Positions 1 to 64,000 of a DNA stretch of 64,000 bases are shown here, piece after piece. Source of the DNA: Candidatus Nomurabacteria bacterium (GTDB lineage Bacteria; Patescibacteriota; Saccharimonadia; Saccharimonadales; CAIOMD01); the NCBI GenBank assembly GCA_020631975.1, contig JACKGO010000002.1, positions 71,218 through 135,217 on the forward strand, in the 5' to 3' direction. Numbering within the stretch: position 1 is the first letter of the stretch; the number at the start of each line of letters is the position of its first letter. The notes beneath the pieces are model-generated. The model saw nothing but the letters and a program-made list of their open reading frames with translations, ran no database searches and was not told the DNA's origin. The position numbers and the translations under genes were made by a program.

Positions 1-495
<495 letters not shown>

Positions 496-645
496 AACAG
501 ACTTAAAAAAAATCTGCGCTGACTTATCTTGAAATTACTTAAAAAGAAATTTACTTATCAACTTGACGTTGACGCTGCACTATTCAATTTTTAACGTCCG
601 ATTTTTTGAGCACATTAAACAATGCGCCTCAAAATATCTTTAGTA

Positions 646-674
646 ATACTACTCTAAATCCACCGCCGGGTCAA
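646..674 (-). promoter_or_regulatory. candidate sigma70-type promoter upstream of 16S rRNA
   Basis: On the minus strand: TTGACC (674->669), a 17-nt spacer, then TAGTAT (651->646). It sits about 150 nt upstream of the 16S 5' end. Confidence 0.35.
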
Positions 675-706
675 GCATGTACGGACATTAAATGTAGTAG
701 ATTTTT

Positions 707-1126
707 CTACAATAATACTACTGTTAGCAGTCCGGTGATGATCCCAACAACCAGACCAGCTAAGACTTCTACTGGTGAGTGCCCCCGAGCATCATGCAGT
801 ACTGCAAGCTTAATATTCGTCTTTTTTGCTAGCTGCTGCAGCGCCTTGGTTTGCTCGCCAGTAGTACGTCTTACCCCCATAGCGTCGTACATGACAATTG
901 CAGTAAATGCTACAGCTATTGCAAAATAGGCAGAACTGATTCCATATTGATACCCCACGGCTGTAGTCAAAGAACTGGTAAACGCAGCGTGCGAACTTGG
1001 CATGCCACCAGATTGAATAGCATCACTAAATTGAATACCATCTTTTCTTAGGGTAAAAATGAATTTTAATAATTGAGCTATTATCCAGCCAGCAAAAGGA
1101 GCAACTAAAATAGCATACTTATTCAC
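707..1126 (-). CDS. divergent PAP2 / acid-phosphatase-related membrane protein (DUF212, YuiD-like)
   Basis: 139 aa and hydrophobic, with the [10 protein letters not shown] motif typical of this family. It overlaps the gyrA stop by 8 nt. Confidence 0.6.
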
Positions 1127-3638
1127 TGTCGTCTGCCGTCTCTTCTACTTCTTGTAAGACCTTCGCTACCAATGCAAGAGAAACAACACTATCACCGTTA
1201 TTTAAACGCATGATACGAACACCTTGAGTTGCGCGACCGAGTTCTGATATATCTTTAATGCCTAAACGTATAGTTTGCCCTTGAGAAGAAATGATAATCA
1301 CCTCATTCGCTTCTTCTGTAAGATTGGCGACACCAATTAGATTACCGGTTTTTTTGTTAACAACCGCTGATCTAATACCTACACCACCCCTTTTATGAGC
1401 AGTAAACTGAGCAACCTTCGTACGCTTGCCATACCCTAGTTCGCTAATAACAAATATATTTGAATCTTCGTGAACTATATCCATGCCGATAACGTAATCG
1501 TTCGGGCGCAAACGTATTCCACGTACACCCCTAGATACTCTCCCCATAGCCCTAACTTCTTTTTCATGGAACCGTATCGCTTGACCTAACGATGTAGAAA
1601 TAACTACTTCGTTATCTCCTGTGCTAAAGCGAATCCACTTTAATTCATCACCATCATCTAGGTTAATTGCTATGAGCCCAGAGGTGCGTACATTTCTGTA
1701 CTGTTCGTATGCAGTTTTCTTTACAACACCCCGTACTGTTGCCATGAACAAATATCCGTTCTCTTCTGACTTGCTTACCCTTATAAGTGCACTTACTTTT
1801 TCTTCAGGCTGTAACTGCAATAGGTTTACAATAGCAACGCCCTTTGCATTGAGGCCAGTTGCTGGAATTTCGTAACCTTTTAGTCGGAATACCCTTCCTT
1901 TATTGGTAAAGAACAGCAAAAAGTCATGCGTGCTGGCAATAACAAGATGTTCTATAAGATCTTCATCTCTGGTTGTCATACCGCGACGACCCTTACCACC
2001 GCGACCTTGTCTTTTATAGTCTACAGCTGGGCTTCGTTTAATATAGTTTTCTGTTGTTAGAGTTACTACTACTTGTTCATCAGGAATTAGTTCTTCGTCA
2101 CTAAACTTTCCAAGCTCTTGAGAGACTATCTTGGTACGTCGCTCATCACCGTAGCGCTCTTTAAGGTCGGCAAGTTCTTGCTTGATAATACCCAATATCT
2201 TGGTTTCATCTGCCAAAATAGCCTTGAGGTTAGTAATAAGTTTGATAAGTTCGGCAAGTTCATCTTCAATTTTTTGTCGCTCTAGACCTGTTAGTGTTCT
2301 AAGTGGCAACGCTAAGATAGATTTTGCCTGAATCTCAGACAGCTTAAATTGCTGCATAAGGTTCTTGGAAGCTTCTTCTACCGTCTTAGAAGCACGTATG
2401 ACACGAATTACTTCGTCTATATTATCTAAGGCTACTTTATATCCTTCTAGTATGTGGGCACGAGCCTCTGCCTTCTTGAGCTCGAATTCAGTCCTGCGCC
2501 GTACGACAACTTGGCGATGCTTAATATATTCGTGCAATATATCACTAAGGCTCAGAACTCGTGGTTGAATACCATCAACTAACGCGAGCATATTGTAATG
2601 AAACGATGTTTGCAGTGGAGTAAGTTTATATAATTGATTCAATACTTTTTTAGGGTATGCATCTTTTTTCAGGTCTACCACAATACGCACAATACCGCGG
2701 GCACTTTCGTCTCGTAAGTCAGATATGCCGGTAATCTTTTTATCTTTTACTAAATCAGCAATTTTCTCTATAAGTGACGCTTTGTTTAGATTGTAAGGAA
2801 TTTCCGATATAACAATTCTGAATGCACCTTTTTTAGAACGCTCCTGAATATCTGCCACACCCCTGACAACCACACCACCACGGCCAGTCTTATAAGCAGT
2901 TGTTAACGATTCACTACCGTACACTATGCCACCCGTAGGGAAATCAGGACCTTTCACATATTGCAATAGATCGTCGGTACTTGCTTCTGGTGTGTCTATA
3001 AGATGCGTAATCGCATCAATAATTTCACCCAAGTTATGTGGAGGTATAGACGTAGCCATTCCTACCGCTATTCCAATCTGTCCGTTTAAAAGAAGATTCG
3101 GTAAACGTGCGGGTAAGACAGTTGGTTCTTGCTTGCGGCCGTCATAGTTATCACGCCAGTCAACCGTTTCTTTATCTATATCTACGAGCATTTCTTCTGC
3201 GACCCGAGCCATACGGGCTTCTGTGTATCGCATGGCTGCTGGCGGATCTCCGTCCATAGAGCCAAAGTTACCTTGGCCATCAACCAATGTGTAACGCATA
3301 GACCAATCTTGAGCCATACGTACCATAGAATCGTAAATGGCAGAATCGCCATGCGGGTGGTAATCACCCATCACAGAACCTACCACCGTTGCGGATTTAC
3401 GATGACGTGCTCCGGCACGTAGACCCTCGAGGTTCATGGTGTATAAAATACGACGATGAACAGGCTTAAGTCCATCACGTACGTCAGGTAATGCACGCGA
3501 CACAATGACACTCATAGAGTAGCGTAGGTAGCTATCTTCCATGATATTTTCAACAGAGGTAAGTTCTACTTCTCTTGAATGTGTTTGAGCAGGAATAATT
3601 TCCATATCTGGTGTATCTTTTACTACATCTTCGTCCAT
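1119..3638 (-). CDS. gyrA: DNA gyrase subunit A
   Basis: 839 aa. The N-terminal breakage-reunion domain carries motifs [14 protein letters not shown] and [11 protein letters not shown]-terminal beta-pinwheel repeats are present. It lies directly downstream of gyrB. Confidence 0.97.
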
Positions 3639-3639
3639 A

Positions 3640-5619
<1,980 letters not shown>

Positions 5620-5738
5620 CTACTACTTACTCTCTCTGTTTAGTATCACACTCAATTATATATTTTTCAGGGCAATGTTTCAACCATAAGAATATTGCCT
5701 TTTAGTGTAATAACTGGTTATATAAAAGGGTACAATAA

Positions 5739-7727
5739 TTGTTCATTAGTATATATACAAAAATGTTTCGAAAATTAATATCAAACCTACCATTCCAACC
5801 TTCTTTGCTATCAGATGTAGCCTTTTATGCGCATAGGCTCAAGCAGGAGCACGCTATACGACGTATTGGTTTTATATTAATACTGGTTGGCTTTGGCATA
5901 CAGATTTTTGCTGTCGCTTTTCCACCAGAAGCCTCGTTAGCCACCAACACATCAGACATAGTATACGGAGCAACTACTAAAAAAGATGTGTTACGTGCGT
6001 ATCGTAATAACCAAGACACGCAAGGCCGAAAAGACATAAGAGCAATTTTTGATCATTACGGTATCGGCGAAGCTCAAATTGAAAACGCAACCAAAACTAC
6101 TATTAAAGATAACAACTCAAACTACATAAACACTTCTAGAAGCACTACCAAATATGCAGATACCTTTGTGCCAATTCAAGGAGCCATAGATGGTGGAATT
6201 TATGAATTTCCCCTTAAATATTGGCGCAAAAACGAATTCCCAAACGGTTACCCTGCTCTAACAGGAATATCTACGTACGGATTTAGGTTTTGGATATTAC
6301 TTAAAGGTTGCGGAAATATTGTGTACGAAAAAGGTGCTAAAAAACCGAACTTTGAAATAACCAAACAACTAACTTCTAAATCTACCATCAATGAGGGAGA
6401 AAAGAGTACATACGACATTAGATTCCGTAATACTGGTGCTATTGCGAGTAACCAGACAAAAATTACCGATAGCTTACCTGCTGGGCTAGAGTACGTTTCG
6501 TACAAAAGTACTGCCGATGTACGCTTTCATAAAAAAGGTCAAACCCTCACTTGGGAAATAGCTAATAAAAACAGTAGTTTAAGCCCAGGAAATAGATGGC
6601 ACCAAATAACGGTAACAACAAAATCTACCAAAGCCACTACTAAGAAGCTGTGTAATGCAGTGGTAATTAATGCCGGGAACGCCAAACGTGCTGAAGCAAA
6701 AGATACTACATGCATTACGGTTGTTAAGCCTACGTGCCCTGGTACAGGGTTACCTATTCCCGCGGGAGGTGTTGGAGCCTGCCTAGTTCAATGCCCAGAC
6801 GGCTCGCAGATTCCGTATAATCAAAGTTGTAGTGTACCCCAACTTAGTTGTAGTAATTTACAAGTAGTCGCTGCATCAGCCTGGAACACCAGAGAACTGC
6901 AAACTACGGTCGCCAGCCAGCCGGGCGCTGCTGTGCGACAGGTTGACTTTTACATAAATGGGCAATTAGCTGGCTCTTCACAAAATGCAACAAGCCAAGG
7001 AGTGTATTCGTATACGGGCAGCTTCCCTGATGCAGGCACGTACATAATCAAAAGTGAGGTCATTGCTGCTAATGGGCAGGTTCAGCCCAGCCAAAACTGT
7101 ATGTACGAAGAAACAATTAATAAACCAGACGTTAATGGACCAATCTTGGTAACAGATAAACGTGTTCGGAATGAGACACAAAATATTGATAACGCGAACA
7201 ACACAACCGCCAACCCTGGTGATCAGCTAACGTATAGTCTTACTATCACCAACCAAGGTGCCAGCCCAGCCGTAGACCTAGCGCTCTCTGGTGAATACGC
7301 TGAAGATATACGTGATATTTTAGAATATGCCGATATTGTGACACTTAACGACGGTGTGCTTAATAAAGAAACCAGCAAAATTACATGGGCAGCTACTACA
7401 ATTGCGCCCGGGCAAACCATAACTAAAACATTCGCCGTTAAGGTCAAAGATCCTTTGCCTGCTACACCAATATCATTGTCTAACCCATTATCGTATGACT
7501 ATGAAATGCACAATAAGTTTGGCCGAACAGTTGTTGTTAAGCTGAATAAACCTGGTTCAAAAGCTATTGAACAAACTGCGAGCATGCTACCTAATACTGG
7601 TCCAGGAAGCACGTTACTAATGAGTACACTGATAGTAGTCGTTGTTGCCTATTTTTACTATCGTAATAAACTACTCTCAAAAGAATTGGGTATTATTCAA
7701 AAAGAGTTTCAAGCGGGAGGACTATAG
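5739..7727 (+). CDS. LPXTG-type cell-surface protein with DUF11-like repeat domains
   Basis: 662 aa with an N-terminal TM/signal segment. Repeated blocks resemble DUF11 (TDSLPAGLEYVS, GDQLTYSLTITNQG). The C-terminal sorting signal is LPNTG (7587-7601), followed by a hydrophobic helix and a basic tail. The TTG start at 5739 is uncertain; an ATG at 5763 is possible. Confidence 0.7.
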   Translation: MFISIYTKMFRKLISNLPFQPSLLSDVAFYAHRLKQEHAIRRIGFILILVGFGIQIFAVAFPPEASLATNTSDIVYGATTKKDVLRAYRNNQDTQGRKDIRAIFDHYGIGEAQIENATKTTIKDNNSNYINTSRSTTKYADTFVPIQGAIDGGIYEFPLKYWRKNEFPNGYPALTGISTYGFRFWILLKGCGNIVYEKGAKKPNFEITKQLTSKSTINEGEKSTYDIRFRNTGAIASNQTKITDSLPAGLEYVSYKSTADVRFHKKGQTLTWEIANKNSSLSPGNRWHQITVTTKSTKATTKKLCNAVVINAGNAKRAEAKDTTCITVVKPTCPGTGLPIPAGGVGACLVQCPDGSQIPYNQSCSVPQLSCSNLQVVAASAWNTRELQTTVASQPGAAVRQVDFYINGQLAGSSQNATSQGVYSYTGSFPDAGTYIIKSEVIAANGQVQPSQNCMYEETINKPDVNGPILVTDKRVRNETQNIDNANNTTANPGDQLTYSLTITNQGASPAVDLALSGEYAEDIRDILEYADIVTLNDGVLNKETSKITWAATTIAPGQTITKTFAVKVKDPLPATPISLSNPLSYDYEMHNKFGRTVVVKLNKPGSKAIEQTASMLPNTGPGSTLLMSTLIVVVVAYFYYRNKLLSKELGIIQKEFQAGGL

Positions 7728-7729
7728 GT

Positions 7730-8293
7730 ATGTCAGAAAAACTTCGCCACAACCACGAACAACAGTCTAATCACACTGAGAAAAAACCATACCACCACGA
7801 AACTATTCGTAAACACGAGACGCACACGTCTCCTGAACGTACACATTCTAAAGAGGCTATTTATAAGACAATAGAAAGTCAGGCTAAAAGCAAAGATAGC
7901 TTAAACATAACCCACACAGAAAAAGAGCATCATCAGCGACCTCATCACTATATTACCCGCAGCGTTAAACTTGGTGTGTATACCCACACAATTAAGCGTG
8001 TACAAAGCCAGCTAAAGCCCACAGAGCGCGTTTTTAGTAAAATTATACATAACGATACTATTGAAACTATAAGCGAGCTTGGCGCGGACACTGTGGGACG
8101 TTCCAGCGCAATTCTAGGCGGAGGCATCGTCATGGTCTTCGCTGGACTCGGCTTACTACTCACTGCCCGGTATTTTGGTTTTACAATACCCTTAAGTAGC
8201 CTCATTGTGTTATATGTAATCGGTTTTGTATTAGTGTTTATCGTTGATATCGCAAGCAAACCTCTAAAAAATCGGCGCCGTAAACACAACTAA
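7730..8293 (+). CDS. hypothetical His/Lys/Glu-rich protein with C-terminal TM segments
   Basis: 187 aa. It starts 3 nt after the LPXTG gene stop, so co-transcription is likely. The N-terminal half is low-complexity and His-rich, followed by two predicted TM helices. Confidence 0.4.
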   Translation: MSEKLRHNHEQQSNHTEKKPYHHETIRKHETHTSPERTHSKEAIYKTIESQAKSKDSLNITHTEKEHHQRPHHYITRSVKLGVYTHTIKRVQSQLKPTERVFSKIIHNDTIETISELGADTVGRSSAILGGGIVMVFAGLGLLLTARYFGFTIPLSSLIVLYVIGFVLVFIVDIASKPLKNRRRKHN

Positions 8294-8317
8294 CGCACGT
8301 ATTTCTTTTTTCGTTTT

Positions 8318-11236
8318 TTATGAACTGGTTTTAGAGGTTAGATTACCATTCTTGTCTATATGTATTGTGTCATCATGAGAAAACATACCTTTTGTACCAG
8401 TTTTTGCCACAATACTATCTTTTTGGGTAGAGGTACCTTGTTGAGAACTACTTGTGGTATCTGTTTTTGTATTGAGTGATTCTTTGAGTTTATTTGCAAT
8501 GGAATCTATTTCTTGGTTATCTACAGTTTTACTACTGATATTTCGGTTGGTAGAAATATCGCCTTTTGGTACTGTCTCTGCAGCCTTGGGGGTTGTTGGG
8601 GCTGCTTGAGCTGCTGTTTGTTGTGGCCCAGCCGCCATCGCCGGATTCGTAATACGTTTGGCGTCTTGCGCTCGGCGCTTTGCCAGCCAATCATCTAAAA
8701 ACGAGCTCTGGCCGGGCGGCTTAGGAGGTGCAATCCCTCCACCGAAAGCTCCTCCCCTCGCACCCAGGGTTGGTTTGGGTTTTTCTTCTGTCGTGAGTCT
8801 ATTGAAGATTTCTTTCTCCACAATCGCTTTTGGTCTACCGTATTTAACTGCTGAAAGCTGTTTAAGAGCATCTGATAGTTGCTTGTTTGTATGGCCTAGT
8901 GGCGGGAGGTTAGCCATACTGAAAGGTTGCGTGGGCACGCCTCCAATGAGCATTTTTACAATTGTATTATAGTTGGGTAGCTGCTGTAAGTCGTCTATAT
9001 CAAAGATAGGTCTAAAGTACCGTTCAAGCACTTCTGCATCTTGATTACCAACACGATGTGAAATAACGGTACCAATGTTTCCAAAAATAGCATCCCGAAC
9101 TTCTTCAGTTAGTTGGGTGGTAAACTGGTTCGCCACTATAAGGTTTAGTCCAAATTTACGAGCCTCACTTAAAATGGTAGCAAAAGAATCTGTTGAGAAA
9201 TTTTGAAATTCGTCTACATATAAACTAAAATCCCTCCGCTGAGCTTCTGGTATATCTGCCCGGCTCATGGCTGCTGCTTGAAATTTCATAACAAAAATCA
9301 TCCCTAAAAGCTTTGAGTTAAGCTCACCTGTCCGCCCCTTACTTAGATTAACCAGTAATATTTTACCTTCGTCCATGATTTTTCTAAGGTCAAAGGAACT
9401 AGTATTCTGGCCAATAATGTTACGCATCATTTCGTTAGACATAAAGGCTCCAAACTTGCTAACGACCCAGCTTGTCACTTCTCCGGATTCGTTAGAACGT
9501 TGTGAATTTGGAAACTCTTTCGTCCAGAAATCTAGCACCATACGATCATTTGTGTATTTCAGTTTTTGTTTTGCGTAATCATAGTCCGTAAGTAGTTTAG
9601 GTATGTCTATAAAAGTTCCACCGTGAGGATCTGCCATAAGGAGTAATGCACAATTTCTAAAGATATGTTCGTAGCGTGGCCCAATAATTCCTTGATGTTG
9701 AGGGTCATATAATTTATACAACATAGAAATTACTTCTTGAATCAAAAAGTCTTTTTGTTCAGGCAAGCTATATTCAAATAAGTTAAGCCCAAGAGGATAA
9801 TCCATATCTGACGGACAAAAATAAATTACATCTTCTGTTCTTTCTTTTGGCACCATTCCTAGCAGAGTCTCAGCTGTGTCACCGTGAGGATCAATAAAAG
9901 CAAACCCACGACCTTCTATCATATCTTGCAGCGCAAGGTTCTCTAAAAATACAGATTTACCGACACCGGTCTGACCGACAATATACATATGGCGGCGGCG
10001 ATCGTTTTCGCTCAGCCTGATAGGCTTTTTGGCACCCCTAAAAACGTTGTAGCCAAGTAAGAGCCCATCTTCAAGCAAATTACGAGGTCCATCAACTTGT
10101 TTTGACTGTTGACGCTCAAGCTGTGTGGTTGGGACATTAGAAGAATCTGGCAAATGAAATATCGTTGCTAGTTCTACATCATTTAAAATACTCTTTCTGT
10201 ATTCTGGTGGGAAAAATCGTAAAATATACGCGAGAACAAAGCTGTCTATATCCTTGGCTGGAATAAATTTAAACCCATTTCTGCCGGTAGCTTCATATAA
10301 AGAAAATACTGCGACAATGTTGTTTAAAATAACTTGCGATCGGTGCGAAATATTAGACGACGCTACTACCCGAACCAAGACTTCAAAACCATTATGCCGA
10401 GCTTTTTCTTCTATTGCTTCTGCGCGGGCTTGATCGGTACCAGAAACAGTTGGTGGTTCTACTGAGTTTTGACCTTCTTTTGCCTCTGGTGGTTTAACCG
10501 GCGCTGTGAATATTTGGCGGACCCACCAAAAAGCCAAATCTGCACCTTTTCTATTTTTCTTGCCTTGCCGTAAATTACTTGACTCGGTACTGGCTAGCTT
10601 AGTCCAGCCCGAGCTGGTAGGCCTAATAAGTATTTGAACCCCCGCACCATCTTCTCTTTCTAGTGACGACAAGGCGTTTAACAAGGCCTGCATAGTATCA
10701 CGCTTAATCTCTTGATACGTCGCTATAGGATATACCGACGATTCTTTTAGCACTAATTCCCCGCCAATGGTACCGCTCGCTTTACCGACAGGGCTAAATA
10801 TATTATGTTCGGCTACTTCTTCTAACCGGCTATTTGGGTAGGCGCTCAAGATTGCTTGTTCTATTACCGGCACCAATGTAATTGGAGCGGCCGTATAAAA
10901 ATACACTTTTCCCTTATGCGCTACAATTTCTAAGCTAATATGTCGCTGACCATACAAGTTACTTTTAAAGCCTTTCTTGGTGGTACTCGCCAGTATGTTA
11001 TACAGAGTTTGCGCCTTGAATATACTCTCGTCGGCTATATCGCGAGCATCGCGGCCTTTGCTTTCTAGATCGTCACTGCTTGGTGGTAAATGGATAAGCA
11101 AAGGTACCATTTTTAAGCCTCTTTCGTAGTTCTTTGCTTCTCGTAGGTTTTTCCTTGCAAAGAATAACATTCCACCAGCTAAACTGGGGATTACCACCAA
11201 AATAACTATAAGTAAAAATGAGGCCGAACTACTCAT
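8318..11236 (-). CDS. membrane-anchored TraD/VirD4/TraG-like P-loop ATPase (FtsK/HerA superfamily, coupling-protein type)
   Basis: 972 aa with an N-terminal TM helix. It has Walker A GQTGVGKS and a Walker-B-like LYVDEFQNF. The C-terminal tail of about 200 aa is low-complexity and Pro/Ala/Thr-rich. Confidence 0.65.
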   Translation of the reverse strand: MSSSASFLLIVILVVIPSLAGGMLFFARKNLREAKNYERGLKMVPLLIHLPPSSDDLESKGRDARDIADESIFKAQTLYNILASTTKKGFKSNLYGQRHISLEIVAHKGKVYFYTAAPITLVPVIEQAILSAYPNSRLEEVAEHNIFSPVGKASGTIGGELVLKESSVYPIATYQEIKRDTMQALLNALSSLEREDGAGVQILIRPTSSGWTKLASTESSNLRQGKKNRKGADLAFWWVRQIFTAPVKPPEAKEGQNSVEPPTVSGTDQARAEAIEEKARHNGFEVLVRVVASSNISHRSQVILNNIVAVFSLYEATGRNGFKFIPAKDIDSFVLAYILRFFPPEYRKSILNDVELATIFHLPDSSNVPTTQLERQQSKQVDGPRNLLEDGLLLGYNVFRGAKKPIRLSENDRRRHMYIVGQTGVGKSVFLENLALQDMIEGRGFAFIDPHGDTAETLLGMVPKERTEDVIYFCPSDMDYPLGLNLFEYSLPEQKDFLIQEVISMLYKLYDPQHQGIIGPRYEHIFRNCALLLMADPHGGTFIDIPKLLTDYDYAKQKLKYTNDRMVLDFWTKEFPNSQRSNESGEVTSWVVSKFGAFMSNEMMRNIIGQNTSSFDLRKIMDEGKILLVNLSKGRTGELNSKLLGMIFVMKFQAAAMSRADIPEAQRRDFSLYVDEFQNFSTDSFATILSEARKFGLNLIVANQFTTQLTEEVRDAIFGNIGTVISHRVGNQDAEVLERYFRPIFDIDDLQQLPNYNTIVKMLIGGVPTQPFSMANLPPLGHTNKQLSDALKQLSAVKYGRPKAIVEKEIFNRLTTEEKPKPTLGARGGAFGGGIAPPKPPGQSSFLDDWLAKRRAQDAKRITNPAMAAGPQQTAAQAAPTTPKAAETVPKGDISTNRNISSKTVDNQEIDSIANKLKESLNTKTDTTSSSQQGTSTQKDSIVAKTGTKGMFSHDDTIHIDKNGNLTSKTSS

Positions 11237-11250
11237 GTCGTACCATATTA

Positions 11251-11685
11251 TTACTTTTTAGACGTGTCTTCTTTGGGGATAGCAATTGTTTTTCCATAGC
11301 GTTGCTGTATGTACTCTTTCTTTAAACCAGTCAGCTGATTAGACTTTGCATGTGGATCACCTTGTGTTCGAACGACAATTTCTTTAGCTTTATCTACCCA
11401 TTCCTTCTCAATCACATCGTTATCATCAGCTATCACCGCTGCTGTACTCTGAGGGTCGGTACTCGGCTGAAGCTGCTGCAACGGCATAGCAGGTACTGCA
11501 ACCGCACTTACCGCTTGGGAAACGGCGCTATTTGCTGCAGATAAACGCTCACCTGGCATGGGAGCAACTTTTAACTCTGGTGTTACATGACCAAAACCCT
11601 CTTTGCCAAAATCTGGCAAGGCCTCTCCGTTAGATACGTGAGGTTTTGGCAACTCGTGTTGCGGTGGTGTTTGCATTCCATCCAT
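11251..11685 (-). CDS. hypothetical protein
   Basis: 144-aa ORF, co-oriented with and 14 nt upstream of the ATPase gene. No motif recognised. Confidence 0.4.
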   Translation of the reverse strand: MDGMQTPPQHELPKPHVSNGEALPDFGKEGFGHVTPELKVAPMPGERLSAANSAVSQAVSAVAVPAMPLQQLQPSTDPQSTAAVIADDNDVIEKEWVDKAKEIVVRTQGDPHAKSNQLTGLKKEYIQQRYGKTIAIPKEDTSKK

Positions 11686-11728
11686 CAGAGGTTAGTATAT
11701 CAAAATAAAGAGTTTATGTTTATACCAT

Positions 11729-12079
11729 TTATTTTTTATATGTGGCATACCATGCTATCAATATGATTGTTGCAAATAATATAAATAAATCTAGTACTGT
11801 TGCCTGCCGGAGCGAAGCAAACATAATAAGAGCTGGTGGTACGCATGCAAATAAGAAAGTCATAGTGATATGGCTATACCAACTCTTTCCTGTATACAAA
11901 GCAAAAAATAAGGCTATAACATTCGCCGATAATACATATACTAAGATTAATATAATCAAGACAGGTACGGCTGTATCCGTTTTTGGTGTAATACTGCCAG
12001 CGAAAATCAAAAATATAGTTGATAAGCTTAATAAACTAGTCGTAAGGAACAATATCTGTTTTTTCATACTTTTAACCAT
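11729..12079 (-). CDS. small 4-TM membrane protein, unknown function
   Basis: 116 aa with four hydrophobic helices. The overlapping plus-strand ORF 11742..12086 is rejected as antisense. Confidence 0.5.
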   Translation of the reverse strand: MVKSMKKQILFLTTSLLSLSTIFLIFAGSITPKTDTAVPVLIILILVYVLSANVIALFFALYTGKSWYSHITMTFLFACVPPALIMFASLRQATVLDLFILFATIILIAWYATYKK

Positions 12080-12093
12080 ACCTTAAGTTTCTC

Positions 12094-12133
12094 ATAAAAG
12101 TGAATATCCGCCCCCAACCAGGCGGATATTCAC
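12094..12133 (-). terminator. intrinsic terminator-like hairpin immediately upstream of the 4-TM gene
   Basis: A perfect 13-bp stem, GTGAATATCCGCC (12100-12112) with GGCGGATATTCAC (12121-12133). On the minus strand it is followed by TTTTAT (12099->12094). It lies about 15 nt before the ATG at 12079. Confidence 0.55.
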
Positions 12134-12300
12134 CAACAACGTAAAATGTATACTTGGAGTTCTGAGACGGTAAATCCGCTCTGTAAAATTACTATTTAGC
12201 GCTTACCGTCTGGCAGAACTTTGACTGACCGCTCTCTCTGCCTTTAGGGCTTCGAGGGCGTTAACGAACACTTGTTTGTACATTTTGTAAGGTTTTTATG
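12094..12300 (-). ncRNA. candidate structured leader or small RNA (class unknown)
   Basis: The unit ends at the terminator above. It contains a second long imperfect hairpin, 12159-12173 pairing with 12203-12219. No credible ORF is present. The 5' boundary and promoter are not resolved. Confidence 0.3.
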
Positions 12301-12725
12301 TTTTTCTTACATGTATGAAGCGTAGCAAAATAATGCATTTTAGTCAAGTATAACGTAGTTATTATTACTACTTTCATCTGTATATTAGTTAATTATTTTG
12401 TTGTTATAAATATAACATATTTTCTGTATACATAATTAAGTTGTTTACATGTATGCTGCTTTCAGGTGCTTTTATGGTATGGCCGATAGATATTTCGTAG
12501 GACTACGTTTATACGTTCTAGCGAATCTCTATAGGTTGTTCATTATGCACACAACACTACAAAGATTAAGGTTTTTATTGTGTGTGGTTACGAAGCAGAA
12601 ACAACCACCACGGTTTGTTATTATGAGCGATAACTTACCCTTCAAAAACATATTAATACGTCTAGCAGTAGCTGTATTTAAAAAAATGCAGTTTGTATTA
12701 ATTACCTAAAATTATAAAAAAGTCA

Positions 12726-12755
12726 TTGACAGCAATTTTGCTTATCCTTTACTAT
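12726..12755 (+). promoter_or_regulatory. candidate sigma70-type promoter for the comM leader
   Basis: TTGACA (12726-12731), an 18-nt spacer, then TACTAT (12750-12755). Confidence 0.45.
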
Positions 12756-12876
12756 GAACTTAGCGCTTGAATAAAAAAAGTGCTCAAAAACAAAAACCTG
12801 GCTTTAATAACAACGGCTTCTCGCAAGCCGTTGTTCCAAGCAAATCAGGTTTTACACAGACACAAAAACCTATATA

Positions 12877-12912
12877 CCGTCATCACCCGCAGCTTGATGA
12901 CGGTATTTTTTA
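12877..12912 (+). terminator. terminator-like hairpin inside the comM leader (possible attenuator)
   Basis: CCGTCATCA (12877-12885) pairs with TGATGACGG (12895-12903), followed by TATTTTTTA. It lies about 30 nt upstream of the RBS-proximal ATG at 12944. Confidence 0.5.
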
Positions 12913-12943
12913 TTCATACTCATATTGTTGTACTATAGGGGGT

Positions 12944-14437
12944 ATGATTGAATCACCTATTAGTATTGGCTACACTTCGGTTGCGGTACATGTAGAATGT
13001 AGCACTTCTAATGGGCTGCCATCTCTCACCATAGTAGGACTCGCAAGTAAAGCAGTAGATGAATCAAAAGAACGGATCAGAGCAGCAATTGTAGCAAGTG
13101 GATATGTATTCCCAAGAAAACGCATAATTGTTAATTTAGCACCCGCAGATATACAGAAGAATAGTTCTAGCCTCGATACAGCTATCGCGCTTGGTATACT
13201 GCATGCGGATAAACAAATAGCGCTTAAGAAACCTATCGTTGCCATCGGAGAACTTGGTTTAGATGGTTCTATACACGCAACACGAGGTATTATTGGTTTA
13301 CTTAAAAGCTATATCAGCGACAATACCAAAGACATATACTTCCCTACTCAAAATAGCATGCAAGTTCAGGCTCTTGGACTGCAATCTGCGTATGCTGTAC
13401 CTAATTTAAAGTCTATTGTAGAACATTTGAATGGCAATAGACCTTTAATAGCAGCTCAGCCTGGTTTGCTGTCTACGAACAAGATTTCTGCTCTCGTTGA
13501 ACCCATTGATTTTGCTGAAATTATTGGGCAACAAGCTGCAAAACGAGCACTCATTATCGCTGCAGCAGGCGGTCATAATATTCTGTTATCAGGGCCCCCT
13601 GGCACAGGAAAAAGTATGCTCGCCAAAGCATTCATAAGTATTTTGCCCGATCTTACCTTAGAACAATCACTAGAAACAACACATATCCATAGCTTGGCAG
13701 GAGCAGAAATAGAAATGCTACTGACTCATCCACCACTTAGGTCACCACATCATACTTCTAGTAATGTTGCGATTATTGGTGGTGGGCACACGCTACGCCC
13801 TGGTGAAATAAGTCTTGCGCACAATGGGGTTTTGTTTTTAGATGAGCTGCCCGAATTCCCTCGGTCTATTATAGAAGCTCTTCGTCAGCCACTAGAAGAT
13901 AATGTTGTAACAATCTCTCGGGCGCAATCTAGTACCACATACCCAAGTGATTTTATACTTATGGCAACCAGCAATCCATGTCCGTGTGGGTATTATGGGA
14001 GCACCAAAGCATGCACCTGCAACGCCCACGAAATAGCCAGATACCAAAAAAAGATTTCAGGACCAATATTAGATCGTATCGACATGCATTTTACTGTGTC
14101 TACTGTAGATCACGAAAATTTACTAAAGAAAACTAGCCTTAAAGAATCTCCTGACATAAAAGTGATTGTTAGCACAGCCAGAAAGATACAAAAACAACGC
14201 ACAGATGCCCCGAACGCACGGCTTTCTAATAAAGAACTTAAGCGTGTGATGAATATTAACAAAGATGCAGAATCATTTCTCAATAGTGCCGCTCAAAAAA
14301 TGGATATATCGGCACGTTCATACATGAAGACGGTAAAGTTAGCCCGTACGATTGCCGACCTAGAGAAATCAAATGAGATAACAACGGCACATATTACCGA
14401 AGCGCTGCAATATAGACCAAAACAAACGGTATTATAA
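12944..14437 (+). CDS. comM: YifB/ComM family Mg-chelatase-like ATPase
   Basis: It has a Lon-protease-like N-terminus, Walker A GPPGTGKS and a VLFLDELPEF Walker B. The family normally starts near MIESPISIGY. The ATG at 12944 is preceded by AGGGGG. The track ORF starts at TTG 12767, giving a 59-codon in-frame extension of doubtful reality. Confidence 0.85.
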   Translation: MIESPISIGYTSVAVHVECSTSNGLPSLTIVGLASKAVDESKERIRAAIVASGYVFPRKRIIVNLAPADIQKNSSSLDTAIALGILHADKQIALKKPIVAIGELGLDGSIHATRGIIGLLKSYISDNTKDIYFPTQNSMQVQALGLQSAYAVPNLKSIVEHLNGNRPLIAAQPGLLSTNKISALVEPIDFAEIIGQQAAKRALIIAAAGGHNILLSGPPGTGKSMLAKAFISILPDLTLEQSLETTHIHSLAGAEIEMLLTHPPLRSPHHTSSNVAIIGGGHTLRPGEISLAHNGVLFLDELPEFPRSIIEALRQPLEDNVVTISRAQSSTTYPSDFILMATSNPCPCGYYGSTKACTCNAHEIARYQKKISGPILDRIDMHFTVSTVDHENLLKKTSLKESPDIKVIVSTARKIQKQRTDAPNARLSNKELKRVMNINKDAESFLNSAAQKMDISARSYMKTVKLARTIADLEKSNEITTAHITEALQYRPKQTVL

Positions 14438-14447
14438 ATCTAAATTG

Positions 14448-14476
14448 TTGACCCCAGTGACGTAATCTGTTATAGT
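14448..14476 (+). promoter_or_regulatory. candidate promoter of the infC-rpmI-rplT operon
   Basis: TTGACC (14448-14453), a 17-nt spacer, then TATAGT (14471-14476). Confidence 0.55.
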
Positions 14477-14502
14477 CAGTATCTGAAAAAGGAGAAGATT
14501 AC

Positions 14503-15030
14503 ATTAACAAGCACACCCGTCTCAACGAGGCAATAAGAGCGACCGAATTACGAGTTATAGATGAAGATGGAAACCAATTAGGGGTACTGTCTAAACAAGA
14601 GGCTCTTCGGGCAGCTCAGGCAGCAGAACTAGATTTGGTAGAGATTTCCCCCGGTGCGACACCACCAGTTGCAAAAATAATAGATTGGGGTAAATACAAT
14701 TATCAAAAGACGAAACAGCTGCAAAAAAGTAGGAAGAACGCCAAAGCGGGCGATCTAAAACAAATGCGCTTTGGGCTTAAAATTAGCGATCACGATATTG
14801 CTGTTAAGCTTAAGAAAGTTGTTTCTTTTCTAGAAGATGGAGACAAAGTACGCATTAGTGTCATCTTTCGTGGTCGCGAGCTGGCTCACAAAGAAATTGG
14901 GTATGCGTTAATGGATAAAATTATTAACATTATTGGTGAAATTGCAGTTGTTGATCAACCACCTCAATTCGCTGGTAGACAAATTAGTGCAGTCATAAGG
15001 AGTAGTCATGCCAAAGTTAAAAAGCCATAG
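14503..15030 (+). CDS. infC: translation initiation factor IF-3 (non-canonical ATT start)
   Basis: The frame is open from 14476. ATT at 14503 follows AAAAAGGAGA (14487-14496). The deduced N-terminus INKHTRLNEAIRATELRVIDEDG matches the conserved IF-3 start. The track ORF (14635) lacks this domain. Confidence 0.85.
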   Translation: MNKHTRLNEAIRATELRVIDEDGNQLGVLSKQEALRAAQAAELDLVEISPGATPPVAKIIDWGKYNYQKTKQLQKSRKNAKAGDLKQMRFGLKISDHDIAVKLKKVVSFLEDGDKVRISVIFRGRELAHKEIGYALMDKIINIIGEIAVVDQPPQFAGRQISAVIRSSHAKVKKP

Positions 15031-15202
15031 TGGAACAAAGAGTCGGGTAAAAATTACCAAAACTGGTAAAGTGATGTCCCGGAAGAGCTTTGGGAACCAC
15101 TTCTTAGAGAAGAAATCAGCATCTCGGAAGCGAACCTACGCCGGTATGCGCGAAATGACAGGTAAAACTCGTACAAATATTAAGCGAAAATTAGGAGTCT
15201 AA
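15008..15202 (+). CDS. rpmI: 50S ribosomal protein L35
   Basis: 64 aa and basic, beginning MPKLKSHSGTKSRVKITKTGK. It overlaps the infC end, in the canonical operon position. Confidence 0.92.
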   Translation: MPKLKSHSGTKSRVKITKTGKVMSRKSFGNHFLEKKSASRKRTYAGMREMTGKTRTNIKRKLGV

Positions 15203-15204
15203 CA

Positions 15205-15549
15205 ATGAGAGTTAAACGAGGCGCAACCTCACATAAAAAGCATCTTAAGGTACGTGCCGCCACAAAAGGCATGACGCACTCGCGACGTCGTAGCTACCGC
15301 ATGGGCAAACAGGGTGTTATAAAAGCCATGCAGTATTCGTACCGTGATAGGCGTAACAAAAAACGTACGTTCCGTACGTTATGGAATGCGCGAATCAATG
15401 CAGCAGCAAGACTCAATAACACTACCTACAGCGCGTTTATTAGTTCTTTAAAAAAGACTAACATAACATTAGACAGAAAAATCTTATCAGAGCTTGCTGT
15501 AAACGAACCTACGGCATTTGCAGATATAGTGAAAAAAGCATCTAAGTAA
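15205..15549 (+). CDS. rplT: 50S ribosomal protein L20
   Basis: 114 aa, beginning MRVKRGATSHKKHLKV...RDRRNKKRTFRTLWNARINAAAR. Confidence 0.95.
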   Translation: MRVKRGATSHKKHLKVRAATKGMTHSRRRSYRMGKQGVIKAMQYSYRDRRNKKRTFRTLWNARINAAARLNNTTYSAFISSLKKTNITLDRKILSELAVNEPTAFADIVKKASK

Positions 15550-15578
15550 TTAACCATACTGAGGCCTAGCTTTCACCT

Positions 15579-15608
15579 AAAAAACCCATCACAAATGATG
15601 GGTTTTTG
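15579..15608 (+). terminator. intrinsic terminator after rplT
   Basis: AAAACCCATCA (15581-15591) pairs with TGATGGGTTTT (15596-15606), followed by a T-rich tail. Confidence 0.7.
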
Positions 15609-15610
15609 TG

Positions 15611-15974
15611 TAGCCAGATTGCCTATAAGCCGGGTTCTGTGATACGTCGATCATCTATCTAGGAATCGTATTGCTACGAATCTCAAGCGGGTTGACTTGG
15701 GTATAGCGGGCCACTAGCTTAAAAAGCACTACCCAATCCTTGCAGCCAACAGGGTTTACCCTCCTACTATGTCACCATAGTAAGCTGTGGGCTCTTACCC
15801 CACTCATTTCACCCTTACCTAGTATGCATTGCTGTCATAGTTAGGCGGTATCGTTTCTGTGGCACTTTCCCTAAGATTACTCTTGGTTGCCGTTAGCAAC
15901 TGTTGTGCCCTATACTGCCCGGACTTTCCTCCCGCATTTTTTTGAATGCAGGCGACCGACCGGCAATCTAGCTA
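15611..15974 (-). ncRNA. rnpB: RNase P RNA (bacterial type)
   Basis: The minus strand carries three conserved blocks. GAGGAAAGTCCGGGC is the rc of 15917-15931. AGGGTGAAATGAGTGGGGTAAGAGCCC is the rc of about 15789-15815. ACAGAACCCGGCTTAT is the rc of 15625-15640. A P1 helix can form between AGCTAGATTGCC (5') and GGCAATCTGGCT (3'). The ends are approximate. Confidence 0.9.
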
Positions 15975-15992
15975 CATCTATTATAGTACATC

Positions 15993-16793
15993 TTACTTAC
16001 TATTCGCGAACGCATCCAAGGCTTCGTTCACCATTGCATCAGCCTCTTTATTGTATTCACGTGGTATGTAAGTAAATGACACTCTATCGAAAGAATGTTC
16101 ACACAATTGCTTAATTGCTTGATGTATTGGCCACAACTCCCTGTTTTTAATTTTGTATATTCCGTTCATTTGATTTGCTACTAACTGACTATCTAAGAAT
16201 ACAGATACCGTACCATTGGTATATTGCGCACACGCCGCTAACCCAGCACGCACAGCTTGGTATTCTGCTTGATTATTCGTTGTGAGACCAATGTACTTAG
16301 AGCCCGATTCTAGTAGCTCATCATTAATATCTTTTACAACATACCCAAGAGCCGAAGGGCCAGGGTTACCACGAGAACCACCATCAGTATACAGCTTTAC
16401 CTCTGTTATTTTTGTTGCTTTTGTTACATCGTTTACACTATTATTTTGTGCTGCTATAAAGCTAAATTGGACTATCTTGATGGGTGTATCTTGTGTAACA
16501 AGGGGCCCATACTGTTCGCGAAAGTTATCTATGATATCTTGTTTGCTCCTAATTGTTGTGTCTATTTTATAATCTTTTTCTGTAATATCGCGTATGCATT
16601 TTTCCGTAACGCTCTGTATAGTACCGTTACCAATAGCATGCCATGTACCTTCATCGTCTGGATCTACTTTTTCAATAAATTGTATTTCATCGCCAACCGA
16701 AAGATGCTTTTCATCGAATATCTTCCAAACTATACGACGTGTACCGGCTAGCACTTGTTGTGCAAATGTATGATCGAGTTTAATTGTTTTCAT
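15993..16793 (-). CDS. ASCH-like domain fused to RNase HI-type ribonuclease H
   Basis: 266 aa. The C-terminal half has RNase H motifs (LYTDGGSRGNPGPSALGYV, NNQAEYQAV, DSQLVANQMNG, EYNKEADAMVNEAL). The N-terminal 120 aa resembles an ASCH/PUA-like fold (weaker call). Confidence 0.7.
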   Translation of the reverse strand: MKTIKLDHTFAQQVLAGTRRIVWKIFDEKHLSVGDEIQFIEKVDPDDEGTWHAIGNGTIQSVTEKCIRDITEKDYKIDTTIRSKQDIIDNFREQYGPLVTQDTPIKIVQFSFIAAQNNSVNDVTKATKITEVKLYTDGGSRGNPGPSALGYVVKDINDELLESGSKYIGLTTNNQAEYQAVRAGLAACAQYTNGTVSVFLDSQLVANQMNGIYKIKNRELWPIHQAIKQLCEHSFDRVSFTYIPREYNKEADAMVNEALDAFANSK

Positions 16794-16891
16794 TACGTAA
16801 GCATTATCTCACATAAACAGTATGGCTTAAAGGATTAGTAGTACGTAATAGTCACATCAAGTGATTATGACTCATCGTTCTTAAGATGTTT

Positions 16892-16973
16892 GGGGTGACA
16901 GGACTTGAACTTACGGCTACTGCCGTAAGGCTGCGTCGTTAATATGTAGGTCGCAGGTTCAAAGCCTGTCAGC
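16892..16973. repeat. tRNA-Pro-derived fragments: a direct 19-nt copy of the 3' end plus an inverted T-arm copy
   Basis: 16892-16910 is identical to 17000-17018 (tRNA-Pro T-arm and acceptor 3' strand). 16948-16973 (AGGTCGCAGGTTCAAAGCCTGTCAGC, plus sense) is an inverted copy of the tRNA variable/T-arm region, 23 of 26 identical. Between them lies the hairpin CTTACGGC-TACT-GCCGTAAG, which resembles a shortened anticodon arm. Confidence 0.65.
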
Positions 16974-16994
16974 TAATCAATACTAATTATTTTC

Positions 16995-17070
16995 TGGTCG
17001 GGGTGACAGGACTTGAACCTGCGACCTCACGGCCCCCAGCCGTACGCGCTACCAACTGCGCCACACCCCG
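16995..17070 (-). tRNA. tRNA-Pro (anticodon GGG), CCA encoded
   Basis: The rc reads CGGGGTG-...-TACGG-CTGGGGG-CCGTG-AGGTC-GCAGG-TTCAAGT-CCTGT-CACCCCG-A-CCA. This gives a clean cloverleaf of 76 nt. Confidence 0.9.
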
Positions 17071-17094
17071 ATAATCGATATTATTATAGCATTA

Positions 17095-17460
17095 ACTCTG
17101 GGCCGTGAGCCTCACGGTCACCTTTGGCGACCCCGTCGCAACATCATTCAAAACAAGTTTTGATTGAGTTGGCTCCCTTGCAACCCACCACCGGCGGGTT
17201 TCACCCCAGCCGTACGGTCACAACGGTCACAATCTTACTTGCAAGCTATGCATGCAAATTTGTTGCGACCCCACCTCAGCTTGGTCGCATTTGCGATCCA
17301 GGCTTCCGGTCTTGCGAATTGCCACAGGCAATTCTCACTACCAACTGCGCCACACCCCGATACGTACCAAAAACCCTGTCATCCGTTTGGATTCCTGCTG
17401 GAAAACCAAGTGGGTGTCCTCATTCTATACCCACGGGTATAGAGAATATTAGACTCCCCT
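17095..17460. other. GC-rich ORF-free block with tRNA-Pro fragments; probable structured RNA or element remnant
   Basis: Line 17161-17220 is 37/60 G+C, against about 40% in the background. All three plus frames are open (ORFs 17124-17462), which is a composition artefact. Many local hairpins are present, for example TGCGACC..GGTCGCA at 17264-17290 and CCGTGAG-C-CTCACGG near 17103-17117. The block contains the 25-nt and 13-nt tRNA-Pro copies. Confidence 0.5.
17338..17362 (-). repeat. exact 25-nt copy of the tRNA-Pro 5' end (acceptor and D-arm plus 2 upstream nt)
   Basis: 17338-17362 is identical to 17049-17073. A further 13-nt copy of the anticodon-arm 5' side (17204-17216) equals 17034-17046. 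Confidence 0.85.
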
Positions 17461-17539
17461 AAACATTATATTCAGAAATCAATGCTTGATGACAGGGCTA
17501 CTACTAGTATACGTCAGATATAGTATTCTCGCTACGTAT

Positions 17540-18178
17540 TTACAGTGTGATAAGTGTAGTATAAAGCCCCTCGTACATCGTTTGGAGAAATGGACCAAAA
17601 AACGGCATACCAACAAGAATCAGCGCCAGAATTATCAAGAATCCTACTTGCTCTAATTGATTCATAACTCGTTGCAATGGTTCTGGTGCAAATGCATACA
17701 AAACCCTAGAACCATCAAGCGGAGGTATCGGAAGCATATTAAATAAGAAGAACCCTATATTAATTTGTATAAAATAGCTCCACCATAGCTCCCAAAGACC
17801 TCCACTAATATGAGAAAACGAAAATATTACCCCGCCTATTACAGCCAAGCATAAGTTTACAAGTGGACCAGACACAGCAACGAGCGCCATACCAAATTCT
17901 TCTCCTTTTAGGCGATGCGCTTGCACAGGAACTGGTTTGGCGGCGCCAAAAATCGGTTGCTGCAAAATCGCCAACAGTAAAGGCAGTGCGAGGGTAAAAA
18001 ATGGATGAATATGAACCGCTGGGTTGAGCGTAAGTCGCCCTTCATCTTCTGCAGTACTATCGCCTAAATATTTTGCGACATAGCCATGAGTGACTTCGTG
18101 TAGTATAACTGATATTGCTATTGCAAGTATGGCGACAATGATAATTGTAAGCATATGTATTAGTATAACAAATCTCAC
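17540..18178 (-). CDS. site-2 protease (M50) family zinc metalloprotease
   Basis: 212 aa and polytopic, with the HEVTHG (HExxH) motif in the first TM region and a PIPPLDG motif. Confidence 0.8.
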   Translation of the reverse strand: MRFVILIHMLTIIIVAILAIAISVILHEVTHGYVAKYLGDSTAEDEGRLTLNPAVHIHPFFTLALPLLLAILQQPIFGAAKPVPVQAHRLKGEEFGMALVAVSGPLVNLCLAVIGGVIFSFSHISGGLWELWWSYFIQINIGFFLFNMLPIPPLDGSRVLYAFAPEPLQRVMNQLEQVGFLIILALILVGMPFFGPFLQTMYEGLYTTLITL

Positions 18179-18246
18179 CCCTTGACTTCTTGAGATAAAA
18201 TACGTACAATAAACAGTTGAAGTTTTGTTAATTAAAGGTAATAACT

Positions 18247-18435
18247 ATGCAAGTATGTGACATCACCGGCAAAGGTAAGCAATACGGAAATAATGTAAGT
18301 TTTTCGCTGAGACATACTAAAAAAGTATGGAAACCAAACTTGCAATCTAAAACGGTAGTTGTAGATGGCAAGAAGGTTAAGCTAAAAATTAGTACGCAAG
18401 CCATGCGTACACTCAAGAAAAAAGGACTGCTGTAA
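18247..18435 (+). CDS. rpmB: 50S ribosomal protein L28
   Basis: 62 aa, beginning MQVCDITGKGKQYGNNVSFSLRHTKKVWKPNLQ. Confidence 0.92.
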   Translation: MQVCDITGKGKQYGNNVSFSLRHTKKVWKPNLQSKTVVVDGKKVKLKISTQAMRTLKKKGLL

Positions 18436-18470
18436 ACCGCAGTCCTTTTTCTTTGTCTTACGAAATTACC

Positions 18471-19085
18471 TTATTGCTTGTTGAGAATAACAAGTTGTGT
18501 CTTTTCTGGAAACATGGCGTCTTTGAGCTTTAAGACGTCTAACGTCTCTGTATCAGATGCTCCGTACGTCTTCAAGAATTCTTCAAGAGGAGCCTGCGGC
18601 ATTTCATACGTAACACTACTGTCTTCGTAATGTGTGGGAATAACAATTTTTGGTTCTATTTCTTTAATCAGCTTTGTTGCCTCGACAGCATCTAGTGTAT
18701 AACCGTGCCCACCAACAGGGATAATGAGAACGTCTACAACTCCAAGTTTTTCTAACTTAGCCTCATCTAGCTGAGCCTCAGTATGTCCTATAATTGCCAC
18801 AGAAAATCCATCTATGTGTAACGAATAAATAACGCTCTGTTTATCAGGATCATGGTGTAAGGTAGAGGCAATACCTGTCACCGCCACTTCACTTACTTCA
18901 TATTCGCCAGGTGATTGAATCTCAAAAACAGCTCCTTCACCATAAGATAGTGCTTTATTTGTTTGAATGGCAATGTCTTTGGCAGTCGTTATATATGCAC
19001 CTTTGTCCTTGGTGTCATCTACTATAATTGAGGCTTTTTTCGTTGTTAGCTTTACGCAGTTCGCACCAAAATAACGTATTTCCAT
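18471..19085 (-). CDS. MBL-fold metal-dependent hydrolase (UPF0173-like)
   Basis: 204 aa. It has the family-typical N-terminus MEIRYFGANCVKLTT and His-bearing motifs (IIGHTE, PTHYED). The call is at family level only. Confidence 0.55.
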   Translation of the reverse strand: MEIRYFGANCVKLTTKKASIIVDDTKDKGAYITTAKDIAIQTNKALSYGEGAVFEIQSPGEYEVSEVAVTGIASTLHHDPDKQSVIYSLHIDGFSVAIIGHTEAQLDEAKLEKLGVVDVLIIPVGGHGYTLDAVEATKLIKEIEPKIVIPTHYEDSSVTYEMPQAPLEEFLKTYGASDTETLDVLKLKDAMFPEKTQLVILNKQ

Positions 19086-19102
19086 ATCACATGCTCCTTT
19101 TT

Positions 19103-19759
19103 TTATTGTAAATAATTATCTCTATCTAAATGTACGATTTTCTTCGCTACTAAGATATTTGCTAAAAATCTATCATTTACTTGTTTGCGATACATGTATT
19201 CTTCTGGTGTAAACACGCAGTATCTAAGTTCTTTTTTTTCTGACTTTTCTAGTTCGGTAATGGCGTGCTCTAAGTTAGGAATATTCATATCACCAATAAC
19301 TATAATATCTGCATCGGCGGTTTCATCACGCGTGAACTGACCCGTAAAAACGAGTAAGCGCACATTACCTGCACGAACAATATTTTGAATGGTAGCATCT
19401 GCAAACGTATCAATTTGTTCTACAATCGGTTCACTGGCAACTTCGCTTTTTGATTCGTCGGTCTCTGGTTGCTTCTTTTTACTACGCTTGGTTTTTGGCT
19501 TGCCTCCAAACATTTCTGACAAAGAGTCATAATGTTCAAATTTCTGGTTTACTTCATAATATAGTTTATTGTTCGCCGTATCTGAACTAATTATGCCAAT
19601 ACTAAGTAGATTGGCTAATTCTCTACGTACAGAGTTGATTTGTTCGTCAATCTTACGTGTTATTTCCCTCACATAAAAAGAACGGTTTGGGTTTTGGTAA
19701 AATAATCCCAGTAACTTCACACGTGTCTTTGAGCCAAACAATTGTTCTATCATAATCAT
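19103..19759 (-). CDS. winged-helix (ArsR-like) DNA-binding protein with a C-terminal nucleotidyltransferase-like domain
   Basis: 218 aa. The N-terminus LFGSKTRVKLLGLFYQNPNRSFYVREITRKI...VRRELANL is typical of wHTH regulators. Confidence 0.5.
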   Translation of the reverse strand: MIMIEQLFGSKTRVKLLGLFYQNPNRSFYVREITRKIDEQINSVRRELANLLSIGIISSDTANNKLYYEVNQKFEHYDSLSEMFGGKPKTKRSKKKQPETDESKSEVASEPIVEQIDTFADATIQNIVRAGNVRLLVFTGQFTRDETADADIIVIGDMNIPNLEHAITELEKSEKKELRYCVFTPEEYMYRKQVNDRFLANILVAKKIVHLDRDNYLQ

Positions 19760-19796
19760 ATTGTATCAATAGACGGTACAAAACAACAGACCCGAA

Positions 19797-20507
19797 CTAT
19801 CTAGGGCGACGTAAAGCGACATGCTTGGCGGCTTCTGCTATAGAATCATCTAGTGACGAGAGCTTGTGAACACCAATGTTCTGGACAGCTTTTTCTAATA
19901 AAGCATCAGCAAATTGTGGTGCTTTTGCCAAGAGCGGGCCATGTAAATAAGAACCGTATACATTGTTTTGTTGCGCACCTTCAGTCGTGTCTTCTCCGTT
20001 ATTGCCCTGTCCTATTTTTGTTACACCAAGTTGTTTGATACCTTCAGCTAAATACGTCTTGCCGCTATGATTTTCGTAGCCAACTAATGTGCCCCAATGA
20101 GATTTTGTGCTAATGTTGCCGATGATTCGCTTATTACCTGCATCAGTGTAGGCATCAAGTATGCCAAGCCCAGGTATAACGACACCCTCGGTAGTTTTAA
20201 AATAATGTCCAAACATCTGATACATGCCACATATCATTAGCATCACAACACCATCATCCCTCATGCGTAAAAGTGTTTTTTGTTTCTTCTTCATATCTGC
20301 AGCTATAGCAGATTGTCCAGCGTCTTGCCCGCCACCGCCAATAATAATATGACTATCTACTGGTAGCGTATCGCCTACATTAATGTGCATAACTTTGCTT
20401 GGAATGCCTCGCCACTGTAGCCTCTTGTGTAGTATGGCTACGTTGCCGTTATCGCCATATATGTTCATTTCTTTCGCATACAAATGAACAATATTGATTG
20501 TTTTCAT
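19797..20507 (-). CDS. gatD: lipid II isoglutaminyl synthase, glutaminase subunit GatD (CobQ-type amidotransferase)
   Basis: 236 aa with motifs ICGMYQMFG (nucleophile Cys), GYENHSGKTY and GSYLHGPLLAK. It overlaps murT by 4 nt. Confidence 0.85.
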   Translation of the reverse strand: MKTINIVHLYAKEMNIYGDNGNVAILHKRLQWRGIPSKVMHINVGDTLPVDSHIIIGGGGQDAGQSAIAADMKKKQKTLLRMRDDGVVMLMICGMYQMFGHYFKTTEGVVIPGLGILDAYTDAGNKRIIGNISTKSHWGTLVGYENHSGKTYLAEGIKQLGVTKIGQGNNGEDTTEGAQQNNVYGSYLHGPLLAKAPQFADALLEKAVQNIGVHKLSSLDDSIAEAAKHVALRRPR

Positions 20508-21757
20508 ACTTTTTCTACCTCTGTTATGGTTGAGAGTAAGCTCCGTAATTTTAGCATTGCTGTGTACGTCGCATATACATGCAGCGTACCTTCATCGGGA
20601 ACTTTGAGAATAGCTTGCTTTAACGCAGTATTAAGATTTTGCTCATAATCCTCTACTGGTATTTCGTCATACTGCAATCGTAGCGCCATATCAGCTGCAC
20701 GCATGCCAGCAGTACTTATACTCTTACCTTGTAGTGCTGAAAAATCTACATCCCACAACCATGATACGTCTCTACCGTCTGGATAATCATCATTGATGGC
20801 TACCATCGTATGATCATCCTTCACTGTTGTAGCCCCGATAAGTGCGTGTCTAAATCCACCAGGATTTTTTACAAGTTGCAAGATTATTCGTTTTTCACCA
20901 ATATATATACGTTCACCCCTACCGAATGCGGGTGTCACGTTCGTAATATTATGTACTATATCAGAAGGATGTAATCCAAGTGCCAAGCTGGTGGCAATAA
21001 CCGCACAAGCGTTTTGTGCGTTATATGTACCGTACAGCGACAATCTAATGTCATACTTAACCTCTTCGATTTTAACGACAATTTTGTCATCATTCACCCC
21101 TAATAGTTCTACTGTGGCGTTAGTGTTAGTGTTACTTATATCACCATGTAATTCGTCATCATTTCTATAAATTGCCCGTAAGTCATGGGACACACCAAAA
21201 AACATACTCTGAGACTTTGTTTGATTTCGCATTGCATAGACACGACTATCGTCTCGGTTTAAAATCACGACATCTGTAGTTTTACTTACTACGTTTTGTA
21301 AGAGCCGAGCTGTGTGATCTATCTCGCCAAAACGATCCATTTGATCGCGCATAACATTTAATATTACACTCATCCGTGGTGAAATATGTTCAACAAACTT
21401 TGATGCATACGCTTCGTCGAGCTCTATAATTGCTATGTCCTGCCGCAGCCTACCACCCCATGAAGCATCGGCAATAATCGCCGCCACGACGCCTCTCGTA
21501 AAATTGCTGCCTGTTGGGTTTGTGAGCACTTTTTTACCAGTGCCTTTTAGGACTGCAGATAACATTTTTGTTGTGGTAGTTTTACCATTGGTGCCACTAA
21601 TAACGACAACCCCTTCTGGTAACGTCTGCAACATTTTAGACAAAAAGTTAGGATATATTTTTTCTACTACGAGTCCAGGCAAGGCTGCACCTCTTTTATT
21701 GAGTAGCCTAAGACCAAGCAGAACACTCTTACCAATCCATAAACTAATTAATCGCAT
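20504..21757 (-). CDS. murT: lipid II isoglutaminyl synthase, Mur-ligase-type subunit MurT
   Basis: 417 aa with the Mur ligase P-loop GTNGKTTTT and a C-terminal DUF1727-like region (DGRDVSWLWDVDF). Confidence 0.85.
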   Translation of the reverse strand: MRLISLWIGKSVLLGLRLLNKRGAALPGLVVEKIYPNFLSKMLQTLPEGVVVISGTNGKTTTTKMLSAVLKGTGKKVLTNPTGSNFTRGVVAAIIADASWGGRLRQDIAIIELDEAYASKFVEHISPRMSVILNVMRDQMDRFGEIDHTARLLQNVVSKTTDVVILNRDDSRVYAMRNQTKSQSMFFGVSHDLRAIYRNDDELHGDISNTNTNATVELLGVNDDKIVVKIEEVKYDIRLSLYGTYNAQNACAVIATSLALGLHPSDIVHNITNVTPAFGRGERIYIGEKRIILQLVKNPGGFRHALIGATTVKDDHTMVAINDDYPDGRDVSWLWDVDFSALQGKSISTAGMRAADMALRLQYDEIPVEDYEQNLNTALKQAILKVPDEGTLHVYATYTAMLKLRSLLSTITEVEKV

Positions 21758-21760
21758 ACT

Positions 21761-22618
21761 TTACAGTGTACCTTGCTTATGGTTCATGAACCACTCTAAT
21801 GCTTCTTGAGGGCTGGTGAACCAAGTAATATCTGGGTTACGTTTAAACCACGTTAATTGTCGCTTGGCTAGCTTTTTGTCATACGTAATGATTGATTGAA
21901 GAGTAGCGTCTATGGATTGTTCGCCCCTTAAGTAAGGCTGGACAGTACGATACACTCCTCCCAATAAAGCTGGTGACGTATTATATGTTTTATACATGTG
22001 ACTAACTTCTTCTAGCACCCCTTCTTGTATCATTTGATGGGCCCTTTGCTCTATATTACCAAGCAATACGTCTTTTTCTGGGGCAATACCAATAATCATT
22101 GTGTCTTTAGGCAAAGCTTTTTTAGTGGGAGTAGGTCTATTAGCTCGTTCTAGTGCAAGCGTTAAGTGGCGTTTGTTTTTACTATTTACTGGTAGTGCGA
22201 TGTTCCTCTTTATAATTTCTTGCTGTAACTGTGTAACACTCCATGACTGATAGGTTTTTCGTACGTCAGGATTTGGGGCCACAAACGAGTAATCATATAT
22301 AAAGCCGTCAATAAACAATCCACTTCCACCGACTGTTATTGGTATCTTGCTACTGTGTCGTATTGTATGCTCTGCCTGCTTTGCAGCTATAACAAAATCG
22401 GCTACAGTAAATGGTTCGTTTGGATACACTAAATCTATACAGTGATGCTTCACCAAAGCTTGATCTTGCGCTGTAGGTTTAGCAGTTCCGATATCCATAC
22501 CTTTATATACTGTTCGCGAATCTGCGCAGATTATTTCTCCGTTCAAGAGTGTAGCTAATCGTAACGATAAAGCTGTTTTACCACTCGCTGTTGGTCCAAC
22601 AATCACAATGTGATGCAT
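21761..22618 (-). CDS. miaA: tRNA dimethylallyltransferase
   Basis: 285 aa with P-loop GPTASGKT and a family-typical DSRTVYKGMDIGTAKP motif. Confidence 0.9.
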   Translation of the reverse strand: MHHIVIVGPTASGKTALSLRLATLLNGEIICADSRTVYKGMDIGTAKPTAQDQALVKHHCIDLVYPNEPFTVADFVIAAKQAEHTIRHSSKIPITVGGSGLFIDGFIYDYSFVAPNPDVRKTYQSWSVTQLQQEIIKRNIALPVNSKNKRHLTLALERANRPTPTKKALPKDTMIIGIAPEKDVLLGNIEQRAHQMIQEGVLEEVSHMYKTYNTSPALLGGVYRTVQPYLRGEQSIDATLQSIITYDKKLAKRQLTWFKRNPDITWFTSPQEALEWFMNHKQGTL

Positions 22619-22920
22619 TACAGTTGATATTCTTTCATGATGACTTTATCGTTTGAAAACCGCACTCCCTCTGCAATAAGTAGCTGCTTTTGTTGAGTTG
22701 GACCACCTGGTACATACCCATGTGCCAATCTACCGTCAGCGTATACCAAGCGATGCCAAGGCAAAAGAGGATCGCCAAAATGCGCAATTTGGCCCACCAC
22801 CCGAGCAGCCCCTGGGTGACCACACCAAACAGCAAGTTGGCTATACGAAATAACAGAGCCTGCTGGTACTTTGGCTATTTCTGCATACACAGCTTTTGTA
22901 AAATCACTCCTCGGTTGCAT
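22618..22920 (-). CDS. alkyltransferase-like (ATL) protein, MGMT DNA-binding domain without catalytic Cys
   Basis: 100 aa. The canonical PCHRV active site is replaced by PWHRLV, the Trp substitution that defines ATL proteins. Confidence 0.75.
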   Translation of the reverse strand: MQPRSDFTKAVYAEIAKVPAGSVISYSQLAVWCGHPGAARVVGQIAHFGDPLLPWHRLVYADGRLAHGYVPGGPTQQKQLLIAEGVRFSNDKVIMKEYQL

Positions 22921-22926
22921 GGTTCG

Positions 22927-24771
22927 CTATAATGTCGTTTTAGTGGTTCGTGTTTTTGCTTCGTTGGCTACTGTTTTTAAGAAATTATCAATTTTTATCG
23001 GATGCTCCAGCTGTACTTCTATGTCATTACGAATACGCGGTGTTGTTTCACCACTTTCGACTTCTTTTTCACCAATAACAATTGTGTATGGTATCTTCAT
23101 CTTTTCAGCATTACGTATCTTTTTTCCTACGGAGTCATTTGCATTATCTACACTGGTGCGTAAACCAAGCTGTTTTGCTTTTTCATGAGCTTTCTCTGCC
23201 ACTTGTACTACCGGAGTTGTTTGATTAACCGTTATAAAACGAACCTGTTCTGGGGCCAGCCAAACTGGAAATCTGCCAGCATAGTGCTCTATAAGGAGCA
23301 TAATAAACCGCTCAAACGAACCGAGAATTGCACGATGTATCATTACTGGGATAGCGTCTTTGCCATCTTCATTAACATACGTTAGCCCAAAGCGTTTGGG
23401 CATAGCAAAGTCTAGCTGAATGGTCGCGAGCTGCGTTTCACGGCCTAGCGCATCTTTAAACATAAAGTCTAGTTTAGGACCATATATTGCAGCTTCTCCT
23501 TCCATTTTTTTAGCACCTAATCCATGGATGTCTGATACCTCTTGTAACATTTGCTCTGCAACTTCCCAGTCCGCTGTATCCCCAATGTACGCATCTGGGT
23601 TAGCATAATCCCTAACCGAAAGTGACACCCAATGATTACCCCACAACCCAAGAGATTCATAAAAATCACGGATGATTTCAACGATGATAGAAGCTTCTTC
23701 CTTGATTTGATCAGCACGACAAAATGTGTGTCCATCATCTACCGTAAAACCTCTTGTTCTTTGAAGCCCGCCGAGCTGGCCTGGCTTTTCGTCCCGATAT
23801 TGCATAGTCTGCTCAACGTAGCGCAGTGGCAAATCTCTGTAGCTTCTAGGGTGTCCAGCGTATATCTGGGTATGGTGCGGACAGTTTACAGGCTTTAAAA
23901 CAAAATCTTGTTCATAATGACTCTTTACATGAAATAATTCACCGCTAAATTTCTGAGCATGCCCAGATGTTTCATATAGTTCTATCTTAGCAATATGCGG
24001 TATAGACACTTGCCTCATACCATATTGTCTACCGATTTCATTTAAAGCATTTCGCAATTCTTCAATTAATACGGCCCCGTTAGGAGTATACAAGGGTAAA
24101 CCAGGGCCAACGAGATCTGAAAAGGTAAACAAATCTAACTCTTGGCCGAGTTTGCGATGATCTCGTTTTTTCGCTTCTTCAAGCATTTGTAAATATTCGT
24201 CTAGTTCTTGTTTTGACCCAAATGCTACCCCATAGAGGCGCTGCATCTGAGGATTATTCTCTTTCCCCCTCCAATACGCGCCCGCTACACGCATCAGTTT
24301 AAAAGCACCAATGTCCTTCGTGCTCTCTACGTGTGGACCTCGGCACAAATCTGTAAAACTACCACTAGTGTAAAAAGATACTGTTTCTACTTTGCTCGTA
24401 CCTTGTGATGGCAAGCCGAGTTCTTCTGTGTCTATGTCTTTTGCACTTGTCGTGCCAGACCGCTTAAGATCATTCAATAACTCTACCTTGTATGGTTGGT
24501 CTGATTGCTCCGCCCACACAATAGCATCTTGAATAGATTTTTCTGTTTTGACAAATGAAACGTTGCTCTTGATAATCTCTTTCATTTTCTTTTCTATTTT
24601 TGAAAAATCATCTTCAGAAATTGTCGTATTGCCTAAATCGATATCATAATAAAAACCATTTTCTATTACTGGTCCGACGCCAAATTTAGCATGAGGCCAA
24701 AGCTGTCCTACGGCGTCTGCCATTATGTGTGCCAAACTATGGCGCATTGCGTGTAGTTTTTGATCAGTCAT
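22927..24771 (-). CDS. thrS: threonine--tRNA ligase
   Basis: 614 aa. It has an editing-domain HxxxH (MRHSLAHIMA), a class II core (CRGPHV, FTVDDGHTF, RAILGSFERF) and a C-terminal anticodon-binding domain. Confidence 0.95.
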   Translation of the reverse strand: MTDQKLHAMRHSLAHIMADAVGQLWPHAKFGVGPVIENGFYYDIDLGNTTISEDDFSKIEKKMKEIIKSNVSFVKTEKSIQDAIVWAEQSDQPYKVELLNDLKRSGTTSAKDIDTEELGLPSQGTSKVETVSFYTSGSFTDLCRGPHVESTKDIGAFKLMRVAGAYWRGKENNPQMQRLYGVAFGSKQELDEYLQMLEEAKKRDHRKLGQELDLFTFSDLVGPGLPLYTPNGAVLIEELRNALNEIGRQYGMRQVSIPHIAKIELYETSGHAQKFSGELFHVKSHYEQDFVLKPVNCPHHTQIYAGHPRSYRDLPLRYVEQTMQYRDEKPGQLGGLQRTRGFTVDDGHTFCRADQIKEEASIIVEIIRDFYESLGLWGNHWVSLSVRDYANPDAYIGDTADWEVAEQMLQEVSDIHGLGAKKMEGEAAIYGPKLDFMFKDALGRETQLATIQLDFAMPKRFGLTYVNEDGKDAIPVMIHRAILGSFERFIMLLIEHYAGRFPVWLAPEQVRFITVNQTTPVVQVAEKAHEKAKQLGLRTSVDNANDSVGKKIRNAEKMKIPYTIVIGEKEVESGETTPRIRNDIEVQLEHPIKIDNFLKTVANEAKTRTTKTTL

Positions 24772-24780
24772 GTCGTAAAA

Positions 24781-24995
24781 TCCTTACCTTTTCACTTGCC
24801 TTCTTGTATATTGTACTCCATAACTAACACCTCTGTACTAAAAAAGCGATGTTATCTTACCTCGCAGCAACCTTTTAAAGGTTATAAGACAACATCGCTA
24901 GCGATGAATAGATGTGTACCCATCGTAGCCGATCGTTCGGCGTCAACACACCTGATAAAACTTCACCTGTACGTAGTAGTATATACAGGCTAGCC
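24781..24995 (-). promoter_or_regulatory. thrS 5' leader with intrinsic terminator (attenuator; possible T-box-like element)
   Basis: A 15-bp terminator stem forms on the minus strand, 24885-24899 with 24845-24859, followed by TTTTT (24845->24841). It lies about 70 nt upstream of the ATG. An upstream hairpin, CCTGTA...TACAGG (24966-24989), has a loop reading UAU-ACU-ACU-ACG, which contains Thr codons. A GAUGGGUACAC segment (rc of 24914-24924) loosely resembles the T-box UGGN core. Confidence 0.45.
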
Positions 24996-25210
24996 TTTTT
25001 TTACTAGTATCATTTTGTTAGCTTATCCACAGATGTGGATACTTGCGTGCCGAGAGGTGTTATTGTTATACTCACAAGTGTTATGTGCAACCTATTGTGC
25101 GCACATAACAATGAGTGTGGTACTTACGCCAAAAGTGTTTAAGCGATACCAGTATCGTTTTAAGTAATGCACTTGGTTAACAATTAGATGCCTTGTACCA
25201 TTCGCTTAGT

Positions 25211-25287
25211 TGGGTCCTTAGCTCAGTTGGCTAGAGCGCTTCCTTGACGTGGAAGAGGTCAGAGGTTCGAATCCTCTAGGACCCACC
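25211..25287 (+). tRNA. tRNA-Val (anticodon GAC), CCA encoded
   Basis: GGGTCCT...CTTCC-TTGACGT-GGAAG...GGTTCGAATCC...AGGACCC-A-CCA. Confidence 0.92.
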
Positions 25288-25463
25288 ATATAATTACATC
25301 TTAAAAAAATAGTGCGCAGTTACGGTCTTGAAACATTTTTTACGTACTTATACCTATACACAAGCAGCCATCAAGGCTGTTTTTTATACCTACTCTTATA
25401 TATTGTTTTATATCATATATGTTTAAGTTTTTAGATAATAGTAAATTACTCGTTGTATATGTA

Positions 25464-25692
25464 TTGACATAAGTATACCACCCTGCTATAATGGTTACGT
25501 TAAACGAGGCGTTTAGCTTGAGTAACAATTCACCGTTAGAAAGCTTTCAGCTATTCTACGAAGAACTGCACTCATCTAAGGTGTTCATCAACAGAATTCG
25601 ACGATCACGTCGTATGGCCACACAAAACACCAATTAGATTCAGTTCGAAACCAAGCTTAATACCCCAGTCACATGACTGGGGTATTATTTAT
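25464..25692 (+). ncRNA. candidate small RNA (about 195 nt) bounded by a consensus promoter and a terminator
   Basis: A perfect TTGACA (25464-25469), 17-nt spacer and TATAAT (25487-25492). The terminator hairpin is AATACCCCAGTC (25659-25670) with GACTGGGGTATT (25675-25686), followed by ATTTAT. No RBS-preceded ORF is present. Internal pairing is possible, for example CTAAGGTGTT with AACACC-AATTAG. Confidence 0.45.
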
Positions 25693-25755
25693 ATCCCCAC
25701 ATTTATAGGCACTTATCCACTAGCGTTTTTAACAGCATAATGTCAATATAATGAC

Positions 25756-26199
25756 ATGGTTTGTATATATTGTGGTCATAAAACTATTGTTGCTAACTCG
25801 CGCTATAAGAAAAAAAACGCTGTTGTCTGGCGAAGACGGTTATGCACTCATTGCGGCGCTATAACGACTACATTTGAGGAATACGACTATTCTACTGCCT
25901 TGGTGGTAAAGAAACGCTCAGGAGCGCTCCAGGCGTTCCAGAAGGATAAACTACTCCTAAGTATTGCAAAGGCCACCGAACATCGCCAAGGGAGCACGCA
26001 AGCTGCCAGTGAGTTAACAACTACTATCATTTCGCGTATCTTAAAACAAAAACCTATACAAACTACAATTTTAAGCAAAGATATATCATCTGTAGCTAGT
26101 TTAGTTCTAAAACACTACGATGCAGCAAGCGCTGTAAAATACTTGTCATTTCAGGCTCCGACTAATTTATCTAGAGATATACGCAAGATGCTTCAGTAA
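25756..26199 (+). CDS. nrdR: transcriptional repressor NrdR
   Basis: 147 aa with an N-terminal zinc ribbon (CIYCGH...CTHCG) followed by an ATP-cone. Confidence 0.9.
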   Translation: MVCIYCGHKTIVANSRYKKKNAVVWRRRLCTHCGAITTTFEEYDYSTALVVKKRSGALQAFQKDKLLLSIAKATEHRQGSTQAASELTTTIISRILKQKPIQTTILSKDISSVASLVLKHYDAASAVKYLSFQAPTNLSRDIRKMLQ

Positions 26200-26216
26200 C
26201 CTACGATTTTGCGTGA

Positions 26217-27827
26217 TTACTTCTTAATAGCCTTTGTGGTGACATCAAATTTGCCAAGGTATTTACCAAACATCAGCCTTGTTTGAGAATACAGCGCTGC
26301 AAAACTACTGTAGATAATCGTAGTTAGCGGTAAGAGAACCCATTGTAATAACATTGGTATCCAGTGGTGAGCCTTATAACGTGGTGGTTTAGGTGGTAGT
26401 AACCTAATGCTAAGGTAAATACTTAGAAAGAGCCCTGCCATAGCTATACGTTGGATATAACTAGCGATGACAGGCAGTTGGTTCGCAATATAACTATCGC
26501 CTGCCTCTGGTGCAATATACAGTGGTACAAACGCTCCTAACAGCAGTAGCAGGGGCGCAGTTGCCCACGAAAGGTGCCCTTCTATTAATCTGGCGGTTTT
26601 AAATAACAAGTCTACTTTAGGGACGGAATTTTTTCTTCTCCAGCCAGCGTTAAGTACATACGCTATGTCTGAAGCACCCCAGGCCCATCGGCGAATTTGT
26701 ATAAACTGTGCTTTGAGTGTTTTGCGATACGTAACATCTAGCACGGCATCTTGATATATAGGCACCAGCATAGGGTGAACCTCGTGCTGGCCGTTATAGG
26801 CAAAGTATGTTCGCCAGAATTGATGGCCGTCCTCTACAATCGTACGTGTACTCCAAAAATCTGTGTCTTGTAGTGTCTTTAGCGTCTGCGAATGTGATGC
26901 AAAGTTGCGAATCATGTGTGGCCGTAGCCCTAAAACAATATTCCAAAATGAATTACCAGTTGCGATAACACGCATTGGCGCAGGCACATCCCATATATTG
27001 TTCGTAAAAATAGATATAGGTTGGAACGATGCGTGAATGGGGTCTGGACACGCTAAATAGGCATATGAAACTGCGGCAAAATATTGATGATGTGGCCTAT
27101 TATCAGAATCTAATGTCGTAACGATCACATTGCGAGCCGGAATGTTTTGTTGTTTAAAGTAATCATCTACTCTGCGCCCAGCATACGTGATATTGCCACC
27201 CTTACCGATAACCTCATGAGGAATATCTTTTGGATGCACGACCATTTCTAAATGTTTGAACAGTTTTTTATGTTTTACAACTAGCGCTTGCATATTTTTA
27301 CGCACTTCTGCTCCACCACGCTCTTCTACTGCAAGTATTACCACCATTTTATCTAGAGGAAAATTGCTACTCGCCACACTTAAGATTGTTGGTTCTACGA
27401 CTTCTGGCGATTCGTTATAAACAGCGATAATCACTGCTTGGTATAGTTCACTCAGCCGAGCACGATCACCTTTTCGAGCCTGATGACGTATCATATTGCG
27501 ATAGTGCCACTGCGGTGAAATTCCCTCTGGATACCGTAAGAATGCTGGTTCAGGATTATCGAGCTCTTGGGCATGGCTATACCAATCTAGAGACGTACTC
27601 TGCTGAAGTTTCTTGTAACCCTGCGCCATACGAACATTCATAAAAAATGTTTTAAAGAACCACATTAACAAATAAGCGACGATAAAATACGCAGCCAGTA
27701 TCGGTGCAATAAAACTCAATACAAATGGTAACGATAAAGTCAGCCACGTCAGCACACCAGGTACCATTTCAAATAACCGATATATCTTACCGCGCTCAGA
27801 GACTAAAGGAATCTCTATGTTTTTCAT
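26217..27827 (-). CDS. membrane-embedded processive family-2 glycosyltransferase (cellulose/chitin-synthase-like)
   Basis: 536 aa with multiple TM helices at both ends. It has a TLDSDN acidic motif and the QxxRW signature (QIRRWAWG). Confidence 0.7.
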   Translation of the reverse strand: MKNIEIPLVSERGKIYRLFEMVPGVLTWLTLSLPFVLSFIAPILAAYFIVAYLLMWFFKTFFMNVRMAQGYKKLQQSTSLDWYSHAQELDNPEPAFLRYPEGISPQWHYRNMIRHQARKGDRARLSELYQAVIIAVYNESPEVVEPTILSVASSNFPLDKMVVILAVEERGGAEVRKNMQALVVKHKKLFKHLEMVVHPKDIPHEVIGKGGNITYAGRRVDDYFKQQNIPARNVIVTTLDSDNRPHHQYFAAVSYAYLACPDPIHASFQPISIFTNNIWDVPAPMRVIATGNSFWNIVLGLRPHMIRNFASHSQTLKTLQDTDFWSTRTIVEDGHQFWRTYFAYNGQHEVHPMLVPIYQDAVLDVTYRKTLKAQFIQIRRWAWGASDIAYVLNAGWRRKNSVPKVDLLFKTARLIEGHLSWATAPLLLLLGAFVPLYIAPEAGDSYIANQLPVIASYIQRIAMAGLFLSIYLSIRLLPPKPPRYKAHHWIPMLLQWVLLPLTTIIYSSFAALYSQTRLMFGKYLGKFDVTTKAIKK

Positions 27828-28177
27828 TAGCGTAGGTTATAAATTGCGTTACTCACCACAAACAACATAACAAGCACAATAAGCGTTAGTGATAACAACA
27901 AGACGCTCATGAGCCTTTTTTGAGTAAAGAATTTAGCGCTTAGTATAATAGCAACGGCTGCAAAAAATACTGATGCAATCGCAAAACTGTACAATTCCGA
28001 GGTATCTGCTCTGCTATACCCTGTTAATAATTCGGCTGCTTGGTACCTTACAATGGCAACGGACTTGCTCGTATCTATACGTATGACCGAGGCAATGACG
28101 TTTAATAACGCAGTTGCAACAATAGCTATATTTAAAAATAAGATTGGTCTATCTTGAAAGTATTTTTTTGTGAACAT
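27827..28177 (-). CDS. small membrane protein, unknown function
   Basis: 116 aa with 3-4 TM helices. Its stop overlaps the start of the GT2 gene (shared base at 27827). Confidence 0.45.
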   Translation of the reverse strand: MFTKKYFQDRPILFLNIAIVATALLNVIASVIRIDTSKSVAIVRYQAAELLTGYSRADTSELYSFAIASVFFAAVAIILSAKFFTQKRLMSVLLLSLTLIVLVMLFVVSNAIYNLR

Positions 28178-28261
28178 CAGTACTATTATACATTACATCC
28201 ATAGGTACACAGAGAACAAAAAGAGTGCTCGTTTATTGATAGTGTACTGTTATGGGTTAGT

Positions 28262-28336
28262 TGGTGCGGGTGGCGGGAGTCGAACCCGCGTTTCAGCCTT
28301 GGGAAGGCTGCATAATAGCCGTTATACGACACCCGC
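28262..28336 (-). tRNA. tRNA-Gly (anticodon CCC), CCA encoded
   Basis: The rc reads GCGGGTG...CAGCC-TTCCCAA-GGCTG...GGTTCGACTCC...CACCCGC-A-CCA. Confidence 0.9.
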
Positions 28337-28412
28337 TGGAGCCACCTAGCGGAGTCGAACCGCTGACCTACGCGTTACGAGTGCGTTGCTCTACCAGCTG
28401 AGCTAAGGTGGC
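28337..28412 (-). tRNA. tRNA-Thr (anticodon CGU), CCA encoded
   Basis: The rc reads GCCACCT-TAGCTCAGCTGGTAGAGC...CTCGTAA...GGTTCGACTCC...AGGTGGC-T-CCA. Its CCA abuts the first base of tRNA-Gly. Confidence 0.9.
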
Positions 28413-28749
28413 ACATGCCGTTACCATTACTAGTGTACTAAATCTACCCCTGTTTTTGTAGCATACCCTGTGCAGCATGCCTGCAACGTGCATTTTTACA
28501 CATTTTAATAATATACACGCATCGCATCGCGAACAAGAATGTCTGTTCCCTTTGATACAATATTGTTATATCAGTACTAGTATAGTAAACCATACCCTGC
28601 CGAGCCAATCATAGAAAAAGAGTATGAATAGTTGCCATAGCAAGGGTACGAGCCAGCTATGGGCTAAATGCCAATGGACACGACTGCCACGTTGCAAAAT
28701 ACGCTTGTCTCTGTTACCATAGGTTGTGCTATTTTAGTGCCAAAACCAT

Positions 28750-28826
28750 GGGCTCGTGGTGTAGAGGCCTAACATGCCTCCCTGTCACGGAGGAGATCGC
28801 CGGTTCGAATCCGGTCGGGCCCGCCA
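28750..28826 (+). tRNA. tRNA-Asp (anticodon GUC), CCA encoded
   Basis: GGGCTCG...CCTCC-CTGTCAC-GGAGG...GGTTCGAATCC...CGGGCCC-G-CCA. A short hairpin plus T-run follows at about 28833-28862. Confidence 0.92.
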
Positions 28827-29036
28827 AGAAAATAGTCTCAACCTTTGTTGGGGCTTTTTTTATTGACACGCTCGCCTACACTACAGGCAATTGTTGGATA
28901 CTTTTAATAGCACCATGCTCCACAATTACTTGTATGCAAACGACGCGATTGAAGAACTTGTTAGCTGAACACTCTTTAGTATATTTGCTACCCCGTCTAA
29001 ACGTTCGCTAAAAACATACTGTTGCTAGAAAGTATA

Positions 29037-30119
29037 TTAATCTATTTTTACGTAAACAGTCGCTGGTTTTTGAGCTTTGTAATCATTAAGGTATTCTGCC
29101 AACTCTTTATACTTAAATACAATATGTGCAGCTTTGATTTTTTCGCCCTCAAAGCCAAGGTGCTTGACGATAGCTAAGCCATTATCTAATACTATCACCC
29201 CTGAAACATCGCCCGGCTGCATAGCGGTAAGAGCTTCGTATTCTTGTGGTAAATAAGCTTTATTTGCATCAACTATACCCAAATTGCCACCATTTTCTTT
29301 CGTGCCAATATCATCTGAGGACTCCTGTGCGGCAGTGGCAAAATCCTTACCTGCAGAGATCTCTGCTAATACTGTATCTGCCTTGGCCCGTACAGATGGA
29401 TCAAGTGCTTGTACAACCTTGGCATTAAGTAATTGTTGCTTAATACTACGTCTAAAATCAGCAATACTCCAATCATAATTAGAGCGTAAGACTTCTTCGA
29501 ATACTTGCTGCTCACTGCCTAGTAGCCCAAGTTTTTTAAGAGTATCAATCTGAGAGTTGACTTCATCTTCGCTGACAGTAATACCTTTTTCTCTTGCTAT
29601 CTTTTCGGCGTACGTATTATTAATGATAAGATCGCGTATTTTTTTCTTTTCTTCTTGTAATTGCTGGGCACCTTGTTCACTGGTAAAGTCTACCCCACCT
29701 TTTTCTTCAAAAAAGTGAATCAGATGGCGAAGTTCAAATAAATATTCCTCATACGGAACATACGTACCATCAACTTTTGCAAATGGTAGCGGTACCACTT
29801 TAGTAATCTGATAGGCAAATGCAGAAGTAGATTGAAATTTATACAAACTAAGAATGGTGTACGTGGCAAAGCCTACAATAAGAGCTACCAAAATACTAAC
29901 AGATACTATAACAATTCGATGTCGCGAATGCTGCAAGGGGTAGATGTATTTTTTGGCACCAGAAATGACTTCTTCTCTGTGTTTGCTCACGGTATCGTTG
30001 GTAATACGAGGAATAGCGTCGTCTGTTACAGATCGCGCTTGCTTTTTACGAACCCGCGGCGTTAAAAAACGTCGGGCGCGTTTGCTGCCTGGTATTGATG
30101 ATTTTTTACTATCTTTCAT
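29037..30119 (-). CDS. membrane-anchored parvulin-type peptidyl-prolyl isomerase (PrsA/SurA-like)
   Basis: 360 aa with an N-terminal TM anchor, a SurA-N-like helical region and a C-terminal PpiC domain (FATAAQESSDD...GGNLG...PGDVSGVI). Confidence 0.7.
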   Translation of the reverse strand: MKDSKKSSIPGSKRARRFLTPRVRKKQARSVTDDAIPRITNDTVSKHREEVISGAKKYIYPLQHSRHRIVIVSVSILVALIVGFATYTILSLYKFQSTSAFAYQITKVVPLPFAKVDGTYVPYEEYLFELRHLIHFFEEKGGVDFTSEQGAQQLQEEKKKIRDLIINNTYAEKIAREKGITVSEDEVNSQIDTLKKLGLLGSEQQVFEEVLRSNYDWSIADFRRSIKQQLLNAKVVQALDPSVRAKADTVLAEISAGKDFATAAQESSDDIGTKENGGNLGIVDANKAYLPQEYEALTAMQPGDVSGVIVLDNGLAIVKHLGFEGEKIKAAHIVFKYKELAEYLNDYKAQKPATVYVKID

Positions 30120-30122
30120 TCA

Positions 30123-30635
30123 CTATTCGTTACTTGCAGGAACTGCTGTTGTCACCCCTAATTCTCGCAAGATGTGTGTCAGACGTTTCTGGATTGCTCT
30201 TGGGTGATGTACGTGGTGTATAACGAGCTCGCCAACATATGTCTGTATTACTATTGTACCAAATCCAAGCAAAGATTGCTCTAGGCCTTTTACTTGGTAC
30301 GATACTGTTTGAATTTTATTTATACCAATATCAACAACGCTGCGGTTCCATAAGCCTTTTTGGCTAATCTGAATAAACCGTTGGTCTGTAACTATATATA
30401 CCGTAAAGTACCAGCCTATCCATGAATAAAATAATGTACATACAAATAGTAAAAGGCCAATTGCTAAGCCACCAAAGAATACTTGAAACGTAGGCCAAAT
30501 AAGTGATGGCAAGACACCTGCGAGTAAAAACAATGAACTAAAAATAAGCGCTTTACGCATCACTATAGGGTGCTTTCTAAACATGTAAAGCATTTCTTCG
30601 TCGTCAAATTGGTCTGCAAAATATTTTTGTGGCAT
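30123..30635 (-). CDS. bacterial PH-domain (bPH_2/DUF304, YdbS-like) membrane protein
   Basis: 170 aa with two TM helices followed by a YIVTDQRFIQISQKGLWNRSV...FGTIVIQT pattern. Confidence 0.65.
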   Translation of the reverse strand: MPQKYFADQFDDEEMLYMFRKHPIVMRKALIFSSLFLLAGVLPSLIWPTFQVFFGGLAIGLLLFVCTLFYSWIGWYFTVYIVTDQRFIQISQKGLWNRSVVDIGINKIQTVSYQVKGLEQSLLGFGTIVIQTYVGELVIHHVHHPRAIQKRLTHILRELGVTTAVPASNE

Positions 30636-30703
30636 AGTGCTATAGCTATTTTACTACGGTTTTGTACTTTTTTGTGCCTGGTATAGTATATATAAGGAGT
30701 TAT

Positions 30704-30779
30704 GGCCTGGTAGTTCAATGGATAGAACACCACCGTCCTAAGGTGGGTGTTGGGGGTTCGATTCCCTCCCAGGTCACCA
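30704..30779 (+). tRNA. tRNA-Arg (anticodon CCU), CCA encoded
   Basis: GGCCTGG...CCACC-GTCCTAA-GGTGG...GGTTCGATTCC...CCAGGTC-A-CCA. Confidence 0.88.
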
Positions 30780-30780
30780 T

Positions 30781-30816
30781 TACAAAATACCTCGCTCTAT
30801 GGCGAGGTATTTTGTA
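30781..30816. terminator. bidirectional terminator hairpin (after tRNA-Arg, facing ndk)
   Basis: TACAAAATACCTCGC (30781-30795) pairs with GCGAGGTATTTTGTA (30802-30816). Confidence 0.7.
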
Positions 30817-30876
30817 ATCATAACTTTCGTTTGTGTCTAGCGTACGTATAAATGTAACTTACAAACTATTTTTTAC

Positions 30877-31434
30877 CTACACTCGGGTTAACACTTCGTG
30901 AACGGTTTCGTATTCAAATAGTTCACTATCGTCAAACCACATGGCAATTTCTTTTTCTGCTTCTTCTACAGTCCCAGAAGCATGTATTAAATTAGCAGCA
31001 CCTTTCTTTTTTAACGATGCCCTCCCTAGACTTAAATGAGCATAATCGCCCCTGATTGTTCCTGGAGCAGAATCTTTTGGACCGGTACTGCCAACCATTT
31101 TTCTAACAACCTCTACCGCATGGCCGCCTTCGAGCACGGCTGCAATAACTGGCGAGCTCCTCATAAATTCTCTGGTTGCTGTCACAATCATTTCACCAAT
31201 TTCTTCGGCAGTTTCTTTATAATCTATACCGTAATTATCCCAGTCTTTTTTTGTTTTATTACCAACAATAGGCACAAGTGCGTCAGGGTAATGCTTCGTT
31301 ACAAGGTCTTGGCTTGGAGTCATCATTTTAAGGCCAATTATTTTTAAGCCTGCTTTTTCAAATCGTGTTAAGATTTCGCCCGCAATGGCTCGTTTTATTG
31401 TATCCGGCTTTAATATTATGAGTGTTCGTTCCAT
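30877..31434 (-). CDS. ndk: nucleoside-diphosphate kinase (long form with internal insertion)
   Basis: 185 aa, with MERTLIILKPD, GTIRGDY and an NLIHASG active-site His context. Confidence 0.85.
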   Translation of the reverse strand: MERTLIILKPDTIKRAIAGEILTRFEKAGLKIIGLKMMTPSQDLVTKHYPDALVPIVGNKTKKDWDNYGIDYKETAEEIGEMIVTATREFMRSSPVIAAVLEGGHAVEVVRKMVGSTGPKDSAPGTIRGDYAHLSLGRASLKKKGAANLIHASGTVEEAEKEIAMWFDDSELFEYETVHEVLTRV

Positions 31435-31456
31435 ATCTATCCTTTCATTTGCTTGT

Positions 31457-32254
31457 CTATATAATACCAGTCACAAGCAATACTGATAAGACTGCCGCTA
31501 AACCAATACGGTACCAACCAAAATCTCGCAAACCCCGCGTACTAAGTAACTTAAGTAAAAAGCCTATAGCAAATAGGCCACTCGCAAACGAAACAATGTT
31601 ACCAACAAGCACAACACCAACATTAGACGACACGTATGACCAGCCACCGTCTAGAAGCATTACTTTAGTAGTAGCACCAGCTATTGTGGGTATCGCTAAC
31701 ATAAAGCTAAATTCGGCAGCCCGGGCGGCGCTAAGATTACTCCGTAAACCTGTCAGAATTGTTATACCACTACGTGACGTGCCAGGTATAAGTGCTATAG
31801 CCTGCGCAAAGCCAACCCGTAGTGCCACTGGCCACGTAACCGAACTTTCTAGCGGACTATCGTCTGATTCTGGGTTAGGCTTACCGTATATAATCATCAA
31901 AATACCTACTAGAACCAGCATTATAACAACGACCCACACCATATTATTGAGCGCTTTTATTTGATTACCAAACGACAGACCAATCGCAAAAGCCGGGATA
32001 GTTGCAGCCAGCAATTTACTCAGGAGGGCCCATTCTTTACCAACGAATGTTCGTATGATCAATTCTTTGATACGTTTGCGATAAAACAATATAAGCGCAC
32101 TGAGCGTACCTATGTTTAGTAGTACGTCAAACGCAAAAGATTCGGGTGTACCAAGCAAGTAGTTAAATATCACAAGATGCCCCGAACTTGAGACCGGAAT
32201 AAACTCTGTTAGTCCTTGAACTAACCCCAAAATAATTGCATCTAAATAGCTCAT
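31457..32254 (-). CDS. uppP: undecaprenyl-diphosphate phosphatase
   Basis: 265 aa and polytopic, with motifs EFIPVSSSGHL and PGTSRSG. Confidence 0.9.
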   Translation of the reverse strand: MSYLDAIILGLVQGLTEFIPVSSSGHLVIFNYLLGTPESFAFDVLLNIGTLSALILFYRKRIKELIIRTFVGKEWALLSKLLAATIPAFAIGLSFGNQIKALNNMVWVVVIMLVLVGILMIIYGKPNPESDDSPLESSVTWPVALRVGFAQAIALIPGTSRSGITILTGLRSNLSAARAAEFSFMLAIPTIAGATTKVMLLDGGWSYVSSNVGVVLVGNIVSFASGLFAIGFLLKLLSTRGLRDFGWYRIGLAAVLSVLLVTGII

Positions 32255-32312
32255 CTTGTTAGCACTTATGCTACCACACTACCCCATACATCCCAAGTCA
32301 CACACCAACCCC

Positions 32313-32357
32313 ATTACACATATATTTACGCCGACCGTCGTAAATATATGTGTAATT
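32313..32357. terminator. 17-bp perfect inverted repeat between the PaaX-like gene and uppP
   Basis: TTACACATATATTTACG (about 32314-32330) pairs with CGTAAATATATGTGTAA (about 32339-32355). The right arm is part of the 22-bp direct repeat listed below. Confidence 0.6.
32332..32353. repeat. 22-bp direct repeat, copy 1 (CGACCGTCGTAAATATATGTGT)
   Basis: Exact match to 32949-32970. Confidence 0.9.
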
Positions 32358-32931
32358 ATAATATAGATTTAAATTTTTGTATGAGCTGGTTTTGGCCGTC
32401 TAGGTGCGTAACTTCTGCACTAATAATGTGTTTACTCGCAAATGGGTAGTTTGTGTGCACCATAGCTACAAATTCGCTAATATCGTATGGGTAGACGTAT
32501 ACGCTATTTTGAATTAATACCATCCCTAAAGATTCAATTTTATAGCGTAGCGTATCCCGCACTAATCTATATTGTTCAGGAATATCGAACATTAATAAAT
32601 GCCATTTATTGTCCCAAGCTCCATTAATAGGGATTTTGTAATCTTCAAATAGCACCTTGGTATTTATACTTTGCCCTTTTGGTGTAAGCGTTATTGCATA
32701 CCTATTGTCATCTATTTTTTGAACACTAAAATAACCGCTATTTTTTACTTGTTCACTAAATCGTTTGGGCTGTTTTTTGTTGAGCTTCTTAGCAACCAAC
32801 GTAATAGCCTGTGTCGCATTAGGCGCTACAACAATAATACCCGCCGCTCCTGCAGCACCAGCTGTTTTAACAAAAGCGCGCATTGTTATATTGGTAATCT
32901 TTTTTATGTTCGTATATTTCTTATTCTTCAT
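32356..32931 (-). CDS. PaaX-C-terminal-like / Cas2-fold domain protein with N-terminal TM segment
   Basis: The WDNKWHLLMFDIPEQYRLVRDTLRYKIESLGMVLIQNSVYVYP pattern matches the PaaX-type WxxxWxxxxFxIPE...R..LR module. The likely start is ATG 32931 (MKNKKY) rather than the GTG at 32949 in the track. Confidence 0.45.
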   Translation of the reverse strand: MKNKKYTNIKKITNITMRAFVKTAGAAGAAGIIVVAPNATQAITLVAKKLNKKQPKRFSEQVKNSGYFSVQKIDDNRYAITLTPKGQSINTKVLFEDYKIPINGAWDNKWHLLMFDIPEQYRLVRDTLRYKIESLGMVLIQNSVYVYPYDISEFVAMVHTNYPFASKHIISAEVTHLDGQNQLIQKFKSIL

Positions 32932-32948
32932 AATACATATATTATACA

Positions 32949-32970
32949 CGACCGTCGTAAATATATGTGT
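32949..32970. repeat. 22-bp direct repeat, copy 2
   Basis: Exact match to 32332-32353. It lies in the divergent spacer between the PaaX-like gene and the recombinase gene. Confidence 0.9.
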
Positions 32971-32979
32971 TTTTGAGGG

Positions 32980-33918
32980 ATGGGGGGAATGTCGTACAAT
33001 ATAAGTATGGATTTAGAAACGCTCATTGGGGATTATTTAGAATATATGGCTATAGAGCGTGGCCGTTCAAAAAAAACAATTGCCAACTATAGCCACTACC
33101 TAACGCGTTTGGTTGATTTTGCAGGTGACGTAACAATAGATGAAGTAACGCCTGATTTAATACGAAAATGGCGCCTGTGGCTAAATGACCTTGGCTCTGA
33201 TAGGTCTGACGAGCTTGGTAAGGCGACACAAAATTATCACCTAATTGCCCTGCGCAACTTTTTAAAATACTGCCATAAACGTGATATTGCAGCGATGAGC
33301 GCCGACCAAATAGAGCTCGCTAAAGTAGCGCGCACAAAAGTTACCTTTTTAGACAAAGACGAGTTAGAACGGTTGCTAGAGCAACCCAACACACAAGAAA
33401 TAGCTGGTTTGCGCGATAGAGCGATATTAGAATTACTGTATTCTAGCGGTTTGCGCGTTTCTGAACTAGTGAGTCTAGATACAGCGCACATAAACTTAAA
33501 GCGCCGTGAATTTACCGTACGTGGTAAAGGCCAAAAAGATCGCCCAGTGTTTATAAGCCAGCAAGCGGCTGATTGGGTGCAACTTTATATAGATACGCGT
33601 GAAGATGCATTACCTGCCCTGTTTATTAGCTATGGGGGCAAAGCAGCAACCAACACAACTGGTAACTACCGTCGGCTCACACCACGCAGTATTCAGCGTA
33701 TGGTGGCGCGCTACGCCCTGCTAGCGGGCATTACCAAGCATGTGAGCCCGCACAGCTTGCGGCATAGCTTTGCTACCGACTTACTCATGAACGGTGCCGA
33801 TATACGAAGCGTGCAAGCCATGCTTGGCCATAGTAACATTGCTACCACCCAAATTTATACCCACGTTACCGACCCACACCTAAGAGCTGTCCACGAAAAG
33901 TTCCATAATAAAGCCTAA
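32980..33918 (+). CDS. tyrosine site-specific recombinase (XerC/XerD family)
   Basis: 312 aa with an N-terminal SAM-like core-binding domain. Catalytic motifs are present: ...LRVSEL..., HSLRHSFAT, LGHSNIATTQIYTHV. Confidence 0.85.
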   Translation: MGGMSYNISMDLETLIGDYLEYMAIERGRSKKTIANYSHYLTRLVDFAGDVTIDEVTPDLIRKWRLWLNDLGSDRSDELGKATQNYHLIALRNFLKYCHKRDIAAMSADQIELAKVARTKVTFLDKDELERLLEQPNTQEIAGLRDRAILELLYSSGLRVSELVSLDTAHINLKRREFTVRGKGQKDRPVFISQQAADWVQLYIDTREDALPALFISYGGKAATNTTGNYRRLTPRSIQRMVARYALLAGITKHVSPHSLRHSFATDLLMNGADIRSVQAMLGHSNIATTQIYTHVTDPHLRAVHEKFHNKA

Positions 33919-34995
33919 TTACGGCGCAGGACAAGCGCCACCACCTGATATGTTAAAGTTATTAGCGCCATCTACTTTGATGTCTTTACACAAACTATCA
34001 GCTAATGCTCCAAAATATGGTTGCCACGTGCTATTTGACCCTGGAGATGTTGAGATATAGCTAATTAGTCTTTTAGATTGGTCTTGCGCGATAGCATTTA
34101 CGTCAATTTTTGTCTGTATGTTGTCTAGTTTGACAGGTACGGCACCGCTCAATGCTTGGTACTTCAGTGTAGCGGATTGATCACCTATAATCTGAAAATA
34201 ATATAACCTAGAATTAGGCAACGAAGAAGCATTTGCGTAGCCATTCAGATCTGCTTTACATTCACCGTTGGCTGAGCAAGTCACGTTAAATGCAGCCGCA
34301 TTACCTCTATTGTTAGTAGGTCCATCCTCTAAATTTATTGGCGTTGGAGCAATATTTTCACCCGCCTTAGAAGCTGGTATAAGGTAATAAACTTCTATTT
34401 TTGGTTGTGCTGTATTGGTTATATCTGCAGTTGATACACTAGCAACTTTCAGTATGGGTAATTTGCCTGGTTGCACAGGTTTCAAATTCGTACGACCAAT
34501 GGCCCCATCATATGCACTCATACTGTCGGCAAATGCGTCCACCTTCCAAGAAATAAGGTCTTTACCTGTAAAATTTGTTGTGGTAAAACTCCACCCGTCA
34601 TACGGCGACAGTGTCTTAACTGCTTCTTCAGGTTTGGCATCCCATGTCACGCAAGTGATGCGTACACCTTCAGAAAAAACTGGATATTTAAAGTTACCAA
34701 CTTCTTCACACCCGTTTTTTACACTACCTGGGTTAGAAGCACCCAAACTACCGCTTTTCACTTTTTCCGATATGTATGTGTTAGCTGCATTTATACCAGA
34801 CTCAGCTGCCAGTTGAGCTTGTGATGATAGTGTTTTATCTATTGTCGCCCGTTGATCGCGTCTCGACAGCGTTGCAAAACCAACCGATATAAGCGATATT
34901 ATCATAATAAAGAACAAAGCAAACATTATTGCTGATGCCCCAGATTGATTAAAATTAATAGGCTTTTTATTCATTTGCATTTTTATATATCCCAT
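33919..34995 (-). CDS. PilX-N-terminal-domain pilus-associated protein
   Basis: 358 aa. The N-terminus, QSGASAIMFALFFIMIISLISVGFATLSRRDQR, is typical of PilX_N proteins. It is the last gene of the minor-pilin block. Confidence 0.55.
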   Translation of the reverse strand: MGYIKMQMNKKPINFNQSGASAIMFALFFIMIISLISVGFATLSRRDQRATIDKTLSSQAQLAAESGINAANTYISEKVKSGSLGASNPGSVKNGCEEVGNFKYPVFSEGVRITCVTWDAKPEEAVKTLSPYDGWSFTTTNFTGKDLISWKVDAFADSMSAYDGAIGRTNLKPVQPGKLPILKVASVSTADITNTAQPKIEVYYLIPASKAGENIAPTPINLEDGPTNNRGNAAAFNVTCSANGECKADLNGYANASSLPNSRLYYFQIIGDQSATLKYQALSGAVPVKLDNIQTKIDVNAIAQDQSKRLISYISTSPGSNSTWQPYFGALADSLCKDIKVDGANNFNISGGGACPAP

Positions 34996-35574
34996 TTATT
35001 GTATCCTCGGTTTCACACTACTATTATAATTTACTATTGTACAAAAATCACCGCCACGCAATGTAGGTAAGCATTCGGTATACGAATTATTTTTATACAT
35101 ATCATATGTGCCTACGTTAAAACGAGTAGTTATATCAAATACACCAAGATCTGCTGATGGTTGTGTAATGGTAAATTGACTGACAAATCCATTGCGCGGT
35201 AGTAAATTTGTACCACCATTTGCTTGGCCACGTTCGCAGGCTGCATCGCTTAGTTGCCTTTTAAACAATCCATTATTTATGGTATTACCATCTGGTAATG
35301 ACCAATAATACATTACATTTCCAATACAAAAATATGTTACAGAATCTTCTGTTTTCATGTTGGTCACTGCATCTTTATTAACATATGCAACGGCATTAAA
35401 TATATCTTGGTGAATACTACGCGACGCATCGTTTAATTGTGCTGTATATGAACCTTTCTGATATTGACGTGACATACCTATTACGGCTGCAGTAACCAGT
35501 AATGACGCAACGCCAAATACTAGCATAGCTATCATAAGCTCAACTATTGTAAAACCTTTTTTACTACATGGCAT
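34996..35574 (-). CDS. type IV minor pilin (prepilin-type N-terminal methylation motif)
   Basis: The likely start is MPCSKKGFTIVELMIAMLVFGV at 35574. The track ORF start at 35673 adds 33 aa that overlap the upstream gene. Confidence 0.7.
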   Translation of the reverse strand: MPCSKKGFTIVELMIAMLVFGVASLLVTAAVIGMSRQYQKGSYTAQLNDASRSIHQDIFNAVAYVNKDAVTNMKTEDSVTYFCIGNVMYYWSLPDGNTINNGLFKRQLSDAACERGQANGGTNLLPRNGFVSQFTITQPSADLGVFDITTRFNVGTYDMYKNNSYTECLPTLRGGDFCTIVNYNSSVKPRIQ

Positions 35575-36064
35575 ATTGTAACTCCAGTTTAGACTGCGTA
35601 CCTTTGACATTAGCCCATGTAACAACAATAGAGTATACAGAATTCGTTGTTTTGTTCGTACTACAAATTGCACCTATAGCTTTTGTTGCCTGATCTACAC
35701 AAGATATTTCAATTGCATATATATTTGCACCACCCATGCTAATATCTTTACAATCTGCTTGGACCTCTAGCTTACCCGCGACATTTTTAAGACAAGTAAA
35801 TGACCCACTTGCAAAATCATTTCTAGTCGAACCACCGTTAGAGCCAGCGTCAGAAGCACGTATGTATTCTACCTGTTGATTTGCCAGTTGTTGCGCTTGG
35901 TACTGTTCTTTATTCGCCTGTAAACCAGCATTGCTTCTGCTAACAGTGGCAAAACTTAACCCGAGAGCAAAACTAAGAACGGTAATAGCAATAAGTACTT
36001 CAACTATCGTATCACCAGAATGATCTATAAGTTTTTGTGATTTATGTCTTTTTAGTGAATACAT
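35564..36064 (-). CDS. type IV minor pilin (PilV-like)
   Basis: 166 aa with a class III signal-like N-terminus, SGDTIVEVLIAITVLSFAL. Confidence 0.65.
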   Translation of the reverse strand: MYSLKRHKSQKLIDHSGDTIVEVLIAITVLSFALGLSFATVSRSNAGLQANKEQYQAQQLANQQVEYIRASDAGSNGGSTRNDFASGSFTCLKNVAGKLEVQADCKDISMGGANIYAIEISCVDQATKAIGAICSTNKTTNSVYSIVVTWANVKGTQSKLELQYAM

Positions 36065-36786
36065 TCTGGATCATCCAAATTCATTTCTACGTTTGTACTA
36101 CCGTTACGGCCAATAATTAGGCTACCTTTTTTATACCCGTCAAAACAAATACGTTTACCCTGATTCCAGTAAAGTGGAGTACGGTCTTTTGTCCATTCAT
36201 CTTCTGAGCGCGTTGTTATATTATTGTCATCTATATAAGCCTCGTAAAGGCTTGTTGTTTGCGAGCCATAATCAGTGGTTGAAAAATTCTTAAACATCAC
36301 TGCAAAGCCTGTTGATTCTCTTGGGTATGTACCATTAGATTTGTGGTGATATTTGTAGTTAATGCTCCCCGGGTATGTTATGTACGTTTCTTTGCCATTG
36401 CTAAGCTCTACGTCTGTGTCTAGCGAACCCCCGGAGTCTGCATATATGTTTTCTACTCTTATCATGCTTTTTCCAGCTGTACATGGTTGTCTAGAATTTT
36501 CATCATCGTTCGGGTCTGGAGCATCAGTACAAAAATAAATGCGTTTGCCTGCGAGCACCGTTCCAGCCGTATCATTCCCCGTGGCACCCGGAAAGTAACC
36601 GTTTTCTGTATCTTTTATTGCTTGTTGAACAGTCTGCTGTATTTGGCGCATGCTATCTTGGTAACGTGTTTTTTCTACCTGCCCCTGTATAAGTAGGGCG
36701 GTAGTCGTGAAAAGCACACCCGTAACTGTTAACACGATAAGCGTTTCTAGTATGGTGTAGCCTGTTTGTTTTTTTATTAGTTTCAT
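36052..36786 (-). CDS. type IV minor pilin / pseudopilin (FimT/GspH-like)
   Basis: 244 aa with N-terminus KKQTGYTILETLIVLTVTGVLF. Confidence 0.65.
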   Translation of the reverse strand: MKLIKKQTGYTILETLIVLTVTGVLFTTTALLIQGQVEKTRYQDSMRQIQQTVQQAIKDTENGYFPGATGNDTAGTVLAGKRIYFCTDAPDPNDDENSRQPCTAGKSMIRVENIYADSGGSLDTDVELSNGKETYITYPGSINYKYHHKSNGTYPRESTGFAVMFKNFSTTDYGSQTTSLYEAYIDDNNITTRSEDEWTKDRTPLYWNQGKRICFDGYKKGSLIIGRNGSTNVEMNLDDPECIH

Positions 36787-36838
36787 TACCCTGCATTATA
36801 CCATAAGCACAATTTTTGCAACAGAGCTGGTAGCACTG

Positions 36839-37717
36839 TTATAGGCCTAAAAGTACGGTGCTGTACCAGCTGCTTAGACTATCACCAAAAAATAAGGCTA
36901 AACTAGCGCCCAATATTAAAAACGGGCCAAACGGTATGTGCGACGTGACACTGAGTTTTTTAGATACGATCCCCGGTATTGCTACTGCCAAACCTACTAA
37001 GCTAGCTAAAAATACTGCAATAAAAACGTTTAGGGGCGACCCAGCTATAAGCCCAAGTAAAAACGCCAAGCGTACATCGCCAAAGCCAAGCCACGCTTTT
37101 GCACCGGTTTTATGTTGTTGCACAATATATGACACATAAAAAAGCGCAAAAAAACCAGCTAAATAAAGCACACCTGCAGCAATTGCATTAACCAGTGTGC
37201 TAGTTACACCGCTAAGCACTGCATAAAACAGCAAACTTGCGCCGTACGTAATAATACCTAGGTAAATAAGTTTAGATGGCAAAATGTACCATTTTGCATC
37301 GTATATCGCCAGCACGAGCAAAAATACTAGGGTAACAAGCCAGCCAGCAAGCAGTACCCAGCCATACTGCGCTGTACTAATGGGCCAAAAGATATAAGAC
37401 AAAGCAAATACTACTGCCGTTATAAGCTCTACAAGCGGATACTGGGCACTAATTGGCGCATGGCAGTAGCGGCACTTGCCTTTTAAAAGTAACCAGCTAA
37501 ATACCGGCACTAAGTCTTTGGCAGCAAGGGCGTGCTTGCAACTTGGGCACATGCTACGGCCATGCAGTATAGACAGTTCTTTACGTTTTGTGGCAGAGAG
37601 CTTTTTTGGGTCGCCATCGTCATTGAGCAGTTGGCGCAAGCGCCACACCCATGCGTTAATAAAGCTGCCCAATATAAGCCCAAGTACAAATAAATAGACT
37701 GTTAACAAAATGCTCAT
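36839..37717 (-). CDS. pilD: prepilin peptidase (A24 family)
   Basis: 292 aa and polytopic. It has two CxxC pairs (CPSCKH, CRYCH) and the conserved Asp-containing motifs of PilD. Confidence 0.88.
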   Translation of the reverse strand: MSILLTVYLFVLGLILGSFINAWVWRLRQLLNDDGDPKKLSATKRKELSILHGRSMCPSCKHALAAKDLVPVFSWLLLKGKCRYCHAPISAQYPLVELITAVVFALSYIFWPISTAQYGWVLLAGWLVTLVFLLVLAIYDAKWYILPSKLIYLGIITYGASLLFYAVLSGVTSTLVNAIAAGVLYLAGFFALFYVSYIVQQHKTGAKAWLGFGDVRLAFLLGLIAGSPLNVFIAVFLASLVGLAVAIPGIVSKKLSVTSHIPFGPFLILGASLALFFGDSLSSWYSTVLLGL

Positions 37718-37750
37718 CCTAAAAAGTATCTCACAGATATTGAGTAAAAT

Positions 37751-37781
37751 AAAAGAAACGGCTGCTATAACCGTTTCTTTT
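37751..37781 (-). terminator. terminator hairpin after the major pilin gene
   Basis: AAAAGAAACGG (37751-37761) pairs with CCGTTTCTTTT (37771-37781), with a T-run on the minus strand. It probably uncouples high pilin expression from pilD. Confidence 0.6.
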
Positions 37782-37798
37782 ATTTATATCTATACCCT

Positions 37799-38272
37799 TT
37801 AGCCTTCAATACACTGAAGTGCTTCGCCACTGCCCGATGTCTCTGTGACAAACCATATGGCAACAGTTCTTGCGCTTGTAACAAAGTTACAATCTCTACC
37901 AGTGGCTACGTACAGCGTGCCAGGAACTGCGCTGGCAGTAGTTGGCAAAGCAGTGACTGGCGCTACCGGTGTTGATCCGTTTAGTGTTACGGTTGAAGTT
38001 CCGCCTCCGGTAAGTGTAATCGTACCTGTCCCAGCGCCTACCGTTGGCGTTGTGCCGTTGTAGCTGGATCGATGATCACCTACTCCACCTGCGAGTAATT
38101 GTGCGTCATTTCTTATTGATGTATTCCTACTGTTTCTCTGAAGTGCCGGTACTGCCAAGAATACAATAAGCATTATTAAACCAGCAATTGCCAGCACAAT
38201 CAAAACTTCTATGATTGTAAACCCTTTATTTTCTTTTTTAAACATATGTTTGGTGCCCCTTCTTTTGAACAT
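37799..38272 (-). CDS. type IV major pilin (PilA-like)
   Basis: KGFTIIEVLIVLAIAGLIMLIVFLAV is a prepilin cleavage/methylation motif. A Gly/Thr-rich globular part with a C-terminal Cys pair follows. An alternative start at 38245 (MFKKENKG) gives a typical short leader. Confidence 0.8.
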   Translation of the reverse strand: MFKRRGTKHMFKKENKGFTIIEVLIVLAIAGLIMLIVFLAVPALQRNSRNTSIRNDAQLLAGGVGDHRSSYNGTTPTVGAGTGTITLTGGGTSTVTLNGSTPVAPVTALPTTASAVPGTLYVATGRDCNFVTSARTVAIWFVTETSGSGEALQCIEG

Positions 38273-38332
38273 GATTATGTTTACTTATAATACCTTAATA
38301 ATACTGTATTACCAATTAAATGCAAGCGTTTT

Positions 38333-39531
38333 TTAAGCGCCTAGCCCCTGATTAGCCAAGCCGTAAATAGGCAATAGCACCGCAGCAACAATAATAAGCG
38401 CCACGACACCCAGCACAATCATAAGTACTGGTTCTATGATGGTGTTGATGGTCTTAATTTGTTGATCTACTTCTTTTTCGTAATATTCGGCAGTTTTTTC
38501 TAGCATAGATTCTACCTGGCCAGATTGTTCGCCAATACGCAACATATTTGGCACTAATTCTAAGAAGTTCGGGTCGCCCTCGAGTGAATCTGCTAGGCTT
38601 TTACCACCTTTTACTTGGCTAATAGCGTGGTCTATAGAATCTTCTATGTATACATTATTTACCGATTTACTAGTAATTTCTAGCATCTGTAGCAGTGGTA
38701 CACCGCTGGCAACTAGCGTTGTACCAGTGCGGGCAAACGCGCCATGTACATCTTCATAAACAGTGGGCCAATAAGTGGTGCCTTCATTTTAAACTTGTCT
38801 ATAAATCGTTTGCCTCCAAGCGTGCGGGCCCATCTGCTACCAAAAAATACACCAAACCCTATTAAGATAATGACGACCCTCAGTAAGTAACAAGTGTGTT
38901 AGACATCCATAGTAGCACTTTAGTAATGAGTGGTAGTTCTGCACCCGGTAGGCTATCGTATAAAACTTTTACTTGCGGTAATACACCTACAAGCATAAAA
39001 CCAATGACCGCTAACATAACACCTACAACTACGAGTGGGTATACGAGTGCGCCACGTATTTTACCAAGAATTTCGGCGTCTTTTTCTTGCTGAAAAGCAA
39101 GCCGTTCAAGCGAGTTATCTAGCGTACCAGACACTTCACCTGCTGCCACAAGGCTCACAAACACCGTGCTAAACACTTTGGGGTGGGATGCTAGGGCGTC
39201 TGAAAGTTTTTGCCAGCTTCTACATCACCAATAACCTCTGCAATCACAATCTTCATGGGTTTGCTGCTAGTTTGGCGCTGCACGGTACGGAGTGATTGTG
39301 CCAGTGGTAAGCCAGCGCTAATAAGCGTGCTTAACTGGCGCGCAAACAGTATACGATCTTTTGCTTTAACTTTTTTGCCAAAGCCGCCTTCTTTTTCTAC
39401 TTTAATTTCTACAACTGCAAGGCCTTGGCCTTCTATGGCTTTGGCGGCGGCACGTTCGTTATCTGCCTGAACAGTAGAGGTAACTTTTGGCCAGTTTGCG
39501 GGTTGCGAGCGGTAAATGTAAATGTTGACAT
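38333..39531 (-). pseudogene. pilC: pilC (type IV pilus platform protein, GspF family) interrupted by four 1-nt frame defects
   Basis: The ATG at 39531 gives MSTFTFTARNPQTGQK. Continuing the PilC-like sequence requires frame changes near 39485-39488, 39203-39206, 38877-38885 and 38734-38742. The segments read ...VTSTVQADNERAAAKAIEGQGL...GKNF | SDALASHPKVFSTVFVSLVAAGEVSG...TLVTY | RVVIILIGFG...KMYMAR | FARTGTTLVASGVPLLQMLEITS...GLANQGLGA. Track ORFs 38880..39176 and 38333..38686 are two of the fragments. Confidence 0.85.
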
Positions 39532-39541
39532 ATAGGTGCGC

Positions 39542-40612
39542 CTAGCCTCTCATAAGCCTATCTAACTCTTCTAGGTCTACGGCATAATTACGTGCTTCTT
39601 CGTACGTAATTGTTCCGCTGTGAATAAGGCTCACTAGTGTTTTATCCATGCTTTGCATACCAAATTCTGCGCCAGTTTGTATAACAGCGTCTAGCTGATG
39701 CGTTTTGCCTTCACGCACAATGTTACGTACGGCCGGAGTTGCCACTAGTATTTCTGCAGCTGCAATACGGCCACCACCTATAGCTGGGATAAGCCGCTGC
39801 GAACAGATAGCCATTAAAATATTACTAAGCTGTGAGCGAATTTGTGGCTGCTGGTGTGGCGGGAACACGTCTATCATACGGTCTATACTTTGGGCGGCAC
39901 TGTTTGTGTGTAGCGTCGCAAATACCAAGTGGCCTGTTTCTGCAATTGTAATAGCAGCGGCAATCGTTTCTAGATCTCGCATTTCGCCAATAAGTACTAC
40001 ATCTGGGTCTTGGCGCAAGCTACTACGCAAGGCTGCACTAAAACTAAACGTATCGTAGTGAACTTCGCGCTGTACTATCACGCTTTTAAGGCTTTTATGG
40101 GTAAATTCTATTGGGTCTTCTATGGTAACGATGTGTTCTGCACGTTCGGTGTTAATTTTATGAATCATAGACGCCAAAGTAGTAGATTTTCCAGAACCAG
40201 TTGGCCCAGTAACCAATACTAAACCACGCGGGTATTCGGCAAATTTATTCACAATGTTTGGCAAGCCAAGTTGCTCAACAGATAAAAGCTCGCTTGGTAT
40301 TAAACGCAGCGCTGCTGCCAAGTTACCACGTTCGTGAAAGGCATTTACGCGGAACCGCCCTAAATCACCAAACGCAAAGCTAAAGTCAAATTCTTTGTCT
40401 TTTAGCAAAATCTGCTTTTGATCGTCATCTAGCAATGCAAACACTAAGCTTTCTACGGTTTCTTCTGTAAGAACATCTGTTCCACTTACTGCTTTTAAAG
40501 CACCATCTACACGCAACATGGGTTGCAAACCAACTTGTAAGTGGAGGTCACTGGCCTTTTTCTTGATTACTTCTTCTAGGAGTACTTCTATTCTTGGTTG
40601 TGCTACTTGCAT
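39542..40612 (-). CDS. pilT: type IV pilus retraction ATPase PilT
   Basis: 356 aa with Walker A GPTGSGKST, an AIRE-like and His-box region (TGHLVFATLHT) and a length typical of PilT. Confidence 0.9.
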   Translation of the reverse strand: MQVAQPRIEVLLEEVIKKKASDLHLQVGLQPMLRVDGALKAVSGTDVLTEETVESLVFALLDDDQKQILLKDKEFDFSFAFGDLGRFRVNAFHERGNLAAALRLIPSELLSVEQLGLPNIVNKFAEYPRGLVLVTGPTGSGKSTTLASMIHKINTERAEHIVTIEDPIEFTHKSLKSVIVQREVHYDTFSFSAALRSSLRQDPDVVLIGEMRDLETIAAAITIAETGHLVFATLHTNSAAQSIDRMIDVFPPHQQPQIRSQLSNILMAICSQRLIPAIGGGRIAAAEILVATPAVRNIVREGKTHQLDAVIQTGAEFGMQSMDKTLVSLIHSGTITYEEARNYAVDLEELDRLMRG

Positions 40613-40631
40613 GGTTCCACCTTATTATTTG

Positions 40632-42404
40632 TTATGCGCTATCTGATGCTGCAACGCGGTTGACTTCTGCTATAGAAGTTCGGCCACTTAATGCCTTAAA
40701 ATAGCCATCTTGCCGCATCGTTATCATCCCTTGCTGTTGTGCCATTTCTTGTATTTGGGCACTGGTAGCATGTTTGATAATTAAATCTTGTATTTCTTCG
40801 GTGACGCTAAAGACTTCGTAGAGTCCTAGGCGCCCTTTATACCCACCGGGTGTGATTGGTGAATCTTTACCCTTATACAAAGTATAAGCGTTTTGGTTAG
40901 CCAGTGGCAAGTCCCCGTAGCCTAAATCTTCTACAACGGCTGGTTTGGCTTCTTCTGTGGTTGGCAAAAAAGAGCCGATTGTCTCTGTTATGGCTTTTGC
41001 TTCTATGGGGCTAGATTCAGTTGGTTCTGGTTTATGCAAACGGCGTACTAAACGCTGGCCAATGACTGTCCGCACCGTACTGGCAATAAGAAACGGTTCT
41101 ATGCCCATATCGAGCAAACGGGGCAAAATACCAGCTGCACTATTTGTGTGCAGCGTAGACAGCACCAAGTGACCTGTAAGTGCAGCTTGCACTGCTAGGC
41201 TGGCCGTTTCTGCATCACGAATTTCCCCAACCATTACTACGTCTGGGTCTTGGCGCAAAATAGACCTTAGGCCACTGGCAAAGGTTAGCCCTACCTCACT
41301 ATTAACCTGTATTTGGTTAATGCCTTCCATTTTATATTCAACAGGATCTTCTAGAGTAACGATGTTAATTTCATCGCTTTTAATTTCTTGGATAAGCGCA
41401 TACATACTGGTTGATTTACCAGAACCAGTAGGCCCAGATGTTAAAATCATCCCATTAGGATTTTTAGCACCTTCACGAATCGTACGGAGGGCTCTACCAG
41501 AATAGCCCATGTCTTCTAGCATAAGGCTAGTGCCAGATTTATCTAGCAAACGAATAACACACTGTTCACCCCATACCACGGGCGAGATTGCAATACGCAG
41601 ATCAATAGCTTTGCCACCGGCCATAATACTAAACTGGCCGTCTTGTGGTATGCGATGTTCGTCTATTTTAAGGTTAGATAAAATTTTAATGCGCGATATA
41701 AGTGCTGGTTCGGTAGATTTTGGTAACTTCATAATTTCGCGTAACACGCCATCTATACGGCAACGAATTTTGAGTTCTTTTTCTAGTGGTTCTATATGAA
41801 TATCACTGGCGCGACTTTTGGCTGCATAATCCATAATTGCTGCCAAGGCTTTACTAATAGGCGAATCTTGAACAATGGTTTGAATACTCTTTGTCTTGGT
41901 AGCACCGGCGGCATCGTCTGACTTTTTTTGTTCGAGGGCTTTTTCTACATCCTTCGTAACATCAACACCATACTGTTTAATAACATCTTCTATACCCTGC
42001 TGGCTCGCCATGTACACTTTAAGCGGGCGACCAATTTTGTTAGATAAAAAGTCTACAGCCTGCACGTTGCTGGCATCTAACATAGCTACAACCAGCCTAT
42101 TTTGCATTTCGCCAAGCGGTACGGCCATGTAACGCTCTGCAACCTCTAACGGCAACAAAGACAGCACTTTAGGGTTTACGCGGGCAGTGCTAAGGTTTAC
42201 GTACGGTACACGGGTTACTTGGGCAATAGCTTTGGTAAGTTCTTCGCCGGTAACGTGTTCTTCGGTAACTAGTAACTGAAAAAACGGTTCACCTTTTTCT
42301 TTCGCTTTGGCGTGCACGGCATCTAGCTGGGCTTTTTCTATGAGACCGTTTTTAACCAACAGCTGCTCTACCTGTTTTTGAGTATCTTCTAGTAGTACGG
42401 GCAC
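40632..42404 (-). CDS. pilB: type IV pilus assembly ATPase PilB (GspE family)
   Basis: 590 aa with a GSPII_E N-terminal domain, Walker A GPTGSGKST, and LRQDPDVVMVGEIRD and TGHLVLSTLHT motifs. Confidence 0.9.
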   Translation of the reverse strand: MPVLLEDTQKQVEQLLVKNGLIEKAQLDAVHAKAKEKGEPFFQLLVTEEHVTGEELTKAIAQVTRVPYVNLSTARVNPKVLSLLPLEVAERYMAVPLGEMQNRLVVAMLDASNVQAVDFLSNKIGRPLKVYMASQQGIEDVIKQYGVDVTKDVEKALEQKKSDDAAGATKTKSIQTIVQDSPISKALAAIMDYAAKSRASDIHIEPLEKELKIRCRIDGVLREIMKLPKSTEPALISRIKILSNLKIDEHRIPQDGQFSIMAGGKAIDLRIAISPVVWGEQCVIRLLDKSGTSLMLEDMGYSGRALRTIREGAKNPNGMILTSGPTGSGKSTSMYALIQEIKSDEINIVTLEDPVEYKMEGINQIQVNSEVGLTFASGLRSILRQDPDVVMVGEIRDAETASLAVQAALTGHLVLSTLHTNSAAGILPRLLDMGIEPFLIASTVRTVIGQRLVRRLHKPEPTESSPIEAKAITETIGSFLPTTEEAKPAVVEDLGYGDLPLANQNAYTLYKGKDSPITPGGYKGRLGLYEVFSVTEEIQDLIIKHATSAQIQEMAQQQGMITMRQDGYFKALSGRTSIAEVNRVAASDSA

Positions 42405-42417
42405 TTTTTAGTACTCC

Positions 42418-42648
42418 TTACTGTGAATAGTCGCCAATAGTAATATTCTTGGTTGGGTTAAGCGATTGGGGGTTAAAGAATCGTTCGTCTGGTGTAGGAA
42501 ATTCAGCAGATATTGGCTGTACTTCTGGGGCTTCTAGCAATTTGCTTTGGTCTGTCTGTGTGCCAAACAGTGCATTAGAAATCACATAACTAAAGATAGC
42601 ACTCACAATGGCGATACCTACAATAACCATAATATCTTTGCGTTTCAT
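42418..42648 (-). CDS. small single-TM protein in the pilMNO block (PilP-position)
   Basis: 76 aa with an N-terminal TM helix. It is contiguous with the pilO-like stop. Confidence 0.4.
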   Translation of the reverse strand: MKRKDIMVIVGIAIVSAIFSYVISNALFGTQTDQSKLLEAPEVQPISAEFPTPDERFFNPQSLNPTKNITIGDYSQ

Positions 42649-43389
42649 TTAGTTACTACTCCCTGTTGTGTTAGTGTCTGTAGCCGGCGGTGTTGCTTCG
42701 TTACCACCAATAAATTTACCATTTTTATCTACTTTTTTGTACTGAATGCCTAAGTCTTTAGCTGGTTGATAGAACGTTTCGCCCGTAACTTTTACACTAA
42801 CTACACCGCCCTCAGAGGCTGTGAAATCAACCGAATGAATTTTAAATGGTCGGATAGACCGCTGCAGATCAGTGAGTAATTTTTGGGCAGCTTCGTACGT
42901 ACCAATTGCACCAAATTCAAACGGTATAGCAATAGGTGTTGGGTTCACGCTACTCTGTTCTGCAGAAATTTCTTGGTCTGCTCCTGTAATGCTCTCTACG
43001 GACATACCAGCACCAGTAATGATGCCATCTATACTGGTGGTAAGGGCCGGAAAGTCGTATTTACTTGGTAGTGCATCGAGCACAATTTTGCTATTTTTTT
43101 CTGATGTGCCCAGCACAGATTCTGGACTTTCATCAAACGCCGCAAACGAGACAACAAGCTGATCTTTTGCGTCTATGTTTTCTTTAAGCTGTTTATTGGC
43201 AACATTTCTTTTGCTAATCACTTTGTTTTGGTAGCTAATCTTATCTATTAAAGCCTTACTGGCAAATAAGCTAAATACGACAATGGCTGCAGCCACCGCA
43301 GCGGCAACAATAACTGTGGTGTTTGCCTTATCTACCAATACGTGCTTGGTAGATAGCTGGCCAAAGCCCTTTGGTAATGCACGTGCCAT
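42649..43389 (-). CDS. pilO: PilO-like pilus biogenesis protein
   Basis: 246 aa with a TM helix, a coiled-coil and a ferredoxin-like C-terminal region (ALPSKYDFPALTTSIDGIITGAGMSVESI). It shares one base (43389) with pilN. Confidence 0.6.
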   Translation of the reverse strand: MARALPKGFGQLSTKHVLVDKANTTVIVAAAVAAAIVVFSLFASKALIDKISYQNKVISKRNVANKQLKENIDAKDQLVVSFAAFDESPESVLGTSEKNSKIVLDALPSKYDFPALTTSIDGIITGAGMSVESITGADQEISAEQSSVNPTPIAIPFEFGAIGTYEAAQKLLTDLQRSIRPFKIHSVDFTASEGGVVSVKVTGETFYQPAKDLGIQYKKVDKNGKFIGGNEATPPATDTNTTGSSN

Positions 43390-44081
43390 TATTGAGCCTC
43401 CTGTGAATCTGAGCTAGGTGCAAATATTGTGCTAGATGGTAACTGTGTTTGTGACCGAGTAGTCGTAATATTAGGAATAAGCAATTTTATATCTGTATTT
43501 GCAGAAGAAAATAGTTGATCGCTAAACTTAAAATCAATCGTAAAGGTATAACCTTTTTCTGATTTGCTAAACGATGATAATACTACTTCGCTAAACGCAT
43601 ATTGCTTTTCTTGGTTTTCTTGTATTGGTGCGATTTCTGTGAACTTTAAGGTGTCTACATATTTATTCACAAGTTCTATGCTTGGTGCTTCGCCATCTAC
43701 AGACCACGTAAAATCTTCGTTATTAATGACGTACTTTTCTAGTACCACAGAGTCTGGAGTTGTTTGCTGCAAGTACGTAAATAATCGTTCCATAACTGGC
43801 TTAGATTCATGCAATGGGGTGAGTGCAAAAAGCTGGTTTTGAATGGTAAGTATTTTGTCTAAATCTTTTACGTCTTTAATATTTTGTTCACTTTTAGCTA
43901 TGTCGTTTTTTAGATTATTAAGCTGAAGTTGCTGAGTACCATACGCCACGCTAGCTAACAAACCAACCACGCCAAGAGACACGGCCACCGCGATAATAGA
44001 AATAGTTATAACAGTACGCTTTGTGCGTTGTGCTTTTACGTATTCTGCTTTAATGCTTGGTAGTAAGTTAATCTGTATCAT
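43389..44081 (-). CDS. pilN: PilN-like pilus biogenesis protein
   Basis: 230 aa. The N-terminus MIQINLLPSIKAEYVKAQR, followed by a TM helix, is the canonical PilN start. Confidence 0.75.
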   Translation of the reverse strand: MIQINLLPSIKAEYVKAQRTKRTVITISIIAVAVSLGVVGLLASVAYGTQQLQLNNLKNDIAKSEQNIKDVKDLDKILTIQNQLFALTPLHESKPVMERLFTYLQQTTPDSVVLEKYVINNEDFTWSVDGEAPSIELVNKYVDTLKFTEIAPIQENQEKQYAFSEVVLSSFSKSEKGYTFTIDFKFSDQLFSSANTDIKLLIPNITTTRSQTQLPSSTIFAPSSDSQEAQ

Positions 44082-45118
44082 TCTATTCGCTCCGCCAAGC
44101 CTGCTGCCACACCAAAATGGTTGCTTACAGAAAGTAGTTCGTTTTGTTTATCTGCTGGGAAAGTGACATTACGCCAAGCGTTGCCTATTTCTACATTGAT
44201 ACCAAACTTATTGGCGATAAACAGCGGGAACTCCGGTAGTGTAGATGCGCCACCGGTGACAACTATCTTTGTAATTGGTGCGTTTGGGTAACGTGTTTGG
44301 TAAAACTTAATTGACTTTTCTATTTCTGATACTAATGTTTCTACTGTGCCTATAATTGCAGCGTATATCTGGCCTTCTAGCTTGTCTTTACTTAGGCCAA
44401 ATTTATAAACAAACTGCTCGGCTTGTTTATCGTCTATGCCAAGCCCTTGCATAGCAGCTTTTATAATAGCGTCCGAACCTGTGGGGATAGACCTGTTAAG
44501 TTTTGGCGTACCGCCGGCAACAATGACGAGGTCTGAATAATTTGTACCAATGTCTACGACTACTTGTGGAGCGGTATCATCACTACTGGTCATGGCTCGC
44601 GCTAGTGCAATGGTGTCTGGTTCAAAGGCAATAACATTTAACCCAATTGCTTCTAGTGTGTCTAGACGTTGCTCTACATAAGTGTTGGCAACACTAGAAA
44701 TAAGTACTTCTACTTTGTTGGCATCTACTGGTGAATCACCCAATAGCGCCCAGTCTATTTTACTTTCGTCTAGTGGCGTGGGTATGAGTGTGTCTGCCTG
44801 AAATTTAATATTTTTGGCAAGTTCAGATGGGCTAAGGCGTTCTATGTCTACAACAGTAGTAAAAACACGTTGCGATGGCAAACCAACCGTCACATTTTTA
44901 GTATTCACTCGTGCTTGGGCGACGAGCTCTTTTATAATGCTGGCTACTTTTTGTTGATCTGCTTTTGCGTCTGATAGAACTAATTTTGTATCTATAGGGG
45001 TAAGTGCGTATTTTACTAGCGCTTTTACGGGCCCACTTCCTCTTAATTGTACTAGGCGGATTGCCGACGTTCCAATATCAAGGCCAAAAAAGTCTGAGAC
45101 GCCACTTAGGACACTCAT
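44078..45118 (-). CDS. pilM: PilM, actin-like pilus assembly ATPase
   Basis: 346 aa with FGLDIGTSAIRLVQL and an FtsA/actin-like fold pattern. It overlaps pilN by 4 nt. Confidence 0.85.
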   Translation of the reverse strand: MSVLSGVSDFFGLDIGTSAIRLVQLRGSGPVKALVKYALTPIDTKLVLSDAKADQQKVASIIKELVAQARVNTKNVTVGLPSQRVFTTVVDIERLSPSELAKNIKFQADTLIPTPLDESKIDWALLGDSPVDANKVEVLISSVANTYVEQRLDTLEAIGLNVIAFEPDTIALARAMTSSDDTAPQVVVDIGTNYSDLVIVAGGTPKLNRSIPTGSDAIIKAAMQGLGIDDKQAEQFVYKFGLSKDKLEGQIYAAIIGTVETLVSEIEKSIKFYQTRYPNAPITKIVVTGGASTLPEFPLFIANKFGINVEIGNAWRNVTFPADKQNELLSVSNHFGVAAGLAERIE

Positions 45119-45170
45119 AGTGTTTATTCTAAAGCATAACCGCTACACAAGCAAACAAATTATAGTTATT

Positions 45171-47939
45171 TTACAACTTTGGTGGTACCACAAACATGGC
45201 ATCCACGGTATCGCCAGGAGTGCTTTGGTTTTTAAGGTATGGTTTAGCAAAATATAAATATGCTGGGTAGTTAATAATTTCTGCTGATTTGCCAGTATTG
45301 TTTGGCATGTTACCTCTATCTGCACAGTTTTGTATGCCCTTACTAACGTTGCAGTTTTGCTGCTCGTCACCTGGTGAGGTATTTAAGTACCTACTACCAC
45401 CGCCTCTTCTAAAATCTATAGTAGGTGCAGAAACCGCTCCATTTATATTTAAAGGCACCCTACAGGTTGAATGTATCTGATTTTGCCCTACCTTTGCAGC
45501 TGGGCCATAACCTGCGTATCCACAGGTATATATACCTGTTTTAGAAACTAAAATTGCATCTATGCGCTTAACATTGTTATCTACTACAATGGGACCTTCG
45601 GAAATAATTAAAAGCACACCAGTCTTTGCAGGATCCGTATAATTTGCTGCACTAGTAAGATTGATGACATCACCTACAATCATCAACATCTTATCTGTAG
45701 GATTGACGGCCGTTATTTTTTTGGTATATGTAGTTACTCCACTGCCAAAAGTATCACCCCAGCCTAATACGGGTATGCCACCATTATCTTTAGCCCAGTC
45801 AGGAACAGGCAATGAGTTATTGGTGGGAGTTAAAGAAGTAGCTTTTTTTATAATATAACAACCGTCTTCAGTAGCATTGAGCCCGCCACTCTCAATTTCA
45901 CCACATGTTTTTGGCAAATTCCCAGTTACATCTGTATACACTTGGTTGGCATTTTTACCTGATATAGCTTTTGAGCCAGAGGCATCTAGACCATCTGGTG
46001 GTACAGGGTTAATGGTACGAAACGCCGATGTATCTATAGTAACTGTACCAAACGCTAACGCTGCATATTGGTCTACACTACCCCTTTTAGTGGTACCACT
46101 AGGGTTATCTGTAGAATTAAAGCGTATATCGCCTGCTGTCGCATATATGTCATTACCGTAAAAACGAGCAAAGGGGACTTCATAGACGAGGATTTCACCA
46201 CATTTTTGTTGTTCATTATTAACACTTAGGCAATATTTAATACCGCTGAGGCCTGGGGCTGATTGGTTGAGCTGACCGATAATTGCTGCAGGAATTGGAA
46301 TAACATTTGTCGGCGGATTGCAGCCATAAGCCCCACCATACCAAAAACCAGTACCCGCAGGTGATGACACTCCACCAATGCTCCAACTAAATGGTATCCG
46401 TATCGGGGTCGACGGGCAACTTCCGCCGTTATTTACTTTTACATCAGCTTCGTTGATAGAAATGCTTTCGCTGCCCTTCTCGTAGCTAACAGTAGTAGGC
46501 ACATCACCGTCAGGGTCAATAATGTGCACACAATCACTAGTGCTCGTTGTAGCGTCACTATTCCAGCTTGTTGGTGTGAATGATAACGTATCACAATAAT
46601 TACCTACATTATTCATTACAATAGACCGTGCTGGTACCGTTCCAACACCTGTTTGTCTCTTGGTGCCTACGTTCGAATCAGTAGGTATATCGTATGATGT
46701 GTAATCATCTGCCATACCTGTATCACCCGTAACATCGCCGTCAATAGATTCATCGTTTTTATCTGGGCCAATGTTTTCTATAGAATGAGAATAACTAACC
46801 GTTTGCCCGGTAAAAGCTGTGCGTTGTCTGCTAGCACTACCAGAAATAGTCCATTTAGGGGGGTTGTTACATGGCGGCTGTTCATTCATCGGGAACACCA
46901 TGAGTGATAAATAATTTTGAGCATTAAGATCGTTAATAGTTAATTTGTAATTTATACCACGTTTAATTGTATACTTTAACCATGCAAAATTATCAGAACT
47001 CTCCCAATTACTTGCTTGGGTTGCGTCATGCAAAGGTTTGTATCTATTTGCGTCAGTTTTATCCCAACCTACCTCTTTAGCCCATTTGCTTGCAGATGTG
47101 CTTGTATCTATAGCTTTCATTCGATTGCCGGTGTCTTTTCTTGTAAGCCCAAAGTATAAATCTTTAAAAACATAACCATCAAGTACTTTACCCCTACCAT
47201 TATTTGATCCGTCATAATCAAATGTTTTTCGATTATAAGGAGCTCCAGGGCTGTTATTATCTTGTGCGCCCCTAGCATTGTTATCTGCATAATTATCTAT
47301 GTCATATGCGTAAATTATTCCTGTTTCATTAGAAGTCGAATAACAATTTAAATTCATATTGATATTTATGTCGGTGTATACAGAGCTGTCTGTGGAGTCT
47401 ATCGCTATGGGGACTGTATAATCATAGCTGAGACTGCCTACAAAACCGATATGCTTTGCTTCATCCACCTGTACCTTAAACTTCATACTGCTTTCGTCAG
47501 GAGGGCTATTCATTTTAATAGTAAACATGTATTTTGTTAAAGCTAACTGAGAATCATAAAAAGCGCCAGCAATATCATAAGAAACTTTAAATTCATTATC
47601 ATTGTCTTTACAATCACGCGTAGTGCTATTAATGCTATTCCCAAATATATCAATTCTATCAAATGTGTATTTAAATTTTTTCACACAATTTAAGTTATCT
47701 AGAATTACTTTAAATGTGCGATCTTTAGTTGTGGTGGTATTCCCATCCATGTACACCGCAAAAGACATTGCCGTATCTACGTGTTTAGAATCATCCCTGG
47801 CAAGCTTTATAGATATTGGTTCGTTCGACCACTGAGTACCCGGCCATTTTAAGGCCAATGCAGAATTACCAAATGCAAATAATGAAAAGCTTATTAACAA
47901 AAATAGTGATAATACTTTGTAGTGCATAGCTTTCATCAT
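45171..47939 (-). CDS. large secreted protein of unknown function, first-in-line with the pilus operon
   Basis: 922 aa with an N-terminal signal peptide (MMKAMHYKVLSLFLLISFSLFAFGNSALA). It is rich in Asn/Thr/Gly/Asp and has many Cys. No motif recognised. It overlaps the upstream gene by 4 nt and lies 52 nt upstream of pilM. Confidence 0.6.
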   Translation of the reverse strand: MMKAMHYKVLSLFLLISFSLFAFGNSALALKWPGTQWSNEPISIKLARDDSKHVDTAMSFAVYMDGNTTTTKDRTFKVILDNLNCVKKFKYTFDRIDIFGNSINSTTRDCKDNDNEFKVSYDIAGAFYDSQLALTKYMFTIKMNSPPDESSMKFKVQVDEAKHIGFVGSLSYDYTVPIAIDSTDSSVYTDININMNLNCYSTSNETGIIYAYDIDNYADNNARGAQDNNSPGAPYNRKTFDYDGSNNGRGKVLDGYVFKDLYFGLTRKDTGNRMKAIDTSTSASKWAKEVGWDKTDANRYKPLHDATQASNWESSDNFAWLKYTIKRGINYKLTINDLNAQNYLSLMVFPMNEQPPCNNPPKWTISGSASRQRTAFTGQTVSYSHSIENIGPDKNDESIDGDVTGDTGMADDYTSYDIPTDSNVGTKRQTGVGTVPARSIVMNNVGNYCDTLSFTPTSWNSDATTSTSDCVHIIDPDGDVPTTVSYEKGSESISINEADVKVNNGGSCPSTPIRIPFSWSIGGVSSPAGTGFWYGGAYGCNPPTNVIPIPAAIIGQLNQSAPGLSGIKYCLSVNNEQQKCGEILVYEVPFARFYGNDIYATAGDIRFNSTDNPSGTTKRGSVDQYAALAFGTVTIDTSAFRTINPVPPDGLDASGSKAISGKNANQVYTDVTGNLPKTCGEIESGGLNATEDGCYIIKKATSLTPTNNSLPVPDWAKDNGGIPVLGWGDTFGSGVTTYTKKITAVNPTDKMLMIVGDVINLTSAANYTDPAKTGVLLIISEGPIVVDNNVKRIDAILVSKTGIYTCGYAGYGPAAKVGQNQIHSTCRVPLNINGAVSAPTIDFRRGGGSRYLNTSPGDEQQNCNVSKGIQNCADRGNMPNNTGKSAEIINYPAYLYFAKPYLKNQSTPGDTVDAMFVVPPKL

Positions 47940-48547
47940 AATGTATCCTTAAGGGTCGCATAATACTGTATTAAGCTAGATAAGCTTTGCTGGCTGTCTG
48001 GTGGCACTTCTGTCATTCTTTGGTTGAGCATGACTACTAGTTCGCCTGCTACGGCGCGCGCTTCTTGTTTATAGCCATTCGCAATCAGCGAAGTTACCAA
48101 CCACTCAGAGGCCTCAATACTAAGTTTAATACCCTGGGGTTGAATTTGGTTTATATAGATCTCTGCTGTGCGGCGTGTATCTTCTAAGGCAGTTAGTTTT
48201 GATACGATTGATTCGTAGTATTCGGTCTTCTGGGTAATAGAAGCATCGCTTGGTAATTTTTGCTGAAGTAGGCTATCTAATGAACCCGCTACATCATCAA
48301 GTTGGAGTTGAGGCTCGGGGAAGACTAATTTATCATCACTACGATTAATATACCAAGCGCCAGTGGCTACCAACAGTATCAATGCACAAAGGCTAATCAC
48401 GATAATAAATATATTTTTACGATTTTTAAGAATAGTAAATTTCGAGCTGGACCCAACGCTACTTACAATTGTTTTACTGTTTTGCGTTGCTGAAGGGCGC
48501 TTGGCGAGCGCAATGTCTTTATTGGTTGGTTTTTTATGGTGTTTCAT
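47936..48547 (-). CDS. single-TM anchored helical protein, unknown function
   Basis: 203 aa with a basic N-terminus, one TM helix (IFIIVISLCALILLVATGAWYI) and an alpha-helical ectodomain. Confidence 0.5.
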   Translation of the reverse strand: MKHHKKPTNKDIALAKRPSATQNSKTIVSSVGSSSKFTILKNRKNIFIIVISLCALILLVATGAWYINRSDDKLVFPEPQLQLDDVAGSLDSLLQQKLPSDASITQKTEYYESIVSKLTALEDTRRTAEIYINQIQPQGIKLSIEASEWLVTSLIANGYKQEARAVAGELVVMLNQRMTEVPPDSQQSLSSLIQYYATLKDTL

Positions 48548-48612
48548 ATAAATATTAGTGGGTTTCTTATAATTAAGTTAATCATAAGCATTAAATTTAA
48601 GCAAAAAAATAC

Positions 48613-48675
48613 GGGTGCCCCAGCTGGGCTGGTGCTCGGTATTAGCGAGCACACAGCACACAGCTAGGACACCCT
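48613..48675 (-). terminator. long GC-rich terminator of the GC-rich island gene
   Basis: On the minus strand GGGTGTCCTAGCTG...CAGCTGGGGCACCC forms, with an inner GTGCTCG/CGAGCAC stem. It is followed by GTATTTTTTT. Confidence 0.65.
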
Positions 48676-48683
48676 TGCTACCG

Positions 48684-49466
48684 TTAAGCTTTCAGCTTAA
48701 CGGTCTTGGCCTTGTAGGGTCCGCCGACTTCGCGGACCGTGATCTTGACCTTGGCCTTCTTGGTCTTGGGCTTGACCTTGAAGGTGCACTTAGCAGACGT
48801 TACCATCCGCTTCTTGGGCTTGACTTTCGCCTTGCCCTTCACAACCTTGGTCTTGCACTGCCACTTGGTGGCGGTGCCAGACTTCCAGGTCGCCTTGACC
48901 TTGGTCTTCTTTACCTTGACCTTCAGGCCTTTGACAGCCTGAGGTTGTGGTACTGACTGGGTCGGCGTCACTGTCGGTGTTACCGTTGGTGTCGGCTCCA
49001 CCGTTGGGGTGGGTGTTGGCGTCACCGTCGGTGTTACCGTTGGTGTCGGCTCTACCGTGGGGGTTGGCGTTGGTGTCGGCTCAACCTCGCACAGAACCAA
49101 TGAGAATATTCCGGTACTCTGAGTCCCGAGGTTCTCCGTAAAGAGACGGCCTTCCATAAATATCTCTACACCACGAGGTAACTGCCTTCTCACAGTGAGT
49201 ATCTTTGGGCCTACCTCTCCTGACACCAAACCGTCCATTGACACCAGGTCTCCGTACGGTCCTATGAACGTCATCAGGCTACCCGTACCTGAGTTAGCCG
49301 GTAGCACGAAATCTGCTACCAGGGCATCTTCGTCACAATCGTACCAGACTGTTAGCCCAAAGTCGGGCTCTTCTGCCGTAGCTGGGGTGGTTCCGAGCAC
49401 CCCGGCCAGAATGAGCGTCACCGTTCCCAGCAACGCCCAAAGGATCTTCGGAATGTTTTTCAACAT
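48684..49466 (-). CDS. secreted protein with Pro-Thr repeat linker and Lys-rich C-terminal domain (GC-rich, probably foreign)
   Basis: The likely start, MLKNIPKILWALLG (ATG 49466), is preceded by GGAAGGAGGTGAT. It has a signal peptide ending ATAEE. A duplicated VEPTPTVTPTVTPT block and a KxKVK-rich tail follow. Line 48721-48780 is 36/60 G+C. Confidence 0.7.
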   Translation of the reverse strand: MLKNIPKILWALLGTVTLILAGVLGTTPATAEEPDFGLTVWYDCDEDALVADFVLPANSGTGSLMTFIGPYGDLVSMDGLVSGEVGPKILTVRRQLPRGVEIFMEGRLFTENLGTQSTGIFSLVLCEVEPTPTPTPTVEPTPTVTPTVTPTPTPTVEPTPTVTPTVTPTQSVPQPQAVKGLKVKVKKTKVKATWKSGTATKWQCKTKVVKGKAKVKPKKRMVTSAKCTFKVKPKTKKAKVKITVREVGGPYKAKTVKLKA

Positions 49467-49647
49467 CCGAATCACCTCCTTCCTAATTGTCATTCTTCAT
49501 CGGCCAGGGTGGCCAAGGAAGCTTCTAGGCCCTACATGTATTGCTACACATAGAACACTCGTGTAATATAATACCAGCTTTTAACTAAAAAGTAAATAGC
49601 AACGCGCTTATGTAGTTGCAAAAAATGTAATCGCGTTTAAAAAATGG

Positions 49648-50139
49648 TTATTTTGGCAAAGATACGTTTGCTTTTTTAGCAATATGCACTATAGCTTTAT
49701 AAGCCTCTACAATTTGATCTTCTAAAGGTTGCTGCTGATACTTACTTACAGCTGGGTCTTTTTTGGCCAATATTTTATAAATTTCTTTCACATCGTTTTC
49801 TAGTGCTTCTAGGCGACCTTCTATATTTTCTAGGCGGTTATTCGTTTGCGCCTGGGCCGTTTCTATATTTGTTACACGAGATTCTAAACTACCTAATCTG
49901 CTTTCTACTTTATCTAAACGTTTGTCTACCATATCTAAACGTTTGTCTACCATATCTAAACGTTTGTCTACCTTATCTAAACGTTCGTCTACTTTATCTA
50001 AACGTTTGTCTACTTGTTCGAACCGCTCGTCTACCTGGGTTGCAAAATCACTAATTATTTCTGCTAAGCTATTGACTGCTTTGTTTATAGCTTTATCAAC
50101 AATTTCTTGTACGTCTTGTTTGGTCGCGTAGTCACTCAT
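49648..50139 (-). CDS. coiled-coil protein with tandem heptad repeats (VDKRLDK)
   Basis: 163 aa. It contains five or more consecutive 7-aa units encoded by 21-bp tandem repeats. Confidence 0.6.
   Translation of the reverse strand: MSDYATKQDVQEIVDKAINKAVNSLAEIISDFATQVDERFEQVDKRLDKVDERLDKVDKRLDMVDKRLDMVDKRLDKVESRLGSLESRVTNIETAQAQTNNRLENIEGRLEALENDVKEIYKILAKKDPAVSKYQQQPLEDQIVEAYKAIVHIAKKANVSLPK
49911..50016. repeat. 21-bp tandem repeat, about 5 copies (ATCTAAACGTTTGTCTACCAT and variants)
   Basis: Direct reading of 49911-50016. The repeat is in-frame within the coiled-coil CDS. Confidence 0.85.
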
Positions 50140-50200
50140 ATTATAGAAATTGTAGCACGCAAGCTACGCTTTAGTAAAAAGCAATATTGCACAGCCGTTC

Positions 50201-50229
50201 TTGCCTAAATGTTATCTTTTAAGTATACT
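50201..50229 (+). promoter_or_regulatory. candidate promoter of phd-doc-ychF
   Basis: TTGCCT (50201-50206), a 17-nt spacer, then TATACT (50224-50229). Confidence 0.45.
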
Positions 50230-50254
50230 TATAAAATAACTTTAAGGACATACT

Positions 50255-50467
50255 ATGACAATTATTGGCTTAAAAGAACTTTCACAAAACGCTGGTAAAA
50301 TTGCAGAGCGTGTAGCAAATGGCGAACGTTTTACTGTTGTTAAAAGGTCAAAGCCGGTGTTTGAGATATTGCCCCCTAGCACTACGGCCGATAACGAACT
50401 GGCTGAATGGACCAAGGACGCTATAAAACAATACCGCCCCGCTCTAGACGCTTTGAGTAAAAAGTAA
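50255..50467 (+). CDS. type II antitoxin, Phd/YefM-like
   Basis: 70 aa. The N-terminus MTIIGLKELSQNAGKIAERVANGERFTVVKRSKPVFEILP fits the antitoxin fold pattern. Its stop overlaps the doc start. Confidence 0.7.
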   Translation: MTIIGLKELSQNAGKIAERVANGERFTVVKRSKPVFEILPPSTTADNELAEWTKDAIKQYRPALDALSKK

Positions 50468-50859
50468 TGCGATACATTAGTGCAGACGATATTGTATTTA
50501 TTCATGATGTCATCATAGTTGAAACAGGCGGTGCTTTAGGGGTAAGAGAGCCTGGGCTGTTGCTATCGATAGCAGAAAAACCAAAGACTCGTTTTGGTAC
50601 GTACGATTTATACCCAGATATATACGTGAAAGCTGCCTCGCTATATGAAAGCATTTGTAATTACCATGTATTTATAGACGGTAATAAAAGAACGGCGGTA
50701 CTAACTATGTATCGGTTTTTATATTTAAATGGCTGTATATTGCTTGCAGATAATAAGACTATAGAAGAATACACTCTTTATATAGTAAACAATAAGCCAG
50801 ACATCACAGAAATTGCTAAATGGATAAAAAAGCATAGCAGAAAGGCAAAAAATATATGA
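50467..50859 (+). CDS. doc: type II toxin, Doc (Fic/death-on-curing family)
   Basis: 130 aa with the Fic-type motif HVFIDGNKRTA. Confidence 0.85.
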   Translation: MRYISADDIVFIHDVIIVETGGALGVREPGLLLSIAEKPKTRFGTYDLYPDIYVKAASLYESICNYHVFIDGNKRTAVLTMYRFLYLNGCILLADNKTIEEYTLYIVNNKPDITEIAKWIKKHSRKAKNI

Positions 50860-51938
50860 GTGTAAGTATTGGAATCGTTGGCCTACCTAACGTAGGTAAA
50901 AGTACCCTGTTTAATGCGTTAACCAATAATAATATATTGGCTGCAAACTACCCTTTTGCGACCATAGAGCCAAATACAGGGATTGTACCAATACCCGACC
51001 CACGGCTAGATGCGCTTGCCAAGCTTTATAACAGTAAAAAAATCATCCCCGCTACGGTAAAATTTACCGATATTGCCGGCTTAGTTGCCGGTGCCAGTAA
51101 GGGCGAAGGTTTAGGCAACCAGTTTTTAAGCCATATCCGTGAATGTGCAGCGATTGTGCAGGTGGTACGTGGCTTTACTGACCCAAATGTTGTTCATGTA
51201 GACAATACCCATAACCCAGCCAACGACATAGACGTCATAAACACCGAGCTTGTACTGGCAGATTTGCAAACACTAGATAAAGTATTGCCCCGATTACAAA
51301 AAGAAGCTCGCACTAACCCAAAATTGAAACCGCAGCTCGATATTTTAAAAGAAGTCCAAGCTATTCTTGACGCTGGCAAACCACTATATAGCGATGAAGG
51401 TTTAAGGTTAGAGGTTATAGGTTATAGAGAGCTGCAACTACTTACGGCAAAACCTATAATTTATTTGTTCAATGTAGATGAAGACAGCCTTAGTAATGCA
51501 GCTGTGCAAACAAAACTTGCACAAATGGTTTTACCAAACGCTGCCTTGTTTGTTAATGCCAAGCTAGAAGATGAACTACGGAGCCTAGACGAGGCCGAAA
51601 GAACAGAGATGCTGGCAGAATATGGTGTACAAGAATCTGGGCTTGTTCAGCTTATACACGCTGCTTATGAAACATTGGGTTTACAAAGCTACTTAACCGC
51701 AGGCGAAAAAGAAGTCCGAGCCTGGACAATAAAAAAAGGCGCTACTGCGCCGCAAGCTGCCGGGGTAATACATGGTGATTTTGAACGCGGCTTTATTGCC
51801 GCTGATGTTGTAGACTACCAAGATTTAATTGCAGCCGGGTCACTGGCAGCTGCCCGCGCTGTTGGTAAAGTGCGTACAGAGGGCAAAACTTACGTTATGC
51901 AGCCTGGTGACGTCGTAGAATTTAAGTTTAACGTCTAG
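50856..51938 (+). CDS. ychF: redox-regulated ATPase YchF
   Basis: 360 aa with G1 GLPNVGKST and a C-terminal TGS-like domain. Its ATG overlaps the doc stop (ATGA). Confidence 0.93.
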   Translation: MSVSIGIVGLPNVGKSTLFNALTNNNILAANYPFATIEPNTGIVPIPDPRLDALAKLYNSKKIIPATVKFTDIAGLVAGASKGEGLGNQFLSHIRECAAIVQVVRGFTDPNVVHVDNTHNPANDIDVINTELVLADLQTLDKVLPRLQKEARTNPKLKPQLDILKEVQAILDAGKPLYSDEGLRLEVIGYRELQLLTAKPIIYLFNVDEDSLSNAAVQTKLAQMVLPNAALFVNAKLEDELRSLDEAERTEMLAEYGVQESGLVQLIHAAYETLGLQSYLTAGEKEVRAWTIKKGATAPQAAGVIHGDFERGFIAADVVDYQDLIAAGSLAAARAVGKVRTEGKTYVMQPGDVVEFKFNV

Positions 51939-51980
51939 CAGTGTAAGTGTTACAGGCCAGTTGTGTACCAACAAACACCA

Positions 51981-52610
51981 CTAGGAACGTCCGGGGTGTA
52001 TCTTTTGTATGAATGTACTGTTTTTGGGAGTTTCTACCAAATGCTGGTAGCGTCTTGCAGCCTGTTTAAATTGTTCCGTGTCGCCCGGTGTCACACCTGC
52101 AAGAGCAGCCACAGATAAACCCAAAAGTACCGCTTCCATAATCCGTTCCTTGGGCGATACAGGCACATCTGTTGGCAACACCTCTACTAAGGGCCCTTTT
52201 GGCAATGCTTTTTGAAGTAACAGACTACCCCTATGGGCGTGGCCCCAGCTCGCCACAACTACTAAGCGGAGACTACGCGTAGAGAAGCCAAGCTCATCAA
52301 TGAGCCCTGCGACATTAGCAGCGTTTTCAAACGTGGTTGTAGACGATGGTTCGCCTATTACCTTCGCCTGTGGGTACAAAGTAAGAATATGCTTACGCAT
52401 GGCATCTGCTTCAGAAATAGGATACTCTTCTTCTGCGGACGGGCCCCAGCCAGATGTTATAGCAAAGTCTGCCTTACCATCTAATAAATGCTCTGCAGCA
52501 GTTGTTGCATTAGCAATAGACCTCTCAGAGACTCCAATTGGCGTATTGCCTCGCCCCAATACTACTAAACCTGTAAGGCGATCTGTTGGTGGTATGTGTA
52601 TATTCTTCAT
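51981..52610 (-). CDS. DUF218 / YdcF-family protein
   Basis: 209 aa. SGWG...SEADAMRKHIL...EPSSTTTFENAANV matches the DUF218 core pattern. Confidence 0.55.
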   Translation of the reverse strand: MKNIHIPPTDRLTGLVVLGRGNTPIGVSERSIANATTAAEHLLDGKADFAITSGWGPSAEEEYPISEADAMRKHILTLYPQAKVIGEPSSTTTFENAANVAGLIDELGFSTRSLRLVVVASWGHAHRGSLLLQKALPKGPLVEVLPTDVPVSPKERIMEAVLLGLSVAALAGVTPGDTEQFKQAARRYQHLVETPKNSTFIQKIHPGRS

Positions 52611-52706
52611 ACGTATACTTTACTTCTTTAATGCATAATAAAACGTGTACTAAAAAGTTCTATGTATATACTATTATTATAATACTTTTATAATTATTTG
52701 TCAATT

Positions 52707-53690
52707 CTATCGATTCAATAGCGTTCCAATAAACCTAACCAACGCGTTTTTGCGATGTGTGGCCTTTTCTTCTGTGCGCTCTTGGCGCATCTGTATCATA
52801 CGCGCAGCTTGGTGTGCTGGTAGCAATAAGCTATTTTGTATCATGTCTATGATTTCATCTACTGTAGTTATTGCGTAGGCACTGCGTAGTGAATCATCAG
52901 TTGGCTCTGTGAGACCCGTCGTTAAATCAACCGCTACAGACGGGGCTTTTGCTTGTTTATAGTAAGCTACTGGCGTGCCACCGTGGGTAATATTTACAAG
53001 TTCTGGCACTGCGGGTTGATTTACAGACTGTGGAGGTCTGAATAATCTTATAGATACATTGGGATGTTGTGGATCCTGTAGGTTGTCTACAGTGCTTAGT
53101 TCATACAAGGCTGACCCTAGTTGAGTAGCAATCAAAGACGGATGTGCGTTATTAATAATGGCGAGTGCAATAAAATATGCTTGGCTACTGCGGTATTCTT
53201 CGTAGTAACGGGAATATTCATCTATGTCATGTGGTATACGCAGGTTTTGCAAGTCTGTTACAACAGCACTATTAAATGGTTCAACAGCGTGTATACCTGT
53301 AAAAGTTTGGTGTGTATTAATTACTGCCGCACTTGGGTGAAGTTGGTATTCTTTGGCAAGGTCATCTATATCAATAGCAGTGATAATATAATTGCTTTCG
53401 TCAAGCAAACTAGCCTCTGACTTTGGTTGTGTAGCGTTGTAAGGGTACTTGTAACTTAAGATGTATGGCTTTAATGTTACCTGTTCAGCTTGTTCACGCT
53501 GTGCCAAGGCTATGATATTTGTTTCTTCTAGATAAGTATCATGGCCATGAGTTTTATCTGGAGTACTTTGTATAAGACCGCTGAGTTCGGGAGACCATGC
53601 ATAGCCCCTCAGCTGCGCAAAACACTGCCGTTGCAATTGCGTGTACAGCTCTGGGTAGCCGTGGCCTTCTGGACTTCTCCCGTTATCCAT
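52707..53690 (-). CDS. hypothetical protein
   Basis: 327-aa ORF with no recognised motif and background composition. Confidence 0.45.
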   Translation of the reverse strand: MDNGRSPEGHGYPELYTQLQRQCFAQLRGYAWSPELSGLIQSTPDKTHGHDTYLEETNIIALAQREQAEQVTLKPYILSYKYPYNATQPKSEASLLDESNYIITAIDIDDLAKEYQLHPSAAVINTHQTFTGIHAVEPFNSAVVTDLQNLRIPHDIDEYSRYYEEYRSSQAYFIALAIINNAHPSLIATQLGSALYELSTVDNLQDPQHPNVSIRLFRPPQSVNQPAVPELVNITHGGTPVAYYKQAKAPSVAVDLTTGLTEPTDDSLRSAYAITTVDEIIDMIQNSLLLPAHQAARMIQMRQERTEEKATHRKNALVRFIGTLLNR

Positions 53691-53809
53691 ACTTATATTA
53701 TATCATACCTGTGCTTTTTAGTCAATTTTTGTAAAAACACTTGTACTATACAACATAGTTGGGTTGGTGGGGCGTGGGCAGTATTGCACCACACGCCCCA
53801 CCTTGGCAA

Positions 53810-54376
53810 TCAGCCCACCAGTATGTACTGACGGGTGCAGGTTGGGGACCAGAACATGGTCTTCACCTTGTTCCAGGCCATGTCTGATAGTACCGGATTT
53901 TTGCCAGGTTGTACCAGCTTGACCACTGGCCGTACCCATCGGTACACCTTGCCATTTTGCCCCACAACGTACGGAACGTTGATTTCGGGCATGAAGGCGA
54001 CGTCAGCCTGAAACTCGCCAGGGCCGAGTTCTTGATCCCATCTGAATACCGTAACTGGTGCAGAGTTAAGTTTCTGCTTGCCACGGAGAATCAGACGAAA
54101 TTTTGCCCACTTGTCGACATACAGTGTGTCGAGAGTAGCGAAGAGGTTGAAGATACGTTCATCATAACTCTCTTCGCCCACAACGACTTGCTGCAGGCAC
54201 CATGGTGGTTGCACGAATGCAGTCGGCTGGGGAGCAACTTCGAACTCTTGGCCGATGTTGTCTGTTGCTTCTGACGAAACCGGTGTCGGCAGGTTCTGTG
54301 CCCAGGCATGCCCAGACACAGTCACGAAGAACACCGTAGCTAACGCTACGGCAACCCTACGAGCTTTTGCTGTCAA
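53810..54376 (-). CDS. secreted hypothetical protein (GC-rich island)
   Basis: 188 aa with a TTG start preceded by GAGAGGA and the signal peptide MTAKARRVAVALATVFFVTVSGHAWA. Line 54001-54060 is 33/60 G+C. A GC hairpin, GGTGGGGCGTG/CACGCCCCACC, lies downstream at about 53768-53803. Confidence 0.6.
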   Translation of the reverse strand: MTAKARRVAVALATVFFVTVSGHAWAQNLPTPVSSEATDNIGQEFEVAPQPTAFVQPPWCLQQVVVGEESYDERIFNLFATLDTLYVDKWAKFRLILRGKQKLNSAPVTVFRWDQELGPGEFQADVAFMPEINVPYVVGQNGKVYRWVRPVVKLVQPGKNPVLSDMAWNKVKTMFWSPTCTRQYILVG

Positions 54377-54452
54377 TGTACCATTCCTCTCAAGAATTCG
54401 GATGATTGCCGAGTACTACTTTAACATAAATTAAAATATTTTACAAGCATAA

Positions 54453-55513
54453 CGTAATGACTCAACAGCTTTGCAACACATAACATGTGGCTGTTCTACA
54501 CTGTAAGTGTACTAATCTAAACAGGAGAACAGCCACATGAGCTATTCTAGCAACCCATTACTACCTAAAGCGAGAGCAGAAGCCGTTAGGCTCGTCATTG
54601 AGCAAAGTATGCCTTTGACAATTGCTGCAAGAAGATGTGGAGTCCACCGCACAACCTTATGGCGTTGGCTACGCAAATGGGAGCTACTAAACCAGAATGT
54701 TCAGCTCACCAATGTCAACCGACCAAAAAGAAACTCAGATTCCCAAGTGCCCAGCAGCTTTCGTCTCGCAGCTTGTACGTGGCGTATACCTACCAACAGT
54801 AGCCGACCTCATTTCTTTGGTCGGGCAGTACCCAATATGGTTGTTGAACGCATTCGGTATTACCGCACTAAGTACAACCGTTGCGCAACAATTGTTCACG
54901 CCTACTGCAAACAAGAAGGTACCGAAGTGTCACTCAGTACGGTTCGTCGGGTATTGTACCGACTCGGGTTGGTGGTACGACAAAAGTGGCAACGTCGGTG
55001 GCGTCCGCCACTACCGCGCCCAGATGTACAGTGTCCAGGTGACTTCATTCAAACCGACACGGTACACCTGTATGATCACCGAACAAAAAAGCGGAGCTAT
55101 TTGTATACACTGGTTGATGTTTACTCTCGTTGGGCGTATGCCGAATACAGTACTGTGCTCAGCCAGCGTGTAGCCGCTGCAGTCATCCAGCGAGGCCAGG
55201 CCTATGCTCAGTTCCGTTTCAAAACCGTCCAGGCTGACAATGGACCCGAATTTAGTAAGAACTTTGAAGAGCTACTTAAAGCGCAAGGTACGACAGTACG
55301 TCACAGTAGAGTGCGACGACCGAATGACAATGCTCACATAGAGCGGTTCAACCGGACAATACAAGAAGAATGTATTGGTTCCACAAATCCATTCTCTAAA
55401 GAACTATATGGCAAGGTAGCAAACTACCTTGCCTACTACAACGAAGAAAGGCTACACTTGAGCTTAGAGTGTAGAACACCAGCGAGTGTTGCAAAGGTGT
55501 TGAACTAATTACG
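54453..55513 (+). mobile_element. IS481-family insertion sequence (1061 bp) with inverted repeats and a 6-bp target duplication
   Basis: The termini are CGTAAT...ATTACG. The left repeat (54453-54479) matches the reverse complement of the right repeat (55486-55513) in about 24 of 27-28 aligned positions with one 1-nt gap. The core TCAACA(G/C)CTTTGCAACAC is shared. GCATAA flanks both ends (54447-54452 and 55514-55519). Confidence 0.85.
54537..55508 (+). CDS. IS481-family DDE transposase (HTH plus rve integrase core)
   Basis: 323 aa with an N-terminal HTH (TIAARRCGVHRTTLWRWLRKW). The DDE context is IQTDTVHL, VQADNGPEF and HIERFNRTIQEE. The RBS is AGGAGAACAGCCAC-ATG. Confidence 0.88.
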   Translation: MSYSSNPLLPKARAEAVRLVIEQSMPLTIAARRCGVHRTTLWRWLRKWELLNQNVQLTNVNRPKRNSDSQVPSSFRLAACTWRIPTNSSRPHFFGRAVPNMVVERIRYYRTKYNRCATIVHAYCKQEGTEVSLSTVRRVLYRLGLVVRQKWQRRWRPPLPRPDVQCPGDFIQTDTVHLYDHRTKKRSYLYTLVDVYSRWAYAEYSTVLSQRVAAAVIQRGQAYAQFRFKTVQADNGPEFSKNFEELLKAQGTTVRHSRVRRPNDNAHIERFNRTIQEECIGSTNPFSKELYGKVANYLAYYNEERLHLSLECRTPASVAKVLN

Positions 55514-55588
55514 GCATAAAAAATACCCACTGGTGTGGGTTTTGGGTGGGCGCTGGGCTGCAAAGCCCTAGCGCCCACCCGTGGTGTC

Positions 55589-56080
55589 TTAGCGACTGAC
55601 GGTGAAGCCTGCCGTCTGGTCAAAGTAGTAGTTTTTGTTGATGGTTATGACGACCGCCAACTGGCACCTAGCGTAGCACTCGACGTGCGGATAGATGACA
55701 TGCCACCGACCCTTGCGCAGTTCACCGCCAGACCAGTAGTCTGTGGTCGCTCCGTCTAGATAGCGCATTGAGTGCAAATGTAGCTCGATGCCACGCACTT
55801 TGCGTGACTTCACAAGCGTTTTGACCGCGGTGACGCGATCGTTACCCTTGTGGCGAACAACACACAGCTTGACCCAAACCCTGACACTTTCGTGAAAGAC
55901 TGTATCTACGTATTGATCGTAGATCTTCCACTTGCGTGTTGGGCAACCAGCGCTGCTCACGTACGCAGGTTGTGCGCTGGCACTCACTCTGCTTAGCGGT
56001 GCAGACATTGCACTCGCAGGCGCAACCGTGCCCACGAGCAAAACAACGCTCGCAAACACAATCTTGGCGATGGTAACCAC
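55589..56080 (-). CDS. secreted hypothetical protein (GC-rich island)
   Basis: 163 aa with a GTG start preceded by GAGGGAG and the signal peptide MVTIAKIVFASVVLLVGTVAPASA. The strong GC hairpin GGGTGGGCGCT...AGCGCCCACCC (about 55541-55577) lies downstream. Confidence 0.6.
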   Translation of the reverse strand: MVTIAKIVFASVVLLVGTVAPASAMSAPLSRVSASAQPAYVSSAGCPTRKWKIYDQYVDTVFHESVRVWVKLCVVRHKGNDRVTAVKTLVKSRKVRGIELHLHSMRYLDGATTDYWSGGELRKGRWHVIYPHVECYARCQLAVVITINKNYYFDQTAGFTVSR

Positions 56081-56148
56081 TCTACATCACTCCCTCTATG
56101 ATGGACGTGTTAAGACTTAACTACTTAAACATATTTTTATGCTTTTGT

Positions 56149-56868
56149 CTATATCTTTAGCAGGTAAAAACGTTCGATATTGCCCTTTGCGCCTTTTATA
56201 TCTGAATCTGCTTTATGTAACACAATAAAATACTGCTTCACCCACGTTTCAAAATCACGCAAAATGCGGCGGCGCATAGCATCATTTTTTATCACACCGT
56301 GGTGTTTACTACCTGCCCCGGCTTCGAACTGTGGCTTACACATGGCTACCACCAGTGTTTTTTTAGAAATTATCGTAGCGATATGCGGTAAAACGTCGCG
56401 CAAGCTGATAAACGAAACATCAATAACAACCACGTCTATGTGTTCTGTGGGCTTAAAATTTCGTATATCAGTTTGTTCGTGAAGACTAATTTTTGTGTTA
56501 CCGCGCAAACTTGGGTGCAGCTGTTGCGTACCTACATCTACAGCGAATACTTTTTTTGCACCATGTTGCAATGCGTAATCTGTAAAACCACCGGTACTGC
56601 TGCCGACATCCAGTACAACTTTGCCATTAAAATCAAGTTTTAGCAGCTGCGCGACACTAGCCAGTTTAAGGCCTGCCCGGCTCACGTATATCTCTTTTGC
56701 AATATTAGTAATCACAGCGCTAGGCGCTACAAAATACCCGGGCTTTTGGATAACTTTTTTATCTACCTGAATATAGCCAAGTCGAATACTATTTTCTGCC
56801 TGAGAACGCGTTAAGGCAAGATCGCGGCTGACGACTGCTTGGTCTAAGCGTTGCTTGGCTTGGGACAT
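56149..56868 (-). CDS. tlyA: TlyA-family rRNA 2'-O-methyltransferase
   Basis: 239 aa with an S4 domain N-terminus (RLDQAVVSRDLALTRSQAENSIRLGYIQVD) and an FtsJ-type SAM motif (VLDVGSSTGGFTD). Confidence 0.88.
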   Translation of the reverse strand: MSQAKQRLDQAVVSRDLALTRSQAENSIRLGYIQVDKKVIQKPGYFVAPSAVITNIAKEIYVSRAGLKLASVAQLLKLDFNGKVVLDVGSSTGGFTDYALQHGAKKVFAVDVGTQQLHPSLRGNTKISLHEQTDIRNFKPTEHIDVVVIDVSFISLRDVLPHIATIISKKTLVVAMCKPQFEAGAGSKHHGVIKNDAMRRRILRDFETWVKQYFIVLHKADSDIKGAKGNIERFYLLKI

Positions 56869-56905
56869 GCGCGCTCCTTGCTCTTTAAAGGCTGCCTATA
56901 GCAAC

Positions 56906-57265
56906 CTATTTCTCACCACGTTCTGGTCTGTCGCCTAGTGATGGTTCGTCATCACCTAGTAGACGTACTTTTAAATCTGCTGTTATGGCTTGCATGCGGC
57001 CAAAGACAGATTCTACAGCGGAGCTCCCAAGATCACTGACGGTTGTATACGCATTTTTTGAACGTTCCTGTACTGTGCTTGTTGTGGCAGTGGCTTTATC
57101 TACGACTGTATCTGTCGCAGTTTTAGCGGTATCTGTTACTACACCTGCTTGCTCTACAATAAAACTACGGAGCTTACCTAGTGTTGATTCGGCTTTTTCT
57201 GTTATGTTAAATGACTTTGCGTCCCATGGTAACCCTAAAAAATCACGTTTATTTCTTTCGCTCAC
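56906..57265 (-). CDS. hypothetical protein (Thr/Ala/Val-rich helical)
   Basis: 119-aa ORF overlapping the efp stop by 17 nt. No motif recognised. Confidence 0.4.
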   Translation of the reverse strand: MSERNKRDFLGLPWDAKSFNITEKAESTLGKLRSFIVEQAGVVTDTAKTATDTVVDKATATTSTVQERSKNAYTTVSDLGSSAVESVFGRMQAITADLKVRLLGDDEPSLGDRPERGEK

Positions 57266-57806
57266 GATATGCTCCTGTTTCAGTATCTATTGATAAAATG
57301 TCGCCCTGCTTAATAAAAGCAGGTACTTTGACTATTATACCTGTTTCTAACGTAGCGTCTTTTAAAACACTGCTTGTTGTGTCGCCTTTTACAACGTCTT
57401 CTGTGTAGGTAACCGCCAAATAGACATTTTTTGGTAGTTCTATGCTAATAACGCGCCCATCAAATGACTGCGCTTTTACTTTATCGCCCTCTTTTAGGTA
57501 GCCTGTTTGGCCCTCGAGCATATCTGCACGAATTTCTATCTGCTCAAAGCTGTCGTCATCCATAAAAAAATAGGTTTGGGCGTCGTTATACAAATATTGA
57601 ACATTTTTGTAGCTAATATCTGCTGGCTCAATAGCTTCGTTGCCTTTAAAGGTCTTTTGCAACACCTTGCCGTCTATAAGGCTTTTTATACGCACATTAA
57701 CAATTGAGCCACCACGACCCATAACTTTTTGCCCGTATTCGAGTACTTTATATGGGTGGCCGTCCATCTGAAAAACAGCTCCCTTTTTTAAATCGGTTAT
57801 TCCCAT
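57249..57806 (-). CDS. efp: elongation factor P (Arg at the loop-tip position)
   Basis: 185 aa. DGHPYKVLEYGQKVMGRGGSIVNVRIK aligns with the E. coli ...VKPGKGQAFARVKLR. This places R31 where K34 lies in E. coli. Confidence 0.92.
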   Translation of the reverse strand: MGITDLKKGAVFQMDGHPYKVLEYGQKVMGRGGSIVNVRIKSLIDGKVLQKTFKGNEAIEPADISYKNVQYLYNDAQTYFFMDDDSFEQIEIRADMLEGQTGYLKEGDKVKAQSFDGRVISIELPKNVYLAVTYTEDVVKGDTTSSVLKDATLETGIIVKVPAFIKQGDILSIDTETGAYRERKK

Positions 57807-57896
57807 TTGTTAGATTATAGAAATTTGATGATAGATAATAGAATCTACTACCTAATTTCTTTCTCCTTTCTTATGATTAACTAGTTGCAAACGAAC

Positions 57897-58243
57897 CTAC
57901 ATTTTATAAATAGAGACACATTGCTCGTATAGGCTATTCATATTTGATTCGCTAATATAACCTATGCCCCTAGCAATGAGAATCTGGTTCTCTGGTTCCG
58001 TCAATAATCCGTTGGCCATAGCGTAAAATTGATCATTTTCCTTGTAAGATTTTCTTCCAAAGCCTTCGGCGATGTTAGAACAAACCGAGACAGATGCTCT
58101 TTGCATTTGGCTAGAAAGGCCATACTGTTCATGTTTAGTAAAAAACTAGAAGTTACTTTGTAGATATGAACTGATAGGTGGTAAGTAGATTGCCATACAC
58201 GCAAATCGCGAAATGACTTTATTCTGACACTTCTATCGGCCAT
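57897..58243 (-). pseudogene. four-helix-bundle protein (23S rRNA IVS-protein family), frameshifted
   Basis: The N-terminal part, SFRDLRVWQSTYHLSVHIYKVTSSF (ORF 58001..58243), and the C-terminal part, TKHEQYGLSSQMQRASVSVCSNIAEGFGRKS... (ORF 57897..58106), are in different frames. The switch is at the A6/T6 run 58140-58145. Confidence 0.75.
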
Positions 58244-58266
58244 AATCTATAATCCTGTATCTACAT

Positions 58267-58473
58267 TTATTTGTTGGCTACAAAAGGTAGCAGCGCAATG
58301 TGGCGAGCTTGCTTGATAGCTCGGGCCAATCGGCGTTGTTGCATTTCTGTTAAGCCAGAACGCTTGCGGCCTTCTATTTGGCCAAACTGGTTGGTAAAGC
58401 GCTGTAAGGTCTTTACATCTTTATAATCAAAATAAATTGCGCCGGTAATTGGCTTTCTTTTTGGCTTTGCCAT
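58267..58473 (-). CDS. rpsR: 30S ribosomal protein S18
   Basis: 68 aa with the ...GLTEMQQRRLARAIKQARHIALLPF motif. Confidence 0.92.
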   Translation of the reverse strand: MAKPKRKPITGAIYFDYKDVKTLQRFTNQFGQIEGRKRSGLTEMQQRRLARAIKQARHIALLPFVANK

Positions 58474-58570
58474 AAAATTTCTCCTCCTGAATTATTAGGT
58501 TTTAGGTTCTAGGTTTTAGGTTCTATTGTATTACTATAACCTGCAACCTTGCCCCTTTAACCTATACTTA

Positions 58571-59023
58571 TTAAAATGGGATTTCTGATAAATCAATTGG
58601 TTCGTCGCTGATGTCTTCTATCACGACATCTTTCTTTTTCTGTGGGCTTGGTGCTGGGGCACTGCCACTTGGTGTATCTGATGCACCTTCGCTACGTCCA
58701 CCCAAAAAAGTGACGTCTTGGGCGACAACTTCTACTTTATTACGCTTTTGGCCATCTTGTTCCCATGTGCGGTTTTGTAAACGACCGCTCACAAGTACTG
58801 GGCGCCCTTTAGTGACGTATTGCTGTACACGCTCACCCAATGGGCCCCAAGCAATAACATCTATGTAATCTGTAGCTTCTTGCCAATTACCTGTCGCATC
58901 TTTATAGCTACGGTTTAGTGCTAAGCTAAAATTACAGACGCTCTGGCCATTAGCGGTAGAACGCAGTTCTGGGTCACGTGTGAGGTTACCCATGAGGGTG
59001 ACTTGGTTAAAACTTCTTGCCAT
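58571..59023 (-). CDS. ssb: single-stranded DNA-binding protein
   Basis: 150 aa with an OB-fold N-terminus (NQVTLMGNLTRDPELR) and an acidic tail ending DLSEIPF. Confidence 0.93.
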   Translation of the reverse strand: MARSFNQVTLMGNLTRDPELRSTANGQSVCNFSLALNRSYKDATGNWQEATDYIDVIAWGPLGERVQQYVTKGRPVLVSGRLQNRTWEQDGQKRNKVEVVAQDVTFLGGRSEGASDTPSGSAPAPSPQKKKDVVIEDISDEPIDLSEIPF

Positions 59024-59107
59024 TTTGATAATTCTCCTTTGCTACTTTACTTAAGTTATTAGTGAGTCGTTTTTAGTAAGTAGTAATTACTAAAATTTCG
59101 GAGGTTA

Positions 59108-59473
59108 TTATTTTTCTTCTTTGGCTTCTTCTTCTCTTTTGGCGTGTTTGGCACGCGCAGCCTTGATGCTTTCTGCCTTTTTAATAGCTTTTACATCTGG
59201 CTTGGTTATAAGAAAACGAATTACCTCGTCGGTAATATTTAAGGTAGCTTCTACCTTAGTAACACTCGTAGGTGGCATATCTACGCCATAAAAAACGTAC
59301 ACTGCCATATCATGCCCCTTGATGTTATAGGCCAGCTTACGCTTGCCCCAGTTGTCTTCTGTTGTTACTTTGCCGCCATTAGTCTTTACAATGGCCTTGA
59401 CCTTATCGGCTGCTTTGTCTAGATCTATTTCAAGATCCGGATCATACAAAATTGCCAGCTCATAGCTGTTCAT
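59108..59473 (-). CDS. rpsF: 30S ribosomal protein S6
   Basis: 121 aa, beginning MNSYELAILYDPDL...WGKRKLAYNIKGH. It is in the canonical rpsF-ssb-rpsR order. Confidence 0.92.
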   Translation of the reverse strand: MNSYELAILYDPDLEIDLDKAADKVKAIVKTNGGKVTTEDNWGKRKLAYNIKGHDMAVYVFYGVDMPPTSVTKVEATLNITDEVIRFLITKPDVKAIKKAESIKAARAKHAKREEEAKEEK

Positions 59474-59574
59474 AAATAGAACTCCTTCCGTTGGCTTAAT
59501 TATCGCCTACGCGCCCTATTGGCCGTAAGCTGAAGTTAATAGTAGAGCTAGTGTACCAGTTTTACCTCTGTTAG

Positions 59575-60434
59575 TCAAGCAGCTAAGCGCTCTTTGGCGC
59601 GTTTAGATATCGTTGCAAAGTAATCTTCTTGTCTTTTATGGGTAATTGATTTAATAACTTTGACTGGTGTTGTAGGATGATGCTCGGGTAATAGACCAGA
59701 ATTTCTAGAAAGTTTAAATGCAGGAATAATTGGAGCAGTTGCCTTGTCTAAATATGCGCTAATAACCATCATGCCAAAGTGTCTTTTGGTTTCTTGATCT
59801 CTTTCTTCTAAAAATTGCTCTAGTAATTCTGCAGACTTTTGCAAAACCCATGTCCATTGCTTGCTGCATAAAAAGTATCCACGACGCGCAAAGTAATTAT
59901 CTTTACCATTAACTTTGTTAATATCTTGCTCTGGGAATACTCGTGAGCTTAGCATAGTCTGTAATGCTTTTTCGCCTAACCTAACTATAGAAGGTGTGCG
60001 TCTGCTAACATCTACTGCATATTGCGGAACTATATCTGCACACGCCATAATTCCAATAAAGAATTTCTCTTCGTCTGTATCTGGTAAATATGAAATCCCA
60101 TTACTGAATGCTTCAAAAAGCTTTGGTGTAGTACCTGGGCGCTCAGTAACCGCGAATGCCTGACAACCCTACCACCCTGTCCTTGTAATAAAGCGTGAGT
60201 ATTCCAGTGAAATATGTGATGATTATCGTCAAAATCATTGCGATGTCATACCCAGGATGGTTTCTCTGATGGCGCAATATGTAATGGAATACCCGTAATC
60301 TGGGTCTTACAGGAAAAAACCCATTGCGTATTTCTTCTTCCCATATATCGATTGGTGGTGATTCTATAGATTGCACCACTATGTAATTGGGTTTATGTAG
60401 GAATTATCCACTACTTTTTCCGTAGGTAATCTTT
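59575..60434 (-). pseudogene. disrupted gene of unknown function (two or more frame changes)
   Basis: The ATG at 60434 is preceded by GAGGAG and reads MQSQRLPTEKVVDNSYINPIT-stop. The reading frame then continues in another frame (ORF 60143..60379). It continues again in a third frame that is open from about 60160 into ORF 59575..60048, with no start codon upstream of Met-1 of that ORF. Confidence 0.5.
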
Positions 60435-60753
60435 GAGACTGCATATTATACACTCCTCTTTTTTATTTGTACTCAGCTATCAAAAAAACGCCTTTGCAGT
60501 TTTTGCATTGGCGCTTTTTGAAGTGCGAGCCTGTACGTATTGTGCTTAGTAGCCAGCAAGTAAAGGTGTTAAGAATCATCACCATATGATGCTGCATACG
60601 CTCACGCTCCTTTTTTTGATATTTGCGTACCTATTTTCATCATAGTACCGCCGTCGTAAAAGTACAAGTGTTTTATATAAATCATTCCTTATTGTGGAAT
60701 AAACAGCTTGTGCTTTGCTATAATTGTGTTTGAAAGCAGGTGTAAACACAGAT

Positions 60754-62880
60754 ATGATGCCTAAATTGTACGAGGCAATCGAAGCTCTCGTAGCACAAGG
60801 GGTGCCCAGCCAATATATTCCGAATGCGCTTATTCAAGCTGGATGGCCACCAAACCTTGTAAACCAAGCCGTCGATGCTTGGATGGTTACGCATGGCAGA
60901 AAGTTGCAACGCACAGATTTTAAAAATTGGGTGAAGAAATATCACCGTATGGCACTACCAGCTGTAGGAGTAGTTGTGTTTATCAACCTTATTGCCGATG
61001 GTATTGCCCTACTTAAGCCATGGCCTCTAAAAATATTGGCAGATTCTGCCTTTGGTGAAATAGCAGCACCAGGCCCACTAGAGCCATACACACATACACC
61101 AACACTTATTTTAATACTATCGCTCATAAGCATTGCCCTGTTTATCTTGGGCGCCTTATTTGGCTACGTACAAGATTTTTTGTTACTTAAAATTGGCTTT
61201 TGGCTGAACCGCGGTATTAAAGCAGAATCATTAAACCATATATTACATTTACCCCTGTTTCATCAAGAACGTCTAGCTAAGGGAGATTACGTTTATCGCC
61301 AGAATATTGTGACGAATAGTTTGTCTGACTTAGTGCTCGCATCTACTTCTTCAATAATTGGATCAATCCTTATGATAATCGCTATTTTGGTCATTATGCT
61401 AAAATTTAGCGTTACACTTACCTTATTTGCCGTTATACTTATTCCGTTTTTGTTCTTGACTATGAAGTTAGTTGGGCCAAAACTCGGCAAATATAATCAA
61501 GCCCTAAACGAAATTGCATCTGATACCGCTGCTAAAGTAACTGAATCGGTAGACAATGCAGAAACTGTTCAAGCCTTTACCCTAGAGCGAAAACAACTGG
61601 CGAACATCAACAAGCTGTGGGAAGTTGGATATCTGTTCACACGCAAAAGCATGGTGTGGGGTAAAGTGCTAGAAGATGGCAATGGCCTGTTGATAATTAT
61701 CGCAACATCAGCTGTTATGTTCTTTGGCGGCTCTGCAGCCTTACGGGGTGATATTAGTTTTGGTGATTTACTAGTCTTTATGACGTATATGGGCTACTTA
61801 CTTAACCCTGTGCAAGAACTGGTTAGCCAGGTTACTTCACGCAATAAAAAACTTATAGATGTGCACCGAGTATACGAAGTTTTAAGTGATCATGAAGGCA
61901 TAGAAAACTTACGTAAAGATAGCTTGCTACCACCGCGCCTAAGCGGCATCGTACGGTTTGAAAACGTTAGCTATAGCTACAAAGACAACTTAGTGCTAAA
62001 TAACGTCAACTTCACCGTTAATGCAGGTGAAAAAATAGGTATTATTGGGCCAAGTGGTGGTGGTAAAAGTACAATTTTAAAGCTTGTACCGTTATTTATA
62101 GAACCAGATGGTGGGCGTGTGCTCATAGATGAGTACGACACGCAAACAGTATCGCTACACGATTTACGAAAGCGGATCGCCTGGGTGAGCCAAACACCAC
62201 AACTATTTGACGGTACGATTCTAGATAATTTATACGACGCCGATATAGACAGACAAATAACCAGCGACGAAGTTGTAGATGCGCTCGATGTTGCCAACGT
62301 AACAGAGTTTGCCGTTAAGCTACCGCTTGGGCTAGATACACCTACGGGTGAAAATGGCGGTAGCCTAAGTGGTGGTCAACGTCAGCGCGTAGCGATTGCG
62401 CGTTCACTACTACGCGGATCGCCCATTATTTGTCTTGACGAGCCAACAGCTGCACTTGATGCAAAAAGCGAAAATTATATTAAAGATTCACTCAGCCAAA
62501 TGATTCAGGGCAAGACCGTTATGATGGTGACGCACCGTAAAGCACTACTCGCTCTTATGGATACGATTTATGTACTAGAAAACAGCACGCTTACAAATGT
62601 TAATGAACTTGGCGGGCTAGATGCATATTTGGCTAAACTAGAAGGTCTAGAAATAGAAAATGCACAAATAGACAATGAACACATAGAACCGATTGCACCG
62701 ATTGGCGGTGGCTCTGGAGGTGTACCAGAAGTTACAGATGTAGATAAAGCGATTAACGATGCCTTGGCCACAGTTGATGATACTCCGCCTATAGCAACCA
62801 ACAACGACGAAACACTAAATGACACCGTGCCAACAGAAACAACAGACAATGATGGTACGCTACGGATAGATCATCACTAG
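60754..62880 (+). CDS. ABC exporter, fused permease/ATPase (MsbA/ABCB-like) with extra N- and C-terminal regions
   Basis: It has six TM helices, Walker A GPSGGGKST, signature LSGGQRQR and Walker B ICLDEPT. An extended -10 (TGCTATAAT, 60716-60724) makes the TTG at 60724 unlikely as the start. ATG 60754 is preferred. An acidic Thr/Asp-rich C-terminal tail of about 90 aa is present. Confidence 0.85.
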   Translation: MMPKLYEAIEALVAQGVPSQYIPNALIQAGWPPNLVNQAVDAWMVTHGRKLQRTDFKNWVKKYHRMALPAVGVVVFINLIADGIALLKPWPLKILADSAFGEIAAPGPLEPYTHTPTLILILSLISIALFILGALFGYVQDFLLLKIGFWLNRGIKAESLNHILHLPLFHQERLAKGDYVYRQNIVTNSLSDLVLASTSSIIGSILMIIAILVIMLKFSVTLTLFAVILIPFLFLTMKLVGPKLGKYNQALNEIASDTAAKVTESVDNAETVQAFTLERKQLANINKLWEVGYLFTRKSMVWGKVLEDGNGLLIIIATSAVMFFGGSAALRGDISFGDLLVFMTYMGYLLNPVQELVSQVTSRNKKLIDVHRVYEVLSDHEGIENLRKDSLLPPRLSGIVRFENVSYSYKDNLVLNNVNFTVNAGEKIGIIGPSGGGKSTILKLVPLFIEPDGGRVLIDEYDTQTVSLHDLRKRIAWVSQTPQLFDGTILDNLYDADIDRQITSDEVVDALDVANVTEFAVKLPLGLDTPTGENGGSLSGGQRQRVAIARSLLRGSPIICLDEPTAALDAKSENYIKDSLSQMIQGKTVMMVTHRKALLALMDTIYVLENSTLTNVNELGGLDAYLAKLEGLEIENAQIDNEHIEPIAPIGGGSGGVPEVTDVDKAINDALATVDDTPPIATNNDETLNDTVPTETTDNDGTLRIDHH

Positions 62881-62882
62881 CA

Positions 62883-62918
62883 TTAAAGACCTACCACGCA
62901 TGTCTAGTAGGTCTTTAA
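62883..62918. terminator. bidirectional terminator hairpin
   Basis: TTAAAGACCTAC (62883-62894) pairs with GTAGGTCTTTAA (62907-62918). Confidence 0.7.
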
Positions 62919-62938
62919 GTTTACAGCAACCGTTAGAT

Positions 62939-64000
62939 TATCTATTTTTCTTTTTCTTGCCTGGTCCGTCGTTGTCTTGTTTTTTTGGCTTATTTTGTTG
63001 AGCATTAACGAGTGCAGCTGCTTGTTCACTTTACATCTTACTGAGCCACCCGTCTTGTTTGAAGTTTTCTTTAGATATTCTACCGCTAAATCATTTCACG
63101 TTGGTCTTGTTTGCTGTCTATTTGTGCTTTTAAACTTCAGCTTGTTTGGCTTCTTTACGGCTTATTTCACCGTCTTTACCAGCAATAGATTTAAATGCTT
63201 TGAGCTCTTTTTTAGGCTAATTTTCATTATCGTTTAATAGAATCTACCATCTTGTAGGCTTTTGCTTCTGTGCGCTTAACGGTGCCAGATTTCCATCAAC
63301 ATCGGCCACTGCTACAAATTCTTTACGCTTGCTTTCTATGCCAACAACCCCGTCTTTGGTACGATCAGCAGCATTTAAAACAGTTTGCTCTTTTTTTGCT
63401 CACCGTTCCATCCGCATCCAGATAGGTGCAGGCCGATCTGCAGCCATAAGCACTTGTGATTTTTGCGCTGCCTCACTAATGCTCACATCATGACCGCCAG
63501 CTCCACTGGATCTGTCTTGCCCATAGGTGCAGGCGACCTTGACGTCCTCTGGACGTTGTCGTAGAAACACCGCCTGTCCCAGGGATGACCATTGCTGTTT
63601 GCAGGAACTTGCGATGCTCCTGGTGTTCCAGGGTCCTTTTCACCCGCAGTGCTAACGCCAGCTGGACGGCTGTCTTTACTAAGACGCTTCAACACTGCAG
63701 ATCAGTGTCCGATTATGGTGACCAGTGATAGGCCACCATCTTTTTGCAGTTTTTAACCTCTACCCAAAATGGGATACCCTGTTCTCATTTTTTACCATTT
63801 TTAACTTTAATTATCATTGCCAGGATTTTTTAGTTTTTAGTAATACCTGTCTACAGCATTCTGGAATCTTCTGTACCGGTTGCATTAAATGCCAAGTTAA
63901 CGAGTGCAGCTGCGGTTCAGTACTGCACTGCCATTTGCACCGCCCAAAAAGCTTGCTGTTGTGCTTTTGATAGTTCTTTAAATGGTTTTGTCTGACCATC
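62939..64000 (-). pseudogene. degenerate minus-strand coding remnant with D-x-D-G-type repeats (runs off the window end)
   Basis: Minus-strand translation gives protein-like stretches, including KELKAFKSIAGKDGEISRKEAKQAEV, YLDADGNGEQKK, AADRTKDGVVGIESKRKEFVAVADVDGNL and SEQAAALVNAQQNKPKK...stop at about 62939. These are interrupted by TAA, TAG and TGA stops and by frame changes. No intact ORF over 90 aa exists in any frame. Confidence 0.45.

Follow-up and report, generated by a model that had tools for sequence, protein, structure and literature searches.

The window considered here (the whole stretch of DNA analysed, 64 kb in length) carries a transposase gene in a short spacer between two host genes, and the locus raises the question of whether the element merely came to rest there or selected its site. 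An insertion sequence (IS) with a target duplication is by itself routine; the new part is target choice, which is also the most interesting property of the element and one that the original prediction missed. As we set out below, the element is very likely an autonomous, recently active Saccharimonadales IS481-type IS belonging to a clade that, judging from the sequences flanking its insertions, usually inserts in a set orientation so that its duplication borders the −35 box of predicted promoters on the upstream side.

An intact insertion sequence with bipartite ends

The coordinates of the element and of the features around it are collected in Table 1. The 1,061-bp extent originally predicted agrees base for base with our delimitation, and when these 1,061 bp are compared by blastn with contigs encoding the identical protein, full-length matches stop at exactly the same two bases at every locus. 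The open reading frame likewise bears out the predicted uninterrupted 323-aa HTH plus DDE transposase whose last codons lie in the right repeat. The left and right ends match in 23/28 aligned columns with one 1-nt indel, around an ungapped core of 18 nt (94%), and begin and end with CGT...ACG both in the window copy and in all the relatives examined. TTTGCAACA, the best conserved stretch of the ends, is likewise kept in all of them. The estimate of about 27–28 bp for the terminal inverted repeats holds for these imperfect outer blocks (27/28 nt), but the repeats are longer than that: when the two ends are aligned for four family members, a second block emerges with the consensus GGyTGTTCTACACTGTAA, located ~37–55 nt from either end, in which 54492–54507 pairs with 55463–55478 (94%). 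The left copy of block 2 is probably a second transposase-binding site. There are no further copies of the IS in the 64-kb window, where the repeat core matches only the two ends of this element.

A consensus scan of the left end on the plus strand found no promoter belonging to the IS itself. We also considered a junction promoter in a circular intermediate, formed from a right-end −35 and a left-end −10; the candidate pairs, with spacers of 0 or 6 bp, gave no convincing match and were rejected.

Upstream of the transposase gene lies a leader hairpin whose stem occludes part of the Shine–Dalgarno sequence (GGAG, 54524–54527) together with the ATG (54537–54539). The leader RNA has a predicted folding energy of −31 kcal/mol (z = −3.9; 0/200 shuffles equally stable), and across eight family members four stem pairs stay paired through double changes. 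The hairpin probably holds transposase translation low, particularly on read-through transcripts.

Table 1. Positions of the insertion sequence, its parts and the neighbouring features, numbered along the window
Feature	Coordinates	Strand	Remarks
Complete insertion sequence	54453..55513	+	1,061 bp; ends 5'-CGTAAT...ATTACG-3'
Target-site duplication (6 bp), left GCATAA copy	54447..54452	.	Sequence read
Target-site duplication (6 bp), right GCATAA copy	55514..55519	.	Sequence read and copies elsewhere
Left terminal inverted repeat, block 1	54453..54479	+	CGTAATGACTCAACAGCTTTGCAACAC; includes the conserved TTTGCAACA motif
Right terminal inverted repeat, block 1	55486..55513	+	GTGTTGCAAAGGTGTTGAACTAATTACG; holds the last transposase codons and TAA stop
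Left subterminal repeat, block 2	54490..54507	+	GCTGTTCTACACTGTAAG; overlaps 5' arm of leader hairpin
Right subterminal repeat, block 2	55463..55478	+	Inside transposase coding sequence
Leader hairpin	54484..54539	+	Perfect 14-bp stem, 54484–54497 with 54526–54539
Transposase gene, 323 aa	54537..55508	+	Single uninterrupted ORF; TAA stop 55506–55508 inside right repeat
Transposase catalytic residues	D174 55056–55058; D234 55236–55238; E269 55341–55343	+	DDE triad
Targeted host promoter (predicted) of 188-aa gene	54418..54446	-	Consensus match; also in empty allele L002
188-aa gene	53810..54376	-	Signal-peptide-like N-terminus; divergent from transposase gene
Terminator-like hairpin and T-run of 163-aa gene	55515..55540	-	Stem 55540–55525, tail ATTTTTTATG
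163-aa gene, upstream	55589–56080	-	Followed by terminator-like hairpin
Second target of same kind, unoccupied in window	53697..53731	-	TTTTTG 53726–53731, −35 TTGACT 53725–53720, 17 nt, TGATATAAT

The transposase is a distant IS481-type enzyme

The transposase has an N-terminal HTH (residues ~11–49) followed by the catalytic core, and matches HTH_23, rve (6.9e-14) and rve_3 (7.6e-14) in Pfam. Alignment confirms that the catalytic triad is present: D174, D234 and E269, spaced by 60 and 35 residues, are invariant among 18 homologues, and in a weak profile match (E = 0.013) to the MMTV integrase core 5cz1 they coincide with its D, D and E positions. A PDB search with the single transposase sequence gave no match; the 5cz1 alignment came from the profile.

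Among NCBIfam models the best is IS481 (NF033577), which gives 168.6 bits where the curated cutoff is 224; the IS3 model gives 112.4 bits where 160 are required, so that neither threshold is reached; no Mutator or IS256-type match appears in Pfam or NCBIfam, which return only rve, IS481 and IS3. The sole full-length annotated relatives are IS481 transposases, with 23–26% identity over 92–99% of the length. ISfinder describes the IS481 family as spanning ~0.95–1.3 kb, a range that includes the 1,061 bp found here, with imperfect 27/28-bp repeats and a subterminal block. The element carries no frameshift site or second ORF, and its homologues are 318–323 aa long. Most members of the IS481 family duplicate 6 bp of their target (PMC10045372), and perfect 6-bp duplications are present at 14 sites across the clade of the window element. 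The family signature TG...CA (TGT...ACA) at the termini (PMC10045372) is lacking, with the outermost base alone differing (CGT...ACG).

The sub-threshold score, the additional score from the IS3 model, the low identity to annotated IS481 transposases and the CG...CG rather than TG...CA termini could all be taken to mean that the element is a fused-frame IS3 variant, or that it represents a separate unnamed family. We think this unlikely, since the single reading frame has none of the two-ORF, −1 frameshift organization of IS3, IS481 is clearly the top model and the only source of full-length annotated alignments, and both element size and the 6-bp duplication (3–5 bp in IS3) are typical of IS481. 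The analysis thus supports an autonomous IS of distant IS481 type. The family name originally proposed stands as far as the best model and the full-length annotated relatives are concerned, but has to be qualified for distance, score and non-canonical termini: the element is IS481-like rather than a certified equivalog, because its model score falls under the cutoff and its identity to annotated members is so low.

Identical copies and reciprocal empty sites point to recent transposition

Ten contigs carry full-length copies of the IS, eight of them 100% identical and two with one mismatch, and copies identical over 1,061/1,061 positions occupy at least six other loci in public assemblies. Perfect 6-bp duplications surround the identical IS at five distinct sites (GCATAA, GTTTTA, ATCTAT, TGGGTA and TTTTTG), and intact ones flank its relatives (TTCAAA, TATTTA, TATTAG, TGTGTA, TAGTTT, TACTTT, CTGCTT, TAGAGC and CGCTAA). 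Contigs 100% identical to the window flank break off inside the IS.

An empty-site allele of the window locus, one of the checks suggested at the outset, is found in a sister strain (contig L002, 7640–7790), where a single GCTTAA is followed directly by AAAATACCCACTGG. Because this allele has only one such hexamer, GCATAA does not lie within a longer pre-existing repeat and is a true 6-bp target-site duplication, as had been predicted. The same sister strain (L002, L008) carries the identical IS, with a TTTTTG duplication, at the second target listed in Table 1; the empty sites are therefore reciprocal, each strain lacking the IS where the other has it. Identical copies at other loci, together with empty sites in both directions, support the original claim that the IS transposed recently.

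The accompanying premise that intact mobile elements are scarce fails for this lineage. The identical transposase protein is on record on 107 contigs and in 204 index blocks, and a homologue search returned 5,519 sequences, the best 120 of which are all at least 64% identical; among these 120, two carry an organism name, both Saccharimonadales. A scan of species-representative genomes yielded two relatives, one 81% identical in a Saccharibacteria MAG from Lac Pavin and one fragment, and a metagenome scan with the exact left end of the IS yielded four contigs. In keeping with a Saccharimonadales host, its EF-P shows 100% identity with proteins that bear the names Saccharibacteria and Saccharimonadales.

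Insertions usually abut the −35 hexamer of predicted promoters

We surveyed 25 distinct insertions of the window element and of relatives 66–86% identical to it; these stem from about eight related elements and so do not measure one transposase, and all come from metagenome assemblies, in which only insertions that survived selection are visible. At the usual site, the 6-bp duplication abuts the −35 hexamer of a sequence matching the sigma-70 consensus promoter (TTGACA, 17 nt, TGnTAnnnT), and the predicted promoter is nearly always on the left, transposase-proximal side of the IS. When 21 left flanks are aligned at the IS end, the TTGACA consensus occupies positions 7–12 (G9 in 17/21), with TG at 27–28 in 16/21, TA at 30–31 in 17/21 and T at 35 in 16/21. 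The consensus matches of most of the 25 sites have this geometry, with the −35 at 7–12 and the extended −10 at 27–35. An exact in-register TGnTAnnnT is present at 12/21 sites, compared with 0.19% of all window positions (P ~5e-28, or ~1.5e-5 once 84 alternative registers and orientations are allowed for), and as a control, the right flanks have the in-register motif in 0/24 cases.

The targeting hypothesis was fixed before new sites were scored. Among those, L035, L047 and L050 are exact matches and L040, L041 and L045 near matches, L068 retains an in-register −35, and L067 has this arrangement at its right end. In one case two different relatives share a single 6-bp target, in the order TATTTA, IS-A, TATTTA, IS-B, TATTTA. 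Several target sites have a poor −35 or −10 hexamer, and about five of the 25 (L015, L025, L036, L043 and L069) have no promoter in register. The flanking motifs are probably working promoters. The motif occurs at 17 positions in the window; 15 of these fall outside long ORFs, and 10 are followed, no more than 250 nt downstream, by the start of an ORF of at least 100 aa. The predicted promoters are unchanged in empty alleles.

Could the pattern arise without any targeting? In a genome that is ~90% coding, an ordinary IS with loose, AT-rich targets might appear promoter-proximal through survivorship, given that only fixed or surviving insertions are seen, that intergenic spacers are short (146 bp here), that the duplicated hexamers are AT-rich and that about a fifth of sites lack an in-register promoter. 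Selection cannot, however, produce single-nucleotide register, and the −35 starts exactly at position 7 in most sites; the sharp information peaks, the strong orientation bias, the use of identical 6 bp by two different elements and the disuse of other harmless spacer positions argue in the same direction. We therefore regard survivorship as a very improbable source of the pattern.

A subtler alternative accepts that targeting is real but holds that the transposase binds promoter DNA resembling its own IS end, rather than the transcription machinery. IS911 and IS30 do insert beside sequences resembling their own inverted repeats. Read inward, the right repeat here has TGCAACACT at 21–29, and TGnTAnnnT is equally far from the −35-side edge of the duplication, with T21, G22, A25 and T29 shared by repeat and promoter consensus; the high conservation of TTTGCAACA fits such a role, and head-to-tail arrays (L017–L021, L030), where an IS is found precisely 6 bp away from the right end of its neighbour, fit equally well. 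Against this, the −35 consensus TTGACA, the strongest signal besides TG, has no counterpart in the repeat (which reads CGTAAT there), the target consensus is that of promoters in general and not that of the repeat, the resemblance was seen post hoc and comprises four bases only, and repeated use of one promoter as a target accounts for the arrays as well. Recognition through such end mimicry is, in our judgement, a rather doubtful reading, although one to be taken seriously; our preferred reading remains oriented insertion at predicted promoters, which we infer to be recognized either as RNA polymerase–bound promoters or by direct reading of the DNA.

The insertion in the window spares its neighbours

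The window copy itself illustrates the geometry. The predicted promoter of the 188-aa gene has its −35 (TTGTAA, 54446–54441) directly against the duplication; after a spacer of 17 nt comes the extended −10 TGTTAAAGT (54426–54418). The spacer that received the IS was originally 146 bp long, running from the terminator of the 163-aa gene to the promoter of the 188-aa gene, and no gene is interrupted. The product of the 188-aa gene matches no Pfam family; the gene is 39% identical to its sister-strain counterpart, and a neighbouring gene is 98% identical between those strains.

Local GC content is 44–51%, compared with ~41% for the window. An IS copy flanks the 188-aa gene on opposite sides in the two strains. 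Eight contigs have non-matching flanks and are likely chimeric (L001, L005, L006, L013, L027, L029, L033 and L064), and one recombinant-looking flank combination recurs in two independent assemblies (L013, L064). Reading the mismatched flanks of L001, L005, L006, L013 and L064 as IS-mediated rearrangement was rejected, because the flanks of an exact repeat of 1,061 bp cannot be phased in short-read assemblies.

It had been suggested that the IS delivered or rearranged the surrounding island, which would make it part of a composite transposon or of a vehicle that brought or reshuffled the 327-, 188- and 163-aa genes. The elevated GC, the divergence of the 188-aa gene beside a nearly identical neighbour, the opposite placement of IS copies in the two strains and the recurring flank combination are what this suggestion would draw on. 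We find it scarcely credible and without support: the window holds one IS copy only, with its own duplication and no passenger genes, a strain free of this insertion has the three genes in the same order, between DUF218 and a TlyA-like gene, and mismatched flanks are expected from short-read assemblers across a 1-kb exact repeat.

A proposed mechanism and its consequences

In the scheme that we propose, the transposase, with its HTH and DDE domains and a retroviral-integrase fold, would recognize the bipartite inverted-repeat ends and cut the target in a stagger of 6 bp, giving rise to the 6-bp duplication. The target would be the 6-bp stretch that borders the −35 box of a sigma-70-type promoter on its upstream side, at about −41 to −36, and the left end of the IS would almost always come to lie next to the promoter, so that transposase gene and host gene diverge. 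Such an insertion would damage neither the core promoter nor any coding sequence. At the window locus, the IS would have entered the 146-bp spacer described above, duplicating GCATAA. As in IS3, transposition probably proceeds by a copy-out-paste-in route with a circular intermediate.

Random insertion into a gene-dense genome would nearly always hit a gene, which is why targeting would matter here; the persistence and multiplication of the family in such a genome would follow from insertions that spare genes and core promoters, and targeting would thereby explain the abundance of an active transposon family in very small, gene-dense genomes. The insertions would also mark promoter positions, at no cost and with experimental-grade quality, in a phylum of which almost nothing is in culture. 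Saccharibacteria are now genetically tractable (PMC10633639), and given that tractability, an IS that lands by promoters without destroying them could serve as a tool for neutral-site integration or as a promoter probe.

Comparison with known elements

Among the closest known systems are members of the IS481 family (IS481 and IS1002 of Bordetella, IS1649 and others), which share with the window element a length of ~1 kb, one ORF encoding HTH and DDE (rve) domains, and terminal inverted repeats. IS481 targets the short sequence NCTAGN, whereas the window element targets the upstream edge of predicted promoters; it further differs from the family in its low identity, CGT...ACG ends, bipartite end structure and Patescibacteria host. 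We found no report in the literature of promoter targeting by IS481-type elements or of IS481 in Saccharibacteria. The IS3 family (for example IS911) has a related catalytic core, as reflected in the NCBIfam score of 112 bits, but its members have two ORFs with −1 frameshifting, 3–5-bp duplications and TG...CA ends, as opposed to the single ORF, 6-bp duplication and CG...CG ends seen here.

In behaviour, the clade resembles TnGBS, ISLre2 and ISKra4, yet it belongs to none of them. These elements show oriented promoter targeting, unusual among prokaryotic transposases and read as a means of avoiding gene disruption, and insert 15–17 bp upstream of the −35 box with the promoter beside the right repeat (PMC3942029); in the clade described here, the duplication abuts the −35 and the predicted promoter is usually by the left repeat. 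Their transposases are Mutator/IS256-like (p-MULT 3 or 4), whereas that of the window element is integrase/IS3–IS481-like, the two superfamilies being unrelated, and their hosts are mainly Firmicutes rather than a Patescibacteria lineage. How TnGBS and ISLre2 find promoters was left open, with an interaction with the RNA polymerase initiation complex proposed (PMC3942029), and the present clade would offer a second, evolutionarily independent system in which to study how a bacterial transposase does so. Brochet and colleagues proposed the yeast retrotransposon Ty3 as an analogy for TnGBS (PMC3942029). The likeness extends to the present clade in that an integrase-fold enzyme acts at a fixed position beside a transcription initiation site, although Ty3, a eukaryotic LTR retrotransposon, is directed to Pol III promoters via TFIIIB and TFIIIC.

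On balance, we lean towards the view that this Saccharimonadales IS481-like clade independently evolved nucleotide-precise, oriented integration at the −35 edge of housekeeping promoters, in convergence with TnGBS and ISLre2. If so, it would have no precedent in the integrase/IS3–IS481 superfamily, no targeting strategy would have been described before for a mobile element in Patescibacteria, and the transposase would read promoter-bound RNA polymerase or the promoter DNA itself.

Boundaries, copies and recency of the insertion

The coordinates, ends, 323-aa open reading frame and GCATAA flanks given in the original prediction for this insertion sequence (IS) read identically in the window sequence (see table). 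The two ends form inverted repeats, identical in 23 of 28 columns and differing by a 1-nt indel (ungapped core, 18 nt at 94%), and both are bipartite, with a second block, GGyTGTTCTACACTGTAA, lying about 37-55 nt in from either terminus and kept among IS relatives. In some relatives the two conserved left-end blocks are separated by an additional palindrome of about 25 nt (for example, GCTTGGTTGGCGTTAGCCAACCAA), which the window IS lacks. The leader hairpin has an RNA fold of -31 kcal/mol (z = -3.9), and in a comparison of 8 relatives 4 of its stem pairs are preserved via two-sided changes. Hairpins in other IS elements limit transposase translation; because a consensus promoter scan did not locate the IS's own promoter, we go no further than to infer by analogy that this hairpin may curb transposase translation, above all on transcripts entering from outside.

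The identical transposase protein occurs in 204 index blocks and on 107 contigs. We compared 10 contigs encoding it (contigs carry L handles) with the 1,061-bp IS; all 10 contain a full-length match with both termini at the same two bases as in the window, 100% identical in 8 and with one mismatch in 2. Flanks vary by locus, and five sites each have their own perfect 6-bp duplication. L002, from a sister strain (its 329-aa gene and the 327-aa gene of the window share 98% identity), spans the window insertion point without the IS, reading one GCTTAA and then directly AAAATACCCACTGG; reciprocally, the window has no IS at the position of the L002 insertion, where a single TTTTTG stands (53726-53731). 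Empty-site alleles thus exist for both insertions. The locus-specific duplications and the single GCTTAA exclude a reading of GCATAA as part of a longer, older repeat, and the identical copies elsewhere, with their own duplications and reciprocal empty sites, bear out the proposed recent transposition: relative to the divergence of the strains, the insertion is recent. The IS is also present at the window's own site in L058 and L064, and L059-L061 match the right flank of the window site at 100% identity and end 30-60 nt into the IS.

The 64-kb window holds a single copy, with no second one. At NCBI the identical transposase appears as MCB9816921.1 and MCB9817431.1, both labelled Candidatus Nomurabacteria, and these two nearby accessions suggest at least two IS copies in one assembly. 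EF-P, encoded 1.7 kb from the IS, shares 100% identity with NCBI proteins under the names Candidatus Saccharibacteria and Candidatus Saccharimonadales, and a Lac Pavin Saccharibacteria MAG has a transposase 81% identical to the window's; the differing labels reflect either a mislabelled MAG or an IS present in two Patescibacteria lineages. The best 120 homologues listed are all at least 64% identical, and the two with an organism name are Saccharimonadales. The IS family is therefore common, not scarce, in the Saccharimonadales lineage, and the expectation that intact mobile elements would be scarce here fails against at least 120 such homologues and the spread of the identical protein.

Features of the IS, its insertion sites and its surroundings. 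Locations are window positions unless a contig handle or a distance from the IS end is given; base counts refer to 21 distinct left flanks aligned at the IS end.
Feature	Location	Strand	Details
IS element, 1,061 bp	54453-55513	+	between two GCATAA copies
Target-site duplication GCATAA	left 54447-54452; right 55514-55519		read in window sequence
IS left end			CGTAATGACTCAACAGCTTTGCAACAC
IS right end			GTGTTGCAAAGGTGTTGAACTAATTACG
Transposase ORF, single, 323 aa	54537-55508		fills IS; TAA stop 55506-55508, five bases from right terminus
Leader hairpin, perfect 14-bp stem	54484-54497 with 54526-54539		takes in part of Shine-Dalgarno and ATG
Extra left-end palindrome, some relatives	L011 2922-2945; L050 about 1420-1445; L070 about 1420-1445
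6-bp duplications at other sites	L007; L004; L003; L002 and L008		GTTTTA; ATCTAT; TGGGTA; TTTTTG
Head-to-tail IS arrays	L017 1837-3977 (also L018-L021); L030 66-1160; L028 and L031		spaced by shared 6-bp target
Terminator-like hairpin and T-run of 163-aa gene	55540-55515	-	one side of IS
Predicted promoter of 188-aa gene	-35 54446-54441; extended -10 54426-54418		TTGTAA; TGTTAAAGT; other side of IS
Second predicted promoter of same type	53697-53731		unoccupied in window, IS-occupied in sister strain
Hybrid promoter-like site, outward-facing	54438-54465	-	consensus scan; -35 TTGAGT within IS left end, 16-nt spacer, -10 TAAAAT in flank
TTGACA	7-12 from IS end		T 15, T 12, G 17, A 14, C 12, A 12 of 21
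TG	27-28 from IS end		16/21 each
TA	30-31 from IS end		17/21 each
T	35 from IS end		16/21
188-aa gene	53810-54376	-	sister-strain counterpart L002 7065-7622
Small gene between rpsR and efp	57897-58106; L057 4701-4955; L060 4564-4806
16S rRNA gene (window start lies inside)	1-493	-
Class A RNase P RNA	15610-15971
972-aa ORF	8318-11236		weak AAA, HerA, TrwB-type matches
922-aa ORF	45171-47939		no Pfam match

Oriented insertion at predicted promoter edges

The spacer into which the window IS inserted was about 146 bp long, and the insertion breaks no coding sequence and no core promoter element. Read outward from the left end (the gene-start side), each of the first 8 independent insertions shows a 6-bp duplication, a -35-like hexamer, 17 nt and TGnTAnnnT. 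We recorded this promoter pattern as a hypothesis after these 8 sites and then gathered further sites from 5 more relatives. The resulting left-flank counts are those of a textbook extended -10 promoter, as predicted from its consensus, in a fixed register. The exact in-register TGnTAnnnT is found at 12 of 21 sites, as against 0.19% of all 127,910 window positions (P ~5e-28, or ~1.5e-5 allowing for 84 alternative registers, orientations and ends), and the right flanks, which serve as an internal control, have it at 0 of 24. Among sites collected after the hypothesis, L035, L047 and L050 are exact and L040, L041 and L045 near matches, L068 has a 16-nt spacer and a -35 that is in register, and L067, upstream of rpmG, presents the same geometry at the right end (TAGAGC / TTGAAT / 17 nt / TGATAAAAT); L015, L025, L036, L043 and L069 do not fit. 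At all fitting left-flank sites, the adjacent called gene lies on the strand opposite the transposase. Insertion that is base-precise, oriented and placed against the -35 side of these putative promoters is well supported statistically.

Of the 17 motif positions in the window, 15 lie outside long ORFs and 10 are followed, no more than 250 nt downstream, by the start of an ORF of 100 aa or more, which supports the view that these consensus matches are real promoters in the host organism. The predicted promoters targeted are not part of the IS, given that the spacers are unrelated between sites, that the duplication separates promoter from IS, and that the promoters are unchanged in empty alleles. 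The hybrid site at the window's left junction could boost transcription toward the 188-aa gene, and is not general across sites. One relative (P0072; L036-L039 and L044, left flank GGATTGGAGTCTAGG) repeatedly adjoins another transposase gene, not a promoter; this gene (L037 318-1280; HTH_38 and a faint rve match) is possibly IS30-like, and the context may be a pile-up of mixed IS families.

In L017-L021, two different family members stand head to tail as TATTTA / IS-A / TATTTA / IS-B / TATTTA, adjoining a candidate promoter, TAGACA-17-TGCTATAAT; comparably, L030 has an IS with TATTAG at both ends, directly followed by another IS, left end first. Because TATTTA both separates and flanks two different elements, the second picked the identical 6 bp, a re-use that selection alone would not yield. 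In L017, about 430 bp beyond the array, there is a third transposase gene, of rve type.

As to how such sites are found, the right repeat read inward has TGCAACACT 21-29 nt in from its terminus, and TGnTAnnnT lies equally far from the edge of the duplication that faces the -35, so that promoter DNA might be chosen for resembling the IS's own end; the -35 consensus, however, is without counterpart in that repeat, and we consider such mimicry rather unlikely. Two observations point instead toward the entire promoter being recognised: L011 and L041 keep the register with a poor -35 and a perfect extended -10, and L068 keeps its -35 register with the 16-nt spacer.

Neighbouring genes and rearrangements

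The suggestion that the IS delivered the surrounding gene island finds no sign in its favour, since the IS is single-copy in the window and has no passenger genes, and the three neighbouring genes keep the same order in a strain without the window insertion. No Pfam family was found for these three hypothetical genes. The left flank of one site is joined to the right flank of another, with no matching duplication, in L001, L005, L006, L013, L064, L027, L029 and L033, and several P0061 contigs likewise mix flanks. One pairing, GCTTTG on the left and the GCATAA flank of the window on the right, recurs in L013 and L064, which come from independent assemblies. Either IS copies have recombined, or these contigs are chimeras assembled over the exact repeat; short-read assemblies are unreliable over a 1-kb exact repeat, and we give the mixed flanks no interpretation.

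The 188-aa gene, with a signal-peptide-like N-terminus, is 39% identical to its sister-strain counterpart, beside a 327-aa gene that is 98% identical between the two strains; its locus is hypervariable, and IS copies flank it on opposite sides in the two strains. The small gene that separates rpsR from efp also varies among near-identical strains: it belongs to the 23S_rRNA_IVP family, has a length of 84 aa in most contigs or, in some, 69 aa, and is replaced in L060 and L008 by an 80-aa ORF without a Pfam match. The window also has six tRNA genes.

Family placement and comparison with known elements

Pfam places HTH_23 at residues 11-49 of the transposase and rve and rve_3 over 166-315. Across 18 homologues (64-86% identical), D174 (QTDTVHL), D234 (QADNGPEF) and E269 (HIERFNRT) are invariant, spaced by 60 and 35 residues, so that the DDE triad is complete. 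The alignment profile matches the MMTV integrase catalytic core 5cz1 weakly yet with positional exactness (E = 0.013), the three residues aligning with the D, D and E of the integrase itself, which we take to be the catalytic DDE of retroviral integrases. Among NCBI transposase models, IS481 scores highest at 168.6 bits, under the curated cutoff of 224, followed by IS3 at 112.4 bits. Of the annotated proteins in plasmid records, IS481-family transposases alone align over 92-99% of the length, with identities of 23-26%. Duplications of 6 bp, such as the window IS has, and TG...CA termini are found in most IS481 members (PMC10045372), whereas the window IS and all relatives examined end in CGT...ACG. 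The assignment to the IS481 family thus stands as regards best model and duplication length, and not as regards score and ends; because of the sub-cutoff score, the low identity and the CGT...ACG ends, we call the window IS a distant IS481-type element and no certified family member.

In the searchable literature we found no report of such targeting for IS481- or IS3-type elements, nor for Patescibacteria. TnGBS, ISLre2 and part of ISKra4, which are Mutator-like, insert 15-17 bp upstream of the sigma-A -35 box in fixed orientation (Guérillot and colleagues; PMC3942029), a targeting called atypical among prokaryotic elements and for which contact with the RNA polymerase initiation complex has been proposed, by analogy with Ty3 (PMC3942029). 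The clade of the window IS shares this behaviour, but its enzyme is unrelated and its distance from the promoter different. As an IS, the window element is an ordinary, distant addition; its promoter-edge targeting is a new variation on an already known behaviour.
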